Part shown: positions 1 to 64,000 of the stretch, piece after piece
Position numbering within the stretch: position 1 is the stretch's first letter
Layout of the letters: each line of letters starts with the position of its first letter
IMG/VR virus record: IMGVR_UViG_3300034082_004296
Coordinates: 96,001 to 160,000 of that record
DNA length: 64,000 nt
DNA from: a virus
Direction: 5' to 3' (one strand)
The notes under the pieces: generated by a model
What the model was told of the DNA's origin: nothing
Seen by the model: the letters and a program-made list of their open reading frames with translations, nothing else
The model's database searches: none
Program-made: the position numbers and the translations under genes

Positions 1-377
1 TTACTATATAGGATCGGCTCTTCTCTAGGATTTAGGATAATATGAACTATTATTTTTGGAACAGCTACTGTAGATCTACTCATTCTAGTATTAGCGTCTA
101 TACTGTATCCAAGTTTATCAAAGTTTATCTTTTCCCAAGGAAGACCCTCAAAGTGACTGTCTTCTTCTAAGTCAGGTGAAGAGTCTCTACGAACATTTAG
201 GATCAAATCAAAGGTAAATGGTTCAATAAATTCCATTCCAGAAAAAACAGAATACTCTGTGCTCTCACCTGTAGGTGAAGTACGAATCTTTGTGATTAGA
301 GTTTGAGCCAATCTTTTGATAAACTCTTCCTTGCTATCCACGTTTTCATTTATGAATTGATTGAAAGACTTAATCAT
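1..377 (-). CDS. Hypothetical protein, truncated at the window edge, with a capsid-targeting-like N-terminus (MIKSFNQFINE)
   Basis: Not in the ORF track. ATG at 375-377 overlaps the stop of the upstream gene (TAATG). The frame stays open to position 1: MIKSFNQFINENVDSKEEFIKRLAQ...REEPILYS. Confidence 0.8.
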   Translation of the reverse strand, partial: MIKSFNQFINENVDSKEEFIKRLAQTLITKIRTSPTGESTEYSVFSGMEFIEPFTFDLILNVRRDSSPDLEEDSHFEGLPWEKINFDKLGYSIDANTRMSRSTVAVPKIIVHIILNPREEPILYS

Positions 378-889
378 TATCTTTTATGTTTTACAAAAGT
401 CACCTCTATTTCATCAGTAGTAGGAGTACCGTTTGAAAAAACAACAGTAACATCTGGTAATTTCTTAGCAATTAGGTTGGCTGAAACTGCATTCTTTAAC
501 TTTTCAATAAATTGAAGATCATCGCTTGAAATATTTGTACGATCTCCCTTGATTATGTCTTCTAAACTCTTTTGACGAATCTCTATCTCCGGCTTATTTA
601 GGTCATTCTTATCTGAAGAAATAACGTTTTCTTTGATCCAGGCCTGCAACTTGTCCTTTTTAATTGAATAACAAGGATACTCTACCACAACGCTACCGTC
701 TGGATATTTTCTACGAGTTGTACCAGCATCTTCTGGCCCAGTCATGAATATAAACTTATACTCTACTGGCTTTGCGCCTGGTGCACCGGGTGTTCCTGGA
801 GCAGGCGGTGCCCCTGGCATCATTGGCGGGGCTGCCATATCTTGCTCAAATAAAAAATCAGAATATTTTTTGATGTGTTTATTTTTCAT
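377..889 (-). CDS. Hypothetical protein with a capsid-targeting-like N-terminus and a Pro-rich linker
   Basis: Track ORF 377..916. The likely start is the ATG at 889 (MKNKHIKKYSDFLFEQ), followed by MAAPPMMPGAPPAPGTPGAPGAKP. Confidence 0.75.
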   Translation of the reverse strand: MKNKHIKKYSDFLFEQDMAAPPMMPGAPPAPGTPGAPGAKPVEYKFIFMTGPEDAGTTRRKYPDGSVVVEYPCYSIKKDKLQAWIKENVISSDKNDLNKPEIEIRQKSLEDIIKGDRTNISSDDLQFIEKLKNAVSANLIAKKLPDVTVVFSNGTPTTDEIEVTFVKHKR

Positions 890-1112
890 CTTTGTTAGAA
901 TCTTTCTTTTTTTCAATAATCACCCCTCCACGTTCCTTCCACATTCCTCGATTTATTTGAATATCTTTATTTTTACCATCTATTGTGATCGCGCCATCTT
1001 TTACTCTTTTGACTTGATATCGCGTTCCCATCCAGCGAATGGTGTCCCCTTTTTCAATAGATTCAAATTCATTGTCCTTGCTCTCGTTTATGAACTGGTT
1101 GAAATTAAGCAT
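879..1112 (-). CDS. Small protein (possible SH3-like beta-barrel) with a capsid-targeting-like N-terminus (MLNFNQFINE)
   Basis: 77-aa ORF directly downstream of a GATAAATA motif. The GDTIRW...YQVKRV pattern suggests a small beta-barrel. Confidence 0.75.
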   Translation of the reverse strand: MLNFNQFINESKDNEFESIEKGDTIRWMGTRYQVKRVKDGAITIDGKNKDIQINRGMWKERGGVIIEKKKDSNKDEK

Positions 1113-1129
1113 GAAACTAGATTTTTTAT

Positions 1130-1137
1130 TATTTATC
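1130..1137 (-). promoter_or_regulatory. Putative late promoter GATAAATA
   Basis: Recurrent RATAAATA motif, here just upstream of the ATG at 1112; resembles the T4 late promoter TATAAATA. Confidence 0.6.
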
Positions 1138-1142
1138 TAAAC

Positions 1143-1170
1143 AAAAAAGCAGCAAAGGTTATTTGCTGCT
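1143..1170 (-). terminator. Intrinsic terminator downstream of nrdA
   Basis: On the minus strand, the hairpin AGCAGCAAA-loop-TTTGCTGCT is followed by a T run. Confidence 0.7.
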
Positions 1171-1194
1171 CCGATATATTTTTTTATTAGTTGC

Positions 1195-3000
1195 CTATCC
1201 ATCACAGCTTAAACAATCGGTCATTGCTCTAGCTGAAATATCTCCTCTTAATACTGACTCTGTTCTCATGTAATAGAGAGTCTTGATTCCAGACTGGTAT
1301 GCTTCTAAGTGAACTTGGTTGATAAACTTAGGTTCAGCTTCAGTAGGGAAAGCAAGATTTAAAGAAACTGCCTGATCAATGTATTGTTGGCGCAAGCCGG
1401 CCTGTCTAACTAATTCTAATTGATTGATTTCTTTAAACGTAAGGTATACGTCTTTTAATGGAACATATACACTCTTTTCTACTTCTGGAAGCTTGGTCCA
1501 TTTGCTTAGAGTGATTGGGTTACTTGTCTCCCCTAGTTTTACTCGATAATTATCTAGAAAATCTAATCCTTGAACTGATCCTCCATCAGATAATATTTGA
1601 TCCCATACTTCTTTAGTATCGTGCCCTAATTTTTCAAGAACTCGTTCTAATGATGGGTTCTTACGAATAAATGTACCTTTAGCAGTTTGCTCAGTAAAAA
1701 CGTTGGCTGCCCATGGTTCAATACCGGCAGAAACATTTCCAGAAAGCTTAGAATTAGACACAGTAGGGGCAATCGCTCTTAAATGAGTGTTTCTCATTCC
1801 AGTACCAACACACCATAGAGGCTCGCCGTATTCTCTAGCCATGTCTCGACTTGCTCTTTCACTCTCAATCTTTAACTGAGAAAAGATCTTTCGGGTCTCA
1901 AATTGAGCGGGTAGAGAATCAAATGGGATATTTTTATTTTGTAAGTATGTGTGCCAGCCAAGTACGCCAAGACCAAGGGCTCTACCTTTTTCAGCAGACC
2001 TAACTGAGTTTTCAAATCCTCTCATGTATTTTGCACGATGGATAAATTCTTCTAATACGCCATCTAGAAACCAAGTAGCAGTATAGATAAGATCGGTGTC
2101 TTTCCATTCATCGTATTTAGCTAAGTTTAGCGAGGATAGACAACAAACAAACGAGTGATTCTCATCAGTATGTAAAGTGATCTCAGAACAGATATTGGTC
2201 ATATATACTTTAAGGCCGTTCTTTTTATATGCTTCTGGGCTTTGGCGATTAACGTTTCCTTTATACATAATATATGGTTCGCCAGTAGCTTTACGTTTTC
2301 TTAAAACAGCAGTCCATCTTCTTCTGGATTCCTTATCTCCATGCTCAAGTTTTTGCATAAAATCATCAGATACAATAACGCACTGGTGTAAATTTAAACA
2401 CTGACGATTAATATCTCCTTTAGGCTCCCTAATTTCAAGCCAGTCCCAAAAATCTCCGTGTTCAATATCTATATTTACTGAAGCTGCACCTCTACGAACG
2501 TTTCCTTGATTAGTAGCGAGCACGGCAGAATCATAAATCTTACAAAATGGAACGACTCCATCCGATGTGCCATTTTGAGCAATCGTTGAACCTGCTGGAC
2601 GAACTTGATTTATTCCGATTCCAACGCCTCCTCCGTGTTTGGCAAGAAGCATTAACTCTAAGTTTTTGTTTCCAATATCTGCGATTGAGTCAGCTACGTC
2701 TATTCCAAAACAGCTAATGGGTAAGCCGCGTTCAGTACCAGTATTAGAAAATACTGGGGTGGCTAAATTTAACCATCCACGCCACATGTAATCAAAAAAC
2801 TTAGAAGCTAGTTCAGGTTTTCTAAGTCGCTTAGCGACTGCACTGGCAACTCGCCAGTAGGCATCCTTTGGAGTTTCACCTTCAAGTAGGTAGCCCTTAG
2901 ATACTGTTTTGACATATACTTCAGTATTTGCCCATACTGGATAGTGTACTCCTATTTCCCAACCTAGTGATTCACCATGATTTACTTCTTTTTCTTCCAT
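1195..3000 (-). CDS. nrdA: Class I ribonucleotide reductase alpha subunit (short form, no ATP cone)
   Basis: ATPVFSNTG, SCF, GGGVG, TNICSEI (catalytic N-C-E), APTVS, KTLYY and C-terminal CLSCDG motifs. Confidence 0.97.
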   Translation of the reverse strand: MEEKEVNHGESLGWEIGVHYPVWANTEVYVKTVSKGYLLEGETPKDAYWRVASAVAKRLRKPELASKFFDYMWRGWLNLATPVFSNTGTERGLPISCFGIDVADSIADIGNKNLELMLLAKHGGGVGIGINQVRPAGSTIAQNGTSDGVVPFCKIYDSAVLATNQGNVRRGAASVNIDIEHGDFWDWLEIREPKGDINRQCLNLHQCVIVSDDFMQKLEHGDKESRRRWTAVLRKRKATGEPYIMYKGNVNRQSPEAYKKNGLKVYMTNICSEITLHTDENHSFVCCLSSLNLAKYDEWKDTDLIYTATWFLDGVLEEFIHRAKYMRGFENSVRSAEKGRALGLGVLGWHTYLQNKNIPFDSLPAQFETRKIFSQLKIESERASRDMAREYGEPLWCVGTGMRNTHLRAIAPTVSNSKLSGNVSAGIEPWAANVFTEQTAKGTFIRKNPSLERVLEKLGHDTKEVWDQILSDGGSVQGLDFLDNYRVKLGETSNPITLSKWTKLPEVEKSVYVPLKDVYLTFKEINQLELVRQAGLRQQYIDQAVSLNLAFPTEAEPKFINQVHLEAYQSGIKTLYYMRTESVLRGDISARAMTDCLSCDG

Positions 3001-3127
3001 TTTTTATTTGATTTAATTTTTGTGCTATTCTGGGTGAGATTCCGATCCATTCAACAATGCCTCTTTTGCCTACTTCATGGAGCTTATTAAAATACTCTTC
3101 CCATGGTGTTAATTTATTATCTTGCAT
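2972..3127 (-). CDS. Small basic hypothetical protein (51 aa)
   Basis: Not in the track. MQDNKLTPWEEYFNKLHEVGKRGIVEWIGISPRIAQKLNQIKNGRKRSKSW fills the gap between the SET gene and nrdA and overlaps the nrdA start. Confidence 0.5.
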   Translation of the reverse strand: MQDNKLTPWEEYFNKLHEVGKRGIVEWIGISPRIAQKLNQIKNGRKRSKSW

Positions 3128-3130
3128 GCT

Positions 3131-3496
3131 TTATTCAAAAGAGCGTATTTCACAAACTAATTGTCTATAGTCAGTTAGAATTTCTTCCCCTGACTGGATA
3201 TCTACTTTTGCATAAGTGCAAGGTCCATCCTCATAAACATTTGGCTCGTCTGAATGATTTGTAAATTTATCATTATCCATAGAGCAATATATGACATCTC
3301 CTCTTCTATAACAATACATATTTATGTAAGATAATTCTCTTTCGCTGTATTTAAAAAGATCTTCTTTTTCTATTTTAATAGAAAGATTATCTTCCTCAAA
3401 TATCTTGGTTCCTTTTGGAATAAATTCATCTGCAAAAAGACCTAGACCGGCCCCAGGTATTGTACTTGTATCGATTTTTGTTTTAACTAATAACAT
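3131..3496 (-). CDS. SET-domain protein (putative lysine methyltransferase)
   Basis: Motifs GAGLGLFA...IPKG, NHSDEPN and DIQSGEEILTDY. Confidence 0.9.
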   Translation of the reverse strand: MLLVKTKIDTSTIPGAGLGLFADEFIPKGTKIFEEDNLSIKIEKEDLFKYSERELSYINMYCYRRGDVIYCSMDNDKFTNHSDEPNVYEDGPCTYAKVDIQSGEEILTDYRQLVCEIRSFE

Positions 3497-3511
3497 ATCA
3501 ATCCTTTTTAT

Positions 3512-4516
3512 TTACCAAAGTTCGTCTTCTGACCAGTTTTCATTTTCTCCAGCCTTTGCATAATCAGTAGGACGAATTGCGAAAAAATCAGTATGAGTAT
3601 GTCCGCCAGTAAGATGATAAAACCAGTCAAGCTCAGAGGCAGAATCTTCACTATAATGGAAAACTGATTCGTATCCTAATTCATTTAGTTTTTCGTTTGC
3701 TCTCTTCTTAATAAAGTCTTTTAGGTTCTCAGATTTAAGATTCTCAAGATCTCCCATTTCAAACATTTTATCGATAAAAGCAAGTTCCATATCTACCATT
3801 AAGGCCGCCGCTTCTTCCACTTGTGCTTGAACTGACTCACGAAGTTCAGGATATTCTTCACACATATGTCTAAATAATTGACAGCCCATTTTAGAATGTA
3901 GTGATTCGTCACGGACTGACCACTTCATCTGTTGACCTATTCCTTTTAGATAGTTTCTCATTTGAAAAGAATATAGGACAGCAAAGGACGAATAGAGGGA
4001 TACACCTTCAGCGAATGCGGAAAATATAGCAAGAGACTTTGCCGCATCTCTACGGGCATCTGATGAATCAGCTAGATCAATATGGGTGTAATCGCTAGCA
4101 GTAGATAAGAGAAATTCAAATTTATTAGCAATAGTCGGCTCATGCATAAATCCTTTAAAATCATCTAATCCTAAAGTTTCATTAAGGTATGAATAAGCGG
4201 TTGCATGAATAGTCTCTTGAGAACCAAAGATCATGGCCATTTGTTTTATCTCATGCTTAGGAAACCACTTAGTCACCATGCCGGTCCAATAATCACTGAC
4301 TGCACACTCAGTTTGGGCAAAACCTAAAAGAATATTACCGACTAGGTTTTTCTCAGCAGATGTTAGGTTTTCATTCCAATCTTTAATGTCGCCTTGCATA
4401 GAGATCTCAGTATGTAACCAAAATGCTTGTGCTTGTTTGAGCCAGCCTTCTGTATAATAAACTGGATATTCAAAGGGTTTATATTCTATTCTTTCTTTAA
4501 AAAGTGAACTTGCCAT
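3512..4516 (-). CDS. nrdB: Class I ribonucleotide reductase beta subunit
   Basis: Ferritin-like motifs AQTE, QETIHATAY, EGVSLYSSF and DESLH; C-terminal DFF...TDY. Confidence 0.97.
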   Translation of the reverse strand: MASSLFKERIEYKPFEYPVYYTEGWLKQAQAFWLHTEISMQGDIKDWNENLTSAEKNLVGNILLGFAQTECAVSDYWTGMVTKWFPKHEIKQMAMIFGSQETIHATAYSYLNETLGLDDFKGFMHEPTIANKFEFLLSTASDYTHIDLADSSDARRDAAKSLAIFSAFAEGVSLYSSFAVLYSFQMRNYLKGIGQQMKWSVRDESLHSKMGCQLFRHMCEEYPELRESVQAQVEEAAALMVDMELAFIDKMFEMGDLENLKSENLKDFIKKRANEKLNELGYESVFHYSEDSASELDWFYHLTGGHTHTDFFAIRPTDYAKAGENENWSEDELW

Positions 4517-4666
4517 ACTCTTTTACTTGTTTTTTTAGACAGCACAGCTTATACATCAGCTGGGCCAATTGTTAAATTTTTCAGTGTCACGTGTTTAATC
4601 TAGATTGAACTGAACTAGTTCTAAGTTATTTATCTTGACTTAATTTGGATGAGAGCTCTTTTGAAA

Positions 4667-5830
4667 TTAATTTTCAGAGTCTTCAACAAATTCAAACTTT
4701 AGGCTCTTATTTAGGACATCTACTTTAGATACTTTAACATATGGAAACCTATTTAAGTTCTTTTCAAGATCTTTTCTTTTTAGAGAAACTTCATAATTTT
4801 CTCCGTCGATCTCAATTGAAATAGAATTTTTCTTGATGTCAACGTCATATGTAAAACTTTTAGATTCGGTCTTTTCTCTAAGTTTTTGCCATGCAAGCTT
4901 TTCAGCATTGACGCTGTCTGCATTTAGAGTAAGAACTATTCTAAACTGTCCGCCTTTTGTTGTGATATCTTTTACAAAAACAGTTAATGGATCACCTGTT
5001 TTTAGAGTTTTTCTTATTTTTTCATAATCTTCAAACTCGGTTTGGTGAACAAGCCCAGTAAAGTAGCCATCTATCTCAACAAATACTCCAAAATCGTATG
5101 GTTTGTTAGTAAGTACCCCTTGATATTCTCGATTAAATTCTAAATTTTCAATCATAGTCGGCATCGACTGAGCAACATATTTCTTATATGAAAGTATGAA
5201 TAGATCATTTGCTTGGTCGTAGTTATCTACCATGACAGTTAATGTCTTATTTAACATATCATTGAAGTTATGCACGACATTTGCTGCTGCATGTGATCCA
5301 GGTATAAAACACTCTATCTCTTTTTTATAGACTGCTAAGTATCCTCCTTTTATTAGTTTTGTGATAGTTACATCAAACCATGTATTTTGATTAAGGTGAT
5401 CAAATAGTTCTTGTTTATATGAGATAGAAAGAGCTTTTCTCTCAGATCCATAGTTTTCTCCGTGTCTAGTTGATTTATAAACCATTATCAAGAACTCACG
5501 GTCTTCACCTTTGGAAAGGATATCAAGATCCTTAGAATACTCCCTAAATGGGATTATTACTGGAGTCTTGGAACCAATTTCTTCTGCGTGAATTAGTTTA
5601 TCGTCAAATGAGATAAGGTTTGCTTTTACTCGATATACTCCGCTTTCTTCAAGGTCCTTAGTTGATGTCTGCCACTGACCTGTGCTTTCAAGCTGATTCA
5701 TTCGGTCATATAGCTCCTGAGCATATGACTCTTGGCAATAGATTTTAACTCCAGCATTTTTATCCTCTGGTGTAAGACTCACTTCAGTATTATATTTACT
5801 TACTATTTTAAATGGATCTGTTGTTGTCAT
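4667..5830 (-). CDS. Ribosomal protein S1-like RNA-binding protein (multiple S1 domains)
   Basis: S1 signatures KGGYLA...CFIPGS and GVLTNKPYDFGVFVEIDGYFTGLVHQTE. Confidence 0.85.
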   Translation of the reverse strand: MTTTDPFKIVSKYNTEVSLTPEDKNAGVKIYCQESYAQELYDRMNQLESTGQWQTSTKDLEESGVYRVKANLISFDDKLIHAEEIGSKTPVIIPFREYSKDLDILSKGEDREFLIMVYKSTRHGENYGSERKALSISYKQELFDHLNQNTWFDVTITKLIKGGYLAVYKKEIECFIPGSHAAANVVHNFNDMLNKTLTVMVDNYDQANDLFILSYKKYVAQSMPTMIENLEFNREYQGVLTNKPYDFGVFVEIDGYFTGLVHQTEFEDYEKIRKTLKTGDPLTVFVKDITTKGGQFRIVLTLNADSVNAEKLAWQKLREKTESKSFTYDVDIKKNSISIEIDGENYEVSLKRKDLEKNLNRFPYVKVSKVDVLNKSLKFEFVEDSEN

Positions 5831-5848
5831 TGTGAATTAATTTATAAT

Positions 5849-5874
5849 TTATACAAAGTTAGTGAATAAAGTTT
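5849..5874 (-). promoter_or_regulatory. Putative bipartite promoter AAAC-N16-GTATAA
   Basis: The same bipartite motif occurs at 12567-12594(-), 12826-12852(+) and 39321-39347(+). This copy lies just after a terminator and before the S1 gene. Confidence 0.55.
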
Positions 5875-5884
5875 TTATGGAAAT

Positions 5885-5915
5885 AAAAAAAAGAGATAGT
5901 TTCCTATCTCTTTTT
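5885..5915 (-). terminator. Intrinsic terminator after groEL
   Basis: On the minus strand: AAAAAGAGATAG-GAAA-CTATCTCTTTTTTTT, a perfect stem with a GNRA loop and U tract. Confidence 0.85.
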
Positions 5916-5935
5916 GCTTTTAATATTGGTCAGTC

Positions 5936-8320
<2,385 letters not shown>

Positions 8321-8337
<17 letters not shown>

Positions 8338-9055
8338 ACTCTTCTACTACAGAAAGGTTTGATAGTTTTAAAAGAGTTTGTATTCCGGCAAAAACATCAC
8401 GTTGACAATATTCAGCAATTCGTTGAGTATCTCCATCTTGCCAAAAAACTCGACTAACTTCTTCCCCTTTGATATCTCCCTTTGGAGTCTCAAGACCAAT
8501 TGAGGTCACTAATAATTCAAGAGAAACAAATCCCTCTTGCCATGCTCCAAAACTCCATAACTCAGAAGTATCAATAAATGGCATTTCCCAAGGCTTAAGG
8601 TTTTGGATCTGTAAGCCCTTAGGTAGGGATCTTCCATGGATCAGGAGTCTCTTGCACATCATGGGTATGTCAAAGCGTTTGATATTATGGCCTGAAAACT
8701 TTAAGGCTGCAAACTTATCGAATACTTTTTGAATTCCATCTAATACTTCGTCTTCATGCCCTGAACAGTAGCTTTTTATGATTACATTAGGATCCTCTCC
8801 AATAAAGTTAAGTCGACCAAAGGTAGCACAGACTATTCTCGCAAACTCTGGAGTCAAGGCCGCTTTTGCTTCATATAATTGCTCGTCAGTCATGTCTCGA
8901 TTCTCTTCAAATCGGGAACGAAGATATTCACAACGTTTTGACCAAAGCTCAGCCATCTTTGGCTTATTAAGAGCTAATTGATCTAGTGATTCGTATTCTG
9001 ATGCTGTTTCCAGGTCAAAGAATACTGTTTTTGCTAATTCTGCAGGTGTGTACAT
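8321..9055 (-). CDS. PolB-related 3'-5' exonuclease (DEDD)
   Basis: FFDLET (ExoI), GHNIKRFDIP (ExoII) and YCQRDV (ExoIII). Confidence 0.9.
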
Positions 9056-9065
9056 GTATTTGGTT

Positions 9066-9188
9066 TTAATTATTATCGTTATCTAAATCGTCAGCCTCAT
9101 TGTATACTCTTCGAACCACTTCTATTATTAGAACGATTGCTAAAAAAGTAGCTATAAAAGCTGCTGAAATAATTACTAATGTTTTCAT
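9066..9188 (-). CDS. Small single-pass membrane protein (40 aa)
   Basis: Not in the track. MKTLVIISAAFIATFLAIVLIIEVVRRVYNEADDLDNDNN fills the intergenic gap in the operon orientation. Confidence 0.6.
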   Translation of the reverse strand: MKTLVIISAAFIATFLAIVLIIEVVRRVYNEADDLDNDNN

Positions 9189-9203
9189 AGTCTTCTATTT
9201 TTT

Positions 9204-9812
9204 TTAATCCCACCAGTGCTTCATACCGTTTCCATTGAACCACTTATTCCAGACTTCTTCTGTACCGGTTTTAGGGTTTTCGGATTTTGCTTTATCTAAG
9301 AGCATGATATAGTGAGTATGTTCCTGTCCTTCAAATATCTTCCAAAGTTCTTTCCATTCTTTATCTTCTAATTCATGAGAAAGCTCAAACAGTTTACGGT
9401 TTTTTTCGGTCACCTTTTTAGGTTCTCCATCACCAGTAATACTATAATTTAGGTTTACTTTATAACCTAGCTCCCCTTCTGCTAACTCAAGATAATCTTC
9501 ATTTGATTGTCGATTAAGTATCTCAATCGCTCTCTTGATTGCCGCAACTTTTTTTAGTCGAGGCTCGTCTACTTCGTTACCGTGATATTCTAATGTATGG
9601 GCTAAAGGTTCAAGCGAACGGCTTAGGATCTTCATTTGATAACTGGAGTCCCATGACCTATATTGCCAAATAACTTTCCAGAAAAAAAAGATATTCTTTA
9701 TTCCTTGCACTAGGTCGTATCTGAAAAAATTCCATGCTTGCCAGTACCATCTCTGACGATTGATTATTCTCTGAATTGAGTCAAAAAACCCGTCTGCAAA
9801 TTTAATTTCCAT
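9204..9812 (-). CDS. Hypothetical phage protein (Trp-rich, ends MKHWWD)
   Basis: 202-aa ORF within the operon; helical, with a C-terminal WWD end often seen in uncharacterised phage proteins. Confidence 0.8.
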   Translation of the reverse strand: MEIKFADGFFDSIQRIINRQRWYWQAWNFFRYDLVQGIKNIFFFWKVIWQYRSWDSSYQMKILSRSLEPLAHTLEYHGNEVDEPRLKKVAAIKRAIEILNRQSNEDYLELAEGELGYKVNLNYSITGDGEPKKVTEKNRKLFELSHELEDKEWKELWKIFEGQEHTHYIMLLDKAKSENPKTGTEEVWNKWFNGNGMKHWWD

Positions 9813-10152
9813 ATTCTTTGTAATTTTTATCTATATGTAGGTCAAAAATATTTTGAGCTTGATCTAGATCAGCCGCAGTAGGTCCAGGGTTAGTAATCCT
9901 AATAAATCCATTTTGATATACTGAAAGGTATTCAAGGTCAGCTAACACTATTTTGTTTTTTTGTAAAGCCTTTATATAGTTACAAAAATTCTTATATACA
10001 TTTGAAGGTGCCACTTTTTTAAGGATTTTTAATCTCTCGGTTGAGATAAATGGAGTGACATAATTTTCACTATCTGCATAGAGAAGGCCAACTGTGATCT
10101 GGTCATCAGTCATTGATGTTAGTCGATATGATAAAAAACTTATGTGTGCCAT
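9802..10152 (-). CDS. Hypothetical protein, DUF3037-like
   Basis: Likely start is the ATG at 10152 (MAHISFLSY...). The pattern SFLSY...DQITVGLL...YLSVYQNGFIRITNP resembles DUF3037, by eye. Confidence 0.55.
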   Translation of the reverse strand: MAHISFLSYRLTSMTDDQITVGLLYADSENYVTPFISTERLKILKKVAPSNVYKNFCNYIKALQKNKIVLADLEYLSVYQNGFIRITNPGPTAADLDQAQNIFDLHIDKNYKEYGN

Positions 10153-10153
10153 T

Positions 10154-10663
10154 TTAACTAAAGTCAGTTGATGTGGATACTCTAAGCCCATCGATAATAA
10201 GATCAAAATATTTTTCATGATCATATCCATATTCTCGATGATAGCCCTCTTTTTTCATGTGGTCTAGATAATCTTGATTGTATAAAAATCCATCAGGTTC
10301 GCCCCAAGAAAGGGCCATTTGGATAAACTCCTCTACTTCTTGTTCAGCTCCATATTCATCGACTACTCTACCGCTACGAATAAAGGCAAGAAGTTCCTCC
10401 TTGTCCCGGTAATACTTTTCCTTATTGAAATTCCAACAGAACCGCCAGCCCATGCTTCGCTTACCTAGATGAATTGAAGTTCCATCAATAAATTCGCTCC
10501 AAGGTGAGTGGTATTCCCAGGTAGATTCACTATTTTCTAGCGTGCAAAAGCCTCTCTCGATTGTTCCTGGCGAAAGATCAAGACTCTCTACTCTCTCTTG
10601 GAGTTTCTTTTTTCTCTCAAGCAATTCAGCGTGAGTCGGTATTCTATAATAATTTGTTCCCAT
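10154..10663 (-). CDS. Conserved hypothetical phage protein
   Basis: MGTNYY...HLGKRSMGWRF...VVDEYG pattern; tightly packed in the operon. Confidence 0.8.
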   Translation of the reverse strand: MGTNYYRIPTHAELLERKKKLQERVESLDLSPGTIERGFCTLENSESTWEYHSPWSEFIDGTSIHLGKRSMGWRFCWNFNKEKYYRDKEELLAFIRSGRVVDEYGAEQEVEEFIQMALSWGEPDGFLYNQDYLDHMKKEGYHREYGYDHEKYFDLIIDGLRVSTSTDFS

Positions 10664-10664
10664 T

Positions 10665-10913
10665 TTAATTTAGTGCAAATTCATATTCTTTTTTAGTTGT
10701 TTTTGAGTCATCTGTGACTCTAAATCGAGTAGCATCATACCCGATCCACCGCATGCCCATCCTAGTTATCCCTTCATTGGTAATACCTTGAATAATGTAA
10801 ACTCTTTGATCTAGGGCATTGTGATACTCGTTCTCAATAACGTATTCGTTTCCTTCAATCACACAGGCGCCCTCAGGTTGATTCTTATCATTTATACATA
10901 CTACTCTTTTCAT
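10665..10913 (-). CDS. Small hypothetical protein (KRVVCIND family)
   Basis: 82-aa ORF abutting both neighbours. Confidence 0.75.
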   Translation of the reverse strand: MKRVVCINDKNQPEGACVIEGNEYVIENEYHNALDQRVYIIQGITNEGITRMGMRWIGYDATRFRVTDDSKTTKKEYEFALN

Positions 10914-10914
10914 A

Positions 10915-11499
10915 TTAAGTTCTTTTTAATATTAAACAACCATCAGCATCAAGTTTTGGTATTTGCTTATATGTAGTAATTTTATTGCCGCTACCTTTAA
11001 CTCCTTTTATAGCACCAACTATTTTAGTTTCATCTATAACGTTTTTCATCACAACCTCAACATCCCATTCAGTTTGTTGTAGTGATTTTTTAAAAACATC
11101 AAAAGTGGGTTCATTTTGTACATGGAAAAACGCTTCTCTTAATTGTTCCTCACTAAACTTCTTATCACCCATCAACTCAAGTGCTTTTACGATTTCAGAT
11201 GCGCCTGCAATATAAGCAATATAAGCACTATTGTTTTCAGGGTGTGCATTTGAAAATTCAACTGCTTTATCTACAATGTTAAAATCGTTAATTTTCTTAG
11301 CAACCAACTCATCCAAATCGTAACCACGTTCAATTACTTGACAGTTTTTGAGTGATAGTTTATATCTAATAGGACCTTCTTCTATGTTTAAAGATTCAAT
11401 CAGTCCGTGGTTTGTTGAACCTTTTAGGAATCCTTGTGTAAATAGTTCATAACTATCAATAGTTCTAATTAGTTTTGCTTTCATATTATTCAAATTCAA
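10915..11499 (-). CDS. Hypothetical phage protein
   Basis: 194-aa ORF (the start may be the internal MKAKL); ends PKLDADGCLILKR. Confidence 0.75.
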   Translation of the reverse strand: MNLNNMKAKLIRTIDSYELFTQGFLKGSTNHGLIESLNIEEGPIRYKLSLKNCQVIERGYDLDELVAKKINDFNIVDKAVEFSNAHPENNSAYIAYIAGASEIVKALELMGDKKFSEEQLREAFFHVQNEPTFDVFKKSLQQTEWDVEVVMKNVIDETKIVGAIKGVKGSGNKITTYKQIPKLDADGCLILKRT

Positions 11500-12448
11500 A
11501 TTTTAGTGACTCAAAAACTATCCCTTCTCCTGCACGATAGCGAAGAACGGCTAGATCCTTGGCTTTAGCCTCGACTTCAACGTCAGCATCAAATCCATAG
11601 TCTGGAATGGAATCATATACATAATCCGCATGGGAACGATTAATTACTGATGAATCTTCGTATAGAGCCTTAGGACTGGAATAGTGCTGGAGGGGGGTAA
11701 TTTGGCCCCAGGTGGAAGCAGCTAGATTGGCAGCCTCGCTAGCTGAGATATCATTAGTACAAAAACGGTGATGGAAGTGATCAAAGGTAATTGGGCAACC
11801 AACCACTCGATGAATGCCATTGAATAGATCAATAACACCAAACTGACTAGGTTTATCGTCGTTTTCGACCACTAGTCTAGCTTGGGTAGAAGGAGCAAGC
11901 CTTTTGAAATTTTCACAAAAGCGCTGCATTGCAGTTAGTTTGTCACCATACGAACCACCAACATGGATATTGATTGCAGAACTATGGTCTCGAGGAAGAT
12001 CCATCATGTCCATAATGCGAGCATGTTGGTCAAGGTCATATATAGTTTTACGAACCACTTCGGGATTTGGAGAGGCAAGCACATCAAACTGGCCTGGGTG
12101 AAAGGAGAGCCGCATATTGTATAACGTAATGAATGGGCCGACTTTTGCTGCAAGCTTAGAAATCTCATCATATTGAGGAAGATCTTCAAACCTATACTCG
12201 CTCATCCAGGGAAAGAGATCACTGGACATGCGATAAATCTCTATTCCATTAGATTGGTTCCATTGGAGTATCTTGAGAAGATCAGTAAGGTTATGTATGA
12301 TGAGCTCGCTCACATAGTCTAATCCACGTTCATCAAAGGTCTTACGTATCATGCCCCGATTAGTACTTATTCCCTGATCCTTCAGGCTTAAGTTTATACA
12401 GCAATATCCTAGTCTCATGTGACTATAATACTCTTTTTTTTCTAACAT
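11486..12448 (-). CDS. uvsE: UV DNA damage repair endonuclease UvsE/UVDE
   Basis: RLGYCCIN, YRMSSDLFP, HPGQF, NIHVGG, ENDD, FDHFH, HADY and EAKAKD motifs. The true start is probably the ATG at 12418. Confidence 0.95.
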   Translation of the reverse strand: MLEKKEYYSHMRLGYCCINLSLKDQGISTNRGMIRKTFDERGLDYVSELIIHNLTDLLKILQWNQSNGIEIYRMSSDLFPWMSEYRFEDLPQYDEISKLAAKVGPFITLYNMRLSFHPGQFDVLASPNPEVVRKTIYDLDQHARIMDMMDLPRDHSSAINIHVGGSYGDKLTAMQRFCENFKRLAPSTQARLVVENDDKPSQFGVIDLFNGIHRVVGCPITFDHFHHRFCTNDISASEAANLAASTWGQITPLQHYSSPKALYEDSSVINRSHADYVYDSIPDYGFDADVEVEAKAKDLAVLRYRAGEGIVFESLKFEFE

Positions 12449-12637
12449 TAAAAAAATTTTCGTGCGCGCGAGTACTACTAAAGTATCTTTATAGTAATTA
12501 ATTAAGTAAGAATAGAAGTAATACTTACTATAATAGTACTATAGAGTACTCCCACCCGCCATCCCTATTGTACTAGCGTAAAGCTTATTGGTTTTAAAAT
12601 TAAGATAAATAAAAAAATAGGAAAATAATAAACGACT
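12449..12637. other. Divergent non-coding switch region (possible replication origin or control region)
   Basis: Transcription direction flips here. The region holds CGTGCGCGCG, three AGTACT palindromes and CCCACCCGCC in an otherwise AT-rich stretch. Confidence 0.4.
12567..12594 (-). promoter_or_regulatory. Putative bipartite promoter AAAC-N17-GTACAAT for the leftward uvsE operon
   Basis: Motif shared with three other intergenic sites. Confidence 0.55.
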
Positions 12638-12805
12638 ATGGCTAATTGGATAAATTCTTGGAAAAGTAATAATAAAAAAAGTAAATACACTTTAACATTA
12701 CGTTTAGGTAAAGTAACTCTATTTGAATTAGATATCTGTTTTTGTAATAAAAAGGAGTGTAGAAAATTTAGACTTATGCTACTTAATTTTGGTTTTGAAT
12801 TATAG
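12638..12805 (+). CDS. Small hypothetical protein (55 aa, 3 Cys)
   Basis: Not in the track. MANWINSWKSNNKKSKYTLTLRLGKVTLFELDICFCNKKECRKFRLMLLNFGFEL, preceded by GATAAATA at 12604-12611. Confidence 0.7.
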   Translation: MANWINSWKSNNKKSKYTLTLRLGKVTLFELDICFCNKKECRKFRLMLLNFGFEL

Positions 12806-12825
12806 ATAAATATTATTTAGCAGGG

Positions 12826-12852
12826 AAACTCTTAACTTATCCTAAGTACAAT
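12826..12852 (+). promoter_or_regulatory. Putative bipartite promoter AAAC-N16-GTACAAT upstream of the resolvase and late sigma genes
   Basis: Motif shared with three other intergenic sites. Confidence 0.55.
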
Positions 12853-12884
12853 ACTACTATGTTTTTAAAAATTATCAGTCATGA

Positions 12885-13544
12885 ATGACTATAGTCAGCA
12901 TCGATTTTTCAATACTCTATCCGGGTATTTGTATCTGTAAGGATTTTAAGGAGTTTAAGTGGCTCTCTGTAGTAAACACTAAAGTTAGAAAGGTAGATCA
13001 AGAAAACCTAGACTATTTAGTACAAAACTACCCTAACATAAAAATCACAAAGACTAACACAGTCAGAAAGACTCATCCAGAGTATCATATCACAGAACGT
13101 GTAAAACTGATAAACTATCAAGAATTAATCTCTAAAATTATTACTGAACTATTACTCGAAGTAGGCGACGATGAAGTTATTGTTGCAATCGAAGGAATCT
13201 CATTTGGATCTAAAGGAAACTCACTAGTCGATATTTCACAATCTACAGGAATTTTAAAACATGAACTCTTAACTCGGGTGCTAAAAAACAACGCAGACCG
13301 ACTCTTTATCTTTAGCCCTAGCGAACTTAAAAACGCGATAGGCTGTAAAGGAAACGCGAATAAAATGGATATATTTAACCAGTTTAAGAGCGAGCCTCAA
13401 ATTGAAGCAATAAAGAGCTCTGACTTGTACAAAGCAGTAAACGCCGAGAAATGGATAGTCCAGGGAGACAAGATACTTTCTCCCGTAATTGACATGGTAG
13501 ACTCAGTATTAGGAATAATCAAGGTCTACCAGCTTTCAAAATAA
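12885..13544 (+). CDS. ruvC: RuvC-like Holliday junction resolvase (RNase H fold)
   Basis: N-terminal IVSID, AIEG, ELK...G.KGNANK and D-x2-D (DMVDS) acidic motifs. Confidence 0.75.
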   Translation: MTIVSIDFSILYPGICICKDFKEFKWLSVVNTKVRKVDQENLDYLVQNYPNIKITKTNTVRKTHPEYHITERVKLINYQELISKIITELLLEVGDDEVIVAIEGISFGSKGNSLVDISQSTGILKHELLTRVLKNNADRLFIFSPSELKNAIGCKGNANKMDIFNQFKSEPQIEAIKSSDLYKAVNAEKWIVQGDKILSPVIDMVDSVLGIIKVYQLSK

Positions 13545-13554
13545 TCAAGCATAA

Positions 13555-13953
13555 ATGGCTAGAAAAAAGAAAGGGGACACCCATTATATTAACAATAGAG
13601 AATTTACAGCAGACATCATTGAGTGTAAAAAGAACGGTGAGCTTTCAAAGTTCTCAGTAGACTGTTTTATTTCGCTTGCAAATAGAGCGGCTGACCGTCT
13701 CTATTTTAGAGATTATCGTGACCGAGAAGACTGTATTCAGTCTGCAATCCTAGACTGCCTAAAATACTGGAAGAGCTTTGATGAGACCAAGATGATTTCT
13801 CCAAACGCTTTTGCATACTTTACACAAATTTGCAAAAATGGATACGCTAAAGAGTGGAAAAAGATCCACAAAAAGACGGGTCTTGATGCTGATGACACCT
13901 TAGAGTTCATCTCCATTAGTACTAGCGGAGAAAATTCAGTATACAGCATATAA
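13555..13953 (+). CDS. gp55: T4 gp55-like late-transcription sigma factor
   Basis: HYINNREF and NAFAYFTQICKN match gp55-family motifs; short sigma region-2-only protein. Confidence 0.8.
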   Translation: MARKKKGDTHYINNREFTADIIECKKNGELSKFSVDCFISLANRAADRLYFRDYRDREDCIQSAILDCLKYWKSFDETKMISPNAFAYFTQICKNGYAKEWKKIHKKTGLDADDTLEFISISTSGENSVYSI

Positions 13954-13966
13954 AGTTATCTAATCT

Positions 13967-13974
13967 AATAAATA
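13967..13974 (+). promoter_or_regulatory. Putative late promoter AATAAATA
   Basis: Lies upstream of the first structural gene; recurrent motif. Confidence 0.6.
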
Positions 13975-13995
13975 ACCTAAAGCCAGCAGACACTA

Positions 13996-16900
13996 ATGAA
14001 TGTTCAAAATTTAAACTTTTTTGATAAGTTTGGAAAGAACCTAAACTTTCTGTACGATAACATAGACTCAGTATGGAGAGGTAAGATCTTTTTTAAAAAT
14101 ATCTCGATCTATCTTTTTGATAACGAGAACCTCTTTATACTAGAGGAAGTATCAGCAAACGTCTATAAGTTTCCTACCCTTGCTCAAGGCCAATCTCTAA
14201 AGTTTGTTTGGCAAGACTCTAAGAATAGCGACGAGATGTTTCTGTATGACGTAGTTCGAGACACTACTCTACTTGAAAACTTTATTAACAAGATTGCATC
14301 ATCAACCATCTCTCACTCTGACTTTTCAAATAGTCCTGCTCCACTTGACCTTAAGATGCCATTACAGGTAAACCTTGCGTTTAGTCCAAACACTGAGATC
14401 GCATATGAGAGAAAGCTCTTAATTAATTTAATTGATGGATCTATTGAAACTACGATAGCAGAATTTGACATATATGGAGAGGGAATTGAGGAGGAGGAAA
14501 GATTTAAGACATGGGCCCAAAACTTTGGAATCCGGTTCCTAAGAGAGGATGCAAACATTCTTAAAGACTACGACATAAAGGAGGCATTTCCAGACATGGA
14601 TGCTCTAAATAAAGCAAGAAAACAGTTACTTGTTAACAAGGAGGAGATCTATCCATATATTGGTACTTATCGAGGACTAATTAACTTTATCAACATTCTA
14701 GGTTATCGCGATCTATTAAAAGTAAAGGAATACTGGCAGAATATTAACGCTAGCTCTGCATATTTTAATAAGCTAGCAATGGTTGATATCACTGACTATT
14801 TGGATGACGGTAAGATCCAGTCGCTAGATTTAGTTGACAAAAACAGCAACCTAAAATCAGGTAAGCAGTTTAAAAAGACTGAGTTTCTTGCCCTAGTCTA
14901 TGAATTTACTAGGGTCACTGGAGAATTCGATGATGATGGGATTCCACTAATTGAGGAGACCACTGATTTTACAGTGGATGAAGTTTTCTATAAATTAAAC
15001 CTTCTTCAAAAAAAGCTAAAAACCGAGATACTGCCGATTAACGTTAAAATAAAAGACGTAATTGGAGAGTTTATCTACTTTCAAAAGCTAACTATAAACT
15101 ATTGGCCTGACTCTACGATAATCCGCGACTATCAAATTAACGAATCGGTTGAGATCGGGGTCTATCCTGGAAACAGCACAAACCTTGTGCTCAGGTCACT
15201 GGATCCCCTATATCGACAAGCTGATCCCAATGGAGCTGATTTTGGAGTAGTTCGATTTAATGACACAGCCAAAAATCCATTTGAGAACTTTCAATATTAT
15301 GCAAAGTCTGAGATTCCAGCAATCGTTGAGTACATTACTGAGTTTTATGATAACATTCGAGACCAGCGACTACCTGATCTTGGAGCTAGACTTAGCTGGG
15401 AATACGGTGACGATCCTCAACGTGTGATAGGAGCACCAATAGTACTTGTTGCAGACATAGACAAACTTACATTAAATGATGTTAAAGGGGTTAAGTTAGA
15501 GGACTTGGACGAGATTGCAGTAGGGCTAAGTGCTTATTGGACCCTTGAGAATATTGACTTTCGTAACTATTATGAGATCAAGTGGAAGATAACTAAACCC
15601 GGACCAAACCCATATAATTTTGAATATCGAGGTCGAATAGCTGATCTATATCAGCTTCCTCACTTTCTTCCATTTGCTGGAAAATATCGAATAACGATCG
15701 AGCTTTACGATTTTTGCGGAAACACTAGCGTGTTTTCAAAGTTTATCGAAGTCTCAGATCAAATGAAACCAGAAATAATTGCTTTTTCAAGAATAGAGGA
15801 CAAGTTCGAATATTCTATCAAAAACTTAAGCAATGTTCAACTAAGAGATTTTGGCTCGTCTCCAATCTATTATCCAAAAATTAATGTTCTAGATAATGAA
15901 GACACTGCAGTTAAAATCGATCTTTATAAGAACTTAACTGAATGGGGATCATTTTTCATGAACCGGTATGGTATGGGTCAAAACATATACGATGTTGACA
16001 TATACGATGTCGATACTGCAGCATATGTCGCATATAATGATCCCTTACAAAACCATCCTAGAAAAAGATATTGGGGTCTTGGAGAAAACGACACACCAAT
16101 CACTCTAAAAGATTTTAGAGATATTGAGATCGGCTCACTATATTGGATGCGATTAAATAGCTTTGTTCACGTTGATGATTTTGAAGCCGGTTTCTACTTC
16201 TATACACCAACGGCTGGTGACACAATACAAATTTCATTGTTTACCCCATATGTTATCCCAGCATTTACTAGCTTAGATAATCTATGCACTATCCTGAATG
16301 CCAGCATCGATCCAGCAATAAGCCTATTTACCTATTCTGTTTTAAACGGAACTGATATTCATGCACAAGCCAAATTCCTAAGTAAAGAATTATACCACAC
16401 AATATCGTATAGCGGCGCCACGATAACCGGTGATACTTACACGTATTTTACTCCTAAAAAAGTATTTTCAACCTCTCTTGTAAATCACTTAGTCGCAAAC
16501 TATCCAGCCTTTGAGGAAGAAAATCTATTTGTTTTTGCCAAGACGAGCGACGTTCTTTCGGGTAACATGCAAAATCCATCATTTTGGGTCGATGATTACT
16601 GGTATTTTGATAACAATCAGCAATATGGGTTCATACCTACAACAATTGACCAAAACGTGTTTAACCTTGGTGATATTAAACTTTTCAAGGACACGTTTAC
16701 TATTCCTGAAAACGGAATAGTCTTTTTTGTAGTTAATAACTTAGATGGAAAAAATGATTTTATCTGGTCGCTAACTAATACTGTTACTGGAGAAGAGATG
16801 ATGAGAGTAAAATCAGTTCCTTTCTTTATCTGGAAGTTTAAAGATATTGGAAATTTCTCACTTAGCGTGCGAGTGATAGATAATCGTGAAACAAATTACG

Positions 16901-17013
16901 AAAACTCAGTACAAAACTTTATTAGAGTTCTAAATAAGACCCAATATTCCTTTGAGATTGAGGATCGACTCAACGTTAGGAAAAACTACTTAATAAAGAA
17001 CTCTGTTGCTTAA
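13996..17013 (+). CDS. Large virion structural protein, probable baseplate wedge (T4 gp7/P2 gpI-like motif, Ig/PKD-like segments)
   Basis: YIGTYRGLINFINILG and LKTEILPINVKI resemble the gpI/gp7 core; GKYRITIELYD and GNFSLSVRV are PKD-like strands; late motif upstream. Confidence 0.6.
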   Translation: MNVQNLNFFDKFGKNLNFLYDNIDSVWRGKIFFKNISIYLFDNENLFILEEVSANVYKFPTLAQGQSLKFVWQDSKNSDEMFLYDVVRDTTLLENFINKIASSTISHSDFSNSPAPLDLKMPLQVNLAFSPNTEIAYERKLLINLIDGSIETTIAEFDIYGEGIEEEERFKTWAQNFGIRFLREDANILKDYDIKEAFPDMDALNKARKQLLVNKEEIYPYIGTYRGLINFINILGYRDLLKVKEYWQNINASSAYFNKLAMVDITDYLDDGKIQSLDLVDKNSNLKSGKQFKKTEFLALVYEFTRVTGEFDDDGIPLIEETTDFTVDEVFYKLNLLQKKLKTEILPINVKIKDVIGEFIYFQKLTINYWPDSTIIRDYQINESVEIGVYPGNSTNLVLRSLDPLYRQADPNGADFGVVRFNDTAKNPFENFQYYAKSEIPAIVEYITEFYDNIRDQRLPDLGARLSWEYGDDPQRVIGAPIVLVADIDKLTLNDVKGVKLEDLDEIAVGLSAYWTLENIDFRNYYEIKWKITKPGPNPYNFEYRGRIADLYQLPHFLPFAGKYRITIELYDFCGNTSVFSKFIEVSDQMKPEIIAFSRIEDKFEYSIKNLSNVQLRDFGSSPIYYPKINVLDNEDTAVKIDLYKNLTEWGSFFMNRYGMGQNIYDVDIYDVDTAAYVAYNDPLQNHPRKRYWGLGENDTPITLKDFRDIEIGSLYWMRLNSFVHVDDFEAGFYFYTPTAGDTIQISLFTPYVIPAFTSLDNLCTILNASIDPAISLFTYSVLNGTDIHAQAKFLSKELYHTISYSGATITGDTYTYFTPKKVFSTSLVNHLVANYPAFEEENLFVFAKTSDVLSGNMQNPSFWVDDYWYFDNNQQYGFIPTTIDQNVFNLGDIKLFKDTFTIPENGIVFFVVNNLDGKNDFIWSLTNTVTGEEMMRVKSVPFFIWKFKDIGNFSLSVRVIDNRETNYENSVQNFIRVLNKTQYSFEIEDRLNVRKNYLIKNSVA

Positions 17014-17042
17014 TAATAAATAACTAAAATAATTAATTAATT

Positions 17043-17996
17043 ATGCCTTTTACGCCGATTTCGTTACCGATTCAGCAGATGCTACTAACTAATTTTGTTA
17101 CGGACATTGCGACTATAACAAATGCTAATACTCTGCTTCTTCAAGCACAGCTTGAAGACTTAATAAATGACCTTGAAATCGATATTTCGAACAAGACAAT
17201 AGGCACCGATACCCCAATCAACTATTTAAAATCAGATACTGTTATTCTACAGGATACTGGTCTAATCTATCAGACAGGCTCACCGACTCCGACTATTATT
17301 GCAACACTAGCTAAAAACATAAGTAATGAGTCAGTTCTTACTGTAGATCATCTGGTCAATAATATCACAGCTGGATTTGATGTTGTTACTCTAAACGATT
17401 TGACAGTCAATACTTCAGCTATTTTTACAGGAACAGCTGATTTTAATGCTCCACTCACAATAAATTCTAGCGTAATCGAATCAAAAGAGAGCATTCAGGA
17501 AGATCTTCTTTGGACTGGGACACCTGCAACTCCAGCGGAAGCAACGATTACATTAAGTAACACTTCTAGACAGAACATATTTCTTACATTAAAGGCAAGC
17601 ACTGCACCTGACCCAACTCCAGTATATGATGGAGTCGGAACAATCAACTCAAACATCAATGAATTTAATGTAATCATTGATTTTGATGCAGTCAACCCAC
17701 CAGCCCAAAACACAAAATTCACCATTTATCTGATTGATATTATTGATTCAGTAGCATTAAACACGATAATTAGTCCAGCGGTCCAGGCAGCTGCAATTCC
17801 AATAAAGTTTCTTGCTGGTACCAACCTAAATACTACAAATGCAATCATATTGCACGATAACACTAGCTCAGTAGGAGTTGCAGATACTACTTTTATTAAT
17901 CAGTATGGAACTAGTGTTACGTTTAACTATATAATTGATGTAAATAATGACGACCGCCTTCTTGCTACAAGCCTAGTTGGAACGTCAGTATTCTAA
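17043..17996 (+). CDS. Putative baseplate- or fibre-associated structural protein
   Basis: T/I/N-rich beta protein with an N-terminal ...ITNAN helix motif; late motif at 17015-17022. Confidence 0.6.
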   Translation: MPFTPISLPIQQMLLTNFVTDIATITNANTLLLQAQLEDLINDLEIDISNKTIGTDTPINYLKSDTVILQDTGLIYQTGSPTPTIIATLAKNISNESVLTVDHLVNNITAGFDVVTLNDLTVNTSAIFTGTADFNAPLTINSSVIESKESIQEDLLWTGTPATPAEATITLSNTSRQNIFLTLKASTAPDPTPVYDGVGTINSNINEFNVIIDFDAVNPPAQNTKFTIYLIDIIDSVALNTIISPAVQAAAIPIKFLAGTNLNTTNAIILHDNTSSVGVADTTFINQYGTSVTFNYIIDVNNDDRLLATSLVGTSVF

Positions 17997-18015
17997 TAAA
18001 AAAAGAAAAAATTAA

Positions 18016-20133
18016 ATGGCAGTAACTCCTTTAATTAAGCCAGTTCAGGACAAGAAGGGGATATTTTATAACTTTCAAAGTGCTCTTGAAGACATAAATA
18101 TCACGCTTGCAAATAGCGAAAATGCTGTTCGTTTTTCAAAGTTTGCACTACTTAGAATACCAGAGATAGGTACACCAAATACCCTAGCAACTGATAACAA
18201 AATACAGTTTGCCGCAGCTGGTGAGTCTCCGATAATTGAAGGACTTAATCCAGACAATAACGTTAATTTAGCTGAGAGCTTTCAAAACTATGCACTAAAC
18301 TTAGAATCGTTATTATTAAGTAGACCAACATATAAAAAGAATGAACGACTAACTGTATCTGAAAGAGTCTTTTGGAAGTGGTTAAAGGAACTAGGATCAA
18401 TCAGGTTTCAGGATGCAAATGCTCTTGAAAAAAACACAGCAAACCTACCAGTAGATCCAGTAGATCACACCGAATATCGATTTGTAGAAAAACCCGAAAC
18501 AAATTCTACCTATAATCGGGTAGTAAAATATATTGGTGATATCGATGTCGTAAACACTCTTTCTTCTAGCGAAAACTCATACACCGAAGTTTATATTCAC
18601 GTTCCTACCAATGTAGGAACCACTCCACATGTACTATTTAAGTCAGTAAAGGACGATAATTATAAACCTGGAATGACGATTGCAAATACTCTAGCTGCAC
18701 CGTTAGACATTGAATATCTTTCAGGTAGAAAATATAATGAGACCCATCCATTTGGACTTTCACTAAAGGCCTTTTATGACTTAGACGATGCTAGTGTAAC
18801 TGCCCAAATAAAAAACACACTGGCTGGTGCATACTCTCCAGGTAACTGGTTTACGGGAACAATAAACAATTCATACTATACTGACAATAATGGTTCTAAT
18901 CAATATTATGTTGCATCAGATCAGTTTATCAAAAAGACATTCGGTCCAACCATCGTTGAATATCAGCGATCTACCTTGGATGGAATCTCTATAGATTTTG
19001 ACTTAGCTAACTATAAACTCGCTAGCGAAAACCCGGAAATCAAAGTTTTTTCTCAATTCAATGATTACGTAGCTAATCGTGATTTTGAATTTAATGCGGT
19101 CCTAGTATATTATGATACGTATGATCCAAACAATTTAGATTCTACTGGAAATCCAATCGATTTTAGAACAAACCTATACGGTGTCCTATTTTTAGACAAA
19201 GTTCAACAAAGCGGTCTAGAATTTGCGATTCCTCCAATAAGTAAGTATAAACCAGATCCAATAAGTAAGACCAACGGTAATGCTTTTTCATTTAAGTTAA
19301 ACCTTAAGTTGGATACTTCTATCGAGGACGCAAAAGTTGAAAAATCAATAAACGATTACTCAACCTTTTCTCTAGAGCTATTTACTGATGTTTTAACCAA
19401 GTTCACCCAGCTCCAGACAAGCTTTTCGAATAAATTAATTGAACTAGAGGCTTTACAGCAACAAGTAAATTCAATTAAAGACTTATTAGTTAACTCTATT
19501 GACTCTAGCGAAATCCTAACTAGGGTTTCCAATTTAGAGACTTCTCTTATTGCAAATCAAGCGATTTTTAGCAATACTGGTGAACTTGTTGCAATGATCG
19601 ATAACACTAATTCTAAAATCAATTCAATCATTGCTGGTGATACTAACATCGTCGTATCATACGATTTAGATGGAATCCGACCAGGTGAAGGAATTGTGAT
19701 CGACCGTAGTACACCAAATAGGGTAAGGGTGGTGAACACCAACCAACAATATAACATCGCAAACGGCTCTTTAACAAATATTGTAACGGGAAATACCCTA
19801 ACCTTAGGTACCTTTACTAATTATTTTGTCCATCAAAATGCAAGTACTCCTACCATACTAACTAATGATCTTTCTCTTTACATCAATGATACAGATATCA
19901 GATGGAAAAAAGGTCAAGTTCTTAGATTAGTCATAGAGGATGAAATCATTCCAGGGACATTTGATTTTAAAATATACACAGATGCTCTAAATAGAAATAA
20001 TACTGGTGTGTATGGTGTAGTAATCGGATTATTTAATGACCTAGATTTTACTCCATCATTAAACAAACCTATTTTTGACATCATCTGTTTAGACGATGCG
20101 ACCTTTACATTTAGAGTAGACAAAATAAGATAA
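18016..20133 (+). CDS. Virion structural protein with a central coiled coil
   Basis: 705 aa in the structural operon; heptad region around residues 450-540. Confidence 0.6.
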   Translation: MAVTPLIKPVQDKKGIFYNFQSALEDINITLANSENAVRFSKFALLRIPEIGTPNTLATDNKIQFAAAGESPIIEGLNPDNNVNLAESFQNYALNLESLLLSRPTYKKNERLTVSERVFWKWLKELGSIRFQDANALEKNTANLPVDPVDHTEYRFVEKPETNSTYNRVVKYIGDIDVVNTLSSSENSYTEVYIHVPTNVGTTPHVLFKSVKDDNYKPGMTIANTLAAPLDIEYLSGRKYNETHPFGLSLKAFYDLDDASVTAQIKNTLAGAYSPGNWFTGTINNSYYTDNNGSNQYYVASDQFIKKTFGPTIVEYQRSTLDGISIDFDLANYKLASENPEIKVFSQFNDYVANRDFEFNAVLVYYDTYDPNNLDSTGNPIDFRTNLYGVLFLDKVQQSGLEFAIPPISKYKPDPISKTNGNAFSFKLNLKLDTSIEDAKVEKSINDYSTFSLELFTDVLTKFTQLQTSFSNKLIELEALQQQVNSIKDLLVNSIDSSEILTRVSNLETSLIANQAIFSNTGELVAMIDNTNSKINSIIAGDTNIVVSYDLDGIRPGEGIVIDRSTPNRVRVVNTNQQYNIANGSLTNIVTGNTLTLGTFTNYFVHQNASTPTILTNDLSLYINDTDIRWKKGQVLRLVIEDEIIPGTFDFKIYTDALNRNNTGVYGVVIGLFNDLDFTPSLNKPIFDIICLDDATFTFRVDKIR

Positions 20134-20142
20134 CCTTAATAC

Positions 20143-23100
20143 ATGGAAACAAAACATACGCTATCTGACGTTTTAAAAAGACTTGTTGTTGACATAGACA
20201 ACATGAATCAATTTTTATTCAGCTTACAAAATATTCTAGAGTCAAGCTCAGAGAACGTCACTGTTTCTCAAACAAAGGTTGATGGGACTTCAACCAATAT
20301 CACGGTTCCTTCATTTGGATATCTAAAAGGTAAGATCGAAGACATCAACACAAAGTTTGATACCTTAATCTCAGCAAATAGCGATGTGATTGGAATAAAG
20401 TCTTCTAGTGGAGACCTTAGGAAATTTGAATTAAAAAAGACCTCACAACTAGTAAAAGACTTGGAGGCCGTTCAAAACTCAACCTTTACTGTTCCAAGTT
20501 CATTTAAAGTAAAGAATAACTGGTTTTTTGAATCATTCCTAAATCCTTTGCTCTATGTTAGCTTAGATGTATCTGCTATCTTAACTGATGATATTGATCA
20601 ATTCGTAGTCAAAAGAATCATAGTCAATTCAGTTAATAACGATGATGTTGCAACATTCTTTGACGATAACTATAAAGGACAGAACAACCTTTCTTATCCT
20701 AGCCTAGTTCAGGAGCTTAACGATAATGGTATTGACTTTTTTGAAGACGATAATATCGTTGACATGGAAGTATCAGTAAATAGATATCAAGGATCCTTTG
20801 ATGTAGTTAAGATATTGGAGGAGACTGGAAACCAGACTCTAACAAGCGGAGCAACCGTTTCAACATTACGTCGTCGATATAAGTTAAGTACTCTAGTCTA
20901 TACTGACATATTGTCTGGAATACAAAATAGCAAATCTCTAGCTGAGGGTGACGTTTTACTAACTGCAAACGATACTGAATACCGAGTAATCTCAATAAAT
21001 TCTACGGATACTGAGGTCGTGCTCGAGAGAATATTTGGAAACGATCCTATCACAATAGGTGCAGATATTCTTAAGTTGAAGCCAGTTCCATATCGTCGAC
21101 CTGAATTACAAGTAAATGTAGGTTTTAATGAAAGAGAAGTGATCTTTATTAAACCTGTAAGCAAGGCTAAAAACCTAACAATTAATGATTTTTCTAAAGG
21201 GCTTGCTCTATATACAAATGAGTTGACAATTCCTTTGCAAGACGAGTCCACTACGACCCTCGCCGATTACTATAACAACTTTGTATCTGATTTTGGACTG
21301 ATTCTCTTGAATCTAGCAAAAGAAAAGACATTACCGTCGATCTTAGCTATAACGCCAGATGCGCCAGCCCTAGACGAGACCAGTTTTAAAGTATATCAAA
21401 TAGATCAGCATATCCAAGATGATAATAGCATAACTGAATTAAACAATAACGTAAAGGAAAAAGCCGCTCTTCAGCAAGAGGTTGAGGAACTTAACAAGAA
21501 GATTGACTCGATTAAATCGAGCATCACAACTATTTCCAAGACACCAAAGGAGGCAAAGCGTTTACAAAACAAGTTGACTGAATCTCTTACTGCTCGGAAC
21601 GAAAAAACAGCCGCTCTTTCTTCTATTGTCACTAACATTACAACTCAACTCTCTACGACCCCACAGTTTGTTACCAATAAAAAATATGAAGTTCGAGGAT
21701 TTTGGCAAATACCTAATCCTAAATTAGATAAGTATGGAACTCAAAACGTAGTCCAGTTTAAATACCGTTATCGATACTTAAGTCTTACTGGAACTCAACC
21801 GAACGCTCAACAACAATCATTCGTTGATGTTGATGGAGCAACCAAGACGGCGACCTTTTCTCCATGGACTGAGGTGTTAACTAAACCTAGACAAAAGGTA
21901 TTGGATGAGACTACTGGTCTTTATGTTTGGGCCGAAGAGACTCTTACTGATTCAGAAGTAGTAAACACAAATCAATTAAACATAGCGATTAGAAAAGGAG
22001 AATTAGTTGAGATTCAAGTAAAATCTCTCTCTGAAGCAGGCTGGCCAACGAATGCTGCTGAATCAGTATGGTCAAACGTAATTCAAGTAAAATTTCCAGA
22101 CAATATTCAATCTCAAGAAGAGGGTGTAGTCATGTCTCAAAAAGCATTTACCGAAAAGGCTAGGCTTGATTTTGAAAACAGCCTAAACGCTAAGGGACTA
22201 GACAATCACCTAGCTAATCAGTTTACTTCAGGCGATAAGTTCTATGCTCACCTAGCAGAAGACATTTCTAGTGGGTTTTTTACAAATGAAGGAAACGTCA
22301 TTGACTTATATCAAAAATTAAAAAATCTACAGTCTACTCTAGATGCAATCCAACAATCAATTAACCTTGATCGTGGAGTAATCAAAGTAAGCGTCATCGA
22401 CTCAGAAGGAAACTCATTAGACGTTGCAAACGGAGACACAATTCAACTTTTTGCTGGATATTATAAGGACCTAATTAAGGATACTACTGGAGGAACTGTG
22501 ATCTATAATGAAGGTGCAATAATCACCAAACAGTATGCTATCTCTATTCAAAATACGTCAGCTACAAATCTTGAATTAATTTCCCTATTATTTGGAGGAA
22601 TAAATGAATTAGCTGAAGGGGTAGATCCAGTAACAGGTATATCTGTTCCCACTGATCCGTTAGCATATCCTACTTCAGATTATCACGTAAACCGGAGATA
22701 TGATATTGTTCCGATTGGTGTCAATTCAAATCCAGTTCCTCTAATTTCTAACTTTAAACAAAAAGCTAGTACACAATCGGCTCAAGTAAAGAGCCAATTT
22801 ATTCACTCTAGAGTAAGAGAGTATGGATTGTCTGAAGAGATTTATTCTCCTAGCGTTCCTGCAACAACATACGCTGGAGCTACCTATTATACACAAGCAT
22901 ATGTCTATGATGGCAGAACAGTCGGCACTACACAATATGTTCCAGCAAACTGGGGACACTACTTACCGTTCAATCCTCAGTTATTAATTCCTGGAACAGC
23001 AACTGATTCTAGAATTTGGAATGGAACGACTAATGCATCGTCAATCGCGAATGGCTCTGGATACCTTACTGAATTCTGTATCAGTAAAGATCATCCTCAT

Positions 23101-23769
23101 CTTACTACATTGGGTCCATCATTCAATTCAGTCTATTCAGTTACTACATTGGCTGAAGCATTTCGACCAGACTTTAATGCCGTTGCACCAATCACAGCAG
23201 CAGACTTTCAAAAATACTTACCGTTTGCTCACTCACTTCACTTTGAGACTTCTGTCTCAGAAGTAACTAATGCATATAGTATTGAATATTATAAGCAGGC
23301 AAGTCGAATCACTCCTTTGACTCCATCTAATAACACAACATCGGCTGGTAAGAACGATAGTCACTATCCAATTAAGTTAGGTTTTGTGAAAGATGACGAA
23401 TATCTAATAGGAAAATATACATGCGGTTCATACCTTTATCTATATCCTACTACATATGAATCAGTATCTGTCGAAGGAAACTTCCCAGCGCGATCAGTTA
23501 AGTCTGTCACATTTGGTCCAGAGAATGCATTAAATATCCCAGTATTGTTTCAGTTCAGAGCATCTGATAGGTTGGGATATATTGGAGGATATCGAAGAAC
23601 CGGAGACGCTTTAACTAATATAAAATATTCAAAGAAGCTAGGCATTGATATTATCTTAAAAGATGATGCACCTTTCTCGTTTGATTTACAAGTAAGCGCA
23701 CAATATGCTAAAGAGACTACTCTAGATGCACCATTGGTTCAAAGTAAAGGAAAAGTTTCAAGTTTCTAA
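20143..23769 (+). CDS. Large virion structural protein (coiled coil plus beta domains)
   Basis: 1208 aa; coiled coil around residues 425-505; FN3-like segment VEIQVKSLSEAGWP...ESVWS. Confidence 0.6.
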   Translation: METKHTLSDVLKRLVVDIDNMNQFLFSLQNILESSSENVTVSQTKVDGTSTNITVPSFGYLKGKIEDINTKFDTLISANSDVIGIKSSSGDLRKFELKKTSQLVKDLEAVQNSTFTVPSSFKVKNNWFFESFLNPLLYVSLDVSAILTDDIDQFVVKRIIVNSVNNDDVATFFDDNYKGQNNLSYPSLVQELNDNGIDFFEDDNIVDMEVSVNRYQGSFDVVKILEETGNQTLTSGATVSTLRRRYKLSTLVYTDILSGIQNSKSLAEGDVLLTANDTEYRVISINSTDTEVVLERIFGNDPITIGADILKLKPVPYRRPELQVNVGFNEREVIFIKPVSKAKNLTINDFSKGLALYTNELTIPLQDESTTTLADYYNNFVSDFGLILLNLAKEKTLPSILAITPDAPALDETSFKVYQIDQHIQDDNSITELNNNVKEKAALQQEVEELNKKIDSIKSSITTISKTPKEAKRLQNKLTESLTARNEKTAALSSIVTNITTQLSTTPQFVTNKKYEVRGFWQIPNPKLDKYGTQNVVQFKYRYRYLSLTGTQPNAQQQSFVDVDGATKTATFSPWTEVLTKPRQKVLDETTGLYVWAEETLTDSEVVNTNQLNIAIRKGELVEIQVKSLSEAGWPTNAAESVWSNVIQVKFPDNIQSQEEGVVMSQKAFTEKARLDFENSLNAKGLDNHLANQFTSGDKFYAHLAEDISSGFFTNEGNVIDLYQKLKNLQSTLDAIQQSINLDRGVIKVSVIDSEGNSLDVANGDTIQLFAGYYKDLIKDTTGGTVIYNEGAIITKQYAISIQNTSATNLELISLLFGGINELAEGVDPVTGISVPTDPLAYPTSDYHVNRRYDIVPIGVNSNPVPLISNFKQKASTQSAQVKSQFIHSRVREYGLSEEIYSPSVPATTYAGATYYTQAYVYDGRTVGTTQYVPANWGHYLPFNPQLLIPGTATDSRIWNGTTNASSIANGSGYLTEFCISKDHPHLTTLGPSFNSVYSVTTLAEAFRPDFNAVAPITAADFQKYLPFAHSLHFETSVSEVTNAYSIEYYKQASRITPLTPSNNTTSAGKNDSHYPIKLGFVKDDEYLIGKYTCGSYLYLYPTTYESVSVEGNFPARSVKSVTFGPENALNIPVLFQFRASDRLGYIGGYRRTGDALTNIKYSKKLGIDIILKDDAPFSFDLQVSAQYAKETTLDAPLVQSKGKVSSF

Positions 23770-23790
23770 AAAAAATGAACGTACATCAAT

Positions 23791-26700
23791 ATGAGTAATC
23801 GTGACATAAATTATGTTAAGTTATTAACGGAGGACAGTAGTTTTCAATTAGTTAGGACAAATCCTAAATTAACCGGAAACGTTAAGATCACGATAAATGA
23901 ATCAGGAAACCTGTGGTTAGAATCGATAAAAGCGAACCCTGAGCTTTCAAAAGATCTCTATTCTAAAGTTCCGATCAATACTGCTCAATCTCATCCAGCA
24001 AACTTACTTAGATTTTTTAATAATGGATCAACTCCAAACGAGATAATATTTGACCTAAATGAACAGGTGAATGCTACCAAGACTTCTAAGAATTTTAAGG
24101 ATCAGTATGATTTTTCACACTATTTTAGTGGAGCAAAATATTTAGCATCCAATAAGTATACTGAAAGAATGTCGTATTTTGCCCCTCTGTATCTTAAAGA
24201 AGAGGTGCCAGACTATTTTATAATTTTTAAGATAGACGATCCCGCCAATTTTCCACTGGACCAAGTAAAACAAAACTATATCTCTGGGGAGACAAAGACT
24301 GATTACTTAATCGATCTTTTCACTCGAGCTTCAATCATCAAGACATTCGACATTAGAGCAGAAACTATTCCTGGAAAATACTTGAGAGATTACATAAACA
24401 ACGTAAATTTTCCAACAAGTCCATTGACTGTTCTCTATGAAGAGGACGACTTTACTACATGGAATGGCATCTTAATAAATGAAGGAATATTTGGAAGTAG
24501 AGGAGAGTTAATAAACAGTCTCTATACTTCTTCCCAACCTTTAAAGTTCTTTGAAGAAAACATTACTAATGGATTTTCTAGAAATGGTGTGATCTTTCCA
24601 AATATTTTAAACCTAGAATTTGTATTTAATGACGATAGCTCAAATAAGTACGATTTTAATAGATATCTAGGAATGTATGTAAATGCCATTGAGTTGACTA
24701 AGTTAGACATAGATCTTGACCGAGCATACTTAAATAGGGGAACTTGGGAAAACGAACCTCACTTTAGAAAGAGATTCCTAGAGACAGACGAAGCTTTTCT
24801 TACTCAATCAAATCCAGATGGCGTAATCGTTCCTTTTAAAAATTCAGAAGTAAAATTTTCAGACTTTTCAAGAACGTTCGTTGATTCAGACAATCTATTT
24901 ATAAATTACATAAGCGATAAGGATAGCCGGTTATATATGCCGAAACTAACTAATCCATTTAGTATAGAATATGAACCTTTAAAAACAGTCAGTCTTTCTG
25001 CAATTGGGGCTCTAGTAAACGCAAATATTACTTCGCATGGATATGAGACAAACGATCTAATCGTAATTGATTCGATTGACTCTGAGTATTCTGGTGAGTT
25101 CCTAATAACTGTAATAGATCCCAATAACTTTGAGTATACTGTCTCTTCTGCACCAGTCAATCCTACCTCGACTGGAACCTCTAAAAAAGAACTTTCGACT
25201 GGCCAGTTTAGGTTTGCAAATAACAAGATAGACCTTGGATTATTTTTTGGACAGAGTAGAAAAAATTTTTTACAGGACATTGGTACTGCAACTAAGGTTG
25301 CCGGTAAATCACATGCCGTAATAAAAATAAATTATGCAGGTCGTGTAAGTCAGTTTAACTTGTCTTCAGCCGGCACGAGTTACATTGGATCAACTGGTGT
25401 AACTACTACTGGAGGAAGCGGTACTGGCTTGACACTAGATCTAATCGATAACGGTGCAGGTGGAATACTATCAGCTACGATAGATCAACCTGGTTCAGGT
25501 TATCAAGTTGGCGATGTAATCACGATCGATGGCGGAAACAATAACGCAACAATTACTGTTTCAGCTGTCATAAACGCTTCGCTTGACAATTATGATGAGA
25601 TTAAAATATATCATCCAAATGGCACGCAAATTGACTCAATAGGTAAGTATGATTTAATAGTCTCAACTCAACTTTACCCATTGATTCCCAATCCTGGAGA
25701 GTACTATGTCTATAATGATTATGATAATGTCCTAGGATATGATGAGTTTTACATGAATGGTGGAGGCACTGCAAGTCAGATCGCAAGCGCACTTGCCGGA
25801 TGTATTAATGGTATTCGAAGTAGAACATTTACCGCCTATCAATATGATGATCGTGTATTTATTAAAGCCAATTCTCCTGGAGATTTTGATCAGTTACATA
25901 AGATCTCTTTCTTTTCTCCAGTAAATGAATATTCAGTAATCACAATAAATAGCACAAATACTGGATCTGCTCTGATTGGCTCAGTCTTTTCCTTTATGGG
26001 AGGATCTAAAGAAACGGGTAATCGACTAATCATAGATGCTGGTCATCTCAGTAAGATCGAGACAAACTTAGATTCTATTCTTGTAAAATCATCAGATAGC
26101 TGGTCAAAGATCAGAAAAGTATCACAATGGGTTGATGAGATCACTGAAACTAACTCAACTACTCAAGCTCTAAGATCAAAGGCCGTCTCAGAATATGATG
26201 GCAAAATAGCAATAGTATTGGAAGAAAATGAGACTCCAACAATCTCTAATAAAGAATTCCTAATGAAGCCTAAGTTTAGGCCTTCATTTGGTCTACTCTC
26301 TTTTTATCTAATTAAGGATCTAGACTTTGATTTTTACTCAAGTACATACACTAATTTTCCAATAATCGATTTATATCAGCACTATTTTATTCCAGAAGGA
26401 ATGGACCTATTGGAACCAGGCATAGACTATATCGTGTATAATGGTTCAATTTTAACAGAAGGTACGACATATCCAGCAAACTCAACATTTACAGTTTCTA
26501 CGATTACCTCATATTCAGTAGTAACAGGTACTCCATTAGTGACGTATGATCCTTCTACTACAAGTTCAGTGATTCCAGTCAATGATGAAAACAAGGAGCT
26601 TAAGAGTTTTGATGGATTCTCAATCCTAAAGGACCCAAGTAAGATCGTTCAGCAGGACACAAGTAATGAATACATATTTAAGACAAAATACTTAAATGGT

Positions 26701-29232
26701 CTTACTGATACAGAATACGATTACTATAAAGAAAATGAAAGCCTAGATTTTGCTCTACTGTCTAAGGTGATACCATACATCACTAAATGGGGAATTAAGA
26801 ACGGTAAAGACTCTCGAGATAATCCGTATCGATTAAACACTGAATTGATATTTGGTAGAAATAATTTTTCTCCTGACCATGCAGACAGGTCTCAAAATCC
26901 TATTAATTTTACGCATGAATGGTTTTACATAGAGAGCAAGTTTAATTATGTATATGATGAGAGCACTGCTGCACAAAACACAAGTTATTTTGATGTCCCA
27001 CTCAATGAATCGGCTCTTCTTTCTGATCCTGATTACTTTATCAACTATTTTACCTATACTCCAACCTCGTTAACAGGCAAAGAGATAGCTGATACTCAAT
27101 TTAGATACTCATCACTTTATAAAAATGCTGCAGACCAATATGAGGCTTTCTTTAAAGGCTTTAAGTTAACATTTAAAGACGTCACTGACCCTGCTGTTTT
27201 GGGAGCAGATGGAAAACCTGTTGCAAAAGATATTACTGCAAGGTTTGATGGATATAGGTTTAGCTGCATCTTAAAACCAGTATTAGAAGACATTAACGAT
27301 CATACTAAGCCTCCAATAAGATATAGAGTAGTCGAACATAAAGATTACAAATTCATACTAGTAATCATAGAAATATTCATAGGAAGCCTCTCTGAAATAG
27401 ACGATTATTGGAAAGATTCTAGTTTATTTGGTACCACTCAAGTCAGCACATCTAATTTTACAGCCCTGACTCCAAGCTCAGTAGAGTACTTTGACAGTGT
27501 TAATGGAGACTATCGATTATCATTTAACCAAGTATCTAACTTAACTCACACTCTTCTCTATTCCCTAAAGAATAAGAAATACAATACACTATTGAATTCT
27601 TTTTCCAATATTAAAATGGGTTCAAAGCTTAACATTACTCCTACTGGATTCAATGGAGCTAACTATACTATTCGCGCATTAGCTAATGCAAACACCCCAA
27701 ATTATGTAGGATCATTGACTGACGATGTCATCAACCCTACCGATTCTACCCTAATCTTTATAAAAGATCTTAGTACTAATTTTGATATCTTTGTGTGTGG
27801 ACTAGTAAGCTTTGTTCCAACTGTTCCATTGATTAATCCAATAGATTATTCTCTAGAAAAGTTTGTACACTACGATGGCATAAACTATGGAGTTGGACTA
27901 GTACTACCTTCCCTAGCACTATATGGAATACTTCCAACAAGTACCGTTTCCTTTATCAATCAGAATTTTGCTTTTAAAGTAATGACTGGTGGAGAAAAAT
28001 ACTTTGAAAAACTAATTGAAAAGATCTCATTTGCAAAGTTTAAAAAATACATTAATGAGCTAGACAATATCATAGAATATTCTTCGTACTCTCTTAACTC
28101 TGCCGGAGTCTCTGTTCTTAATCCTAATCCTAACTTTTATCTAGAGGTACTTGACGTTAGTTACATTGAAAAACAAAATCAATTAATAACTAACTTTACT
28201 GAGAGCATACCTATCCAGTTTTCTGGACAAGATGAAATCGGTACAGATTACGAAGTAGCAGATCTTCCAGTAAAATATGAACTAAACAGATATAAGGGAG
28301 AATACGAACCAGTCGTTCGAAACTACTCTATTTACCAATCAAATTATAAGTTTACCAAAAACGCAATAAATGATCTTTCTTTAAGTAACACTAAGATAAA
28401 TCCAGAAGTTTCCAATTTTCTGACTATTCAAAACTTTAATCATATTAAAGTAGCAGACACTCAGGTTTTAGTTTTAGAGTCTGACGAATCATACCTACCG
28501 ATTTATCCTAAGATAAGCGAAGTTGCAATCGGTCAAGGAGAATATTTCCTACTTCGAGGTAACTGGGATTGGGGATTCCACTACAAGTATTCAAATAAGG
28601 AACAGTATTCTCCGGTGTCTGGTGCACTGCGAATAGAAGAAGATGATTCATTCTTAGCTAAATTGATAAACTTGCCTGAGATAATAGAACTTAACGATTT
28701 TAATATCGAGTTTATTGATCCTGCAATAGAGTTTAAATCAGTAGATATATCCAAAGTAGAGATAGTTGCTAAGGAGACTCCTAATGCAGTAGAGGGAATT
28801 ATCAACGTAAATAATGTTCTTACTCGATTCCTGATTGAGGATGGGATTGATGCAAAATTTAACGAGTATCTAATAAACTCAAACCAGTATATTGGAAACT
28901 TTACCAGTATTTCTGATCCAGACATAAATGTTTCTTCGTATGTTAGGGAATACATAAAACTTAATATTTTAAAGTTGTATGATATTGATATAAATGCCTT
29001 TTATGCAAAAGAAGATACTACATTAGTGTCAACTAATCAACAGGCTGGCGCAAATCCAAACGCAATAGAATTTGTTTTCCTGGATGATAAGAAACGCTTT
29101 ACTCAAGGTTACAATATATTAAAGTCATTGCAAATAAATAAAAAAGATAAGTTGATACTCCAATTTAGTTTCTTAAAGAAACCAGGTACTGGTCTATTAA
29201 TAAGTCCAAAGATAAAAATTAAATTCATCTAA
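23791..29232 (+). CDS. Very large virion structural protein with an inserted GSGY beta-module
   Basis: 1813 aa; internal Gly/Thr-rich module ...PGSGYQVGDVITIDGG. Confidence 0.6.
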   Translation: MSNRDINYVKLLTEDSSFQLVRTNPKLTGNVKITINESGNLWLESIKANPELSKDLYSKVPINTAQSHPANLLRFFNNGSTPNEIIFDLNEQVNATKTSKNFKDQYDFSHYFSGAKYLASNKYTERMSYFAPLYLKEEVPDYFIIFKIDDPANFPLDQVKQNYISGETKTDYLIDLFTRASIIKTFDIRAETIPGKYLRDYINNVNFPTSPLTVLYEEDDFTTWNGILINEGIFGSRGELINSLYTSSQPLKFFEENITNGFSRNGVIFPNILNLEFVFNDDSSNKYDFNRYLGMYVNAIELTKLDIDLDRAYLNRGTWENEPHFRKRFLETDEAFLTQSNPDGVIVPFKNSEVKFSDFSRTFVDSDNLFINYISDKDSRLYMPKLTNPFSIEYEPLKTVSLSAIGALVNANITSHGYETNDLIVIDSIDSEYSGEFLITVIDPNNFEYTVSSAPVNPTSTGTSKKELSTGQFRFANNKIDLGLFFGQSRKNFLQDIGTATKVAGKSHAVIKINYAGRVSQFNLSSAGTSYIGSTGVTTTGGSGTGLTLDLIDNGAGGILSATIDQPGSGYQVGDVITIDGGNNNATITVSAVINASLDNYDEIKIYHPNGTQIDSIGKYDLIVSTQLYPLIPNPGEYYVYNDYDNVLGYDEFYMNGGGTASQIASALAGCINGIRSRTFTAYQYDDRVFIKANSPGDFDQLHKISFFSPVNEYSVITINSTNTGSALIGSVFSFMGGSKETGNRLIIDAGHLSKIETNLDSILVKSSDSWSKIRKVSQWVDEITETNSTTQALRSKAVSEYDGKIAIVLEENETPTISNKEFLMKPKFRPSFGLLSFYLIKDLDFDFYSSTYTNFPIIDLYQHYFIPEGMDLLEPGIDYIVYNGSILTEGTTYPANSTFTVSTITSYSVVTGTPLVTYDPSTTSSVIPVNDENKELKSFDGFSILKDPSKIVQQDTSNEYIFKTKYLNGLTDTEYDYYKENESLDFALLSKVIPYITKWGIKNGKDSRDNPYRLNTELIFGRNNFSPDHADRSQNPINFTHEWFYIESKFNYVYDESTAAQNTSYFDVPLNESALLSDPDYFINYFTYTPTSLTGKEIADTQFRYSSLYKNAADQYEAFFKGFKLTFKDVTDPAVLGADGKPVAKDITARFDGYRFSCILKPVLEDINDHTKPPIRYRVVEHKDYKFILVIIEIFIGSLSEIDDYWKDSSLFGTTQVSTSNFTALTPSSVEYFDSVNGDYRLSFNQVSNLTHTLLYSLKNKKYNTLLNSFSNIKMGSKLNITPTGFNGANYTIRALANANTPNYVGSLTDDVINPTDSTLIFIKDLSTNFDIFVCGLVSFVPTVPLINPIDYSLEKFVHYDGINYGVGLVLPSLALYGILPTSTVSFINQNFAFKVMTGGEKYFEKLIEKISFAKFKKYINELDNIIEYSSYSLNSAGVSVLNPNPNFYLEVLDVSYIEKQNQLITNFTESIPIQFSGQDEIGTDYEVADLPVKYELNRYKGEYEPVVRNYSIYQSNYKFTKNAINDLSLSNTKINPEVSNFLTIQNFNHIKVADTQVLVLESDESYLPIYPKISEVAIGQGEYFLLRGNWDWGFHYKYSNKEQYSPVSGALRIEEDDSFLAKLINLPEIIELNDFNIEFIDPAIEFKSVDISKVEIVAKETPNAVEGIINVNNVLTRFLIEDGIDAKFNEYLINSNQYIGNFTSISDPDINVSSYVREYIKLNILKLYDIDINAFYAKEDTTLVSTNQQAGANPNAIEFVFLDDKKRFTQGYNILKSLQINKKDKLILQFSFLKKPGTGLLISPKIKIKFI

Positions 29233-29233
29233 G

Positions 29234-31960
29234 ATGCCAATTAGAATAAACCTAAAGGAAATATTTTCGTCAGATCCTCAAGAGATATTAGTCGATAAGT
29301 TAAACTTTAACTATAACAAGTTGCTTGAGCTTGGCGTGGGTACTCCAGGACCAACTGGCTTGACTGGACCACAAGGACCAGCCGGACCGATTGGATTAGT
29401 TGGACCTCAAGGAGATCGTGGAGCTACTTGGTGGGTTGATTCAGGGGATCCAAATACTCTTACTTTTACTGGATTAATTGACGGTGATCTCTATCTTGAT
29501 CAGACATCCAACGTTTTTCAAGTTTGGAAATATGATGATGGAACCAGTACATGGGTAACAGTAGTGAGTATTGCTGCCATTGTGACCTCATATCTAAGTA
29601 GCTTATCGAACATTCCATTTGAGACAGTCACTACTTTTCAGGCTCCAGGATCGACTGCAGTAAATAAGTTTATCTTATTTGATAAACGAGACGATTATGT
29701 AGCTGATACCACTCGAGGTACTGCTAACGTTTCCCTTAACAATATGTTATTCCTAAATAACTTTGATGAGACTGATGTTACATATCCGATCTTGGGTCAA
29801 GACCAATACAATTCTCTACTTTCAATATTTCCTGCGCATGATGATACGCAAGATTCAGGTAGAGCTCAATCTGGTAGATACCATATTGAAATGGGATCCC
29901 TTTATATGGACAGCGATGTGTTGCCAGTAGGTACCATAAAATACAGTGATCTTAAGCATAACCTAAAAGCTAAGTTTTATAAGCAATATGTGGATCCAAT
30001 ACTTCCACCACAGCTTCCAGCAACTAATACATGGATCAATACTGCTAGGTTTTCTCTTTCCTATACTGAGAGTCAGTCTTTGCTAGACATAGATCAAAAT
30101 GCTGTATTTGAGTTTCTTTTTCCAAAGTGGAATAGCGAGAATCCATCGATCGGTGGTGTTACTTCATGGACAGCTGACGGTTTAGGTACAGGTTATACTA
30201 CTGCAACTGGTGTTGCTACAACAAGTGCAGGTGGAGGTACTGGCTTAACCGTAAACATAACGGCCGTCTTAGGTGCAATCACAGCAGTCATAGTAAATAA
30301 TCTTGGCTCAGGATATGAAGTCGGAGATATAGTTACGATTAATGGAGGCTCAACTAGTGAATCATTAACTATCACATCAGTTATTTTACCTGTGCAAGAA
30401 GAGTTATCCGTTGTGCTTAGTTCAGCTGAGGCAATTGTTGAACGTAGCCCAGCTCACACTCATATAGTAGCAGACGGTATTCACGTTTCAACTAAAAGTT
30501 CTTCTATAAATGCTACTCTAGGTTTAGCTCTAGACTATTCAAGTTTAAATGCTAAGCTTGATGCTAAGAATCACCTAATGTTAGACTCTAATTCTGGAGT
30601 AGATGGAGTGATTCTTCTAAATAAAGGCACTTTTGTTAATGGCGACGCGAATATTGTCGATGGATTAGCCATTGGTTCAGGATACGAAGATTTAACTGCA
30701 CCCGCAAATAGCTTAATTGTTGAAGGTAAGGTAGGAATCGGGATAGCTACTCCAGATGCCAATACTAAGCACCATATATATGAAACAGGTTCAGCTATAA
30801 TTAAAATAACCTCTCTTACTCAACTTGATTCTCTTTCTTTTTCAGGCTTTATTAAATTTCTTGCAGTCGATGCGATATCGATTAATGATATTTCTGGATC
30901 ACCTACCGTTGTTTTACAAAACAATTCTTTTACTGGAAATAACGCAATTAGTAGTTTTACAGGAAATAATCTTGATTTTTCTAGTACTCTTTCATCTCAT
31001 ACATTTAGTGGAACTCAATTTTGTGGAAATAAGATCAGCCTGCTGAATTCTTCAGATTTTACAACATTGTCGAGTGCTCTTGAGATCACCGGTAATCTTT
31101 TTACTCTTTCTCCAGTAATTACCTCATCATCCAATGGTAAAGTTTATGGAAATAAATTTGTTCTTCAACCGGATCTAAGTTCAGCAACTGGTGGCACAAT
31201 TAGAGGAAATCAAATAGAGATTACTAGCTATTCACCGAACTCTACTACTGAAATTAGAGGTACTCAAACAACAATTGAACAACTAATAGCTGATCCTCAA
31301 GGTATAACATATGGTAGTGTAACAAACATACAAGTAAACTCAAGCAATTCTTTATCTAGTGATCTTATCGGACAACAAATAAATGTAAATACTACAGGCG
31401 TATCTCTTCCTACTACCTCATATGGTTCCAGAATCATAATGGGAACTAATCTTCCATCACCCGGAACAGCATATGGTTATCATATAGTTGGCGCAACTGA
31501 TAACTATGCTGAAGGGGCTTCTAGATTTAAAGGATCAGTCTCAATTAATAATAATGATTCTTATGTACAATACGTTAAAAATACTTGGACAGGTTGGGCA
31601 ACTTGGGGATTTAATGTAAATCTTGTAAACTTCTCATTTGCATTGGACGAGTCCGGTTTACCTACTGGTTTTGGTGGGACATATGCAACCAGTGGTGCAC
31701 AAACGGCTGGCGGCACTACCGCAATATGGAGATTTAATCATCCCACGATCGATCCAAATAAAAGTACTTTACTTGCAACACCTAGGTTTGGAGGAGCAGG
31801 ATCAGCGCCATATGTCGGTAAAGTTGAATCAACTGGCTTAACGACCTTTTGTAGAATAACTGCTACTCAGTCATATATCATATTTACTAATATTGGTTCA
31901 ACTGCTTGGACAAATGACTCTCTAATAAGTTTTAGTTTTACATTAACTGAATGGGCATAA
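29234..31960 (+). CDS. Tail fibre-like protein with a collagen segment
   Basis: N-terminal DKLNFNY motif, Gly-X-Y run, GDLYLD, GSGY module, GKVGIGIATP motif and a beta-helix-like C-terminal half. Confidence 0.7.
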   Translation: MPIRINLKEIFSSDPQEILVDKLNFNYNKLLELGVGTPGPTGLTGPQGPAGPIGLVGPQGDRGATWWVDSGDPNTLTFTGLIDGDLYLDQTSNVFQVWKYDDGTSTWVTVVSIAAIVTSYLSSLSNIPFETVTTFQAPGSTAVNKFILFDKRDDYVADTTRGTANVSLNNMLFLNNFDETDVTYPILGQDQYNSLLSIFPAHDDTQDSGRAQSGRYHIEMGSLYMDSDVLPVGTIKYSDLKHNLKAKFYKQYVDPILPPQLPATNTWINTARFSLSYTESQSLLDIDQNAVFEFLFPKWNSENPSIGGVTSWTADGLGTGYTTATGVATTSAGGGTGLTVNITAVLGAITAVIVNNLGSGYEVGDIVTINGGSTSESLTITSVILPVQEELSVVLSSAEAIVERSPAHTHIVADGIHVSTKSSSINATLGLALDYSSLNAKLDAKNHLMLDSNSGVDGVILLNKGTFVNGDANIVDGLAIGSGYEDLTAPANSLIVEGKVGIGIATPDANTKHHIYETGSAIIKITSLTQLDSLSFSGFIKFLAVDAISINDISGSPTVVLQNNSFTGNNAISSFTGNNLDFSSTLSSHTFSGTQFCGNKISLLNSSDFTTLSSALEITGNLFTLSPVITSSSNGKVYGNKFVLQPDLSSATGGTIRGNQIEITSYSPNSTTEIRGTQTTIEQLIADPQGITYGSVTNIQVNSSNSLSSDLIGQQINVNTTGVSLPTTSYGSRIIMGTNLPSPGTAYGYHIVGATDNYAEGASRFKGSVSINNNDSYVQYVKNTWTGWATWGFNVNLVNFSFALDESGLPTGFGGTYATSGAQTAGGTTAIWRFNHPTIDPNKSTLLATPRFGGAGSAPYVGKVESTGLTTFCRITATQSYIIFTNIGSTAWTNDSLISFSFTLTEWA
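29339..29423 (+). repeat. Collagen-like Gly-X-Y repeat
   Basis: GTPGPTGLTGPQGPAGPIGLVGPQGDRG. Confidence 0.85.
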
Positions 31961-31984
31961 AATATAAAAATAAAAAAATATAAA

Positions 31985-32305
31985 ATGGGACTAACTATAA
32001 CAGATACTCTTTATACGAGTGCAGGATCTTCTACCGAAACCTACATAAACATTGAATCGGTCGAGCTTAAGAGAGATCAAGGGCTTTCAGTAAAACTAAA
32101 CAATTATTTAGATCGAGCTTCTAGGGACCTTGATCCTAATTCAACTATCGTATGTAATAAGCTTTACTCAAGTGTTTTTATTCCTATTGAAAACGGGTCT
32201 CCAGAATTCGGTGAACTTATCACAACTGCAATACATGCTTTTGCTTACACTAAAATAAAAGATAAGTTAATTGTTGATGGTTTATCAGTAGTTGACGATC
32301 TTTAG
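31985..32305 (+). CDS. Putative tail fibre assembly or chaperone protein
   Basis: 106 aa directly after a fibre gene; MGL...YINIE...FAYTKIK pattern. Function is inferred from position. Confidence 0.5.
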   Translation: MGLTITDTLYTSAGSSTETYINIESVELKRDQGLSVKLNNYLDRASRDLDPNSTIVCNKLYSSVFIPIENGSPEFGELITTAIHAFAYTKIKDKLIVDGLSVVDDL

Positions 32306-33135
32306 TCGATCCACTGATTTAAAGTAAAAGGCATAAGTCGTTCTTCGACCAGTAATCCATTCATCTCGTTAATGATAGTGGGTTCAAACTTAATACCCTT
32401 AGCGATTCCTTTATTTAAAAGAATCGTGTCTTTAAGCACATGAGCCGCCATCTTTTCAGGAGGTCCCTCTAGGACAGCAAAGCAAACATTCCTATGTTCC
32501 TTCATCTTCTCTAATTCAGGCTCCTGAAGTTTATCCAATGCCTCCCTAAGAGCTTTTTCTTTTACTTCGTGAATCGTAACAGTCTTTATCTTCTTAAAGG
32601 AATGGCCCAAGTCTTTTTTACGGTCAATTGACAGCTTCCAAATAGAATACTTTTTACTTCCGACCTGATTAATCACTAGAAATATCTCAGGCTGTTCATG
32701 GATCATCTCATTCATATAGAAGAAATCGATATTATCCATCACATCTAACTGTATGTCCATATAATCTAGCATGAGGTTTAGAAAAACATAATTAGCGTTT
32801 CTAAAGATCTCAACTATCTCTGCTTTTTTAGTGAAAACCTGTTTAAGCTCTGCTGTGATCTGTTTGATTCGTTCTCCTCTCAATGCAGGATGCATCTTAA
32901 AGTCTCGAAGGTTGCCCTCAATCGCCAACGTATTTAGATTTAGGCTATGAAAAAAGAGCTCATAAAAGTGTTCTAGATTACCTTCCTCTATGTCGTGTCG
33001 ATACTTTTGACCCGCTGCAAGCAAGACATAATTAAAGTATTCAGGGTCTAAATAAGATCCTTTAGTCAGCCATAATGGGTCTAAGATTCGTTTCTTTTTC
33101 AAGATTTTTCTCTTTTTATTATTTATTTTACTCAA
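32302..33135 (-). CDS. Hypothetical protein
   Basis: 277-aa ORF on the opposite strand; the start is uncertain (TTG). Confidence 0.75.
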   Translation of the reverse strand: MSKINNKKRKILKKKRILDPLWLTKGSYLDPEYFNYVLLAAGQKYRHDIEEGNLEHFYELFFHSLNLNTLAIEGNLRDFKMHPALRGERIKQITAELKQVFTKKAEIVEIFRNANYVFLNLMLDYMDIQLDVMDNIDFFYMNEMIHEQPEIFLVINQVGSKKYSIWKLSIDRKKDLGHSFKKIKTVTIHEVKEKALREALDKLQEPELEKMKEHRNVCFAVLEGPPEKMAAHVLKDTILLNKGIAKGIKFEPTIINEMNGLLVEERLMPFTLNQWID

Positions 33136-33195
33136 AATCCAATACCAGTTTAGGTAAAAAATTAAAATAAATAAACTAAATAAGAACCAGCCTCA

Positions 33196-35340
33196 ATGGT
33201 TAAAACTACTGTAAAACTATTAATCGATCCTCAAAACAGCTCGCTGACCTTTAGTAAGAACTTTAGGATATTCTCGACTACTGAACCCATCACTGGGATA
33301 ATCGAATTTACTGATTTTGTTGAAGATCTAATAATCGATACTCCAAACACGCTAGACCTAAATGACTTGAGTCGAAAGTTTAGATATTCTAGAAACAGAC
33401 TTGACTGGTCTCTTTGGTATGAAGTTGAACCAGGAAACCTTGGCGATGCTGCCGGTATACTATTGGATGAACATGATGAGTTTTATTTTGAAGTCAAGTA
33501 TGAATATGACGATGGAACATCAGATTTTATGTCCACTCCAATCCAGATCAACGAGATCAAGTTAAGGTTTAGACAAGCTGCACAAGTGGCAAATACTTAC
33601 ACTCCACAAGTGATATGCAGCGACGAGCTTTGTACGTCAATCATACAGAACAGGGATCCTAGCTTTAGACCATATAACGTCGATAGTGCGATAGGCATGT
33701 TTCAGGAGCTTTCATTCTTTACTAACCAACTATACGGTCACCAAGTAGTATACTTTAGGACTCTTCCAGAATCAGACAGCGGTGACTTTGTTTTTAAAGA
33801 ATGGACTCTTTATAAAAACGTGGACCGCAAGTGTATCAAGGTAATGGTAAAAGACAACGCCTTTCCGGATAACGTGCCCAAGTTTACAGAATTTGGAATC
33901 GATTTTCAATTACCTTTTGAGGTAGAGATCGATCATAAATATTTTCAGTCCATCTTTGGAGTCAATTCTGAGCCTAGAAAAAGAGACTTTCTCTACTTTC
34001 CTCTCTTAAATCGAATGTTTGAGATCCAAGGATCTTATCTACATCGTGGTTTCATGATGGCACCGACCTTTTGGAAGATTCAGCTCAAGAAGTACAATCC
34101 AAACATCGATATGTTACTCACTGATGAGACTCGGACTTTCCTAGATAACGTGATACTTAGTGCTGAAAATCTATTTGGGGATGAAGTCACTAAAGACATT
34201 AAGGACGGAACCATGCCAGAACAATATAAAAAGATCACAACGACCTTTGATTCCTCTAGAAAGTCTCTACATCCAGACCTGATTCAGCGTCCTCTCAAGT
34301 ACACATACAATTTTTCTCCTCTGATTGAAAACTACTATGATCTTGGAGCAATCTTGCCGAGCGATCTTACTGTTGAGCTGACTAATGATTCACCAGTCAT
34401 ATCGACAACACAACAAATATTCAACTTACCTAACCTTGATAACATTCCTACTTCCCCGAACGAAGTCATCTTGGCATATCAGGACAGCTACTTATATCTT
34501 ACTTGGAAGAATGGAGCCCTAATGACCAATGATAAAAATGTCGGCGGCGTTACTACTCGATATGTTAGAGTACGTGGGCCTTTCGATTCGATCGCAAATC
34601 ATATCGGTGAAAACGATGAGGGTAGATACATCCGGATCGAGGCATATCGTGACACAAGCCTTAAGGCTCAGAAAAACATCCTATATAATAATAGCGGACC
34701 TGTCCCGACTGCTCAATTCAAGATCAGAGATACTGCTGTAGTCTATAACGCTCAACCTAAATTCGATGCAGTATCAAATAAGAATCTTTCTTTTACGTGT
34801 CTTTTCAACGTGCCAAGCTCAGCAGACACAATAAACTTTATTGATGGTTACGATAACGTTGATTCAAAAGGAATACGAATAACTTCTGCATTCACTAGAT
34901 ATAATTCTACTCAACCTGAGGGAGACCTGGTCATCACAGTATTAGTAAATAACGTGACAAACACGTATACTATAAATAACTTTGTGAGTGATGTATGGCA
35001 TGCGATGGTCATTTCAATGTCAAATGAGTTTTTACAGTGTGGAGCATACGTCTATCGTATCAAAGAGGATCCAAGTGACTTGGTCAACCATAACGATTTT
35101 ATTAGGATTCTCTCAACAACCTCTTCTTTTGCTCAACAGACCTTTGACTTGACCCAAAACTATACTCTACCTAGTTCCAAGATCTTGATAACTAACATAC
35201 GAGTGTTTAATACCATGTTGAGGGAGGAGGAGCATGACTTTATATTGAGCCAGCAGTTCCTAAAGGACGAGTCAATGTTGGTCTTGATAGATAACTGCAG
35301 ACCTCAAACTAATTTGCCGTATATCGCTAAAAACCGATAA
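33196..35340 (+). CDS. Neck/head-completion protein (T4 gp14-like core) with extra N- and C-terminal (LamG-like) domains
   Basis: LYGHQVVYFR...FGID...EPRKRDFLYFPLLNRMFEI resembles gp14; the C-terminal WHAMVIS...ITNIRVFN is LamG-like. Confidence 0.65.
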   Translation: MVKTTVKLLIDPQNSSLTFSKNFRIFSTTEPITGIIEFTDFVEDLIIDTPNTLDLNDLSRKFRYSRNRLDWSLWYEVEPGNLGDAAGILLDEHDEFYFEVKYEYDDGTSDFMSTPIQINEIKLRFRQAAQVANTYTPQVICSDELCTSIIQNRDPSFRPYNVDSAIGMFQELSFFTNQLYGHQVVYFRTLPESDSGDFVFKEWTLYKNVDRKCIKVMVKDNAFPDNVPKFTEFGIDFQLPFEVEIDHKYFQSIFGVNSEPRKRDFLYFPLLNRMFEIQGSYLHRGFMMAPTFWKIQLKKYNPNIDMLLTDETRTFLDNVILSAENLFGDEVTKDIKDGTMPEQYKKITTTFDSSRKSLHPDLIQRPLKYTYNFSPLIENYYDLGAILPSDLTVELTNDSPVISTTQQIFNLPNLDNIPTSPNEVILAYQDSYLYLTWKNGALMTNDKNVGGVTTRYVRVRGPFDSIANHIGENDEGRYIRIEAYRDTSLKAQKNILYNNSGPVPTAQFKIRDTAVVYNAQPKFDAVSNKNLSFTCLFNVPSSADTINFIDGYDNVDSKGIRITSAFTRYNSTQPEGDLVITVLVNNVTNTYTINNFVSDVWHAMVISMSNEFLQCGAYVYRIKEDPSDLVNHNDFIRILSTTSSFAQQTFDLTQNYTLPSSKILITNIRVFNTMLREEEHDFILSQQFLKDESMLVLIDNCRPQTNLPYIAKNR

Positions 35341-35342
35341 TT

Positions 35343-36128
35343 ATGAAAATATCAAATAACGAAAACATCAGAAACGAGAACGTTCAGGATATATTCCTTA
35401 GGAACGCTACTCTTACTATGCTTGATCTCCTAAACCGTCAGGTGATAATCGATCTAAAAAGAAACGATAAAGTCGAACAGTATGAGATTCCTTTCTTCTA
35501 TAACTTTGGTGGGGACGAAGGCTTTATGAAGGACTTTTTTATTGACCTGCCGACTGACTGCAAGTATCCAAACCATGCAGAAGGAAACTATGAACAGATG
35601 CCCAGAGGAATCGTCACTCTTTCTTCGTTTGCTATCAAACCATCAGATATCACAAATAAGTTTGTTCGAGGTAGTTTTAATCAAGAGATCCGGGATGAAA
35701 ACGATCAAAAAATGCTAAAGGCTTTTTCGGCTAGGCTTTTTACTCTACCGATGGCCTTGACCTTCAATATCAAGATAGAGAGCGATAACATCAATAAGAC
35801 ATTCAAGATCATGGAAAAGATCTTTGATTTTTATTATAAGAATCAGGTAAGATATTTCCAATTTAGAGGGGTCAGAGTGCCAGCACAAATAACTTTTCCG
35901 GAAACTGCACAGTTCACCAAGAGTTATAGCTTTGTGTACAGCGATGCAAACATCGTTAGCATCTCGCTTGACCTAAACATGGAGACTTACTTTCCTAGCT
36001 TTGACGATCACTCTAAGATGTATAAAGGCAACACAATTAAGCAGTTTAATCTTCGTGAAACCACAGGAGGAGATGATAGTGCGATCAGCGATAGTTGGAT
36101 AGACCAAGATTACCCACCGGCTGAATAA
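35343..36128 (+). CDS. Tail sheath stabiliser / tail terminator (T4 gp15-like)
   Basis: MPRGIV...PMALTFNIKI...IMEKIFDFY pattern; follows the gp14-like gene, as in T4. Confidence 0.65.
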   Translation: MKISNNENIRNENVQDIFLRNATLTMLDLLNRQVIIDLKRNDKVEQYEIPFFYNFGGDEGFMKDFFIDLPTDCKYPNHAEGNYEQMPRGIVTLSSFAIKPSDITNKFVRGSFNQEIRDENDQKMLKAFSARLFTLPMALTFNIKIESDNINKTFKIMEKIFDFYYKNQVRYFQFRGVRVPAQITFPETAQFTKSYSFVYSDANIVSISLDLNMETYFPSFDDHSKMYKGNTIKQFNLRETTGGDDSAISDSWIDQDYPPAE

Positions 36129-36139
36129 ATAATATTAGC

Positions 36140-36712
36140 ATGGAAGCAAGAATAAAAAGTTTTAGTCAGTTTATTGGAGAGTCTAGGATCTCAGAAAGCC
36201 TTCATTATCACATCGATAATGGGATAAGCATTGCCGAGTCAGTATTTAGGCCAGGATCGGACTCTCACATTCAACTCCTGACCGAGGCTCGAAAAAGTTT
36301 TTATGACGGTTTACTTATACTTGGAGTGCACGATCGTCGACTATTTGAATCGACTGATCTTGGTCTTACTGGAATATTTAACGGAGTTGTGGTCCCATTA
36401 GATCTTCCATTGGAAAACATTGACCTTAATGAGGAGAAGTCTCCTCGATTAGGCTATCCTAAGCGGGGAGGAGCCAAGAAATATCACGTTTATGTGAGAA
36501 ACCCCAAAACAAAAAAAATAATTAAGATCGCGTTTGGTGATGTGCATGGAGGACTCACAGCAAAGGTGTCCAATCCAAAAGCCAGAAAGTCATTTGCTGC
36601 TCGACACAACTGTGCTGAGAAGAAAGACCGAACTAAAGCTGGATATTGGGCATGTCGCATCAATCGCTACGCTCACCTATGGGGCGGAAAAACTTATCCT
36701 GGATTTTGGTAA
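36140..36712 (+). CDS. Putative head-internal protein (capsid-targeting tag; basic C-terminal domain ARKSFAARHNC...AGYWAC)
   Basis: Starts MEARIKSFSQFIGE; late motif at 36124-36131. Confidence 0.75.
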   Translation: MEARIKSFSQFIGESRISESLHYHIDNGISIAESVFRPGSDSHIQLLTEARKSFYDGLLILGVHDRRLFESTDLGLTGIFNGVVVPLDLPLENIDLNEEKSPRLGYPKRGGAKKYHVYVRNPKTKKIIKIAFGDVHGGLTAKVSNPKARKSFAARHNCAEKKDRTKAGYWACRINRYAHLWGGKTYPGFW

Positions 36713-37320
36713 TGAAACATCTATTAACATATCAACAATTATTTGAGGATGCGACTCAAGTAGAGTCTATACCTACAGAAAAAACTAAGATATCTGGCGG
36801 AGATATCATATTTTCTAAAAACAAGACGGCTCCTTTGCTCATGGTCTACGGTGGAATACCGGTTGGCGGAAAACAAAGTGGTGGAGAAAATGGTTACATG
36901 TGGAAATATGTAGATAAACTAAAAAACAAATACCACATATTCGTTGCATCAAACCATAGAGTAGACGGTGATTCTACATATAAAAGCGTTTTACAACAAT
37001 TAGAAAAATATGGAATAAAACCTTCATCAAAAGTACTATATCTTTTTTCTGGAGGATATCGTCCAGGTATGCCCATTTTAAAAAATAAGGCGGCCGATTT
37101 TTCTAAAGTCTTATTAGTTGATATTTGGATGAAGGGCTCAATTATCTCTGATTTTTATACTAAATTTGCTAAAGATAATTCGTCAAAAGTTAAATATTAT
37201 TACACTGATTTTGGTGCAAATAATTCAACCGCTCGAGATCTAATCGTCAAGATTGCAAGTACTTCAAAGAAAAAAACTGGTCACATGGAAACTAATGACG
37301 ATGCTGTTAGTTCACTATAG
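36712..37320 (+). CDS. Alpha/beta-hydrolase-like protein with a capsid-targeting tag
   Basis: Track ORF 36646..37320. The likely start is the ATG at 36712 (TAATG coupling; MKHLLTYQQLFE). Motifs LLMVYGG, LYLFSGG (nucleophile elbow-like), LLVD and a C-terminal GH. Confidence 0.55.
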   Translation: MKHLLTYQQLFEDATQVESIPTEKTKISGGDIIFSKNKTAPLLMVYGGIPVGGKQSGGENGYMWKYVDKLKNKYHIFVASNHRVDGDSTYKSVLQQLEKYGIKPSSKVLYLFSGGYRPGMPILKNKAADFSKVLLVDIWMKGSIISDFYTKFAKDNSSKVKYYYTDFGANNSTARDLIVKIASTSKKKTGHMETNDDAVSSL

Positions 37321-37336
37321 TAATAGATAAAGAAAC

Positions 37337-37609
37337 ATGAAACTGCCATTTGAAGAGACTCAAATAACCGACGACACTTATATTCGTGAGTTTTCACAAG
37401 AGTCCGATGTTAATGAATTTACCTGGCATAGGGATGATGAAGATAGAATGATAGTCGCGACTGAACCTACTGATTGGAAGATCCAATTAGAGAACAAGTT
37501 ACCTCAAGGATTAAGTTCAACCGTATTTATAGAACGAGGAGAGTGGCATAGATTAATAAAAGGAACAGGTAAGCTTACCGTAAAAATAACAAAAAGCGAT
37601 AACTCATGA
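37337..37609 (+). CDS. Cupin-fold protein
   Basis: WHRDDEDR and FIERGEWHRLIKG correspond to cupin motifs 1 and 2. Confidence 0.7.
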   Translation: MKLPFEETQITDDTYIREFSQESDVNEFTWHRDDEDRMIVATEPTDWKIQLENKLPQGLSSTVFIERGEWHRLIKGTGKLTVKITKSDNS

Positions 37610-38295
37610 AAAACCTATTAAAATACAATCAATTTTTGATTCTAGAACAAGGAACAAATTCTTGCCCATTGGCAACTCAAAATCTTGAGTTAAACACTAA
37701 AAATAGGAATAAGTCAATAGAGGCAGAATATATTCAATATGGCCCATTAAATTTGAATGATGAAGATTATTGGGCAAGGTACGCTAAAAAATGGAATACT
37801 GAGCCTGAAGTCGCAAAGAAATCTAATTGTGGAAACTGTGTAGCCTTTGATATTTCTCCAAGAATGGAAGCGTGCATGCCTGGTGAAGTCAGTGATCCTG
37901 AAGGAAGACTTGGTTACTGTTGGATGCACCATTTTAAGTGTCACTCTGCCCGTACTTGTTATACCTGGGCAGCAGGCGGACCTATTACAGAAGATCAAGT
38001 TTCAGCGGATTGGCAAAGTAAAAATGGAGGAGAGGTTAACGAAAAGAGAAAAACCAAAAATTCTCCAGACTGGCACGATTCAGATGCACCAGACGCTAAT
38101 GGAAAATTCAAAGAACTTGGAGTAAAGGAGCTAGCTAAATGGTTAATTAGAACTAGGGGTGGAGATATGCGTAAGATTACAGGAAGCTTAAATCAACAGA
38201 TAGTCTTTAACCGAAACGATAATCCAAGTTATGCTAAAAAGATGGAAAGCGTTCGTGCAGAAGTCAAACGACAGTTAGCTAAAAGAAAAAAATAA
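37606..38295 (+). CDS. Putative head-internal protein with a Cys-rich (HiPIP-like) domain and a basic C-terminal domain
   Basis: Starts MKNLLKYNQFLILE; contains CGNC...C...GYCWMHHFKCHSARTCYTW. Confidence 0.7.
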   Translation: MKNLLKYNQFLILEQGTNSCPLATQNLELNTKNRNKSIEAEYIQYGPLNLNDEDYWARYAKKWNTEPEVAKKSNCGNCVAFDISPRMEACMPGEVSDPEGRLGYCWMHHFKCHSARTCYTWAAGGPITEDQVSADWQSKNGGEVNEKRKTKNSPDWHDSDAPDANGKFKELGVKELAKWLIRTRGGDMRKITGSLNQQIVFNRNDNPSYAKKMESVRAEVKRQLAKRKK

Positions 38296-38301
38296 AAAGG
38301 G

Positions 38302-38766
38302 ATGATTCTTACATTTGAACAATACTGTATTCTTGAGAGCAAAAAACAAAAGGCTCATCCTAGAAAATATAAAGCACCAGAAGGAAGCTCTCGAGATAAG
38401 AAACTAGATAAAGCGCAAGACCTACTTAAATCTGGCAATAAAGAAGAGGCATACCGACTTCGAGACGATATGGAGAAAGCCGAACGAGAAAAGAAGGGCT
38501 GGAAAAATACTCCACGAAAAGACTCTAAAGTAAATGAAGCTAAATCGAATAACTTAAGTAAAGAAACACTTGCTAAGATTAGAGCAGTTGCAACTAAAAA
38601 AGGTTATTCATTTGCTGATTTAAAACGTGAATATATCAAAGGATTGGGTGCATTCTATTCTTCAGGTTCTAGACCAGGAATGACTGCTCATCAGTGGGCT
38701 ATGGCAAGAGTAAACTCAGCAAGTCCAAGTAAATCTTGGGCAAATGTCAAAAAAGTAAAAAAATAA
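38302..38766 (+). CDS. Basic putative head-internal protein
   Basis: Starts MILTFEQYCILE; Lys/Arg-rich; contains GLGAFYSSGSRPGMTAHQWAMARVN. Confidence 0.7.
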   Translation: MILTFEQYCILESKKQKAHPRKYKAPEGSSRDKKLDKAQDLLKSGNKEEAYRLRDDMEKAEREKKGWKNTPRKDSKVNEAKSNNLSKETLAKIRAVATKKGYSFADLKREYIKGLGAFYSSGSRPGMTAHQWAMARVNSASPSKSWANVKKVKK

Positions 38767-38769
38767 AAT

Positions 38770-39321
38770 ATGTTACTTAACGTAAGACAAAACGGATTTA
38801 TCTTTAACTTTCCACCGGACTTTTTTGCGCCTGAAATCAAGGAAAAATACAAGAAATATTATCAGAGTCTCATATTGCCATATGACACGATTGATGAATT
38901 TATGTCAGCCACGATTCAGTCTATCGACTTTCCTGGATGGACGATGGATCCTGCAACACAGACTCGACTATTTGGTAAACAACAAGAATACAAGAGTTCA
39001 AAGCAAGTGGTAGACTTGTTCACTCGAGAGTTTACCCTGACCTTTAAGCTTACTGATGCATACTTAAATTACTTTATTTTCTTAGAGAACTCTCTAAAAT
39101 ATCTGGATTTCAATAATAAGAACCAGCCGACGTTTTCTCCTATGCGACTATCCCTATTAGACAATGAGGGATATTTAGTCTCGTCAATCATTTTTAAGAG
39201 ACCGGTCCTAAAAAGCCAAGATGGTTTTAAACTATCATATAGTTCATCCACGCCAGACTTTACCACTTTTACTGCAAAATTTGTCTATTTTGATTTTGAT
39301 ATTGAGTTAGATTTTAATTAA
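38770..39321 (+). CDS. Tail tube-fold protein (T4 gp3/gp19/gp54-like)
   Basis: QSIDFPG...FTLTFKL...NYF...L.YS...FTAKFVY pattern. Confidence 0.55.
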   Translation: MLLNVRQNGFIFNFPPDFFAPEIKEKYKKYYQSLILPYDTIDEFMSATIQSIDFPGWTMDPATQTRLFGKQQEYKSSKQVVDLFTREFTLTFKLTDAYLNYFIFLENSLKYLDFNNKNQPTFSPMRLSLLDNEGYLVSSIIFKRPVLKSQDGFKLSYSSSTPDFTTFTAKFVYFDFDIELDFN

Positions 39322-39347
39322 AACTCTCAGTGTATTTCATAGTATAT
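39321..39347 (+). promoter_or_regulatory. Putative bipartite promoter AAAC-N17-GTATAT upstream of the glycosyltransferase cassette
   Basis: Shared bipartite motif; no RATAAATA motif in this gap. Confidence 0.5.
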
Positions 39348-39375
39348 TTTAGTCAAAATAACACTATTTTGACTC

Positions 39376-40266
39376 ATGGCAAAGAAACCCGTAAATAAGT
39401 TTTCAGTATTCCACATCGAAGGAGGTTTAGGAAAACACATTGCTGCGACAGCCGTCGCAAAATGTATCAAAAATAATCACCCAGACCGAGAGCTAATAAT
39501 CGTCTGTGCATATCCAGAAATATTTTTAAACCTATCTTTCGTTGATAGAGTTTACCGGATTGGGAACACTCCATACTTCTATAGAGATTTTATTGAAGGA
39601 AAGGACAGCTTAATCTTTAAACATGAGCCTTATTTCACGACAGATCACATTCATCGTGAGTTACCCTTAATTGAAAACTGGTGCAAGTTATACGACTTAA
39701 ACTTTTCAGGAGAGTCGCCTGAACTAGTCTTTAACCTTCGACAGAGACAGTTTGGATTTAAAAAGTGGAACAGATCTAAACCTATTGCTGTGATTCAAAC
39801 AAATGGGGGACCTTTACATGACCAACCCTATCTTTATTCTTGGACTAGAGATATCCCTTATGATATATCAAGTTCATTGGTAAATCAATTGAGTCTAAAC
39901 TATCATGTGATTCAAGTATGCAGGTCACAGGAGCAAGTAATACCTGGAACAGAGGTTATCTCTGAACCAATGTCAAATATGGAACTTCTTTCTCTTCTGC
40001 TTTTCTCAGAAAAGAGAGTGCTAATTGATTCTTCTCTACAGCATGCATCAGCAGCCTTAGGTTTAAAATCAACTGTTTTATGGATAGGTACTTCACCCAA
40101 GGTGTTTGGTTACTCCTTACATTCCAATATAGTAGCAGATCTTCCTAATACTGTGAAACTGCCTGATAGTTATCTATTTGACTACAATTTCAATGGATCA
40201 AATCACGAGTGTCCACTAGTTGATGAAAACATCTTTGATGTTTCAGAAATATTGAACTCCCTATAA
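39376..40266 (+). CDS. GT-B glycosyltransferase (GT9/heptosyltransferase-like)
   Basis: GGLGK, AKCIKNNHPD and IDSSLQHASAALG...VLWIGTSP..FGY motifs. Confidence 0.8.
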   Translation: MAKKPVNKFSVFHIEGGLGKHIAATAVAKCIKNNHPDRELIIVCAYPEIFLNLSFVDRVYRIGNTPYFYRDFIEGKDSLIFKHEPYFTTDHIHRELPLIENWCKLYDLNFSGESPELVFNLRQRQFGFKKWNRSKPIAVIQTNGGPLHDQPYLYSWTRDIPYDISSSLVNQLSLNYHVIQVCRSQEQVIPGTEVISEPMSNMELLSLLLFSEKRVLIDSSLQHASAALGLKSTVLWIGTSPKVFGYSLHSNIVADLPNTVKLPDSYLFDYNFNGSNHECPLVDENIFDVSEILNSL

Positions 40267-40901
40267 TGGATTTTACTCATCGACCCATAAATATCAATGA
40301 GTATTTCGATAAGATCTTTTACATCAATCTAGATAAGGATGTTCATCGCAATGAGAACCTACTTCAACAGTTTGAAAAGTTTAACATCACAAACTTTGAA
40401 AGAGTCACCGGAGTCAGAGCCATGCAGATTCCAGAAAGATCACAATATCGTAATTTCATAAAATCTGATTCAAAATACATAATGGGTCAGCTTGGGTGCA
40501 GGGCTTCTCACATATCGGTTGTACAGCTAGCCAAGGCTAGAGGATATTCAAGGATCCTAATACTAGAGGATGATGTCCTATTTTTAGAGGACCCATCATC
40601 ACTTCTCATGGCAAACCAATGGTTACATAATGACTGGGACATGCTATATTTTGGCGGATTAGTCGAACCCTTTTTTAGAAACCAAATAGTGTGTGCACAC
40701 GCGTACGGAATAAATTCAAACCTGTTTGATGATATTCTAGAACTTGGCCCAGTGTCTGGCATGGAGATAGATAATTTTTATGCAAAGATAATTCAACACA
40801 TGAGTTATAATCATACGAATATAGGTAAGTATAGAATTAGAATCATCCAGCCATTTAACAAGATAGTCCAGGATAAAAATCACGAATCTAACATTATATG
40901 A
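40266..40901 (+). CDS. Glycosyltransferase family 25-like
   Basis: YINLD...R, GCRASH, ILILEDD, WDMLYFG and AHAY motifs. Confidence 0.88.
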   Translation: MDFTHRPININEYFDKIFYINLDKDVHRNENLLQQFEKFNITNFERVTGVRAMQIPERSQYRNFIKSDSKYIMGQLGCRASHISVVQLAKARGYSRILILEDDVLFLEDPSSLLMANQWLHNDWDMLYFGGLVEPFFRNQIVCAHAYGINSNLFDDILELGPVSGMEIDNFYAKIIQHMSYNHTNIGKYRIRIIQPFNKIVQDKNHESNII

Positions 40902-41713
40902 AAAAACTATTCTTTCAGTCATCATTACCTAGAGCAGGTTCTACCCTTTTGCAAAACATAATGGGTCAGAATCCAGAATTCTATGTGACACCCACTTCGG
41001 GAGTCCTAGAGCTAGTGTATGCTGCCAGAAACAATTACACTAATTCGGCTGAGTTTAAGGCACAGGACACATCCCTAATGAAAACTGGATTTACTCAGTT
41101 TTGTCACGATGGAGTATTGGGATTCTTTAATGGAGTCACAGATAAGCCTTATGTTTTAGATAAGAGCAGAGGCTGGGGAGTACACTATGGGTTTCTAAAC
41201 TCTTTTTATCCGGATCCCAAGGTAGTGTGTATGGTGAGAGACTTGCGTGGAATATTTGCCTCAATGGAAAAAAACTTTCGTAAGAATCCTCACCTTGATT
41301 CAGGAATAGTGAATCACGCTACGATGACAGGCACGACCACTGAGAAGAGAATAGATGTTTGGTCATCGGGTCAACCTGTAGGGCTTGCAATAGAAAGATT
41401 ATATCAGATATTTAAGGAGGGCATTGATAAAAAGATGCTCTTTATCAAGTATGAGGATTTAGCCAAGAATCCTGAACCCGAAATGAGGAAGATTTATCAA
41501 TACTTTGAGCTTCCTTATTTTAGTCATGATTTTGATAATATTGAGCAGATAACTCAAGAAGACGATTCCGTATATGGAATATATGGCGATCACAAGATTC
41601 GTAAAAAGCTAGAGCCATTGAAATCTGATTATAAAGAAGTATTAGGCCAAGAAGCCTGTAACTGGATCAAGAATAAATATAGATGGTTCTATGATGAATT
41701 TAAGTATTATTAA
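40898..41713 (+). CDS. PAPS-dependent sulfotransferase
   Basis: 5'-PSB loop SLPRAGSTLL, DKSRGW, 3'-PB motif VRD.....S, and KYEDL..NPE. Confidence 0.9.
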   Translation: MKKLFFQSSLPRAGSTLLQNIMGQNPEFYVTPTSGVLELVYAARNNYTNSAEFKAQDTSLMKTGFTQFCHDGVLGFFNGVTDKPYVLDKSRGWGVHYGFLNSFYPDPKVVCMVRDLRGIFASMEKNFRKNPHLDSGIVNHATMTGTTTEKRIDVWSSGQPVGLAIERLYQIFKEGIDKKMLFIKYEDLAKNPEPEMRKIYQYFELPYFSHDFDNIEQITQEDDSVYGIYGDHKIRKKLEPLKSDYKEVLGQEACNWIKNKYRWFYDEFKYY

Positions 41714-41714
41714 A

Positions 41715-42191
41715 CTATTCAGTTGGACTCGATGCCAATTGATCGATCGCAATAATTAAACTATCAACATTGCCTTTAATATTTTCTGAAATAGTTAGAT
41801 ATGGAATCCCAATCTGTTGCTTAATATTTTCTCTAACTGGCAATGTTAAGTTACGTAATATTCTTTCACGTAGTCCTTTTTCTTTATCTGGAATAGTTCT
41901 AAATGTCATTTCATTATTGTAAAATTGAGTAAATATTATTTCTCGAGAATTTCCTATTGGCTCAGGCTTGGGTCCTTCTTTATCAATCTCAAAAGCAGTT
42001 CTTGGATTAAGAGATTTTAAATACTCATTCAAGTCAGCTAGGATAAGTGAATTACTATTACTTAATTCAACATACCTTTCTAGATTTACTGAATAATTGA
42101 TTGATCTTGACTTTACTACATACTTTGCAATCCAGCCTTGACTCTGTTTAATTATCATTAATGAATCGAATGAGGGTACTACTTCTGCCAT
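41715..42191 (-). CDS. Hypothetical protein
   Basis: 158-aa ORF at the end of the minus-strand fibre block. Confidence 0.7.
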   Translation of the reverse strand: MAEVVPSFDSLMIIKQSQGWIAKYVVKSRSINYSVNLERYVELSNSNSLILADLNEYLKSLNPRTAFEIDKEGPKPEPIGNSREIIFTQFYNNEMTFRTIPDKEKGLRERILRNLTLPVRENIKQQIGIPYLTISENIKGNVDSLIIAIDQLASSPTE

Positions 42192-42210
42192 CTAGTTTTT
42201 ATTTTTTTAA

Positions 42211-43299
42211 TTATGGAACAAAATACAGCCTATTTGAGTCAGTCGAGCAATAATATACTGATTTTGGCGGTAGACCGGCCGACCCGTCTTGTAAGTTCAT
42301 GATCGAGAGTTGGTTTACAAATGTTGCACAAGACCTATTTGCAGTGATATTGCTTCCAACGATCATTGCTCGTGGACAGCCACCATCGCTATTTGAGTCT
42401 CCTCCAGCAATTATTGAATATCCTCCACTTGCAGTGTTGTTAAAACCGCCTGAAATAGTTGAATATCCTCCACTTGCAGTGTTGTTAATACCGCCTGAAA
42501 TAGTTGAATATCCTCCACTTGCAGTGTTACTTGTTCCTCCACCGATCGTTGCTGAATAGTATCCGCTTGCCGTGTTATTTCTACCACCTGCGATGGTTGA
42601 ATAGTTACCGCTTGCAGTATTGCTAGAACCGCCTCCTATTGTTTCGTTTCCATAATATGAGCTAGCTGTATTTGAAAATCCTCCGCCGATTGTTGAAAGG
42701 CCATAGTATGAACTAACTGTGTTTCCATATCCTCCGCCTATCGTTGAATAGTAAGAGCTCGCAGTATTAACAACGCCGCCGCCAACGCTAGAACCTATTC
42801 CGGATGCAGCATTAGAATAACCACCGCTAACAGTCGTTGCGATATTTGCTGCAAAGTTATTATATCCTCCGCTAACAGTAGTATAATCAGAACTAGCAAC
42901 GTTTAGTGCTCCGCCGGATACGACTGCGTAATATCCGCTTGCAGTGTTTGTAAATCCTCCACCGACCGTGTTTAAATCATTATTGCCTGCAGTGTTTCCA
43001 TATCCTCCGCTAACAGTCGAGGCATATCCGCTTGCAGTATTGTCATATCCGCCGCTAACCGTTGAATAGGTTGAGCTTGCAACATTTGAATTATCTATTC
43101 TATACGTTGATCCTGCGCCTGCACCTTCACTAACCGCTCCAGCTCCTTCAAGAAGCGTAATCGTACCTGCTGAGTCTATTTTTTTTAGTGCTCCTGCGTC
43201 GTCGAGATCAAAACCTATAAAGTAACTCCCTGCCTCTATTTGAGTGTAGTCAAGTGATGAAAACGAGACTTTAGGCATCTCCATTCCAGATCCGTACAT
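42211..43299 (-). CDS. Fibre/adhesin-like protein with 14-aa beta-roll repeats (STxxGGxxNTASGy), Tyr-rich
   Basis: About 17 tandem repeats; N-terminal domain shared with 43329..44510. Confidence 0.8.
   Translation of the reverse strand: MYGSGMEMPKVSFSSLDYTQIEAGSYFIGFDLDDAGALKKIDSAGTITLLEGAGAVSEGAGAGSTYRIDNSNVASSTYSTVSGGYDNTASGYASTVSGGYGNTAGNNDLNTVGGGFTNTASGYYAVVSGGALNVASSDYTTVSGGYNNFAANIATTVSGGYSNAASGIGSSVGGGVVNTASSYYSTIGGGYGNTVSSYYGLSTIGGGFSNTASSYYGNETIGGGSSNTASGNYSTIAGGRNNTASGYYSATIGGGTSNTASGGYSTISGGINNTASGGYSTISGGFNNTASGGYSIIAGGDSNSDGGCPRAMIVGSNITANRSCATFVNQLSIMNLQDGSAGLPPKSVYYCSTDSNRLYFVP
42414..42528. repeat. Near-perfect 42-bp tandem repeat (about 2.7 copies) inside the fibre gene
   Basis: The unit TTGAATATCCTCCACTTGCAGTGTTGTTAA(A/T)ACCGCCTGAAATAG is repeated. 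Confidence 0.85.
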
Positions 43300-43328
43300 G
43301 TTAGTCCTTTTATTTTATTTATCTTGAT

Positions 43329-44510
43329 TTATAATCGAACTCCTTCTATCGCAAAGGTTGTTTGATTATAATAGAAATATGTGTTTCCAGTGACTCCACC
43401 GGTGCCTATTGTGATTGCTGCAGTTGCTGCGGCTCTATCTACATAACTTGGTAAATTTAAGTTACTAAGTATAGTTGATCCAGATATAGCATTACATGAT
43501 CCAGCACACGTTCCTAAAGCAATCACATCGCTACCTGTATTGCAATAAGCAGATCGATATCCTGATGCAGTCACAGTATCTCCGGAATTTCCATATGCGG
43601 AACGATAACCCGATGCAGTTACATAGTTTCCAATATTATTACTTGCTGAAAGAAATCCAACTGCCGTGATAAGACTTCCAGTATTGCAATATGCTGAATT
43701 GCTTCCAACTGCCGTTACTTGATTGCCACTATTGAAGTATGATGAAAAGCTTCCTATTGCAGTAAGAACATCTCCAGTATTACAGTAACCAGAGTGAGTT
43801 CCAACAGTTACAACATTATTTCCTGTATTACAGTATGCTGAGTATGTTCCAACTGCTGCAATGTTGGATCCAGTGTTATGATATGCTGAGTATGTTCCAG
43901 ACGCAGTCGTATAATTTCCAGTATTACAGTATGCTGATCCTCTTCCTAGTGCAGATACACCGCTTCCAGTATTACACTGTGCAGAAAAGTAACCTGAAGC
44001 CGTCACATTATTCCCTGTGTTGCAATATGCTGAAAATGCACCAGTAGAAGTTACCTGACTTCCAGTATTTTGATAAGCTGCACTTTCTCCAAAAGCGGTT
44101 AACTTATTTCCAGTATTAAAGAATGCTGATTGATAGCCTGATGAGGTAACTCCCATCCCAGTGTTACAAAAAGATGAAGTTGCACCAATTGCGACCACTC
44201 CGTTTCCAGTATTGCATCGAGCTGCGTCTGTACCCAATGCAATTATGCTAGATCCAGTGTTTCCATCACCTGCACACGTACCTTGAAAGTTATTTCCATT
44301 TACAAGGTCATGGTTGAAATCTAAAACTTGTTGTAGTGTCGGAATTCCACCGCCTCCTTCAACAGTTGTGATATTTCCAAGATGATCCATCTTAGAAAGG
44401 ACACCAGAGTTATCTAGATCAAAACCTACAAAGTAGCTCCCGACAGGTATGTTTGAATAGGTGAGTGTTGCAAACGAGACTTTAGGTAATTCTATTCCAG
44501 ACTTATACAT
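43329..44510 (-). CDS. Fibre/adhesin-like protein with 16-aa repeats (NTGxxVTAxGxxSAYC)
   Basis: About 16 tandem repeats; PTLQQVL motif; N-terminal domain shared with 42211..43299. Confidence 0.8.
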   Translation of the reverse strand: MYKSGIELPKVSFATLTYSNIPVGSYFVGFDLDNSGVLSKMDHLGNITTVEGGGGIPTLQQVLDFNHDLVNGNNFQGTCAGDGNTGSSIIALGTDAARCNTGNGVVAIGATSSFCNTGMGVTSSGYQSAFFNTGNKLTAFGESAAYQNTGSQVTSTGAFSAYCNTGNNVTASGYFSAQCNTGSGVSALGRGSAYCNTGNYTTASGTYSAYHNTGSNIAAVGTYSAYCNTGNNVVTVGTHSGYCNTGDVLTAIGSFSSYFNSGNQVTAVGSNSAYCNTGSLITAVGFLSASNNIGNYVTASGYRSAYGNSGDTVTASGYRSAYCNTGSDVIALGTCAGSCNAISGSTILSNLNLPSYVDRAAATAAITIGTGGVTGNTYFYYNQTTFAIEGVRL

Positions 44511-44524
44511 AATTTTCTTATTTT

Positions 44525-46399
44525 TTAATATATCTTATTTAAAACAAATATTTCAGTAAAAATAAAATTCGCTGCGTTTGTTGAGTTAAATTGTGCAGTG
44601 ACATCCAGCTGATTAGGAATCGTTGTATCAAAAGTAGTTTGATTTAAAGTACTAAAATTATCACCTTCAAAGCTGCTACCTGCATTTTGAGTAAATGTAA
44701 AATAGCCCGAAGATAATAAACTAGCTGTTCCTGCAGTACCTAGCGATCTAACAGTAAAGGTTACATCAAAGGAAAAGTGTGAAGATGTAACATTTGGCAT
44801 ATTGATTGGACCGACTACCCCAAATTCAGCTGAACCTGACTTAACTCTCAATGTTAAGGTATCGCCATTGTTAGCACCTAAATCTCCAGATATTCTTACA
44901 GCAAATGAATCGCCTACGCTAAACCCATTTGAAGGTACAGATAATGAACCTATTCCGCTACCGATTAGACTCAATTCTGAGAGCGTGCCTGATATTGTTG
45001 TGCTATTGCTAGTTTGTGCAAATAGACCATAAACAGTTGGTCCAGGAATAGTCTTGTACTTAACTATCCCACTGACTGCGTCCCTTACTAGATAATTAGT
45101 AGCAGCCTGATCCTGAGTAGGGGTGTTGACTATTGCTAAGTTATTTACGTGAAAGGTGTTTGCCTGTATAGCATTTATGTTACAGCCAAATATTCCAGAA
45201 AAACTGCAGCTTGCCGTGTTTCCGCAACCTCCAAGTATAGCCGAATAGCAACCTGAAGCGACATTGCATTTGCCTACTAAGACAGCTGAATAGTGTGCAC
45301 TCGCAGTATTGCGACATCCTCCAAGTATTGATGAGTTACAACCTGATGAAGTATTGCAATATCCTCCACTAACGGTAGATGACCAGGCAGTCGCTCGGTT
45401 TTGTGAACCTCCACTAACTGTTGCATAAGTATTCGAAGATGTGTTAGCAAAACCTCCACCAACTGTTGATGTTGCGCCAGATGCAGCATTATTATATCCT
45501 CCGCTAATAGCTGAGTCATAACCAGAAGCCGTGTTAGATCGTCCGCCTCCAATTGTTGAACATCTTGCACTTGCAGTATTATTACAGCCACCAGCAATTG
45601 TCGAAGCTAATCCACTTGCAGTATTACCGCGCCCTCCTCCAAGTGAAGACCATGCACCAGTAGCACAAGCTGTGTTACACTCTCCACCACTGACTATTGA
45701 TCCAGCTGAATATACTGCATTCAATCGACCTCCTCCAATTGTTGAATAAGATGAGCTTGCTGTATTGCAATATCCTCCGCTGATTACTGAACCGTTTCCA
45801 CAAGTTTGATTTGCTTTATTGCAACATCCGCCACCAACGGTCGAACCAGTTCCACCTGCAATATTACTACATCCTCCGCCAATTGTAGAATAGCTAAATG
45901 ACGCAGTATTACACATTCCCCCACTGACAATTGAACTCTGCCCACTTGCAGTATTGCCGCGTCCTCCTGAGACGGTTGTAAAAACGTTACTTGCACAGTT
46001 TATCGCTCCTCCGCCTATTGTTGAATTTCCGCTAGTTGTGACGTTATTACATCCTCCACTAATAGTCGCTGCGTATCCACTTGCGGTGTTACATATTCCT
46101 CCGCTAAGCGTTGAATAATTACTGCTAGCAATATTACATTTACCGCCAGAAACAGTTGAGCCTGCACCGCTTGCTGTGTTACATGTATCTATTCTATAGG
46201 TTGAACATAGTCCTGCACCAACATCTATTACTCCACCACTGCTTCCAACTACGCTCTCTATTCCAGTGTCATCCAGACAATACCAACAACCATCTGATTT
46301 AGCGTAAATCTTACTGTATCCCAGTTCTGGTGGCACAGGAGTCGATGCGACTTTTTTATGTTGAGGGATGCTATGATTTTTCTTTCCTTGGTATGGCAT
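44525..46399 (-). CDS. Cys-rich 14-aa beta-roll fibre with a C-terminal globular (BclA/TNF-like) domain
   Basis: More than 20 repeats of STxxGGxCNTAS; C-terminal beta-sandwich beginning YGLFAQ. Confidence 0.8.
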   Translation of the reverse strand: MPYQGKKNHSIPQHKKVASTPVPPELGYSKIYAKSDGCWYCLDDTGIESVVGSSGGVIDVGAGLCSTYRIDTCNTASGAGSTVSGGKCNIASSNYSTLSGGICNTASGYAATISGGCNNVTTSGNSTIGGGAINCASNVFTTVSGGRGNTASGQSSIVSGGMCNTASFSYSTIGGGCSNIAGGTGSTVGGGCCNKANQTCGNGSVISGGYCNTASSSYSTIGGGRLNAVYSAGSIVSGGECNTACATGAWSSLGGGRGNTASGLASTIAGGCNNTASARCSTIGGGRSNTASGYDSAISGGYNNAASGATSTVGGGFANTSSNTYATVSGGSQNRATAWSSTVSGGYCNTSSGCNSSILGGCRNTASAHYSAVLVGKCNVASGCYSAILGGCGNTASCSFSGIFGCNINAIQANTFHVNNLAIVNTPTQDQAATNYLVRDAVSGIVKYKTIPGPTVYGLFAQTSNSTTISGTLSELSLIGSGIGSLSVPSNGFSVGDSFAVRISGDLGANNGDTLTLRVKSGSAEFGVVGPINMPNVTSSHFSFDVTFTVRSLGTAGTASLLSSGYFTFTQNAGSSFEGDNFSTLNQTTFDTTIPNQLDVTAQFNSTNAANFIFTEIFVLNKIY

Positions 46400-46405
46400 G
46401 GCTCA

Positions 46406-47299
46406 TTATATTTTTGCTTGGAGCACAATCACTCCACTTGTTATGTTTCCAGTAGAGATTAAATCAAACGAGTTATCGTCTATGTGAGTGACATCGACAT
46501 CAACTAGAGTATTTCCATCTCTAACACTATATACAAAATCTTTAGTACCCAATCCGTGCGTTATTGTAAGAGGCAATAGAGCAGTGGCTGTAAAGTTTTG
46601 AACTACTACCTGAACACTGGTACCAGTCGCTAGGTTCACAATTTTAATTATTCCTGAGCCAAGGTTATTGACCTGTCCTCCAGGAAGAAGTATTAGGGTA
46701 CCGTTTGCGATCACCAATTCTCCATAGTTATCGACGATTCCCTCCACTGTAAAGTTTCCATAAATCCAATACTGATAGTCTGCATCAATCTTTAATGCCT
46801 CGTTTGCTGCGATAACCTTTTTATGTCCTCCGTTTCCTCCAGAAGAACCATATCCGCCAGTAAGACTAACCCATCCTCTATCTTGAAAATATCCAATTAG
46901 GTCTTCTCCATATATTGGATCTAATCCTGATACTCCAGTATAGACTATTTCTCCTGGTACGCCTACTGCTGGATATGCTGGAAAATCTGTGAATCTTTGT
47001 CTCTGTGTCTCAGCAACATCAACTAATAGTGACTTACCAACGGCATTACCAGCTGAGTTAATCGTAAAAGTCGGAATACTGCTTTGGGAGATCGTGAGTT
47101 GATTTGTAATCTCTACAAGTTCAAACGTGCCCGAATAGAGTGAAAACGAATTAGTCGTCTCATTATAACTAATGTTATTTAAAAATTCTAGGTTTGCATC
47201 TGATATACTCTTAAAATTCAAGTTAGTTACATCGATGAGCGAAGTTAAGCTTGAATTAGTTAAGCGGCGAATCTTCTCTAAATTGTTATAGATGGCCAT
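46406..47299 (-). CDS. Putative fibre-attachment structural protein
   Basis: N-terminal DVTNLNF motif; C-terminal ITHGLG motif; late motif at 47322-47329. Confidence 0.6.
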   Translation of the reverse strand: MAIYNNLEKIRRLTNSSLTSLIDVTNLNFKSISDANLEFLNNISYNETTNSFSLYSGTFELVEITNQLTISQSSIPTFTINSAGNAVGKSLLVDVAETQRQRFTDFPAYPAVGVPGEIVYTGVSGLDPIYGEDLIGYFQDRGWVSLTGGYGSSGGNGGHKKVIAANEALKIDADYQYWIYGNFTVEGIVDNYGELVIANGTLILLPGGQVNNLGSGIIKIVNLATGTSVQVVVQNFTATALLPLTITHGLGTKDFVYSVRDGNTLVDVDVTHIDDNSFDLISTGNITSGVIVLQAKI

Positions 47300-47372
47300 T
47301 CGATAAATAGTTTATTTTTGTTATTTATCTTTTTAAATAAATAAGAAGATCTATCTTTAGGTATCGTATGTG

Positions 47373-48692
47373 TTAGTGTTTGATAATCTTAGTAGATTGA
47401 TCTATTTCTGAATTTAGGGTAAATCTTCCTCGATTTACTAGACATTCAGTAACATTTGCATGTATTGGCTTTGTGTCTGGATTATCTAGAAAGCTTGAAC
47501 GAATCTCGTTTGTTACTCCCAAATAATCACAGTCAATGAGTTTAGAAAACTTGATTGAATTATTTGAAAAGATCGAGCACCCTTCTAATTTAGAGTTTCT
47601 AATAGTGCAGTTATCAAAGAGGCAGTCCTTGACGTCTCCCTCGATTTCACAGCCAAAAAATTCAACTCCCTCCAAGAGAATACTTCTCTTGATATTTGCA
47701 TCCTTTATTTGAAGTCTTGCTCGACGAGTATCGTAATTCACAATAGCTTCACTGATTCCTCCTCCAATTATTACTCTAAACAGTTTTTCCCTAATTTGAG
47801 GGTATACTGATTCAAGTAGTCTCTCGTTCGTATTTAAGTCAACATGTAGGTCTATTTCCGGAAATGCTGACCTAAAACCCAATAGTGATTTAGTAGAGTC
47901 GATTGCAAACCTAAACTCTTTTACCATTTCCGAGATCTTAACCTTTTCCTGATTAGAATAAGTATGGTTTTCAGTTAACGTCTGATAAAGATGTTCGATC
48001 ACAATGTTTAATGTTTCGACAGCTTCCTTCTTTTTTCGAGTATATTCCTTGCCTGAAATATAATTAACGTTAAGTTTGCCGCTAGCTAGTTGAGAAAAAT
48101 CAGTGGCAAAAAAATCAGATTCTGGAAATTTTAGCTCGATCGCGTCTCCTCTTTCAACGATCGATTCAGTCAAGATCATGTCATATAGCCGTTTTGGCTG
48201 TACGTATTGAAAGTGATTCTGATAAATTAGCCTATTTTCATTTTCAGGCTGTGGCCATAATTCAAAAAGTCGCTTTTCATCCAGACTTATTAAATATTTA
48301 AGGCGATTGAGCTTTTCCACCCTATTTGGAAGCGCTAATGCCCTTTCATTGAGTTTAATCGTGGTCCTTACTCTACACCGCTCTGTAGTAAAACCTATTG
48401 CTTCAATTATGTTTGAGACCTTTAGATACATGTGCATGGCTTCCTGATATGGCATGAGGCCGGTGCTGAGTTGCATTTCCTTGTACCCATTAGAATATGT
48501 GGGTGCAAGCTTAAATGTCTCGTTAGTAGCTTTAAAATCACTCTTTATTTCAGTAAACCATTTTACCTTTTTTCCCAATGCTCTAGCAATCTTTGCGGCT
48601 GCATCCATTTTTCTCATAGGAGAAAAGAATTCAAAACAGAATGAGATTTGGGTGTTATCGTATATGTTCTTCTTATCTAAAGATTTAAACAT
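47373..48692 (-). CDS. Amidoligase-like (COOH-NH2 ligase fold) protein, apparently catalytically degenerate, with a C-terminal beta-helix
   Basis: The layout matches phage amidoligases but key acidic, His and Arg residues are substituted (see findings); C-terminal pentapeptide-like repeats (DCLFDNCTIRNSKL). Confidence 0.6.
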   Translation of the reverse strand: MFKSLDKKNIYDNTQISFCFEFFSPMRKMDAAAKIARALGKKVKWFTEIKSDFKATNETFKLAPTYSNGYKEMQLSTGLMPYQEAMHMYLKVSNIIEAIGFTTERCRVRTTIKLNERALALPNRVEKLNRLKYLISLDEKRLFELWPQPENENRLIYQNHFQYVQPKRLYDMILTESIVERGDAIELKFPESDFFATDFSQLASGKLNVNYISGKEYTRKKKEAVETLNIVIEHLYQTLTENHTYSNQEKVKISEMVKEFRFAIDSTKSLLGFRSAFPEIDLHVDLNTNERLLESVYPQIREKLFRVIIGGGISEAIVNYDTRRARLQIKDANIKRSILLEGVEFFGCEIEGDVKDCLFDNCTIRNSKLEGCSIFSNNSIKFSKLIDCDYLGVTNEIRSSFLDNPDTKPIHANVTECLVNRGRFTLNSEIDQSTKIIKH

Positions 48693-48808
48693 TATTAAGT
48701 GTTTCTTTATTCTATTTATCTTATGAGATCCTTTTAGGAAATGAAAGTATTAAATTAATAGGCTGAGATTAAAGATATGTGAATAAATAAAATAAATAAA
48801 GTTGCTAC

Positions 48809-50473
48809 ATGGCAAAAGTCACAGACAATTTTAAGGTTTTCAATAGGCTCAGCATATATGTTGAGGACCTTTTATCTCAGACCATCAACTACTTGACGTC
48901 TAAGTTTAATCAGAGTAGGGCAGTATTTACATCAGCCTCACCGTTTGGACAGTTATTATTGGTTGTTGAGAACCTTACACAATTAGTATTCTACTATATA
49001 GAAGACTCGATCACCGAGTTAAACATTAATGAGGCGACTAGACTAACGTCAGTCTATTCACTAGCCACACTGGCTGGACACAATCCAAGCAGAGCAGTAT
49101 CTGCGTCTGGTGAAATCAGCCTGTCAACTAAGGCTGGAGCCGGAGAGCCACCTACTGACTTTGTAATTATACCAAACCTTTCTAGAATAAGGTGTAAGAA
49201 CAACGGTCTAACCTATGTGCTTGACCTTTCACAGGATGAGATCAAGTTTTCATTTAACGGCACAACAAACGGTCTTAAGCTGGGGATCCGTCAGGGAATA
49301 ATCGAATCCCAAACAGTCTCAGCTAAGGGCGAACCCATCGAAAGCTTTGCGATAGGTAGCCCACAAAACTACTATATCGATAATTTTATAGTTAACGTTC
49401 ATGTAAATGGAGAGCGATGGAGAAAGTACGATTCAATCATTGACATGCCTAGAGGAGACAAGGCATACATGATTAAAACCGGAATGACGAGCGGAGTTGA
49501 TCTTTTCTTCGGCAACGGTAATTATGGACTGATTCCGACCAGGGGATCAGATATCTTAGTTGAATACTTGGTGACTGAGGGATCAAACGGAAATATCAGA
49601 AGTAACGATTTGGCCAGTATTAAGTTTGAATTCGTGGACACCGGATTTAGCATATTAGGAGACGAGATAGACTTAAATCAATATATTGAGATCACCACAA
49701 CAAACGCACCCTTCTTTGGAACAAATGCTGAGGACTCTAAATTAACCCGTCTTCTTGCACCAAGACAGTCTAAAAGTTTTGCGTTAGTGAATGTTGACCA
49801 TTATGAGAGCGTGTTAAGAAAGCTGAAACTTTTCTCCATCATCAATGTTTCAATTGATGAAGTTGATTCTAGGATGTTAAACCTATTTCTTATACCTGAT
49901 ATCCGAAAAACATTTAGTGTAGCCCAAGACTATTTTAGCGCCAGTCTTAATAGATTTGTGATGAATGACTATCAAAAGAATCAGCTACTACAATATCTTG
50001 AAAAATCAGGTAGTAAAATGATTTCGACCGATGTTCAGATAATTGATCCGATTCCTAGCGAATACGTCATAAACACCTCTATCATTGTGTTTGATGACGT
50101 TTCATCCGAGATAATCAAGAGGGACATTCTTAATAATTTAGGTGAATACTTTATTCAAAACACCAGGTTCACCAGGATACCTAAGAGTGACCTGATAAAG
50201 ATAATTGAGGAGGTCAATGGAGTAGATTCTGTCTCAATAAATATAGTGTGCAAAAAGAACGAGATCTTAAAGGTGCAGAATCCATCAGCTTCCGATATTG
50301 GTCTTGATGAGTTTAATGATATTATTGTTTCATATCAGGAACTCCCAATAATCCGAGGAGGTTTTACTGATCGATATGGTAATGTTTACTCTGCTGGCAT
50401 CACGCCAGACTCGCTTGGGCCAGTTAACATTCAGATTAAGGAAATAGTTCCTCGACCAAAAAAGGTAAATTAA
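48809..50473 (+). CDS. Baseplate wedge subunit (T4 gp6 / baseplate J-like)
   Basis: ELNINEA....VYSLA..AGHNP, FGNGNYGLIP, VEYLVTEG..GN and EEVNGVDSV motifs. Confidence 0.85.
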   Translation: MAKVTDNFKVFNRLSIYVEDLLSQTINYLTSKFNQSRAVFTSASPFGQLLLVVENLTQLVFYYIEDSITELNINEATRLTSVYSLATLAGHNPSRAVSASGEISLSTKAGAGEPPTDFVIIPNLSRIRCKNNGLTYVLDLSQDEIKFSFNGTTNGLKLGIRQGIIESQTVSAKGEPIESFAIGSPQNYYIDNFIVNVHVNGERWRKYDSIIDMPRGDKAYMIKTGMTSGVDLFFGNGNYGLIPTRGSDILVEYLVTEGSNGNIRSNDLASIKFEFVDTGFSILGDEIDLNQYIEITTTNAPFFGTNAEDSKLTRLLAPRQSKSFALVNVDHYESVLRKLKLFSIINVSIDEVDSRMLNLFLIPDIRKTFSVAQDYFSASLNRFVMNDYQKNQLLQYLEKSGSKMISTDVQIIDPIPSEYVINTSIIVFDDVSSEIIKRDILNNLGEYFIQNTRFTRIPKSDLIKIIEEVNGVDSVSINIVCKKNEILKVQNPSASDIGLDEFNDIIVSYQELPIIRGGFTDRYGNVYSAGITPDSLGPVNIQIKEIVPRPKKVN

Positions 50474-50474
50474 C

Positions 50475-50720
50475 ATGGTAAAAAATAGCATATATCGTCC
50501 AATCTTTGAACGTAGGGAAAAGAGGACAAATGTAGGTTTTGATTATAAGGGTCAGATCCTAAAAAAGACGCTTTCAACTCAAATGTTTGGAGCACATCCT
50601 CTTCTTGATTATTTACTTCAGCAGGTAGAGAGTATAGTATATGAGTGGGTAGAGGCAGTAAAGCAGATAAAGATCACAGCAAATCCAGCATTGGACAAAT
50701 ACGAAAATAAAATCAGATAA
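50475..50720 (+). CDS. Small hypothetical protein (possibly baseplate-associated)
   Basis: 81 aa, tightly coupled to the gp6-like gene. Confidence 0.65.
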   Translation: MVKNSIYRPIFERREKRTNVGFDYKGQILKKTLSTQMFGAHPLLDYLLQQVESIVYEWVEAVKQIKITANPALDKYENKIR

Positions 50721-50724
50721 GTTA

Positions 50725-51459
50725 ATGGGTAGCAACAAATCAGGAATGAGCCGAGAAAATCGTGCTCACCTCAGGGACGAGATACAATCCCTATTGGGAT
50801 CGATCGGTACTGAGTCACATGGAGACATGGTGATTGATAACGAGATCTCTGAAAAGACTAGACCTGAAAGTCCATACGATTTTGAGGAGATGAGTAATCA
50901 GTTTACAGTCAAAGCTAGGGAAATCACTGATTCCCTATTTAAAAACTTTGTGGATATTGGAATTTTTGAAAAAAATGATTATGCTCGACATAAAAAGGAA
51001 CTAGATACAATCAACATCTCAAACCTTTTCTTTCAATTAAAGACAATAAAGATTACAATTATTAAGGTGATGGAGGAAATAACTTCAGGTAACACTCACC
51101 CTAGACTAATTGAGGTAATGGGTCAGTTACAAGATAAGATGGCCTCGATTACCAAGATGCAGGCAAATTATGTGCTCTTTCTTGAGGACACATATCGTCA
51201 GTTAAACTCCGCTGCTCCAGTAAATCCAGATTCAGAATTTGTAGATTCAAGTTCTACTGAAGGTCAGTTCTTTATTACAGTAGGAACAAAAAATCTAATC
51301 AATATCTTACCTGGAGAATCAGCGGACGACTCGATTAAAGTACCTACTGGGAGTTTATTGGACCCATCTAATAAATCCGAACTGATGCGGGAAAGAAACA
51401 TAGAGCTTAAGAGCGATGAAGCAGACGATGACTTTATGGACATCAGTGAAATAATTTAA
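50725..51459 (+). CDS. Putative terminase small subunit
   Basis: Directly upstream of terL; the HPRLIEVMGQL...VGT pattern resembles T4 gp16. Confidence 0.6.
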   Translation: MGSNKSGMSRENRAHLRDEIQSLLGSIGTESHGDMVIDNEISEKTRPESPYDFEEMSNQFTVKAREITDSLFKNFVDIGIFEKNDYARHKKELDTINISNLFFQLKTIKITIIKVMEEITSGNTHPRLIEVMGQLQDKMASITKMQANYVLFLEDTYRQLNSAAPVNPDSEFVDSSSTEGQFFITVGTKNLINILPGESADDSIKVPTGSLLDPSNKSELMRERNIELKSDEADDDFMDISEII

Positions 51460-51463
51460 CTTA

Positions 51464-53443
51464 ATGAAAGACGTCATGACCAATGGTGGCGCTTTTAGCC
51501 ATCGAAAACTATCAAATCTTTCGGGTTCGCCTGAAGATACTAACACTTCACTTTGGACAACTGCTCGTATCAATAAGCTTCTCGATGCGATTGAAAATGA
51601 CGGATTCGATATTAAAGGTCTGCATAATTCTCCATTTAAAGACAATGATGTTAACTTAAAAAGAGGAAACCTTCCATTTGAATATACGCCAGAAGAAGTA
51701 GAAGAACTTAAAAAGTGTAAAGCTGATGTTCTCTATTTTGCCACTAATTATTGTAAGATTCAAACTGGTGATGGTGTTAAATACATAAAGGATACTGAAG
51801 GTCTTCGAGATTTTCAAGAACAAATCCTGCAATCTTTTAGAGGAAACAAGTGGAATATCCTAATGGCAAGTCGACAGACCGGTAAATCAGTTACATCAGC
51901 TATTTTTATCTTATGGTTTCTTCTATTCAAATCTGATAAGACTGCCCTAATTGTTGCAGATAATTTTACTACAACTCGAGAGTTAATGGATAAGTTTAGA
52001 ATCTGTCTTGATGGGCTGCCTTTCTTTATGAAGCCTGGAATCAAACATATCAATTCAGGAAACATTAAGTTTGATAACGATAGTCGTATTGTTGGTAGAA
52101 CGACTACTAAAAAATCAGGTATCGGTCTTACTGTAAATATCCTATATATTGATGAGTTCGCGCATATCGATGAAGCAAAATTAGATGAATTCTATCGAGC
52201 AATCGTTCCTACAATCACGGCCGATCCGAATGCAAAAGTAATTATTACTTCTACACCAAACGGTAAAAATAAATTCTATGAGATCTGGGTAGATGCTATT
52301 GCTGGAAAAAGTGACTATGTTCCTCTTAGGGTTGATTGGTGGCAAGTTAAAGGTAGAGACGAGGCATGGAAGCAATCAGTTATCGCAAACCTTGGATCAG
52401 TTGAAGACTTTAACCAGGAATATGGACTCCAATTTTTCTCATCAGACCAATTACTCCTAAACTCTAATGAATTAAAGAGACTCTATAATATCAAGTCAGA
52501 CTATATAAATACAACATTTGCATTGCCTGAAGAAAAGCAATGGATTAATGACTGTTTTACTGTACACCCAAATTATGCTAAACGTCTCTATCATGATTAT
52601 AAGAGTGATAATGCAAAGTATGTTTTTTCGATCGATACTGCGGATGGAACAGGTGGGGATTATTCAGTCTTAAACATATATAAGATAGTATGCTTACCGA
52701 TCAATGAGCTCTTAAAAAAGAAGGAGGCTATTCGAAGCGAGACAGATACTACCTCATTGGTACAGATTGCAACATTTAGAACAAACGAACGGGATATTAA
52801 CGATTTTGCAGCAGGCGTAGAGTTTATTACATATGAGCTCTTTAGTTCTGAAAACGTCAGAATAGTGCTTGAGATGAATCACAAAGGGGAGATAATAAAA
52901 AATAGGTTAGAGGACAATGATGCATACTGGCCATCCCAGTTAGTGCACACTAAACACACAGAGATGGCAGTTAACATCAAGCCAGGAATTAGATTAGGTC
53001 CGACAAATAAGATTAAGTATTGTGAAAAGTTTAAATATTTTGTTGAGGTCAAAAAGATCATACCTAATGATTTTCTAACTGTTATGGAACTTATGGCTTT
53101 CGGTAAGAGCAAGGGAGGAACATATCGTGGACAGAATGGCAATGACGATCTTGCGATGACCTGTGTCAATCTTGCACCGGCTCTGGACTCAAACCAGCTT
53201 TGGGAACTCTCTATCGAGACGTATGAAGCTGCCTCTACTGAATATCGAAAGGAGGTTGAGGAAAAGATATTTAGTCTATTTAGATCTGGAGGGAATCGCC
53301 CAGCCTTTGATTATGATACTCTGCGTGATATTAATTCTCCTCTAAATAACTCAGAAAAAGGAAATAACGATAGGAAACACGTATTTGATCTTCAATCCCT
53401 AGAAAAAATGCAAAAAATTAAGGACAAATTTTTTAAAAGTTAA
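51464..53443 (+). CDS. terL: Terminase large subunit (T4 gp17-like)
   Basis: LRDFQ, Walker A SRQTGKS, Walker B LYIDEFAH, TSTPNG, and nuclease motifs IDTADGTGGDYS and NDDLAM. Confidence 0.97.
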   Translation: MKDVMTNGGAFSHRKLSNLSGSPEDTNTSLWTTARINKLLDAIENDGFDIKGLHNSPFKDNDVNLKRGNLPFEYTPEEVEELKKCKADVLYFATNYCKIQTGDGVKYIKDTEGLRDFQEQILQSFRGNKWNILMASRQTGKSVTSAIFILWFLLFKSDKTALIVADNFTTTRELMDKFRICLDGLPFFMKPGIKHINSGNIKFDNDSRIVGRTTTKKSGIGLTVNILYIDEFAHIDEAKLDEFYRAIVPTITADPNAKVIITSTPNGKNKFYEIWVDAIAGKSDYVPLRVDWWQVKGRDEAWKQSVIANLGSVEDFNQEYGLQFFSSDQLLLNSNELKRLYNIKSDYINTTFALPEEKQWINDCFTVHPNYAKRLYHDYKSDNAKYVFSIDTADGTGGDYSVLNIYKIVCLPINELLKKKEAIRSETDTTSLVQIATFRTNERDINDFAAGVEFITYELFSSENVRIVLEMNHKGEIIKNRLEDNDAYWPSQLVHTKHTEMAVNIKPGIRLGPTNKIKYCEKFKYFVEVKKIIPNDFLTVMELMAFGKSKGGTYRGQNGNDDLAMTCVNLAPALDSNQLWELSIETYEAASTEYRKEVEEKIFSLFRSGGNRPAFDYDTLRDINSPLNNSEKGNNDRKHVFDLQSLEKMQKIKDKFFKS

Positions 53444-53492
53444 ATTTTTTTTAGTATAATAGTACTGAAACCGTTGTATAAACATTAAAACT

Positions 53493-53801
53493 ATGAAGAT
53501 TCTTAAATTTCAAGGCGACATCGGGCTTGATGATGTATTCAACCGCCATAAGATAGAGATCTACGACAATCTCTTACAATCTATCAAGAACCATTATCAG
53601 GACAATACTTATCTTGAGGTGGAGGTGATTAAGATCTCAATCAATGAATCTGAATACACAATAAACTTATCACGGGATAAATTCATAAGTGGGTTGGAGG
53701 GAGCAATAACTTTTTATGAATCGTGTGAAGAATACGAAAAATGCGCAGATTGTCTAACAATCATTAACACTCTTAAAAAAAATAAAATCATGGAGGCATA
53801 A
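53493..53801 (+). CDS. Hypothetical protein with a C-terminal UVR-like EEYEKCA motif
   Basis: ...AITFYESCEEYEKCADCL. Confidence 0.7.
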   Translation: MKILKFQGDIGLDDVFNRHKIEIYDNLLQSIKNHYQDNTYLEVEVIKISINESEYTINLSRDKFISGLEGAITFYESCEEYEKCADCLTIINTLKKNKIMEA

Positions 53802-53804
53802 AAT

Positions 53805-54431
53805 ATGGGGTATGAACTAAACAACACAAAAATCAATGAAAGAATTCAAGAAATATCTGAAAAACTACTTAAAAAGCAAAATACCGATCGAGAAAAAAAT
53901 GAGTTAGCTCGACTCATCTATCCAAAACTTAAATATTATATTTGGAAGTTTTGTAAAAACGAGTTCGATACTGAAGAGGCCCTACAATTTACTCTAAAAA
54001 AGATCTTTAAAAACATTGCCCAGTTTGACTTTGAGAAAGGCAGGTTTACTACCTGGATTTACACAATAGCTCGAAATGAGACTCTACTCTATCTACATCA
54101 CCTAAAGAAAAATTCACATTATGATATAGAGACAGTATATACTAAGATCGATAGGCCCGATGAGATAGATGATGGCATAGAGTCATTTACAGATATTGAT
54201 GATATTTATCAAACAACGGTTGATGAGATTCTACTTATAGAGGATCCTCTACTCAAGAACATCGCTATCGATAAGATGATTAAGAACAAAAAGGTAAAAC
54301 AGATAGCAATTGACTATGAAATAAACGAAAACACAGTAAAGACCAAATTGCGTAAGATCAGGTCAGACATTAAATTTTCTGTCCTACTTAAAAATCCCCA
54401 ATTTGAAGAAAAAATAAAACTAATCCTATGA
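53805..54431 (+). CDS. Sigma-70 family (ECF-like) RNA polymerase sigma factor
   Basis: Region 2: [18 protein letters not shown]. Region 4 HTH: [23 protein letters not shown]. Confidence 0.9.
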
Positions 54432-54889
54432 TACTTGATTATATTTCACCAGGTAGAGTATACAAAAAGCTCTCAATATGTTTAGAAGAGCTTGCCAATT
54501 ATCGAACATTTAAAAAGATTGTGGTCGAGCTTAATGATGCTGGAAAATTAGACGAGGTCGGGCTAAAGGCTGACTCTAATTCAAACATGTATATTGGAAT
54601 AAATCTTAATCCTGAGCTTCTTCTATATTCAGAGACCTCGCAAGAATCAGTTGAGCTCAAGTTGGTCTCAGAAAAAATGAACAAATACAATGATTTCTTA
54701 ACTAAGGAAGGCATACTCGATTCAATTAAAGTCGATTTTGAAAGAGTACAAGACGATTCTTTCTATGGTTACATATTACAAATCAGTTTTAACTTTAAAA
54801 AGTATAAAAAGTCTGACTTAATATATGCAATATCATATTTTTCAACTATTGCACTTTCAATATTGGCTAGCTTATTCTTGCTCCTTTAA
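54428..54889 (+). CDS. Hypothetical protein with a C-terminal transmembrane helix
   Basis: C-terminus [23 protein letters not shown]. Confidence 0.75.
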
Positions 54890-54917
54890 TAAATTAATAA
54901 ATAAAAAAATAAATCTC

Positions 54918-55208
54918 ATGAAAAAATTAAACTCTTTTATAACAAATCACTATCCTAAAATAGTAATATGTTTAATAATTCTTATTTTCTTTAATACTTG
55001 TGGAAATCCTACCAAGTCTCTAAATAAGAGAGTCGATGCTCTTTCCCAAAAGATTGATTCTCTAGAAAAAGTCACGGTGACTAAAAAAGATCTTAAGATC
55101 GAAGGACTTAAATCTGAAAAAAGAATGATTCAGTCAACTGATCGCAAGATACTTGATGTAAACCGTCAAGCTGAGATTGACAAAGAGATTTCTTCTCTAG
55201 AAAAATAA
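54918..55208 (+). CDS. Membrane-anchored or lipoprotein-like coiled-coil protein
   Basis: Likely start is the ATG at 54918 (MKKLNSF...IVICLIILIFFNTCG), followed by a coiled coil; late motif at 54896-54903. Confidence 0.7.
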   Translation: MKKLNSFITNHYPKIVICLIILIFFNTCGNPTKSLNKRVDALSQKIDSLEKVTVTKKDLKIEGLKSEKRMIQSTDRKILDVNRQAEIDKEISSLEK

Positions 55209-55214
55209 TCCAAA

Positions 55215-56045
55215 ATGATGATAAAATGGATAAACCAAAACAAGGAGTCAATAATAAGGGCTGCCTTTCTTATACCTATCTTGTCAGTTGCGATCATCTC
55301 AATCTCTCACGTAGTTGGATGGTATGACCTAGGTAACCCAATAAACTGGGCTATATACTTATCGATAGCCGTTGAAGTTGCTGCGTTATCTTCAATTGCG
55401 GCATCATCAGTTAGAGTAAAGGGTTTTTCAGTATGGCTTGTATTCATAATAGTTACCCTAATTCAATTCATAGGAAATATCTATTATAGTTATACTGAAA
55501 TCGACGTTGCGTCCAAAGAATTTAAGGATTGGGCCGAATTGACTCTACCTCTTTTTGATTCTTTTAGTGATACATCGGACTTAGTCGCTCAACGTCGACT
55601 TCTTGCAGTCCTTGAAGGAGGTCTATTACCGCTAATCTCACTAACCTGCCTACACTTCTTTATTAAATATGGTGATCGAGATCTAGAGCAACCTGTCGTG
55701 TATTCAGAACAAGATAACCTAGAAGATTCTAAAGAACCTGTTGAGGAATATGAAAAATCTGATTTACAAGAAGAAGCTGATCGAGTTTGGGAAAAGGTTA
55801 AAGAACTGAGAGAAGAAGGTAAGTTACCTATCCTCACTGAAGAGGATCTTGCTGATGAACCAAGCGCTCTAGCTAACTCTCAATATAGATTAGAAGAAGA
55901 AAGTCCGTCAATTGAAGAAACTGTTAAGTTTGTATCTGATTCAAAAGAATCTCCCAAAAGGTCACAAATGAAGCCCGTAAAGTCTGGAGTATCTTTAACT
56001 ACTAATAAATCGAATACCTACGACAACAACTTGCCTCGTTTTTAA
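55215..56045 (+). CDS. Multi-pass membrane protein with an acidic C-terminal tail
   Basis: About four hydrophobic helices in the first 150 aa. Confidence 0.75.
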   Translation: MMIKWINQNKESIIRAAFLIPILSVAIISISHVVGWYDLGNPINWAIYLSIAVEVAALSSIAASSVRVKGFSVWLVFIIVTLIQFIGNIYYSYTEIDVASKEFKDWAELTLPLFDSFSDTSDLVAQRRLLAVLEGGLLPLISLTCLHFFIKYGDRDLEQPVVYSEQDNLEDSKEPVEEYEKSDLQEEADRVWEKVKELREEGKLPILTEEDLADEPSALANSQYRLEEESPSIEETVKFVSDSKESPKRSQMKPVKSGVSLTTNKSNTYDNNLPRF

Positions 56046-56072
56046 AAAATAAATAATAAAAAACAAGGACAA

Positions 56073-56609
56073 ATGGTACCTAATTTAAACGAGATATGCG
56101 AATGCTGTGGCGGTTATGAAAACCAGCCAATACTTCAATTATTTGATAATAAATGTTTTGGTATCGTTGATGGAAAGGAGATATCTGAAGACTTTTGCTT
56201 AAAGGACTTTGCATTTCCGACTGATGGTTATTCCTGTATTGGCATAACAGTTAAAGAAGGAGGAATAAGTTCAGAAGACATCACACTATTTGACAATGAC
56301 TTACCTGTCCCATTGGCAATATTGGAAAGCGGCAAGCCCTATGTTAGAGGAATTTTAGTAAAAGTAACTTATCCAACAAATGATCTAAACTCAGAAGAGA
56401 TACCAATTTCTGATAAGAATGTAACGTTAGAAATTACAAGATATAATGGAGACATGACATTCTATCCAATGTATAATTTCTTTTCTATCTTTACTAATCC
56501 TAAATCAAACGATCCCAGCCAAATAATAAATAAAATAGTACTAAGTAACTCAAATACTAACTATCAAATTAGAGTGTCTGCGTTGATTTTATTTGGAAAT
56601 GCTCTATAA
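56073..56609 (+). CDS. Hypothetical (probably structural) protein with a Cys-rich N-terminus
   Basis: EICECCGG; late motif at 56048-56055. Confidence 0.7.
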   Translation: MVPNLNEICECCGGYENQPILQLFDNKCFGIVDGKEISEDFCLKDFAFPTDGYSCIGITVKEGGISSEDITLFDNDLPVPLAILESGKPYVRGILVKVTYPTNDLNSEEIPISDKNVTLEITRYNGDMTFYPMYNFFSIFTNPKSNDPSQIINKIVLSNSNTNYQIRVSALILFGNAL

Positions 56610-56623
56610 AAAACTTTAAAGAA

Positions 56624-57031
56624 ATGACTAATTATGCGACTGAAATAATTGAAATTAATGCTGGTGTAAACTACGAGCCTACTTTTATTAGAACAGATAA
56701 AAGACTACCTAGTAATGTACCAACTTCATTAGGCTATTATCAAATTGGTGAGTTTGGTCCTTATGGAAATGCAAAGGGTCCAATCTTTAGAGTTGAATTT
56801 GCAGATACTTCTTCTATTGCTACTGCTTCACATGTTAAGATCTGGGGCTTAGATAACGATGATACGAACGCTCCTCTATATCCAATTGCATACCTTCAAA
56901 CATGGAGACCAATCCTAGACATATATGTAAAGAAATTTATCTTTTGTGACTCTGCTGGAGTAGAAGTCGATGAGGAAGGTAATTATACAGTTATTGGATA
57001 TAAACGAAAAACAATTCCTACTGTATTCTAA
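56624..57031 (+). CDS. Hypothetical protein
   Basis: 135-aa ORF in the late operon. Confidence 0.7.
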   Translation: MTNYATEIIEINAGVNYEPTFIRTDKRLPSNVPTSLGYYQIGEFGPYGNAKGPIFRVEFADTSSIATASHVKIWGLDNDDTNAPLYPIAYLQTWRPILDIYVKKFIFCDSAGVEVDEEGNYTVIGYKRKTIPTVF

Positions 57032-57498
57032 TGGAAAGAATAGACGAGTTTTATAATGGGGCAGGAATGCCTTCAAAGGACTTTGCAAGAGGCCTGCCTT
57101 TCTATGGAACCAAGGGTGACTTTAACTTTACAACAGGCAAGAGCCAATTTACACCAGGAGTATCAATCAAGCAGTCTCCATTAACCGACATGTCAGTCAA
57201 AGGGGATCCAGGAGTATCCCCATTCGATTCACAAATAAGTAAACTAAGATTTTATTTCAAACCTGGAGATAGGGTCAGAGGTATTGTAATTAACTCTCAA
57301 ATTAATTCAGAAAATGGTAAAGTTATAGTAGGGAAATTAGATAAGATCGTTCCTAACTATTCTACCAATACTATCCGAGCATGGATAAAAAATCCATCCA
57401 CTCTTGAGTCTACTGAGATTTATATTGACACCATTGAAAGAATCTATGAGAGCACATCCGCTCGAGCTCTAAGTTTTTCTCAATTCATTAATTCATAA
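57031..57498 (+). CDS. Hypothetical protein (SH3/KOW-like FKPGDRVRG) ending in SFSQFINS
   Basis: 155 aa; TAATG coupling to the previous gene. Confidence 0.7.
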   Translation: MERIDEFYNGAGMPSKDFARGLPFYGTKGDFNFTTGKSQFTPGVSIKQSPLTDMSVKGDPGVSPFDSQISKLRFYFKPGDRVRGIVINSQINSENGKVIVGKLDKIVPNYSTNTIRAWIKNPSTLESTEIYIDTIERIYESTSARALSFSQFINS

Positions 57499-57561
57499 GC
57501 AAGTAATCACCAGTTAGAACCAACTGTCGTTTTTTGTATATAAGATAAAAAACCATTTTTT

Positions 57562-58554
57562 ATGCAATTAAACGGAATCGATGATGAAGAAGCAGCTCGC
57601 TTTCTAGATGAACAGGATAGGATACACGGTGTAAACACAATTAAGGTTGAGGAAACTACTGTGGAACCCGCGCCAAAGGCATTAGGTCAGATTAGGGGAT
57701 ATTCTGAAACCCCCGAGCTCTCTGCTGCAGGCGAGTCTTCATGGAAGCTATTGGACCTGCGATCATTACCTTCATTGGGATTATTCTACCCTGAAGGAAC
57801 TGAACTCCTATTAAGATCAGCCAAGACCAAGGAAATTCGCCATTGGTCCACTATTGATGAAAATGACCCATTAGACGTTAGGGAAAAAATCAATTTTGTG
57901 CTAAATGCATGTACCAAGATCAAGGTTCCTGGAGGAAGACCTCTAAACTTTAATGATTTCTTGGAGGTAGACAGATATCATATTCTATTTAGAGTCTATG
58001 AACTCACCTTTCCAAACCAAGAGAATAAACTTTGGGCAAATATCCAATGTGAAAAAGATTCATTTGTTACTCGAACTCAAGTATTGAGTGCCAACCTAAA
58101 GGGTTTCCAGTATCCTGAAGAGCTAATGAAGTGGTACTCTGATGAGGATCGATGCTTTAAAATAGTTTCTGAAAGACTGAATGAAACTTTCTATATCTAC
58201 TTGCCTACTATCGGAGTTGAAAATAAGTTTAGGCTTAAAAAGCAGGAGGACCTCAGTAAAGGAGTAGAAATAGACGAAGCCTTCTATGAGACCGGTCCAT
58301 ATTTGATTAGAGATTGGCGACAGCTCAGTAGTTCAGTTCTAACTGAATTAAAGTTTAATTCGACTAGCTGGCCCGAAAACAAATTTGTTTTTATTCATAA
58401 GTTTACTAAACAGTTAAAGGACGCAAGCCTAAACAAAGTAATCAGCATATGCGATAAATGTAAAGACACGACGGAGAGCCACATTTTTTTGGAAGGAAGC
58501 TTCACTGTCAAAGATATTTTCATTATTTCAGCTGGACTTGATGAACTTATTTAA
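57562..58554 (+). CDS. Baseplate hub assembly protein (T4 gp26-like)
   Basis: LPSLGLFYP, DRYHILFRVYE, C-x2-D and CDKC motifs. Confidence 0.7.
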   Translation: MQLNGIDDEEAARFLDEQDRIHGVNTIKVEETTVEPAPKALGQIRGYSETPELSAAGESSWKLLDLRSLPSLGLFYPEGTELLLRSAKTKEIRHWSTIDENDPLDVREKINFVLNACTKIKVPGGRPLNFNDFLEVDRYHILFRVYELTFPNQENKLWANIQCEKDSFVTRTQVLSANLKGFQYPEELMKWYSDEDRCFKIVSERLNETFYIYLPTIGVENKFRLKKQEDLSKGVEIDEAFYETGPYLIRDWRQLSSSVLTELKFNSTSWPENKFVFIHKFTKQLKDASLNKVISICDKCKDTTESHIFLEGSFTVKDIFIISAGLDELI

Positions 58555-58756
58555 GCTTAATAAAGACTTGGCAGTGAAGCTTAACCAATCGTTTGATACT
58601 CTATATGAGATGGAATACATGGAGTATTCCATACTCCTAAACATAGTCAATGAGGAGATCGATAAAAGGAACAATCCAGATGACGTATTCTCTAATCTAA
58701 TGAATTCAAATCAACCAGTAAAGGTCAATCTTCCGGATGGTTTGAAACTTAAATAA
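58541..58756 (+). CDS. Baseplate hub / tail assembly chaperone (T4 gp51-like)
   Basis: Short protein with LYEMEYMEYSILL, overlapping the end of the gp26-like gene. Its frame is open from 58442. Confidence 0.6.
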   Translation: MNLFKLNKDLAVKLNQSFDTLYEMEYMEYSILLNIVNEEIDKRNNPDDVFSNLMNSNQPVKVNLPDGLKLK

Positions 58757-58776
58757 ATAATAAAAAATTCTACATT

Positions 58777-60543
58777 TTGAGTGTTGCTGCATATGTACGG
58801 GAAGCTAATCTAGGGATCCAAAAAGAGATACAGAAAAAACTTGATTATGCTAAAGCTCATCCTTATCCAACAGATGAGCTGAAGGAAGCAATCAAAAACA
58901 AAAAGAAATATAAAGGATATCAGCTAGCGATCGCAGATCTTTTTGGAATATACTCACCAACTGGTCAAATAGGGGATGATCCAAATACTCTCGATCCTGA
59001 AAAGCTTAATGCTATCAAGGAAGGGGCCGAGAAAATAAGCCCAGGTCTATGGATCAGGTTACAAGAAGGTCAAATCGGTCTAAACAAAAAGGCCGAGATC
59101 GAAGAGTACTTAAATAATATCAATCCGGAGGCCGAAATCACTGAGGAGTTTGATAAGTTCTATTCGGCAATCCTAAAAAAACAAAAAGAGGATCCAAAAA
59201 TAACTTTTGATCAGGTCTTTGCTTCAGGAGTAGACGATATTTTTGTAGACAAGTTGGGGATTTTATATAGGATCTACATCAATCTAAATTCATTTGGCGC
59301 AGATGGATTAGTAAAGGCGGCATTTAAGGAATTATACGATAAAAAGAAATCTCCAATCAAGGAATCTACTATTGAAAAACCAAAGCCACTTACAAGTTCA
59401 GCGATAAATGAAAAATCAAATGAGAATACTGTTCAGGAAAAACCAAAGAATCAGTCTACTTCAACGATTAATGAAAAACCTAAAACTGAGAATACTGAGA
59501 TAAAATCAACAACCCAAATTAAATCAGGCGGTGCAATCAATGAAAAGACTTCTTCAACCAAGGAACCTACTTCTATCACTAGCTCAGAAGGGTCACTTAC
59601 CTCAAAAAAGGTGGAGGTTGCCGAGGAAAAACCAAAAGTTGAGGAAAAAGAGAGCACGGCAATCAATATAAACATTGAGAACAAAAAACCAATAGTTTCA
59701 GCTGAATCAAATAAGGAGAAAGAAGGAAGCTTTTTTAACATATCAGGCGGGTCAACCATAAACAATATTGAATCAAACACAAATACGACTAGTAGTAATC
59801 CATCAACCTCCGAGTTAATAAAGCTAGGCGATAATAAAACTGATAATACTACAAACAATGAGATTAACTACTCAAGATATGAAGGTAAAGAAGGTAAAAA
59901 GAAGGGAGGATTTTTATCAAAGTTAGGAAAGTTTGCAGGTCAAGCTGGTGATTTCCTAAATTTGCCATCAACTGGCGAGCTTGGAAAACAAGCTAAAGAA
60001 TTGTTTGGAGTGACCACTTCTAATTTTGAGTCTAGGGTTTCTGAGATCAAGGAATCTTTTGCTAAAAATACAGTAAACTCTGAAGATAAGTATGGCACTA
60101 AACCTGAACAGAGAAGAAATAAAGACGGCACTTTTATAAACACTTCTAGTAATTCTAATGAAAGTAACGTAAATAACAAGACTTCGTCTAATGTTGAAAA
60201 GTCTGAGAGTTTTTTCAATGTTGGTACTGAAAATAAGAGCATGATAAATGTAGAACAAAACAAACCGGCGATCGTCAAAGAAAAAATAGCTTCTAATAAT
60301 GAGCCTGCCGCATCAACATCTAGTTCAATGTCATCGTCTACTAACACTACGAATACTGCTTCAAATACTGTGATCGCCAAACCCTCTAATACAAATCAGC
60401 CTCTATCAAATAGCACAGAATCGCAATCCAATTCTTCTTCGAACCAGCCAGTTGTCGTTGATTTAAACCAATTATCTCAATCAATCAATAGATTAGAAAG
60501 AATATTAATGAGCGGCATTGAAGTAACAATAAAAGAAACATAA
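58777..60543 (+). CDS. Putative tape measure / baseplate hub protein (gp29-like position), low complexity
   Basis: Follows the gp26/gp51-like pair; helical N-terminus, long S/T/N/E/K-rich region, TTG start; late motif at 58752-58759. Confidence 0.5.
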   Translation: MSVAAYVREANLGIQKEIQKKLDYAKAHPYPTDELKEAIKNKKKYKGYQLAIADLFGIYSPTGQIGDDPNTLDPEKLNAIKEGAEKISPGLWIRLQEGQIGLNKKAEIEEYLNNINPEAEITEEFDKFYSAILKKQKEDPKITFDQVFASGVDDIFVDKLGILYRIYINLNSFGADGLVKAAFKELYDKKKSPIKESTIEKPKPLTSSAINEKSNENTVQEKPKNQSTSTINEKPKTENTEIKSTTQIKSGGAINEKTSSTKEPTSITSSEGSLTSKKVEVAEEKPKVEEKESTAININIENKKPIVSAESNKEKEGSFFNISGGSTINNIESNTNTTSSNPSTSELIKLGDNKTDNTTNNEINYSRYEGKEGKKKGGFLSKLGKFAGQAGDFLNLPSTGELGKQAKELFGVTTSNFESRVSEIKESFAKNTVNSEDKYGTKPEQRRNKDGTFINTSSNSNESNVNNKTSSNVEKSESFFNVGTENKSMINVEQNKPAIVKEKIASNNEPAASTSSSMSSSTNTTNTASNTVIAKPSNTNQPLSNSTESQSNSSSNQPVVVDLNQLSQSINRLERILMSGIEVTIKET

Positions 60544-60544
60544 T

Positions 60545-60784
60545 ATGGAAAAAATTTTAAAAGATCAGTTACATAGTTTGTATCTAACTTATTCTGCAAT
60601 AACTTCGCAGTTTAAAAGAATAGAACAGGAAGCAGTTAGGCTTGAAGAGGAGAGAAAGACAGTTAGTGAGATACTTCATACTGCTCGAGAACAGGAGAAG
60701 GATGTAATAAATAAACTAGAAAAAGAACTAGATAAAACGTTAACTCCAAACGATATTCTTGAAATAATTAAACAGTATGAATAA
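60545..60784 (+). CDS. Small coiled-coil protein
   Basis: 79 aa with a heptad pattern. Confidence 0.7.
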   Translation: MEKILKDQLHSLYLTYSAITSQFKRIEQEAVRLEEERKTVSEILHTAREQEKDVINKLEKELDKTLTPNDILEIIKQYE

Positions 60785-61565
60785 AGACACGATATATCGA
60801 ATCCTTGGTACTATCATGTCAGGCGTGATCGTTGTTCTTCTCATGAAGAACTGCGAGCTTCAAAAGGGATACGATCGTGAGATTGATCAGCTTAAAAAAT
60901 CGATTATTGCCTCTGACAAGCTTACAAAGGAAGCAGACGGTCGATACGCAAAATTAGTAGATTACTATGCTAGTGAAAAAGATCTATTAAACGATCTAAA
61001 AAAGAATAATCGAGAGCTTTATCAAGAGATCAAAAAACAGGACGAGAAGTTGTTAAGCATAACTAGTTCAATAATATCCCTAGATGAAAAAGTCGTTCAG
61101 GGATTTGGTCAGACTGATCCTGTCGATACTAATCGATTGAATCTTTCCCTAAGATATCCTGATGAAAAGGATCCCTTTGTTTTTTGGGACGGATGGATAA
61201 ACAAAAATACCGCTGCATATCGAGGAACGTTTTCCTTTGGTAAACTTCCAATAAAAGTGGTTCTTACTGAAGAGTCTAGAGGCTTATGGAAGAGTCGAAT
61301 CATTGGACCCGAATGGTTGAAAGTAGATTCATTATCAATATTAAGCATTCCACCAGAAGAATATGTTGTTGCAAAACCTAAAAAAGTACAATGGCTAGTT
61401 GGCGGCTCCTATATGTATACTATGAATACTAACCTCCAAGGAGTGGGAGTAGATATTGGCCTAAGTCTTTTTGATCGACATAACCTAATGCTAGGAGCAA
61501 CTACATTAAACCAAGTAAGCGTTAGATATGTATATAAGATTAAGACACTTAAAAGAAAAAAGTAA
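60777..61565 (+). CDS. Membrane-anchored coiled-coil protein with C-terminal amphipathic beta-strands (spanin-like candidate)
   Basis: N-terminal hydrophobic helix (ILGTIMSGVIVVLLMKNC), a coiled coil, then WLVGGSY...VGVDIGLSL...VSVRYVYKI. Confidence 0.5.
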   Translation: MNKDTIYRILGTIMSGVIVVLLMKNCELQKGYDREIDQLKKSIIASDKLTKEADGRYAKLVDYYASEKDLLNDLKKNNRELYQEIKKQDEKLLSITSSIISLDEKVVQGFGQTDPVDTNRLNLSLRYPDEKDPFVFWDGWINKNTAAYRGTFSFGKLPIKVVLTEESRGLWKSRIIGPEWLKVDSLSILSIPPEEYVVAKPKKVQWLVGGSYMYTMNTNLQGVGVDIGLSLFDRHNLMLGATTLNQVSVRYVYKIKTLKRKK

Positions 61566-61567
61566 GA

Positions 61568-63556
61568 ATGGCACAAAGTAGATTCATAAACATATCGTCT
61601 TACTGTATTGCAGAATACCAGTTTGAACAAATAGGCTCTCTTAATTTCTACAATGAGGATTTTATCTTTGTTGAAAATGCGATTACAGGAGGTCATCAAA
61701 TATTTAATACTGACGCTTCATATAATACTTTGAAGAATATTAGAGACTTGTCAGTCGTTCCTATCGAAAACAACACTTATGTGTATCTAGATAGCGAAAA
61801 GGTTCCAAATTACCTTAATTATAATCCTCAGTTTACATCATCGACTCTATCCGGATATAATGTGGTAATGGATAGAGTGAGGTTTCACTTTGTATCAGGT
61901 TTTGACTTCGATAACTTTAAAGCTCTAATCTTATCTGTAAGTAATCCTGAGAATAACGGAACAATCAATATTTTTGCAAACATACTTGTTGCGCCTGAAA
62001 CTATTTCTGAACTCATAATATTCAATCCCAAACCTCTTTTTCTCTCAAACGCAGTATACGATAGATACATCGACGTTTACATACCTTCTATAAAGAACAT
62101 AAATGAGGATTTTGTGACTGCACCAGTACCAGCCTTGACTTTTGCTGCGGCAATTACGCCAAGCCCAAGTGGACCTTCTGGTCTAGTCTATAACAATCCC
62201 ATAACTTTATCTCTACTTGAGTGCGGAACCAAAAAACCAATCTTTACTAATACTTCAATGATCTATGATTCATATGAAGTTTCGGAAGTATACACGGCAA
62301 CTGTTTCGCAGACTAATGAGTTTAATAACGTTGGAGCCTATGTGAATCAAGCTGTGCTTGGAGATTATCTAGAATTTTATCTTACTTTTAATTCAGCCTT
62401 TCCTGGAGAGTTAATATCTATATTAAACCGAAGAAATCCAGTTGACGATTGGATCATAGTTCACCAGTTAAGTGTATTTGAACAAGTAGGAACTGCTTTT
62501 ATCAATACTGCAAGGCTAGTGTTTTTCCAAGAAGACTCATATGATGAACCAAATGTTTTTAGACCTGTCCTTAAATATGCTCATGAAGCAATCAGCATGT
62601 CAGTCGACTATATCGCGCGATTGACTAATCGAAGAAATGGCGAACAGATAATTAGGGAAGCTTCATTTAACCTAGTTTCTCCGAAAAAATATGGAAGAAG
62701 CCTGATAAACTTACCTCTACTTGATAAACCACAATCCCAAAAAATATACAATAAGATCGTTAAGAATAACTTTGAAGCGACTTCACTTTTTATTGAGCCG
62801 ACTCCCATTAGTAAGCAAAGTGTCATTACTCCATCAGTACCAACGCAAGTTACTGAAGTTGTTCGTACAGAATTTGTGCCAATCTTTTTTAATAACAATA
62901 ACATTTCAATATCTAACGTTAATTCAATGATTAAGTCAACTGATTCTTCTGAGGAAGTTGTGTTTGGTCCTGGAAAGTTACGATTTATCTTGTCGCCGTT
63001 TGATAATATTCTTAAATTAAAAGTATTTACTGAGGCTGCTTTGGCAAATGCTGAAAATCCACTAGTTCCTTTAGATCTAAACGTGAATGCCGCAAAATAC
63101 CGACTAGTTTTTGAGACATCGTCAGGTAAAGTATCAATCGATAACGTAAACGACTCTAGTCAGGAAAACCTATCGACTGGCCAAATAACATTCAATATAG
63201 CTAAAAAAGAGAGCGAGTCTGTGACCAACTCAAAAAATAAGACAGTGTATATAGTGTCGGTTTCCCAAGACGGCCGTGAGACATTAATGTATACTGGAGA
63301 GTGGAGAAAGCCTAGCGAACAGTCAGATGTTGATGCTGCAATTGCTCAAGCAAAAGCAGATGCCGCTGCTAAAAAGGACCTAACTAAGATACTTGGTGGA
63401 ATCAAGGACAGACTATCATTGATTACTAAATTGGATCTTGCAAATAAAGTTGATGCTAGTTCTACAGTGAAGAGCAAAGGAGAAGCTCCTATCGTGAACA
63501 GGTTCGGTGTAGCCGGATCAAAATCGATACGGACAAACGGTTCTAACTCTAAGTAA
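61568..63556 (+). CDS. Large hypothetical (probably virion) protein
   Basis: 662 aa, beta-rich, in the late region. Confidence 0.7.
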   Translation: MAQSRFINISSYCIAEYQFEQIGSLNFYNEDFIFVENAITGGHQIFNTDASYNTLKNIRDLSVVPIENNTYVYLDSEKVPNYLNYNPQFTSSTLSGYNVVMDRVRFHFVSGFDFDNFKALILSVSNPENNGTINIFANILVAPETISELIIFNPKPLFLSNAVYDRYIDVYIPSIKNINEDFVTAPVPALTFAAAITPSPSGPSGLVYNNPITLSLLECGTKKPIFTNTSMIYDSYEVSEVYTATVSQTNEFNNVGAYVNQAVLGDYLEFYLTFNSAFPGELISILNRRNPVDDWIIVHQLSVFEQVGTAFINTARLVFFQEDSYDEPNVFRPVLKYAHEAISMSVDYIARLTNRRNGEQIIREASFNLVSPKKYGRSLINLPLLDKPQSQKIYNKIVKNNFEATSLFIEPTPISKQSVITPSVPTQVTEVVRTEFVPIFFNNNNISISNVNSMIKSTDSSEEVVFGPGKLRFILSPFDNILKLKVFTEAALANAENPLVPLDLNVNAAKYRLVFETSSGKVSIDNVNDSSQENLSTGQITFNIAKKESESVTNSKNKTVYIVSVSQDGRETLMYTGEWRKPSEQSDVDAAIAQAKADAAAKKDLTKILGGIKDRLSLITKLDLANKVDASSTVKSKGEAPIVNRFGVAGSKSIRTNGSNSK

Positions 63557-63627
63557 TCAAATATAGAAACACCACCGAATAATTAACGATTTATTGAGAT
63601 AAATAAAAAAAAATAATAATTCACGAA

Positions 63628-64000
63628 ATGAAAGGCTTCGTAGACAAAATATTAACTGAACTTAAGACTAATACTACTCTTAAATCAGAACCACTAGTAA
63701 AACTTTTAACTGAATCGATTGATAAATCGATATCATTGGGTGAACCGACTCCAGTAATCTATAATAATATAAAGAGCGGGTTAACTTCAATTAATGCTAA
63801 AGTTAAGAGCAAAAAATTAACTACTATTCTAGAGCAGTTTAAAAAAATTGAAACTACTCCTGAATCACAAACTGCGATCATTGCTAAAAAAGCAAAACTT
63901 TCTGAGAAATTAAAAGCTATTCGTGAATCTAAGTCTGGTACAAACCCTATCGTACTTAATCAAGTAGAATTATTTGAATCTTACCTAAATAACGGTACTC
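63628..64000 (+). CDS. Truncated ORF, probable prohead scaffold/core protein
   Basis: Not in the track. ATG at 63628 follows GATAAATA (63598-63605). MKGFVDKILTELKTNNTLKSEPLVKLLTES... contains repeated (L/I)xE(S) sites and stays open to the window end. Confidence 0.6.
   Translation, partial: MKGFVDKILTELKTNTTLKSEPLVKLLTESIDKSISLGEPTPVIYNNIKSGLTSINAKVKSKKLTTILEQFKKIETTPESQTAIIAKKAKLSEKLKAIRESKSGTNPIVLNQVELFESYLNNGT

Follow-up and report, generated by a model that had tools for sequence, protein, structure and literature searches.

A cassette of leader-tagged, multi-module genes that probably encodes capsid cargo in a divergent aquatic T4-like myovirus

Five genes on one strand (36140-38766) of a 64,000-nucleotide stretch of viral DNA (positions 96,001 to 160,000 of IMG/VR record IMGVR_UViG_3300034082_004296; hereafter, the window) probably correspond to the internal-protein locus of T-even phages. 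In this divergent aquatic T4-like myovirus, they would form a fast-changing set of capsid cargo genes, here encoding multi-module precursors. The genes, all on the plus strand, are g1 (36140..36712; 190 aa), composed of a leader, an acidic N-module, a junction at E98, and a basic C-module; g2 (36712..37320; 202 aa), a leader and an alpha/beta-hydrolase domain; g3 (37337..37609; 90 aa), untagged and cupin-like; g4 (37606..38295; 229 aa), a leader, a Cys-rich domain, a junction at E146, and a basic helical C-module; and g5 (38302..38766; 154 aa), a leader, a basic N-part, a site at E79, and a basic DUF5824 core. They are spaced by -1, +16, -4, and +6 nt, with +3 nt to the next gene. An earlier note, made from the sequence of the window, had reported five closely spaced genes of which four are tagged, and this is what we find, g3 being the one without a leader.

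The cassette runs from a gp15-like gene to a weakly gp3-like gene. The upstream flank (35343..36128, plus strand) resembles the gp15-like tail completion or sheath stabiliser, matching Pfam T4-gp15_tss just under the cut-off (E 2.2e-5; 24.2 bits, cut-off 25), and is kept upstream of g1 in loci L005-L041 and L070. The downstream flank (38770..39321, plus strand) is a possible gp3-type tail tube terminator, with a weak match in a PDB sequence search (E 0.15; query 36-181 versus chain 21-169 of 176), and is kept after the cassette in relatives. In close relatives the flanks are constant, while g2, g4, and g5 come and go. The region gave no blastn match among GenBank phages, relatives being seen at the protein level only, and scans of Pfam, NCBIfam, and PHROGs returned no family for g2, g3, g4, or the downstream flank gene. 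The word ATAAATA, which resembles a T4 late promoter, lies at 36125..36131 (plus strand), 9 nt before the g1 start, and is a weak candidate; because it is not enriched in the 64-kb window (36 seen versus 31 expected), we make no promoter claim, and the previous designation as a late operon agrees with position and strand only.

Four of the five genes open with the T4 capsid-targeting pattern, namely, an aromatic residue, two further residues, an aromatic or Leu, and then [LIV]-x-Glu. The leaders are MEARIKSFSQFIGE in g1 (aa 1-14, with a second site, ISE, at 19), MKHLLTYQQLFE in g2 (aa 1-12), MKNLLKYNQFLILE in g4 (aa 1-14), and MILTFEQYCILE in g5 (aa 1-12). The pattern [FYW]xx[FYW][LIVM]xE, taken a priori from the T4 capsid-targeting sequence (CTS), is matched exactly by g1 and with one extra residue by g4 and g5; g2 has the variant Y-x-x-L-F-E, and its start at ATG 36712 is backed by relatives that begin with the same leader. 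Of 209 ORFs, 9 have this pattern starting in their first 13 residues, against about 0.56 expected from the non-scaffold internal rate (Poisson P ~1e-8), and [LIVM]NE occurs 24 times within the first 25 residues, against 4.9 expected. The leader is kept at the amino acid level across relatives whose bodies are unrelated. The cassette displays the T4-type CTS leader (aromatics three apart, then [LI]-x-Glu) as well as the behavior of T4-type CTS cargo, in which one leader is shared by unrelated bodies and close relatives differ at the locus. Neither capsid-targeting leaders nor virion proteomes turned up in papers on Melnitz, HTVC008M, immuto, and Tenacibaculum phages. Approximately 25 to 30 of the roughly 200 ORFs in the genome are tagged, far more cargo than in T4, and this number counts against a packaging reading.

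Three of the tagged proteins hold a further (L/V)NE site in their interior: IDLNE|EKSPR at E98 of g1 (codon 36431-36433), GEVNE|KRKTK at E146 of g4 (38041-38043), and SKVNE|AKSNN at E79 of g5 (38536-38538). These sites fall at real module borders, as claimed earlier, and the borders are marked by homology limits, shuffled architectures, and, in g4, a low-confidence linker in the AF2 model (residues 143-162). By number alone the sites are marginal, with three internal [LIVM]NE motifs in the four tagged proteins versus 0.89 expected [P(>=3) = 0.06]. Judged by sequence comparison, the case for Glu junctions is strong, and that from site number is weak. The check proposed in the earlier note, whether modules reshuffle at NE boundaries in related phages, turned out positive, reshuffling being seen at Glu junctions. 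It is possible that a conserved junction Glu belongs in part to the fold of the downstream module, and hydrophobic-x-Glu is a short motif.

In g1, an acidic N-module (aa 20-98) is joined to a very basic C-module (aa 99-190; net +19; phrog_7595). A hydrophobic-x-Glu motif precedes A, E, G, or S at this junction in 49 of 49 nonredundant relatives, despite indels and linkers of varied length and sequence. The motif is present in HTVC008M, immuto, and Melnitz as well, and it persists in lineages without any leader remnant; leaderless g1 relatives begin at the predicted mature residue (MSPNLQYH). Immuto is the Flavobacterium phage vB_FspM_immuto, cultured on Flavobacterium sp. LMO8, and Melnitz is cultured on OM43 strain H5P1. 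Pelagiphage and roseophage podoviruses, siphoviruses, and an archaeal spindle-shaped virus encode the C-module by itself. In Melnitz gene 18 (650 residues), nucleotidyltransferase-like, Cys, DUF5824, g1N, and g1C modules are joined behind a single leader, and the cupin-like gene comes next.

The g4 protein combines a Cys-rich domain (aa 15-146), with seven invariant Cys, and a basic helical C-module (aa 147-229, net +12). The linker that holds E146 is predicted to be disordered (pLDDT below 50). The C-module starts at the same first residue after GEVNE, KIEE, or EVSE linkers; in relatives it also lies directly behind a leader (FITE|ARKTK and LITE|AKKPK), behind a leader plus GEVNE, the Cys domain having been lost, and behind unrelated modules with an internal leader (e.g., ILNYDDFLTE). 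Hydrophobic-x-Glu has a background rate of 0.0225 per position. The Cys-rich domain has more than 2,200 relatives, extending to podoviruses, siphoviruses, and an archaeal virus. Among the best 120 listed, those that lack a g4C-type module measure about 140 aa in most cases and end at most some 20 residues past the conserved GGPI, which is about the position of E146 in g4. The domain probably binds metal. The name HiPIP, found only in GenBank annotations of distant phage homologues, was rejected as unproven, since the g4 N-domain had no Pfam match and no PDB sequence or profile match to HiPIP; nor did Foldseek return a match with the weak model (pLDDT 68).

For g5, the division is least clear. 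A basic N-part (aa 13-79, net +9) precedes a core (aa 80-154, net +13), and the protein belongs to Pfam DUF5824 (PF19141) by a match at residues 28-139 (37.2 bits, cut-off 25, E 4e-9), with a phrog_28338 match over 86-139. Because DUF5824 covers both halves, E79 may sit inside one functional unit; thus, the earlier statement that two dissimilar modules meet at each site holds for g1 and g4 and is weakest for g5. The site reads V/I-(N/D/T/H)-E in all relatives seen, and the matches listed in the large g5 search comprised only close relatives (at least 78% identity) and no distant DUF5824 members. The core lies directly behind a leader in three related loci (L007, L009, and L014), and elsewhere behind an internal leader (e.g., KFSEWVEINE). 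Our literature search found no papers that mention DUF5824.

The remaining two genes differ in character. The AF2 model of g2 (mean pLDDT 92.4) matched esterases, dehalogenases, and DPP-type hydrolases in Foldseek with probability 1.00 (TM 0.5-0.58), and S113, D137, and H191 are invariant in 38 sequences. By its model, g2 adopts the alpha/beta hydrolase fold, with the triad residues in the order Ser, Asp, His; it is a predicted enzyme, so the hydrolase-like fold listed among the modules in the earlier note is confirmed, and the basic and Cys-rich modules listed there were likewise borne out (g1C, g4C, and both halves of g5; g4N). Relatives of g2 are fused to PG_binding_1 and have varied leaders, and g2 is found in only some related cassettes. 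The g3 homologue, in turn, always accompanies a g1 homologue (80 IMG/VR loci, immuto, Melnitz, and pT24). It carries invariant W30, H31, D33, E35, and R37, and further on H71 and R72, with conserved His/Asp/Glu/His columns. That g3 is untagged was correctly noted before; its naming as a cupin is a lead only, drawn from the nearest named Atlas cluster (score 0.95, Cupin_2 on 16% of members), next to a TehB-like cluster at 0.91, with no Pfam match and no PDB sequence match.

Modeling predicts that g3 binds the g1 N-module. The g1-g3 complex scored 0.64 (median of three runs) versus 0.01 for the best control; 58 of 80 solved complexes and 2 of 110 mismatched pairs reach this mark, counts that hold only roughly because self-made alignments were used for modeling. 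At least 52% of contacts are shared between the runs, the partner pLDDT is at least 82, and the predicted interface places g1 residues 19-42 against g3 residues 30, 50-56, and 70.

The same genome encodes a gp21-family protease (Peptidase_S77, PF03420; 55503-55952; E 1.2e-12, 44.3 bits, over the cut-off) whose domain is fused to a scaffold region. Within this scaffold, [LIVM]NE occurs six times, four times as K-[LV]-N-E-S, and there is a tandem array of about 11 leader-like repeats of 14 residues, all of which end in [FY]xx[FY][LIV]xE. A complete 271-kb relative has the same protease-scaffold build. Peptidase_S77 is found in that relative and in Melnitz, immuto, and pT24; the scaffolds of the latter three have no leader-like repeats.

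From these features, we infer packaging, cleavage, ejection, and the function of each piece. The short N-terminal leader would take a tagged product into the prohead scaffold core, and the gp21-family prohead protease would cut behind the leader Glu. In g1, g4, and probably g5, a second cut would follow the hydrophobic-x-Glu in the intermodule linker, so that one gene would yield two mature pieces. Most pieces, being strongly basic, would probably associate with the packed DNA, either as counter-ions to it or by binding it. One piece would be the Ser-Asp-His alpha/beta hydrolase, of a family often fused to a peptidoglycan-binding domain, and one the Cys-rich, probably metal-binding domain, while the cupin-like g3 would probably bind the g1 N-module, as passenger or helper. 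The earlier proposal of protease-released capsid cargo gains partial support, as modules reshuffle at Glu junctions and both a gp21-type protease and a site-filled scaffold are encoded.

Other explanations need to be weighed. The products might be leader tagged and packaged, with the leader removed and the internal sites left uncut, in which case g1, g4, and g5 would stay two-domain proteins and the conserved Glu would belong to the structure or linker, or be left over from the fusion of genes that were once tagged separately. Proteases of the gp21 type cut accessible sites only, and many hydrophobic-x-Glu motifs in folded proteins escape cutting; moreover, full internal leaders in fused relatives, such as KFSEWVEINE ahead of the DUF5824 core and ILNYDDFLTE ahead of g4C, resemble fossils of fusions, and DUF5824 spans the g5 site. 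We nevertheless think this unlikely, given that the junction motif survives in every g1 relative despite indels, including lineages without a leader remnant, that the g4 site lies in a predicted disordered stretch, and that the first residue of g4C is the same whether a leader Glu or a linker Glu precedes it.

It is also rather improbable that the N-terminal motif is no capsid address at all and has another late role (recognition by a phage chaperonin, membrane association, or translation efficiency) in late proteins that are not part of the virion. The number of tagged ORFs exceeds any known T4-type internal-protein set, and some modules occur in virus groups (podoviruses, siphoviruses, and an archaeal virus) that are not known to use a gp21-type protease, and the presence there of the g1 C-module and the Cys-rich domain points to a function independent of a gp21-type route. 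Against this, the motif keeps the experimentally defined spacing of the T4 CTS up to a final gp21 cut site, copies of it recur in the protease-fused scaffold, and its amino acid sequence is conserved in front of unrelated bodies. Chance, by which these would be ordinary small hypothetical genes with meaningless NE tripeptides and similar N termini, might accommodate the NE count taken alone (P = 0.06), but it is already contradicted by the N-terminal enrichment, the column-wise conservation, and shuffling exactly at Glu and has a very slim probability.

The preferred reading, leader-addressed capsid cargo cut into modules, can be taken further in a single joint account that is possible, if somewhat doubtful. 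The capsid address might be one copy of the scaffold's own 14-residue repeat, so that cargo would enter as part of the scaffold lattice, and the cuts that take the scaffold apart would also release it. The genes might evolve by stringing together small modules with leader and linker cut sites, a combinatorial "cut-here" grammar common to many aquatic T4-like phages, of which Melnitz (five to six modules, one leader) would be the extreme, and untagged proteins such as g3 might ride in by binding a tagged module. The repeat-free scaffolds of Melnitz, immuto, and pT24 limit the scaffold-repeat idea to the lineage of this phage.

If the cargo reading is true, the T4 system of capsid targeting and protease release operates well outside the T-evens, in phages abundant in marine and fresh waters, such as relatives of the SAR11 phage HTVC008M, the OM43 phage Melnitz, and Flavobacterium phages. 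The locus would show a simple way for small modules to be put together and rearranged into cargo that is injected or bound to DNA. Once proteomics confirms it, the candidate rule (leader plus hydrophobic-x-Glu junctions) would predict virion cargo and mature ends for thousands of unannotated metagenomic phage genes, to which the Cys-rich family alone makes a large contribution. Assayable cargo includes the Ser-Asp-His hydrolase, the Cys-rich domain, and the basic, putatively DNA-binding pieces, and mimicry of the scaffold repeat is a testable idea for the address.

Among known systems, the internal core protein of the T7 gp16 type is inside the capsid and has a cell-wall-degrading domain that could act on the envelope during entry. 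Relatives of g2 carry PG_binding_1, but g2 is an alpha/beta hydrolase rather than a lytic transglycosylase. Polyvalent proteins (Iyer et al. 2017, PMC5512222) likewise hold several unrelated modules per polypeptide and are predicted to travel with the DNA and be released proteolytically; they differ in being large, with 2-15 mostly enzymatic conflict domains and often a peptidase domain of their own. The cassette modules are small and mostly basic, and their release would rely on the head protease. We do not assign the cassette products to that class, as they are 154-229 aa long with no peptidase or conflict-enzyme family found in Pfam, PHROG, or NCBIfam, and the polyprotein logic alone is shared.

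Multisite processing of head cargo is known from phiKZ-like phages (PMC9026906). In phiKZ, 201phi2-1, and SPN3US, diverged gp21 homologues process many head and inner-body (ejection) proteins, cutting after Glu at several sites per protein, and propeptides have redundant sites (PMC9026906). Their motif is S/A-x-E, not L/I/V-x-E, and no shared short N-terminal leader is described; these phages are unrelated in sequence to ours, and the cargo consists of large proteins, not strings of small basic modules.

The closest likeness is to IPI, IPII, IPIII, and Alt of T4 and the T-evens. In T4, an Asp at CTS position 10 blocks cutting. Targeting by the T4 CTS depends on residues 4 and 7 and its processing on residues 8 and 10, gp21 cutting after L/I-x-E (PMC9026906), and the T4 internal proteins are basic, with lysines that contact DNA (PMC3012670). 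Both systems have a short leader with aromatics three apart and then [LI]-x-Glu, a gp21-family protease, and unrelated, often basic bodies behind a shared leader at a variable locus among late genes. None of the bodies resembles a T4 internal protein in sequence, and no internal-protein family came up in scans of Pfam, PHROG, and NCBIfam. Compared with T4, the leaders here are 12-19 residues long and often end in x-N-E, several genes have two modules (in relatives up to five or six) joined by cut motifs or internal leaders, many more ORFs are tagged, and the protease is fused to a scaffold of leader-like repeats. It is established for T4 and the T-evens that hypervariable internal proteins carry such leaders and that gp21 cuts them at L/I-x-E (PMC9026906, PMC3012670), and the term "undescribed system" in the earlier note was an overstatement. 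T4 already shows the principle; the novelty lies in the multi-module build of the precursors, the internal leaders, the repertoire of modules, and the phage lineage.

The source virus is a very divergent T4-like myovirus, and the window covers bases 96001-160000 of a 176-kb IMG/VR contig with an estimated completeness of ~70%. Recognizable T4-type markers included a gp23-type capsid protein, a T4-type large terminase, a baseplate wedge protein, a neck protein, a gp15-like protein, and a gp21-type prohead protease. A DNA-level search matched no known phage. At the protein level, relatives were Flavobacterium phage immuto, Methylophilales phage Melnitz, Tenacibaculum phage pT24, and Pelagibacter phage HTVC008M. 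IMG/VR contributed at least 80 related loci sharing 44-98% identity, and some of these lie in complete ~271-kb genomes. The minus strand of the window also encodes three paralogous fibre-like genes (42211-43299, 43329-44510, and 44525-46399), the first two with similar N termini; UspA1-type adhesin repeats were found in the first (E 1.4e-16, above the cut-off), weakly in the third (E 1.7e-4, below it), and not in the second. A 541-aa ORF (5936-7561, minus strand) has, by eye, a GroEL-like N terminus, and a candidate GroES-like ORF lies at G000:C1:92424-92723.

Five genes on one strand, g1 (36140-36712), g2 (36712-37320), g3 (37337-37609), g4 (37606-38295), and g5 (38302-38766), fill positions 36140-38766 with gaps of -1, +16, -4, and +6 nt. 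Upstream lies the gp15-like gene, and downstream a gene weakly matching the gp3 tube terminator (E 0.15). In close relatives the gp15-like and gp3-like flanks are conserved and always enclose g1 and the candidate cupin gene (g3), and g2, g4, and g5 are gained, lost, or changed in architecture; in other lineages, the g1-cupin pair occurs in different neighborhoods. T-even internal-protein loci, as described (PMC3012670), show the same variability of content.

Four of the five proteins begin with a short leader: MEARIKSFSQFIGE in g1, MKHLLTYQQLFE in g2, MKNLLKYNQFLILE in g4, and MILTFEQYCILE in g5. No leader of this type was found at the N terminus of g3. In the T4 capsid-targeting sequence, experiments showed that positions 4 and 7 target and positions 8 and 10 direct processing, with gp21 cleaving after L/I-x-E (PMC9026906). 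A pattern written from the published T4 description, [FYW]xx[FYW][LIVM]xE, started within residues 1-13 in 9 of the genome's 209 ORFs, against ~0.56 expected (P ~1e-8), and within residues 1-25, [LIVM]NE was counted 24 times where 4.9 were expected. Given this enrichment at N termini, the cassette leader is genuine and similar to that of T4. Looser versions, judged by eye, occur in ~25-30 ORFs spread over the contig. Additional ORFs with strict leaders lie on the minus strand at 377-889 (MKNKHIKKYSDFLFE) and just ahead of the window at G000:C1:95628-96377 (MIKSFNQFINE).

The gp21-type protease lies outside the window, ~38.5 kb before its start (G000:C1:55494-57485), where a Peptidase_S77 domain opens a frame of ~660 residues with a scaffold region fused C-terminally. 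This C-terminal part carries six [LIVM]NE sites (K-[LV]-N-E-S in four cases) and ~11 tandem 14-residue repeats, each with a terminal [FY]xx[FY][LIV]xE. Genome-wide, the strict leader pattern has 18 internal matches, and 8 of these are repeats from this array. In this lineage, therefore, the leader looks like one scaffold repeat. This likeness suggests, by inference, that cargo could be loaded by co-assembly with the scaffold and freed by the cuts that remove it. One complete 271-kb relative has the same fusion and repeats; in Melnitz, immuto, and pT24, which do not have the fused build with leader-like repeats, the scaffold is separate and of the ordinary acidic type.

Internal sites of the same kind were found at E98 of g1, E146 of g4, and E79 of g5. 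Three sites in 675 residues, against 0.89 expected, are marginal by number alone (P = 0.06), so the argument depends on the placement of the sites and their behavior across relatives. For g1, phrog_7595 and many stand-alone homologues span just residues ~88/98-173, that is, the module behind the site (g1C); such homologues occur in HTVC008M, pelagiphage and roseophage podoviruses, siphoviruses, and one archaeal spindle-shaped virus. In immuto, Melnitz, and all of 49 nonredundant full-length relatives, Glu directly precedes g1C, and the position two before that Glu is invariably occupied by L, I, V, M, or F, within a linker that varies in length and sequence (LNE, IFE, LDE, VLE, LFE, ISE, MME). 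HTVC008M has LEE at this position, and in relatives that lack a leader, the protein begins precisely at the predicted mature N terminus (MSPNLQYH). The 271-kb relatives carry an extra module of ~135 residues with its own leader, joined upstream of g1 via an MSE junction. The most extreme example, Melnitz gene 18 (Melnitz-3, L004:1519-3471), encodes 650 aa with a single leader (MKKFSEIIE) and five or six modules in the order nucleotidyltransferase-like, small Cys, DUF5824, g1N, and g1C. The modules join at hydrophobic-x-Glu, and the cupin gene comes next. Its database label is hypothetical only. Our literature searches returned no paper that connects capsid-targeting leaders or internal proteins with Melnitz or HTVC008M, nor a virion proteome for any relative. 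In immuto, gene 170 (L003:4534-4971), labeled "NAD synthetase," resembles by eye a GIY-YIG-type endonuclease, and its label is probably a misannotation.

Relatives of the Cys-rich first module of g4 (g4N) number more than 2,200. Where no g4C-type second module follows, the relatives in the best 120 listed are mostly ~140 aa and stop shortly past a conserved GGPI, at about the position of E146. g4C opens with the same residues (K/A-R/K-K-T/P-K ... PDWHD) wherever it was observed: after the linkers GEVNE, KIEE, or EVSE; immediately behind the final Glu of a leader (FITE|ARKTK, LITE|AKKPK); where the Cys domain is absent, after a leader and GEVNE; and after unrelated modules ending in an internal leader. 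An AF2 model of g4 shows two folded parts, with pLDDT < 50 at residues 143-162. All observed relatives of g5 have V/I-(N/D/T/H)-E at the corresponding site, and a related DUF5824 core lies immediately behind a leader at L007, L009, and L014 (MLNFNQWLN..INE|S) and behind an internal leader at other loci. This border is the least certain, because Pfam DUF5824 covers both g5 halves. A module of ~50 residues (..HGKVWKVYSKKK..GTH.T.EKAV.QL.AIE..) sits in frame ahead of the internal leader in g5- or g4C-type proteins (L008:6820-7443, L033:6818-7444, L022:5663-6127) and could reflect gene fusion or an alternative start. The earlier note had described a five-gene cassette with four tagged members and NE sites at module borders in three of them, which genes, leaders, sites, and homology limits all confirm; it had also proposed looking for reshuffling at Glu borders in related phages, and this is seen for g1, g4C, DUF5824, and Melnitz gene 18.

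The modules themselves are diverse. Net charges of g1C (+19), g4C (+12), g5N (+9), and g5C (+13) make it plausible, by analogy with T4 internal proteins, that they serve as DNA counter-ions or DNA binders. For g2, the hydrolase-like fold proposed earlier was borne out by a high-confidence alpha/beta hydrolase model (pLDDT 92.4), with S113, D137, and H191 unchanged across 38 diverse sequences. Some g2 relatives carry a PF01471 peptidoglycan-binding domain and many have varied leader-like N termini, and g2 could possibly act on the cell envelope at entry. Fusion to PF01471 is frequent in the family (e.g., P0010, P0012, P0017, P0034, and P0041), which has at least six leader variants as well as leaderless forms of ~190 aa. 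Seven Cys are invariant in g4N, and none of the tests run supported the "HiPIP" identity given in GenBank records.

The untagged g3 is probably a small cupin, which we treat as a lead only. Its gene neighbors g1 in four phage lineages, so predicting their complex addressed a genuinely open question. The best control scored 0.01 and the predicted complex 0.64 (median of three runs), a mark that 58 of 80 solved complexes attained, as did 2 of 110 mismatched pairs; these counts hold only roughly here because the alignments were self-made. The runs share at least 52% of contacts, with partner pLDDT of at least 82, and the interface joins g1 residues 19-42, including invariant R37 and S40, to a conserved face of g3 (W30, Q50, 52-56, and 70). 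This modeling supports a putative binding of g3 to g1, which may be a way for g3 to enter the head; alternatively, g3 could act on g1.

Taken together, the sequence patterns make it likely that the cassette encodes cargo that is targeted to the capsid, processed by the protease, and cleaved between modules. Leaders, sites, and module shuffling support the core of the earlier interpretation, but "undescribed system" was too strong, because the principle of address plus protease is already established in T4, variable internal proteins sharing a leader are described in T-evens (PMC3012670), and phiKZ-like phages cleave head cargo at multiple sites (PMC9026906). Polyvalent proteins offer a looser parallel. 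What is new here is the precursors of two to many modules with a cut motif or internal leader at every junction, the number of tagged ORFs, the fusion of the protease to leader-like scaffold repeats, and the module families and phage lineage.
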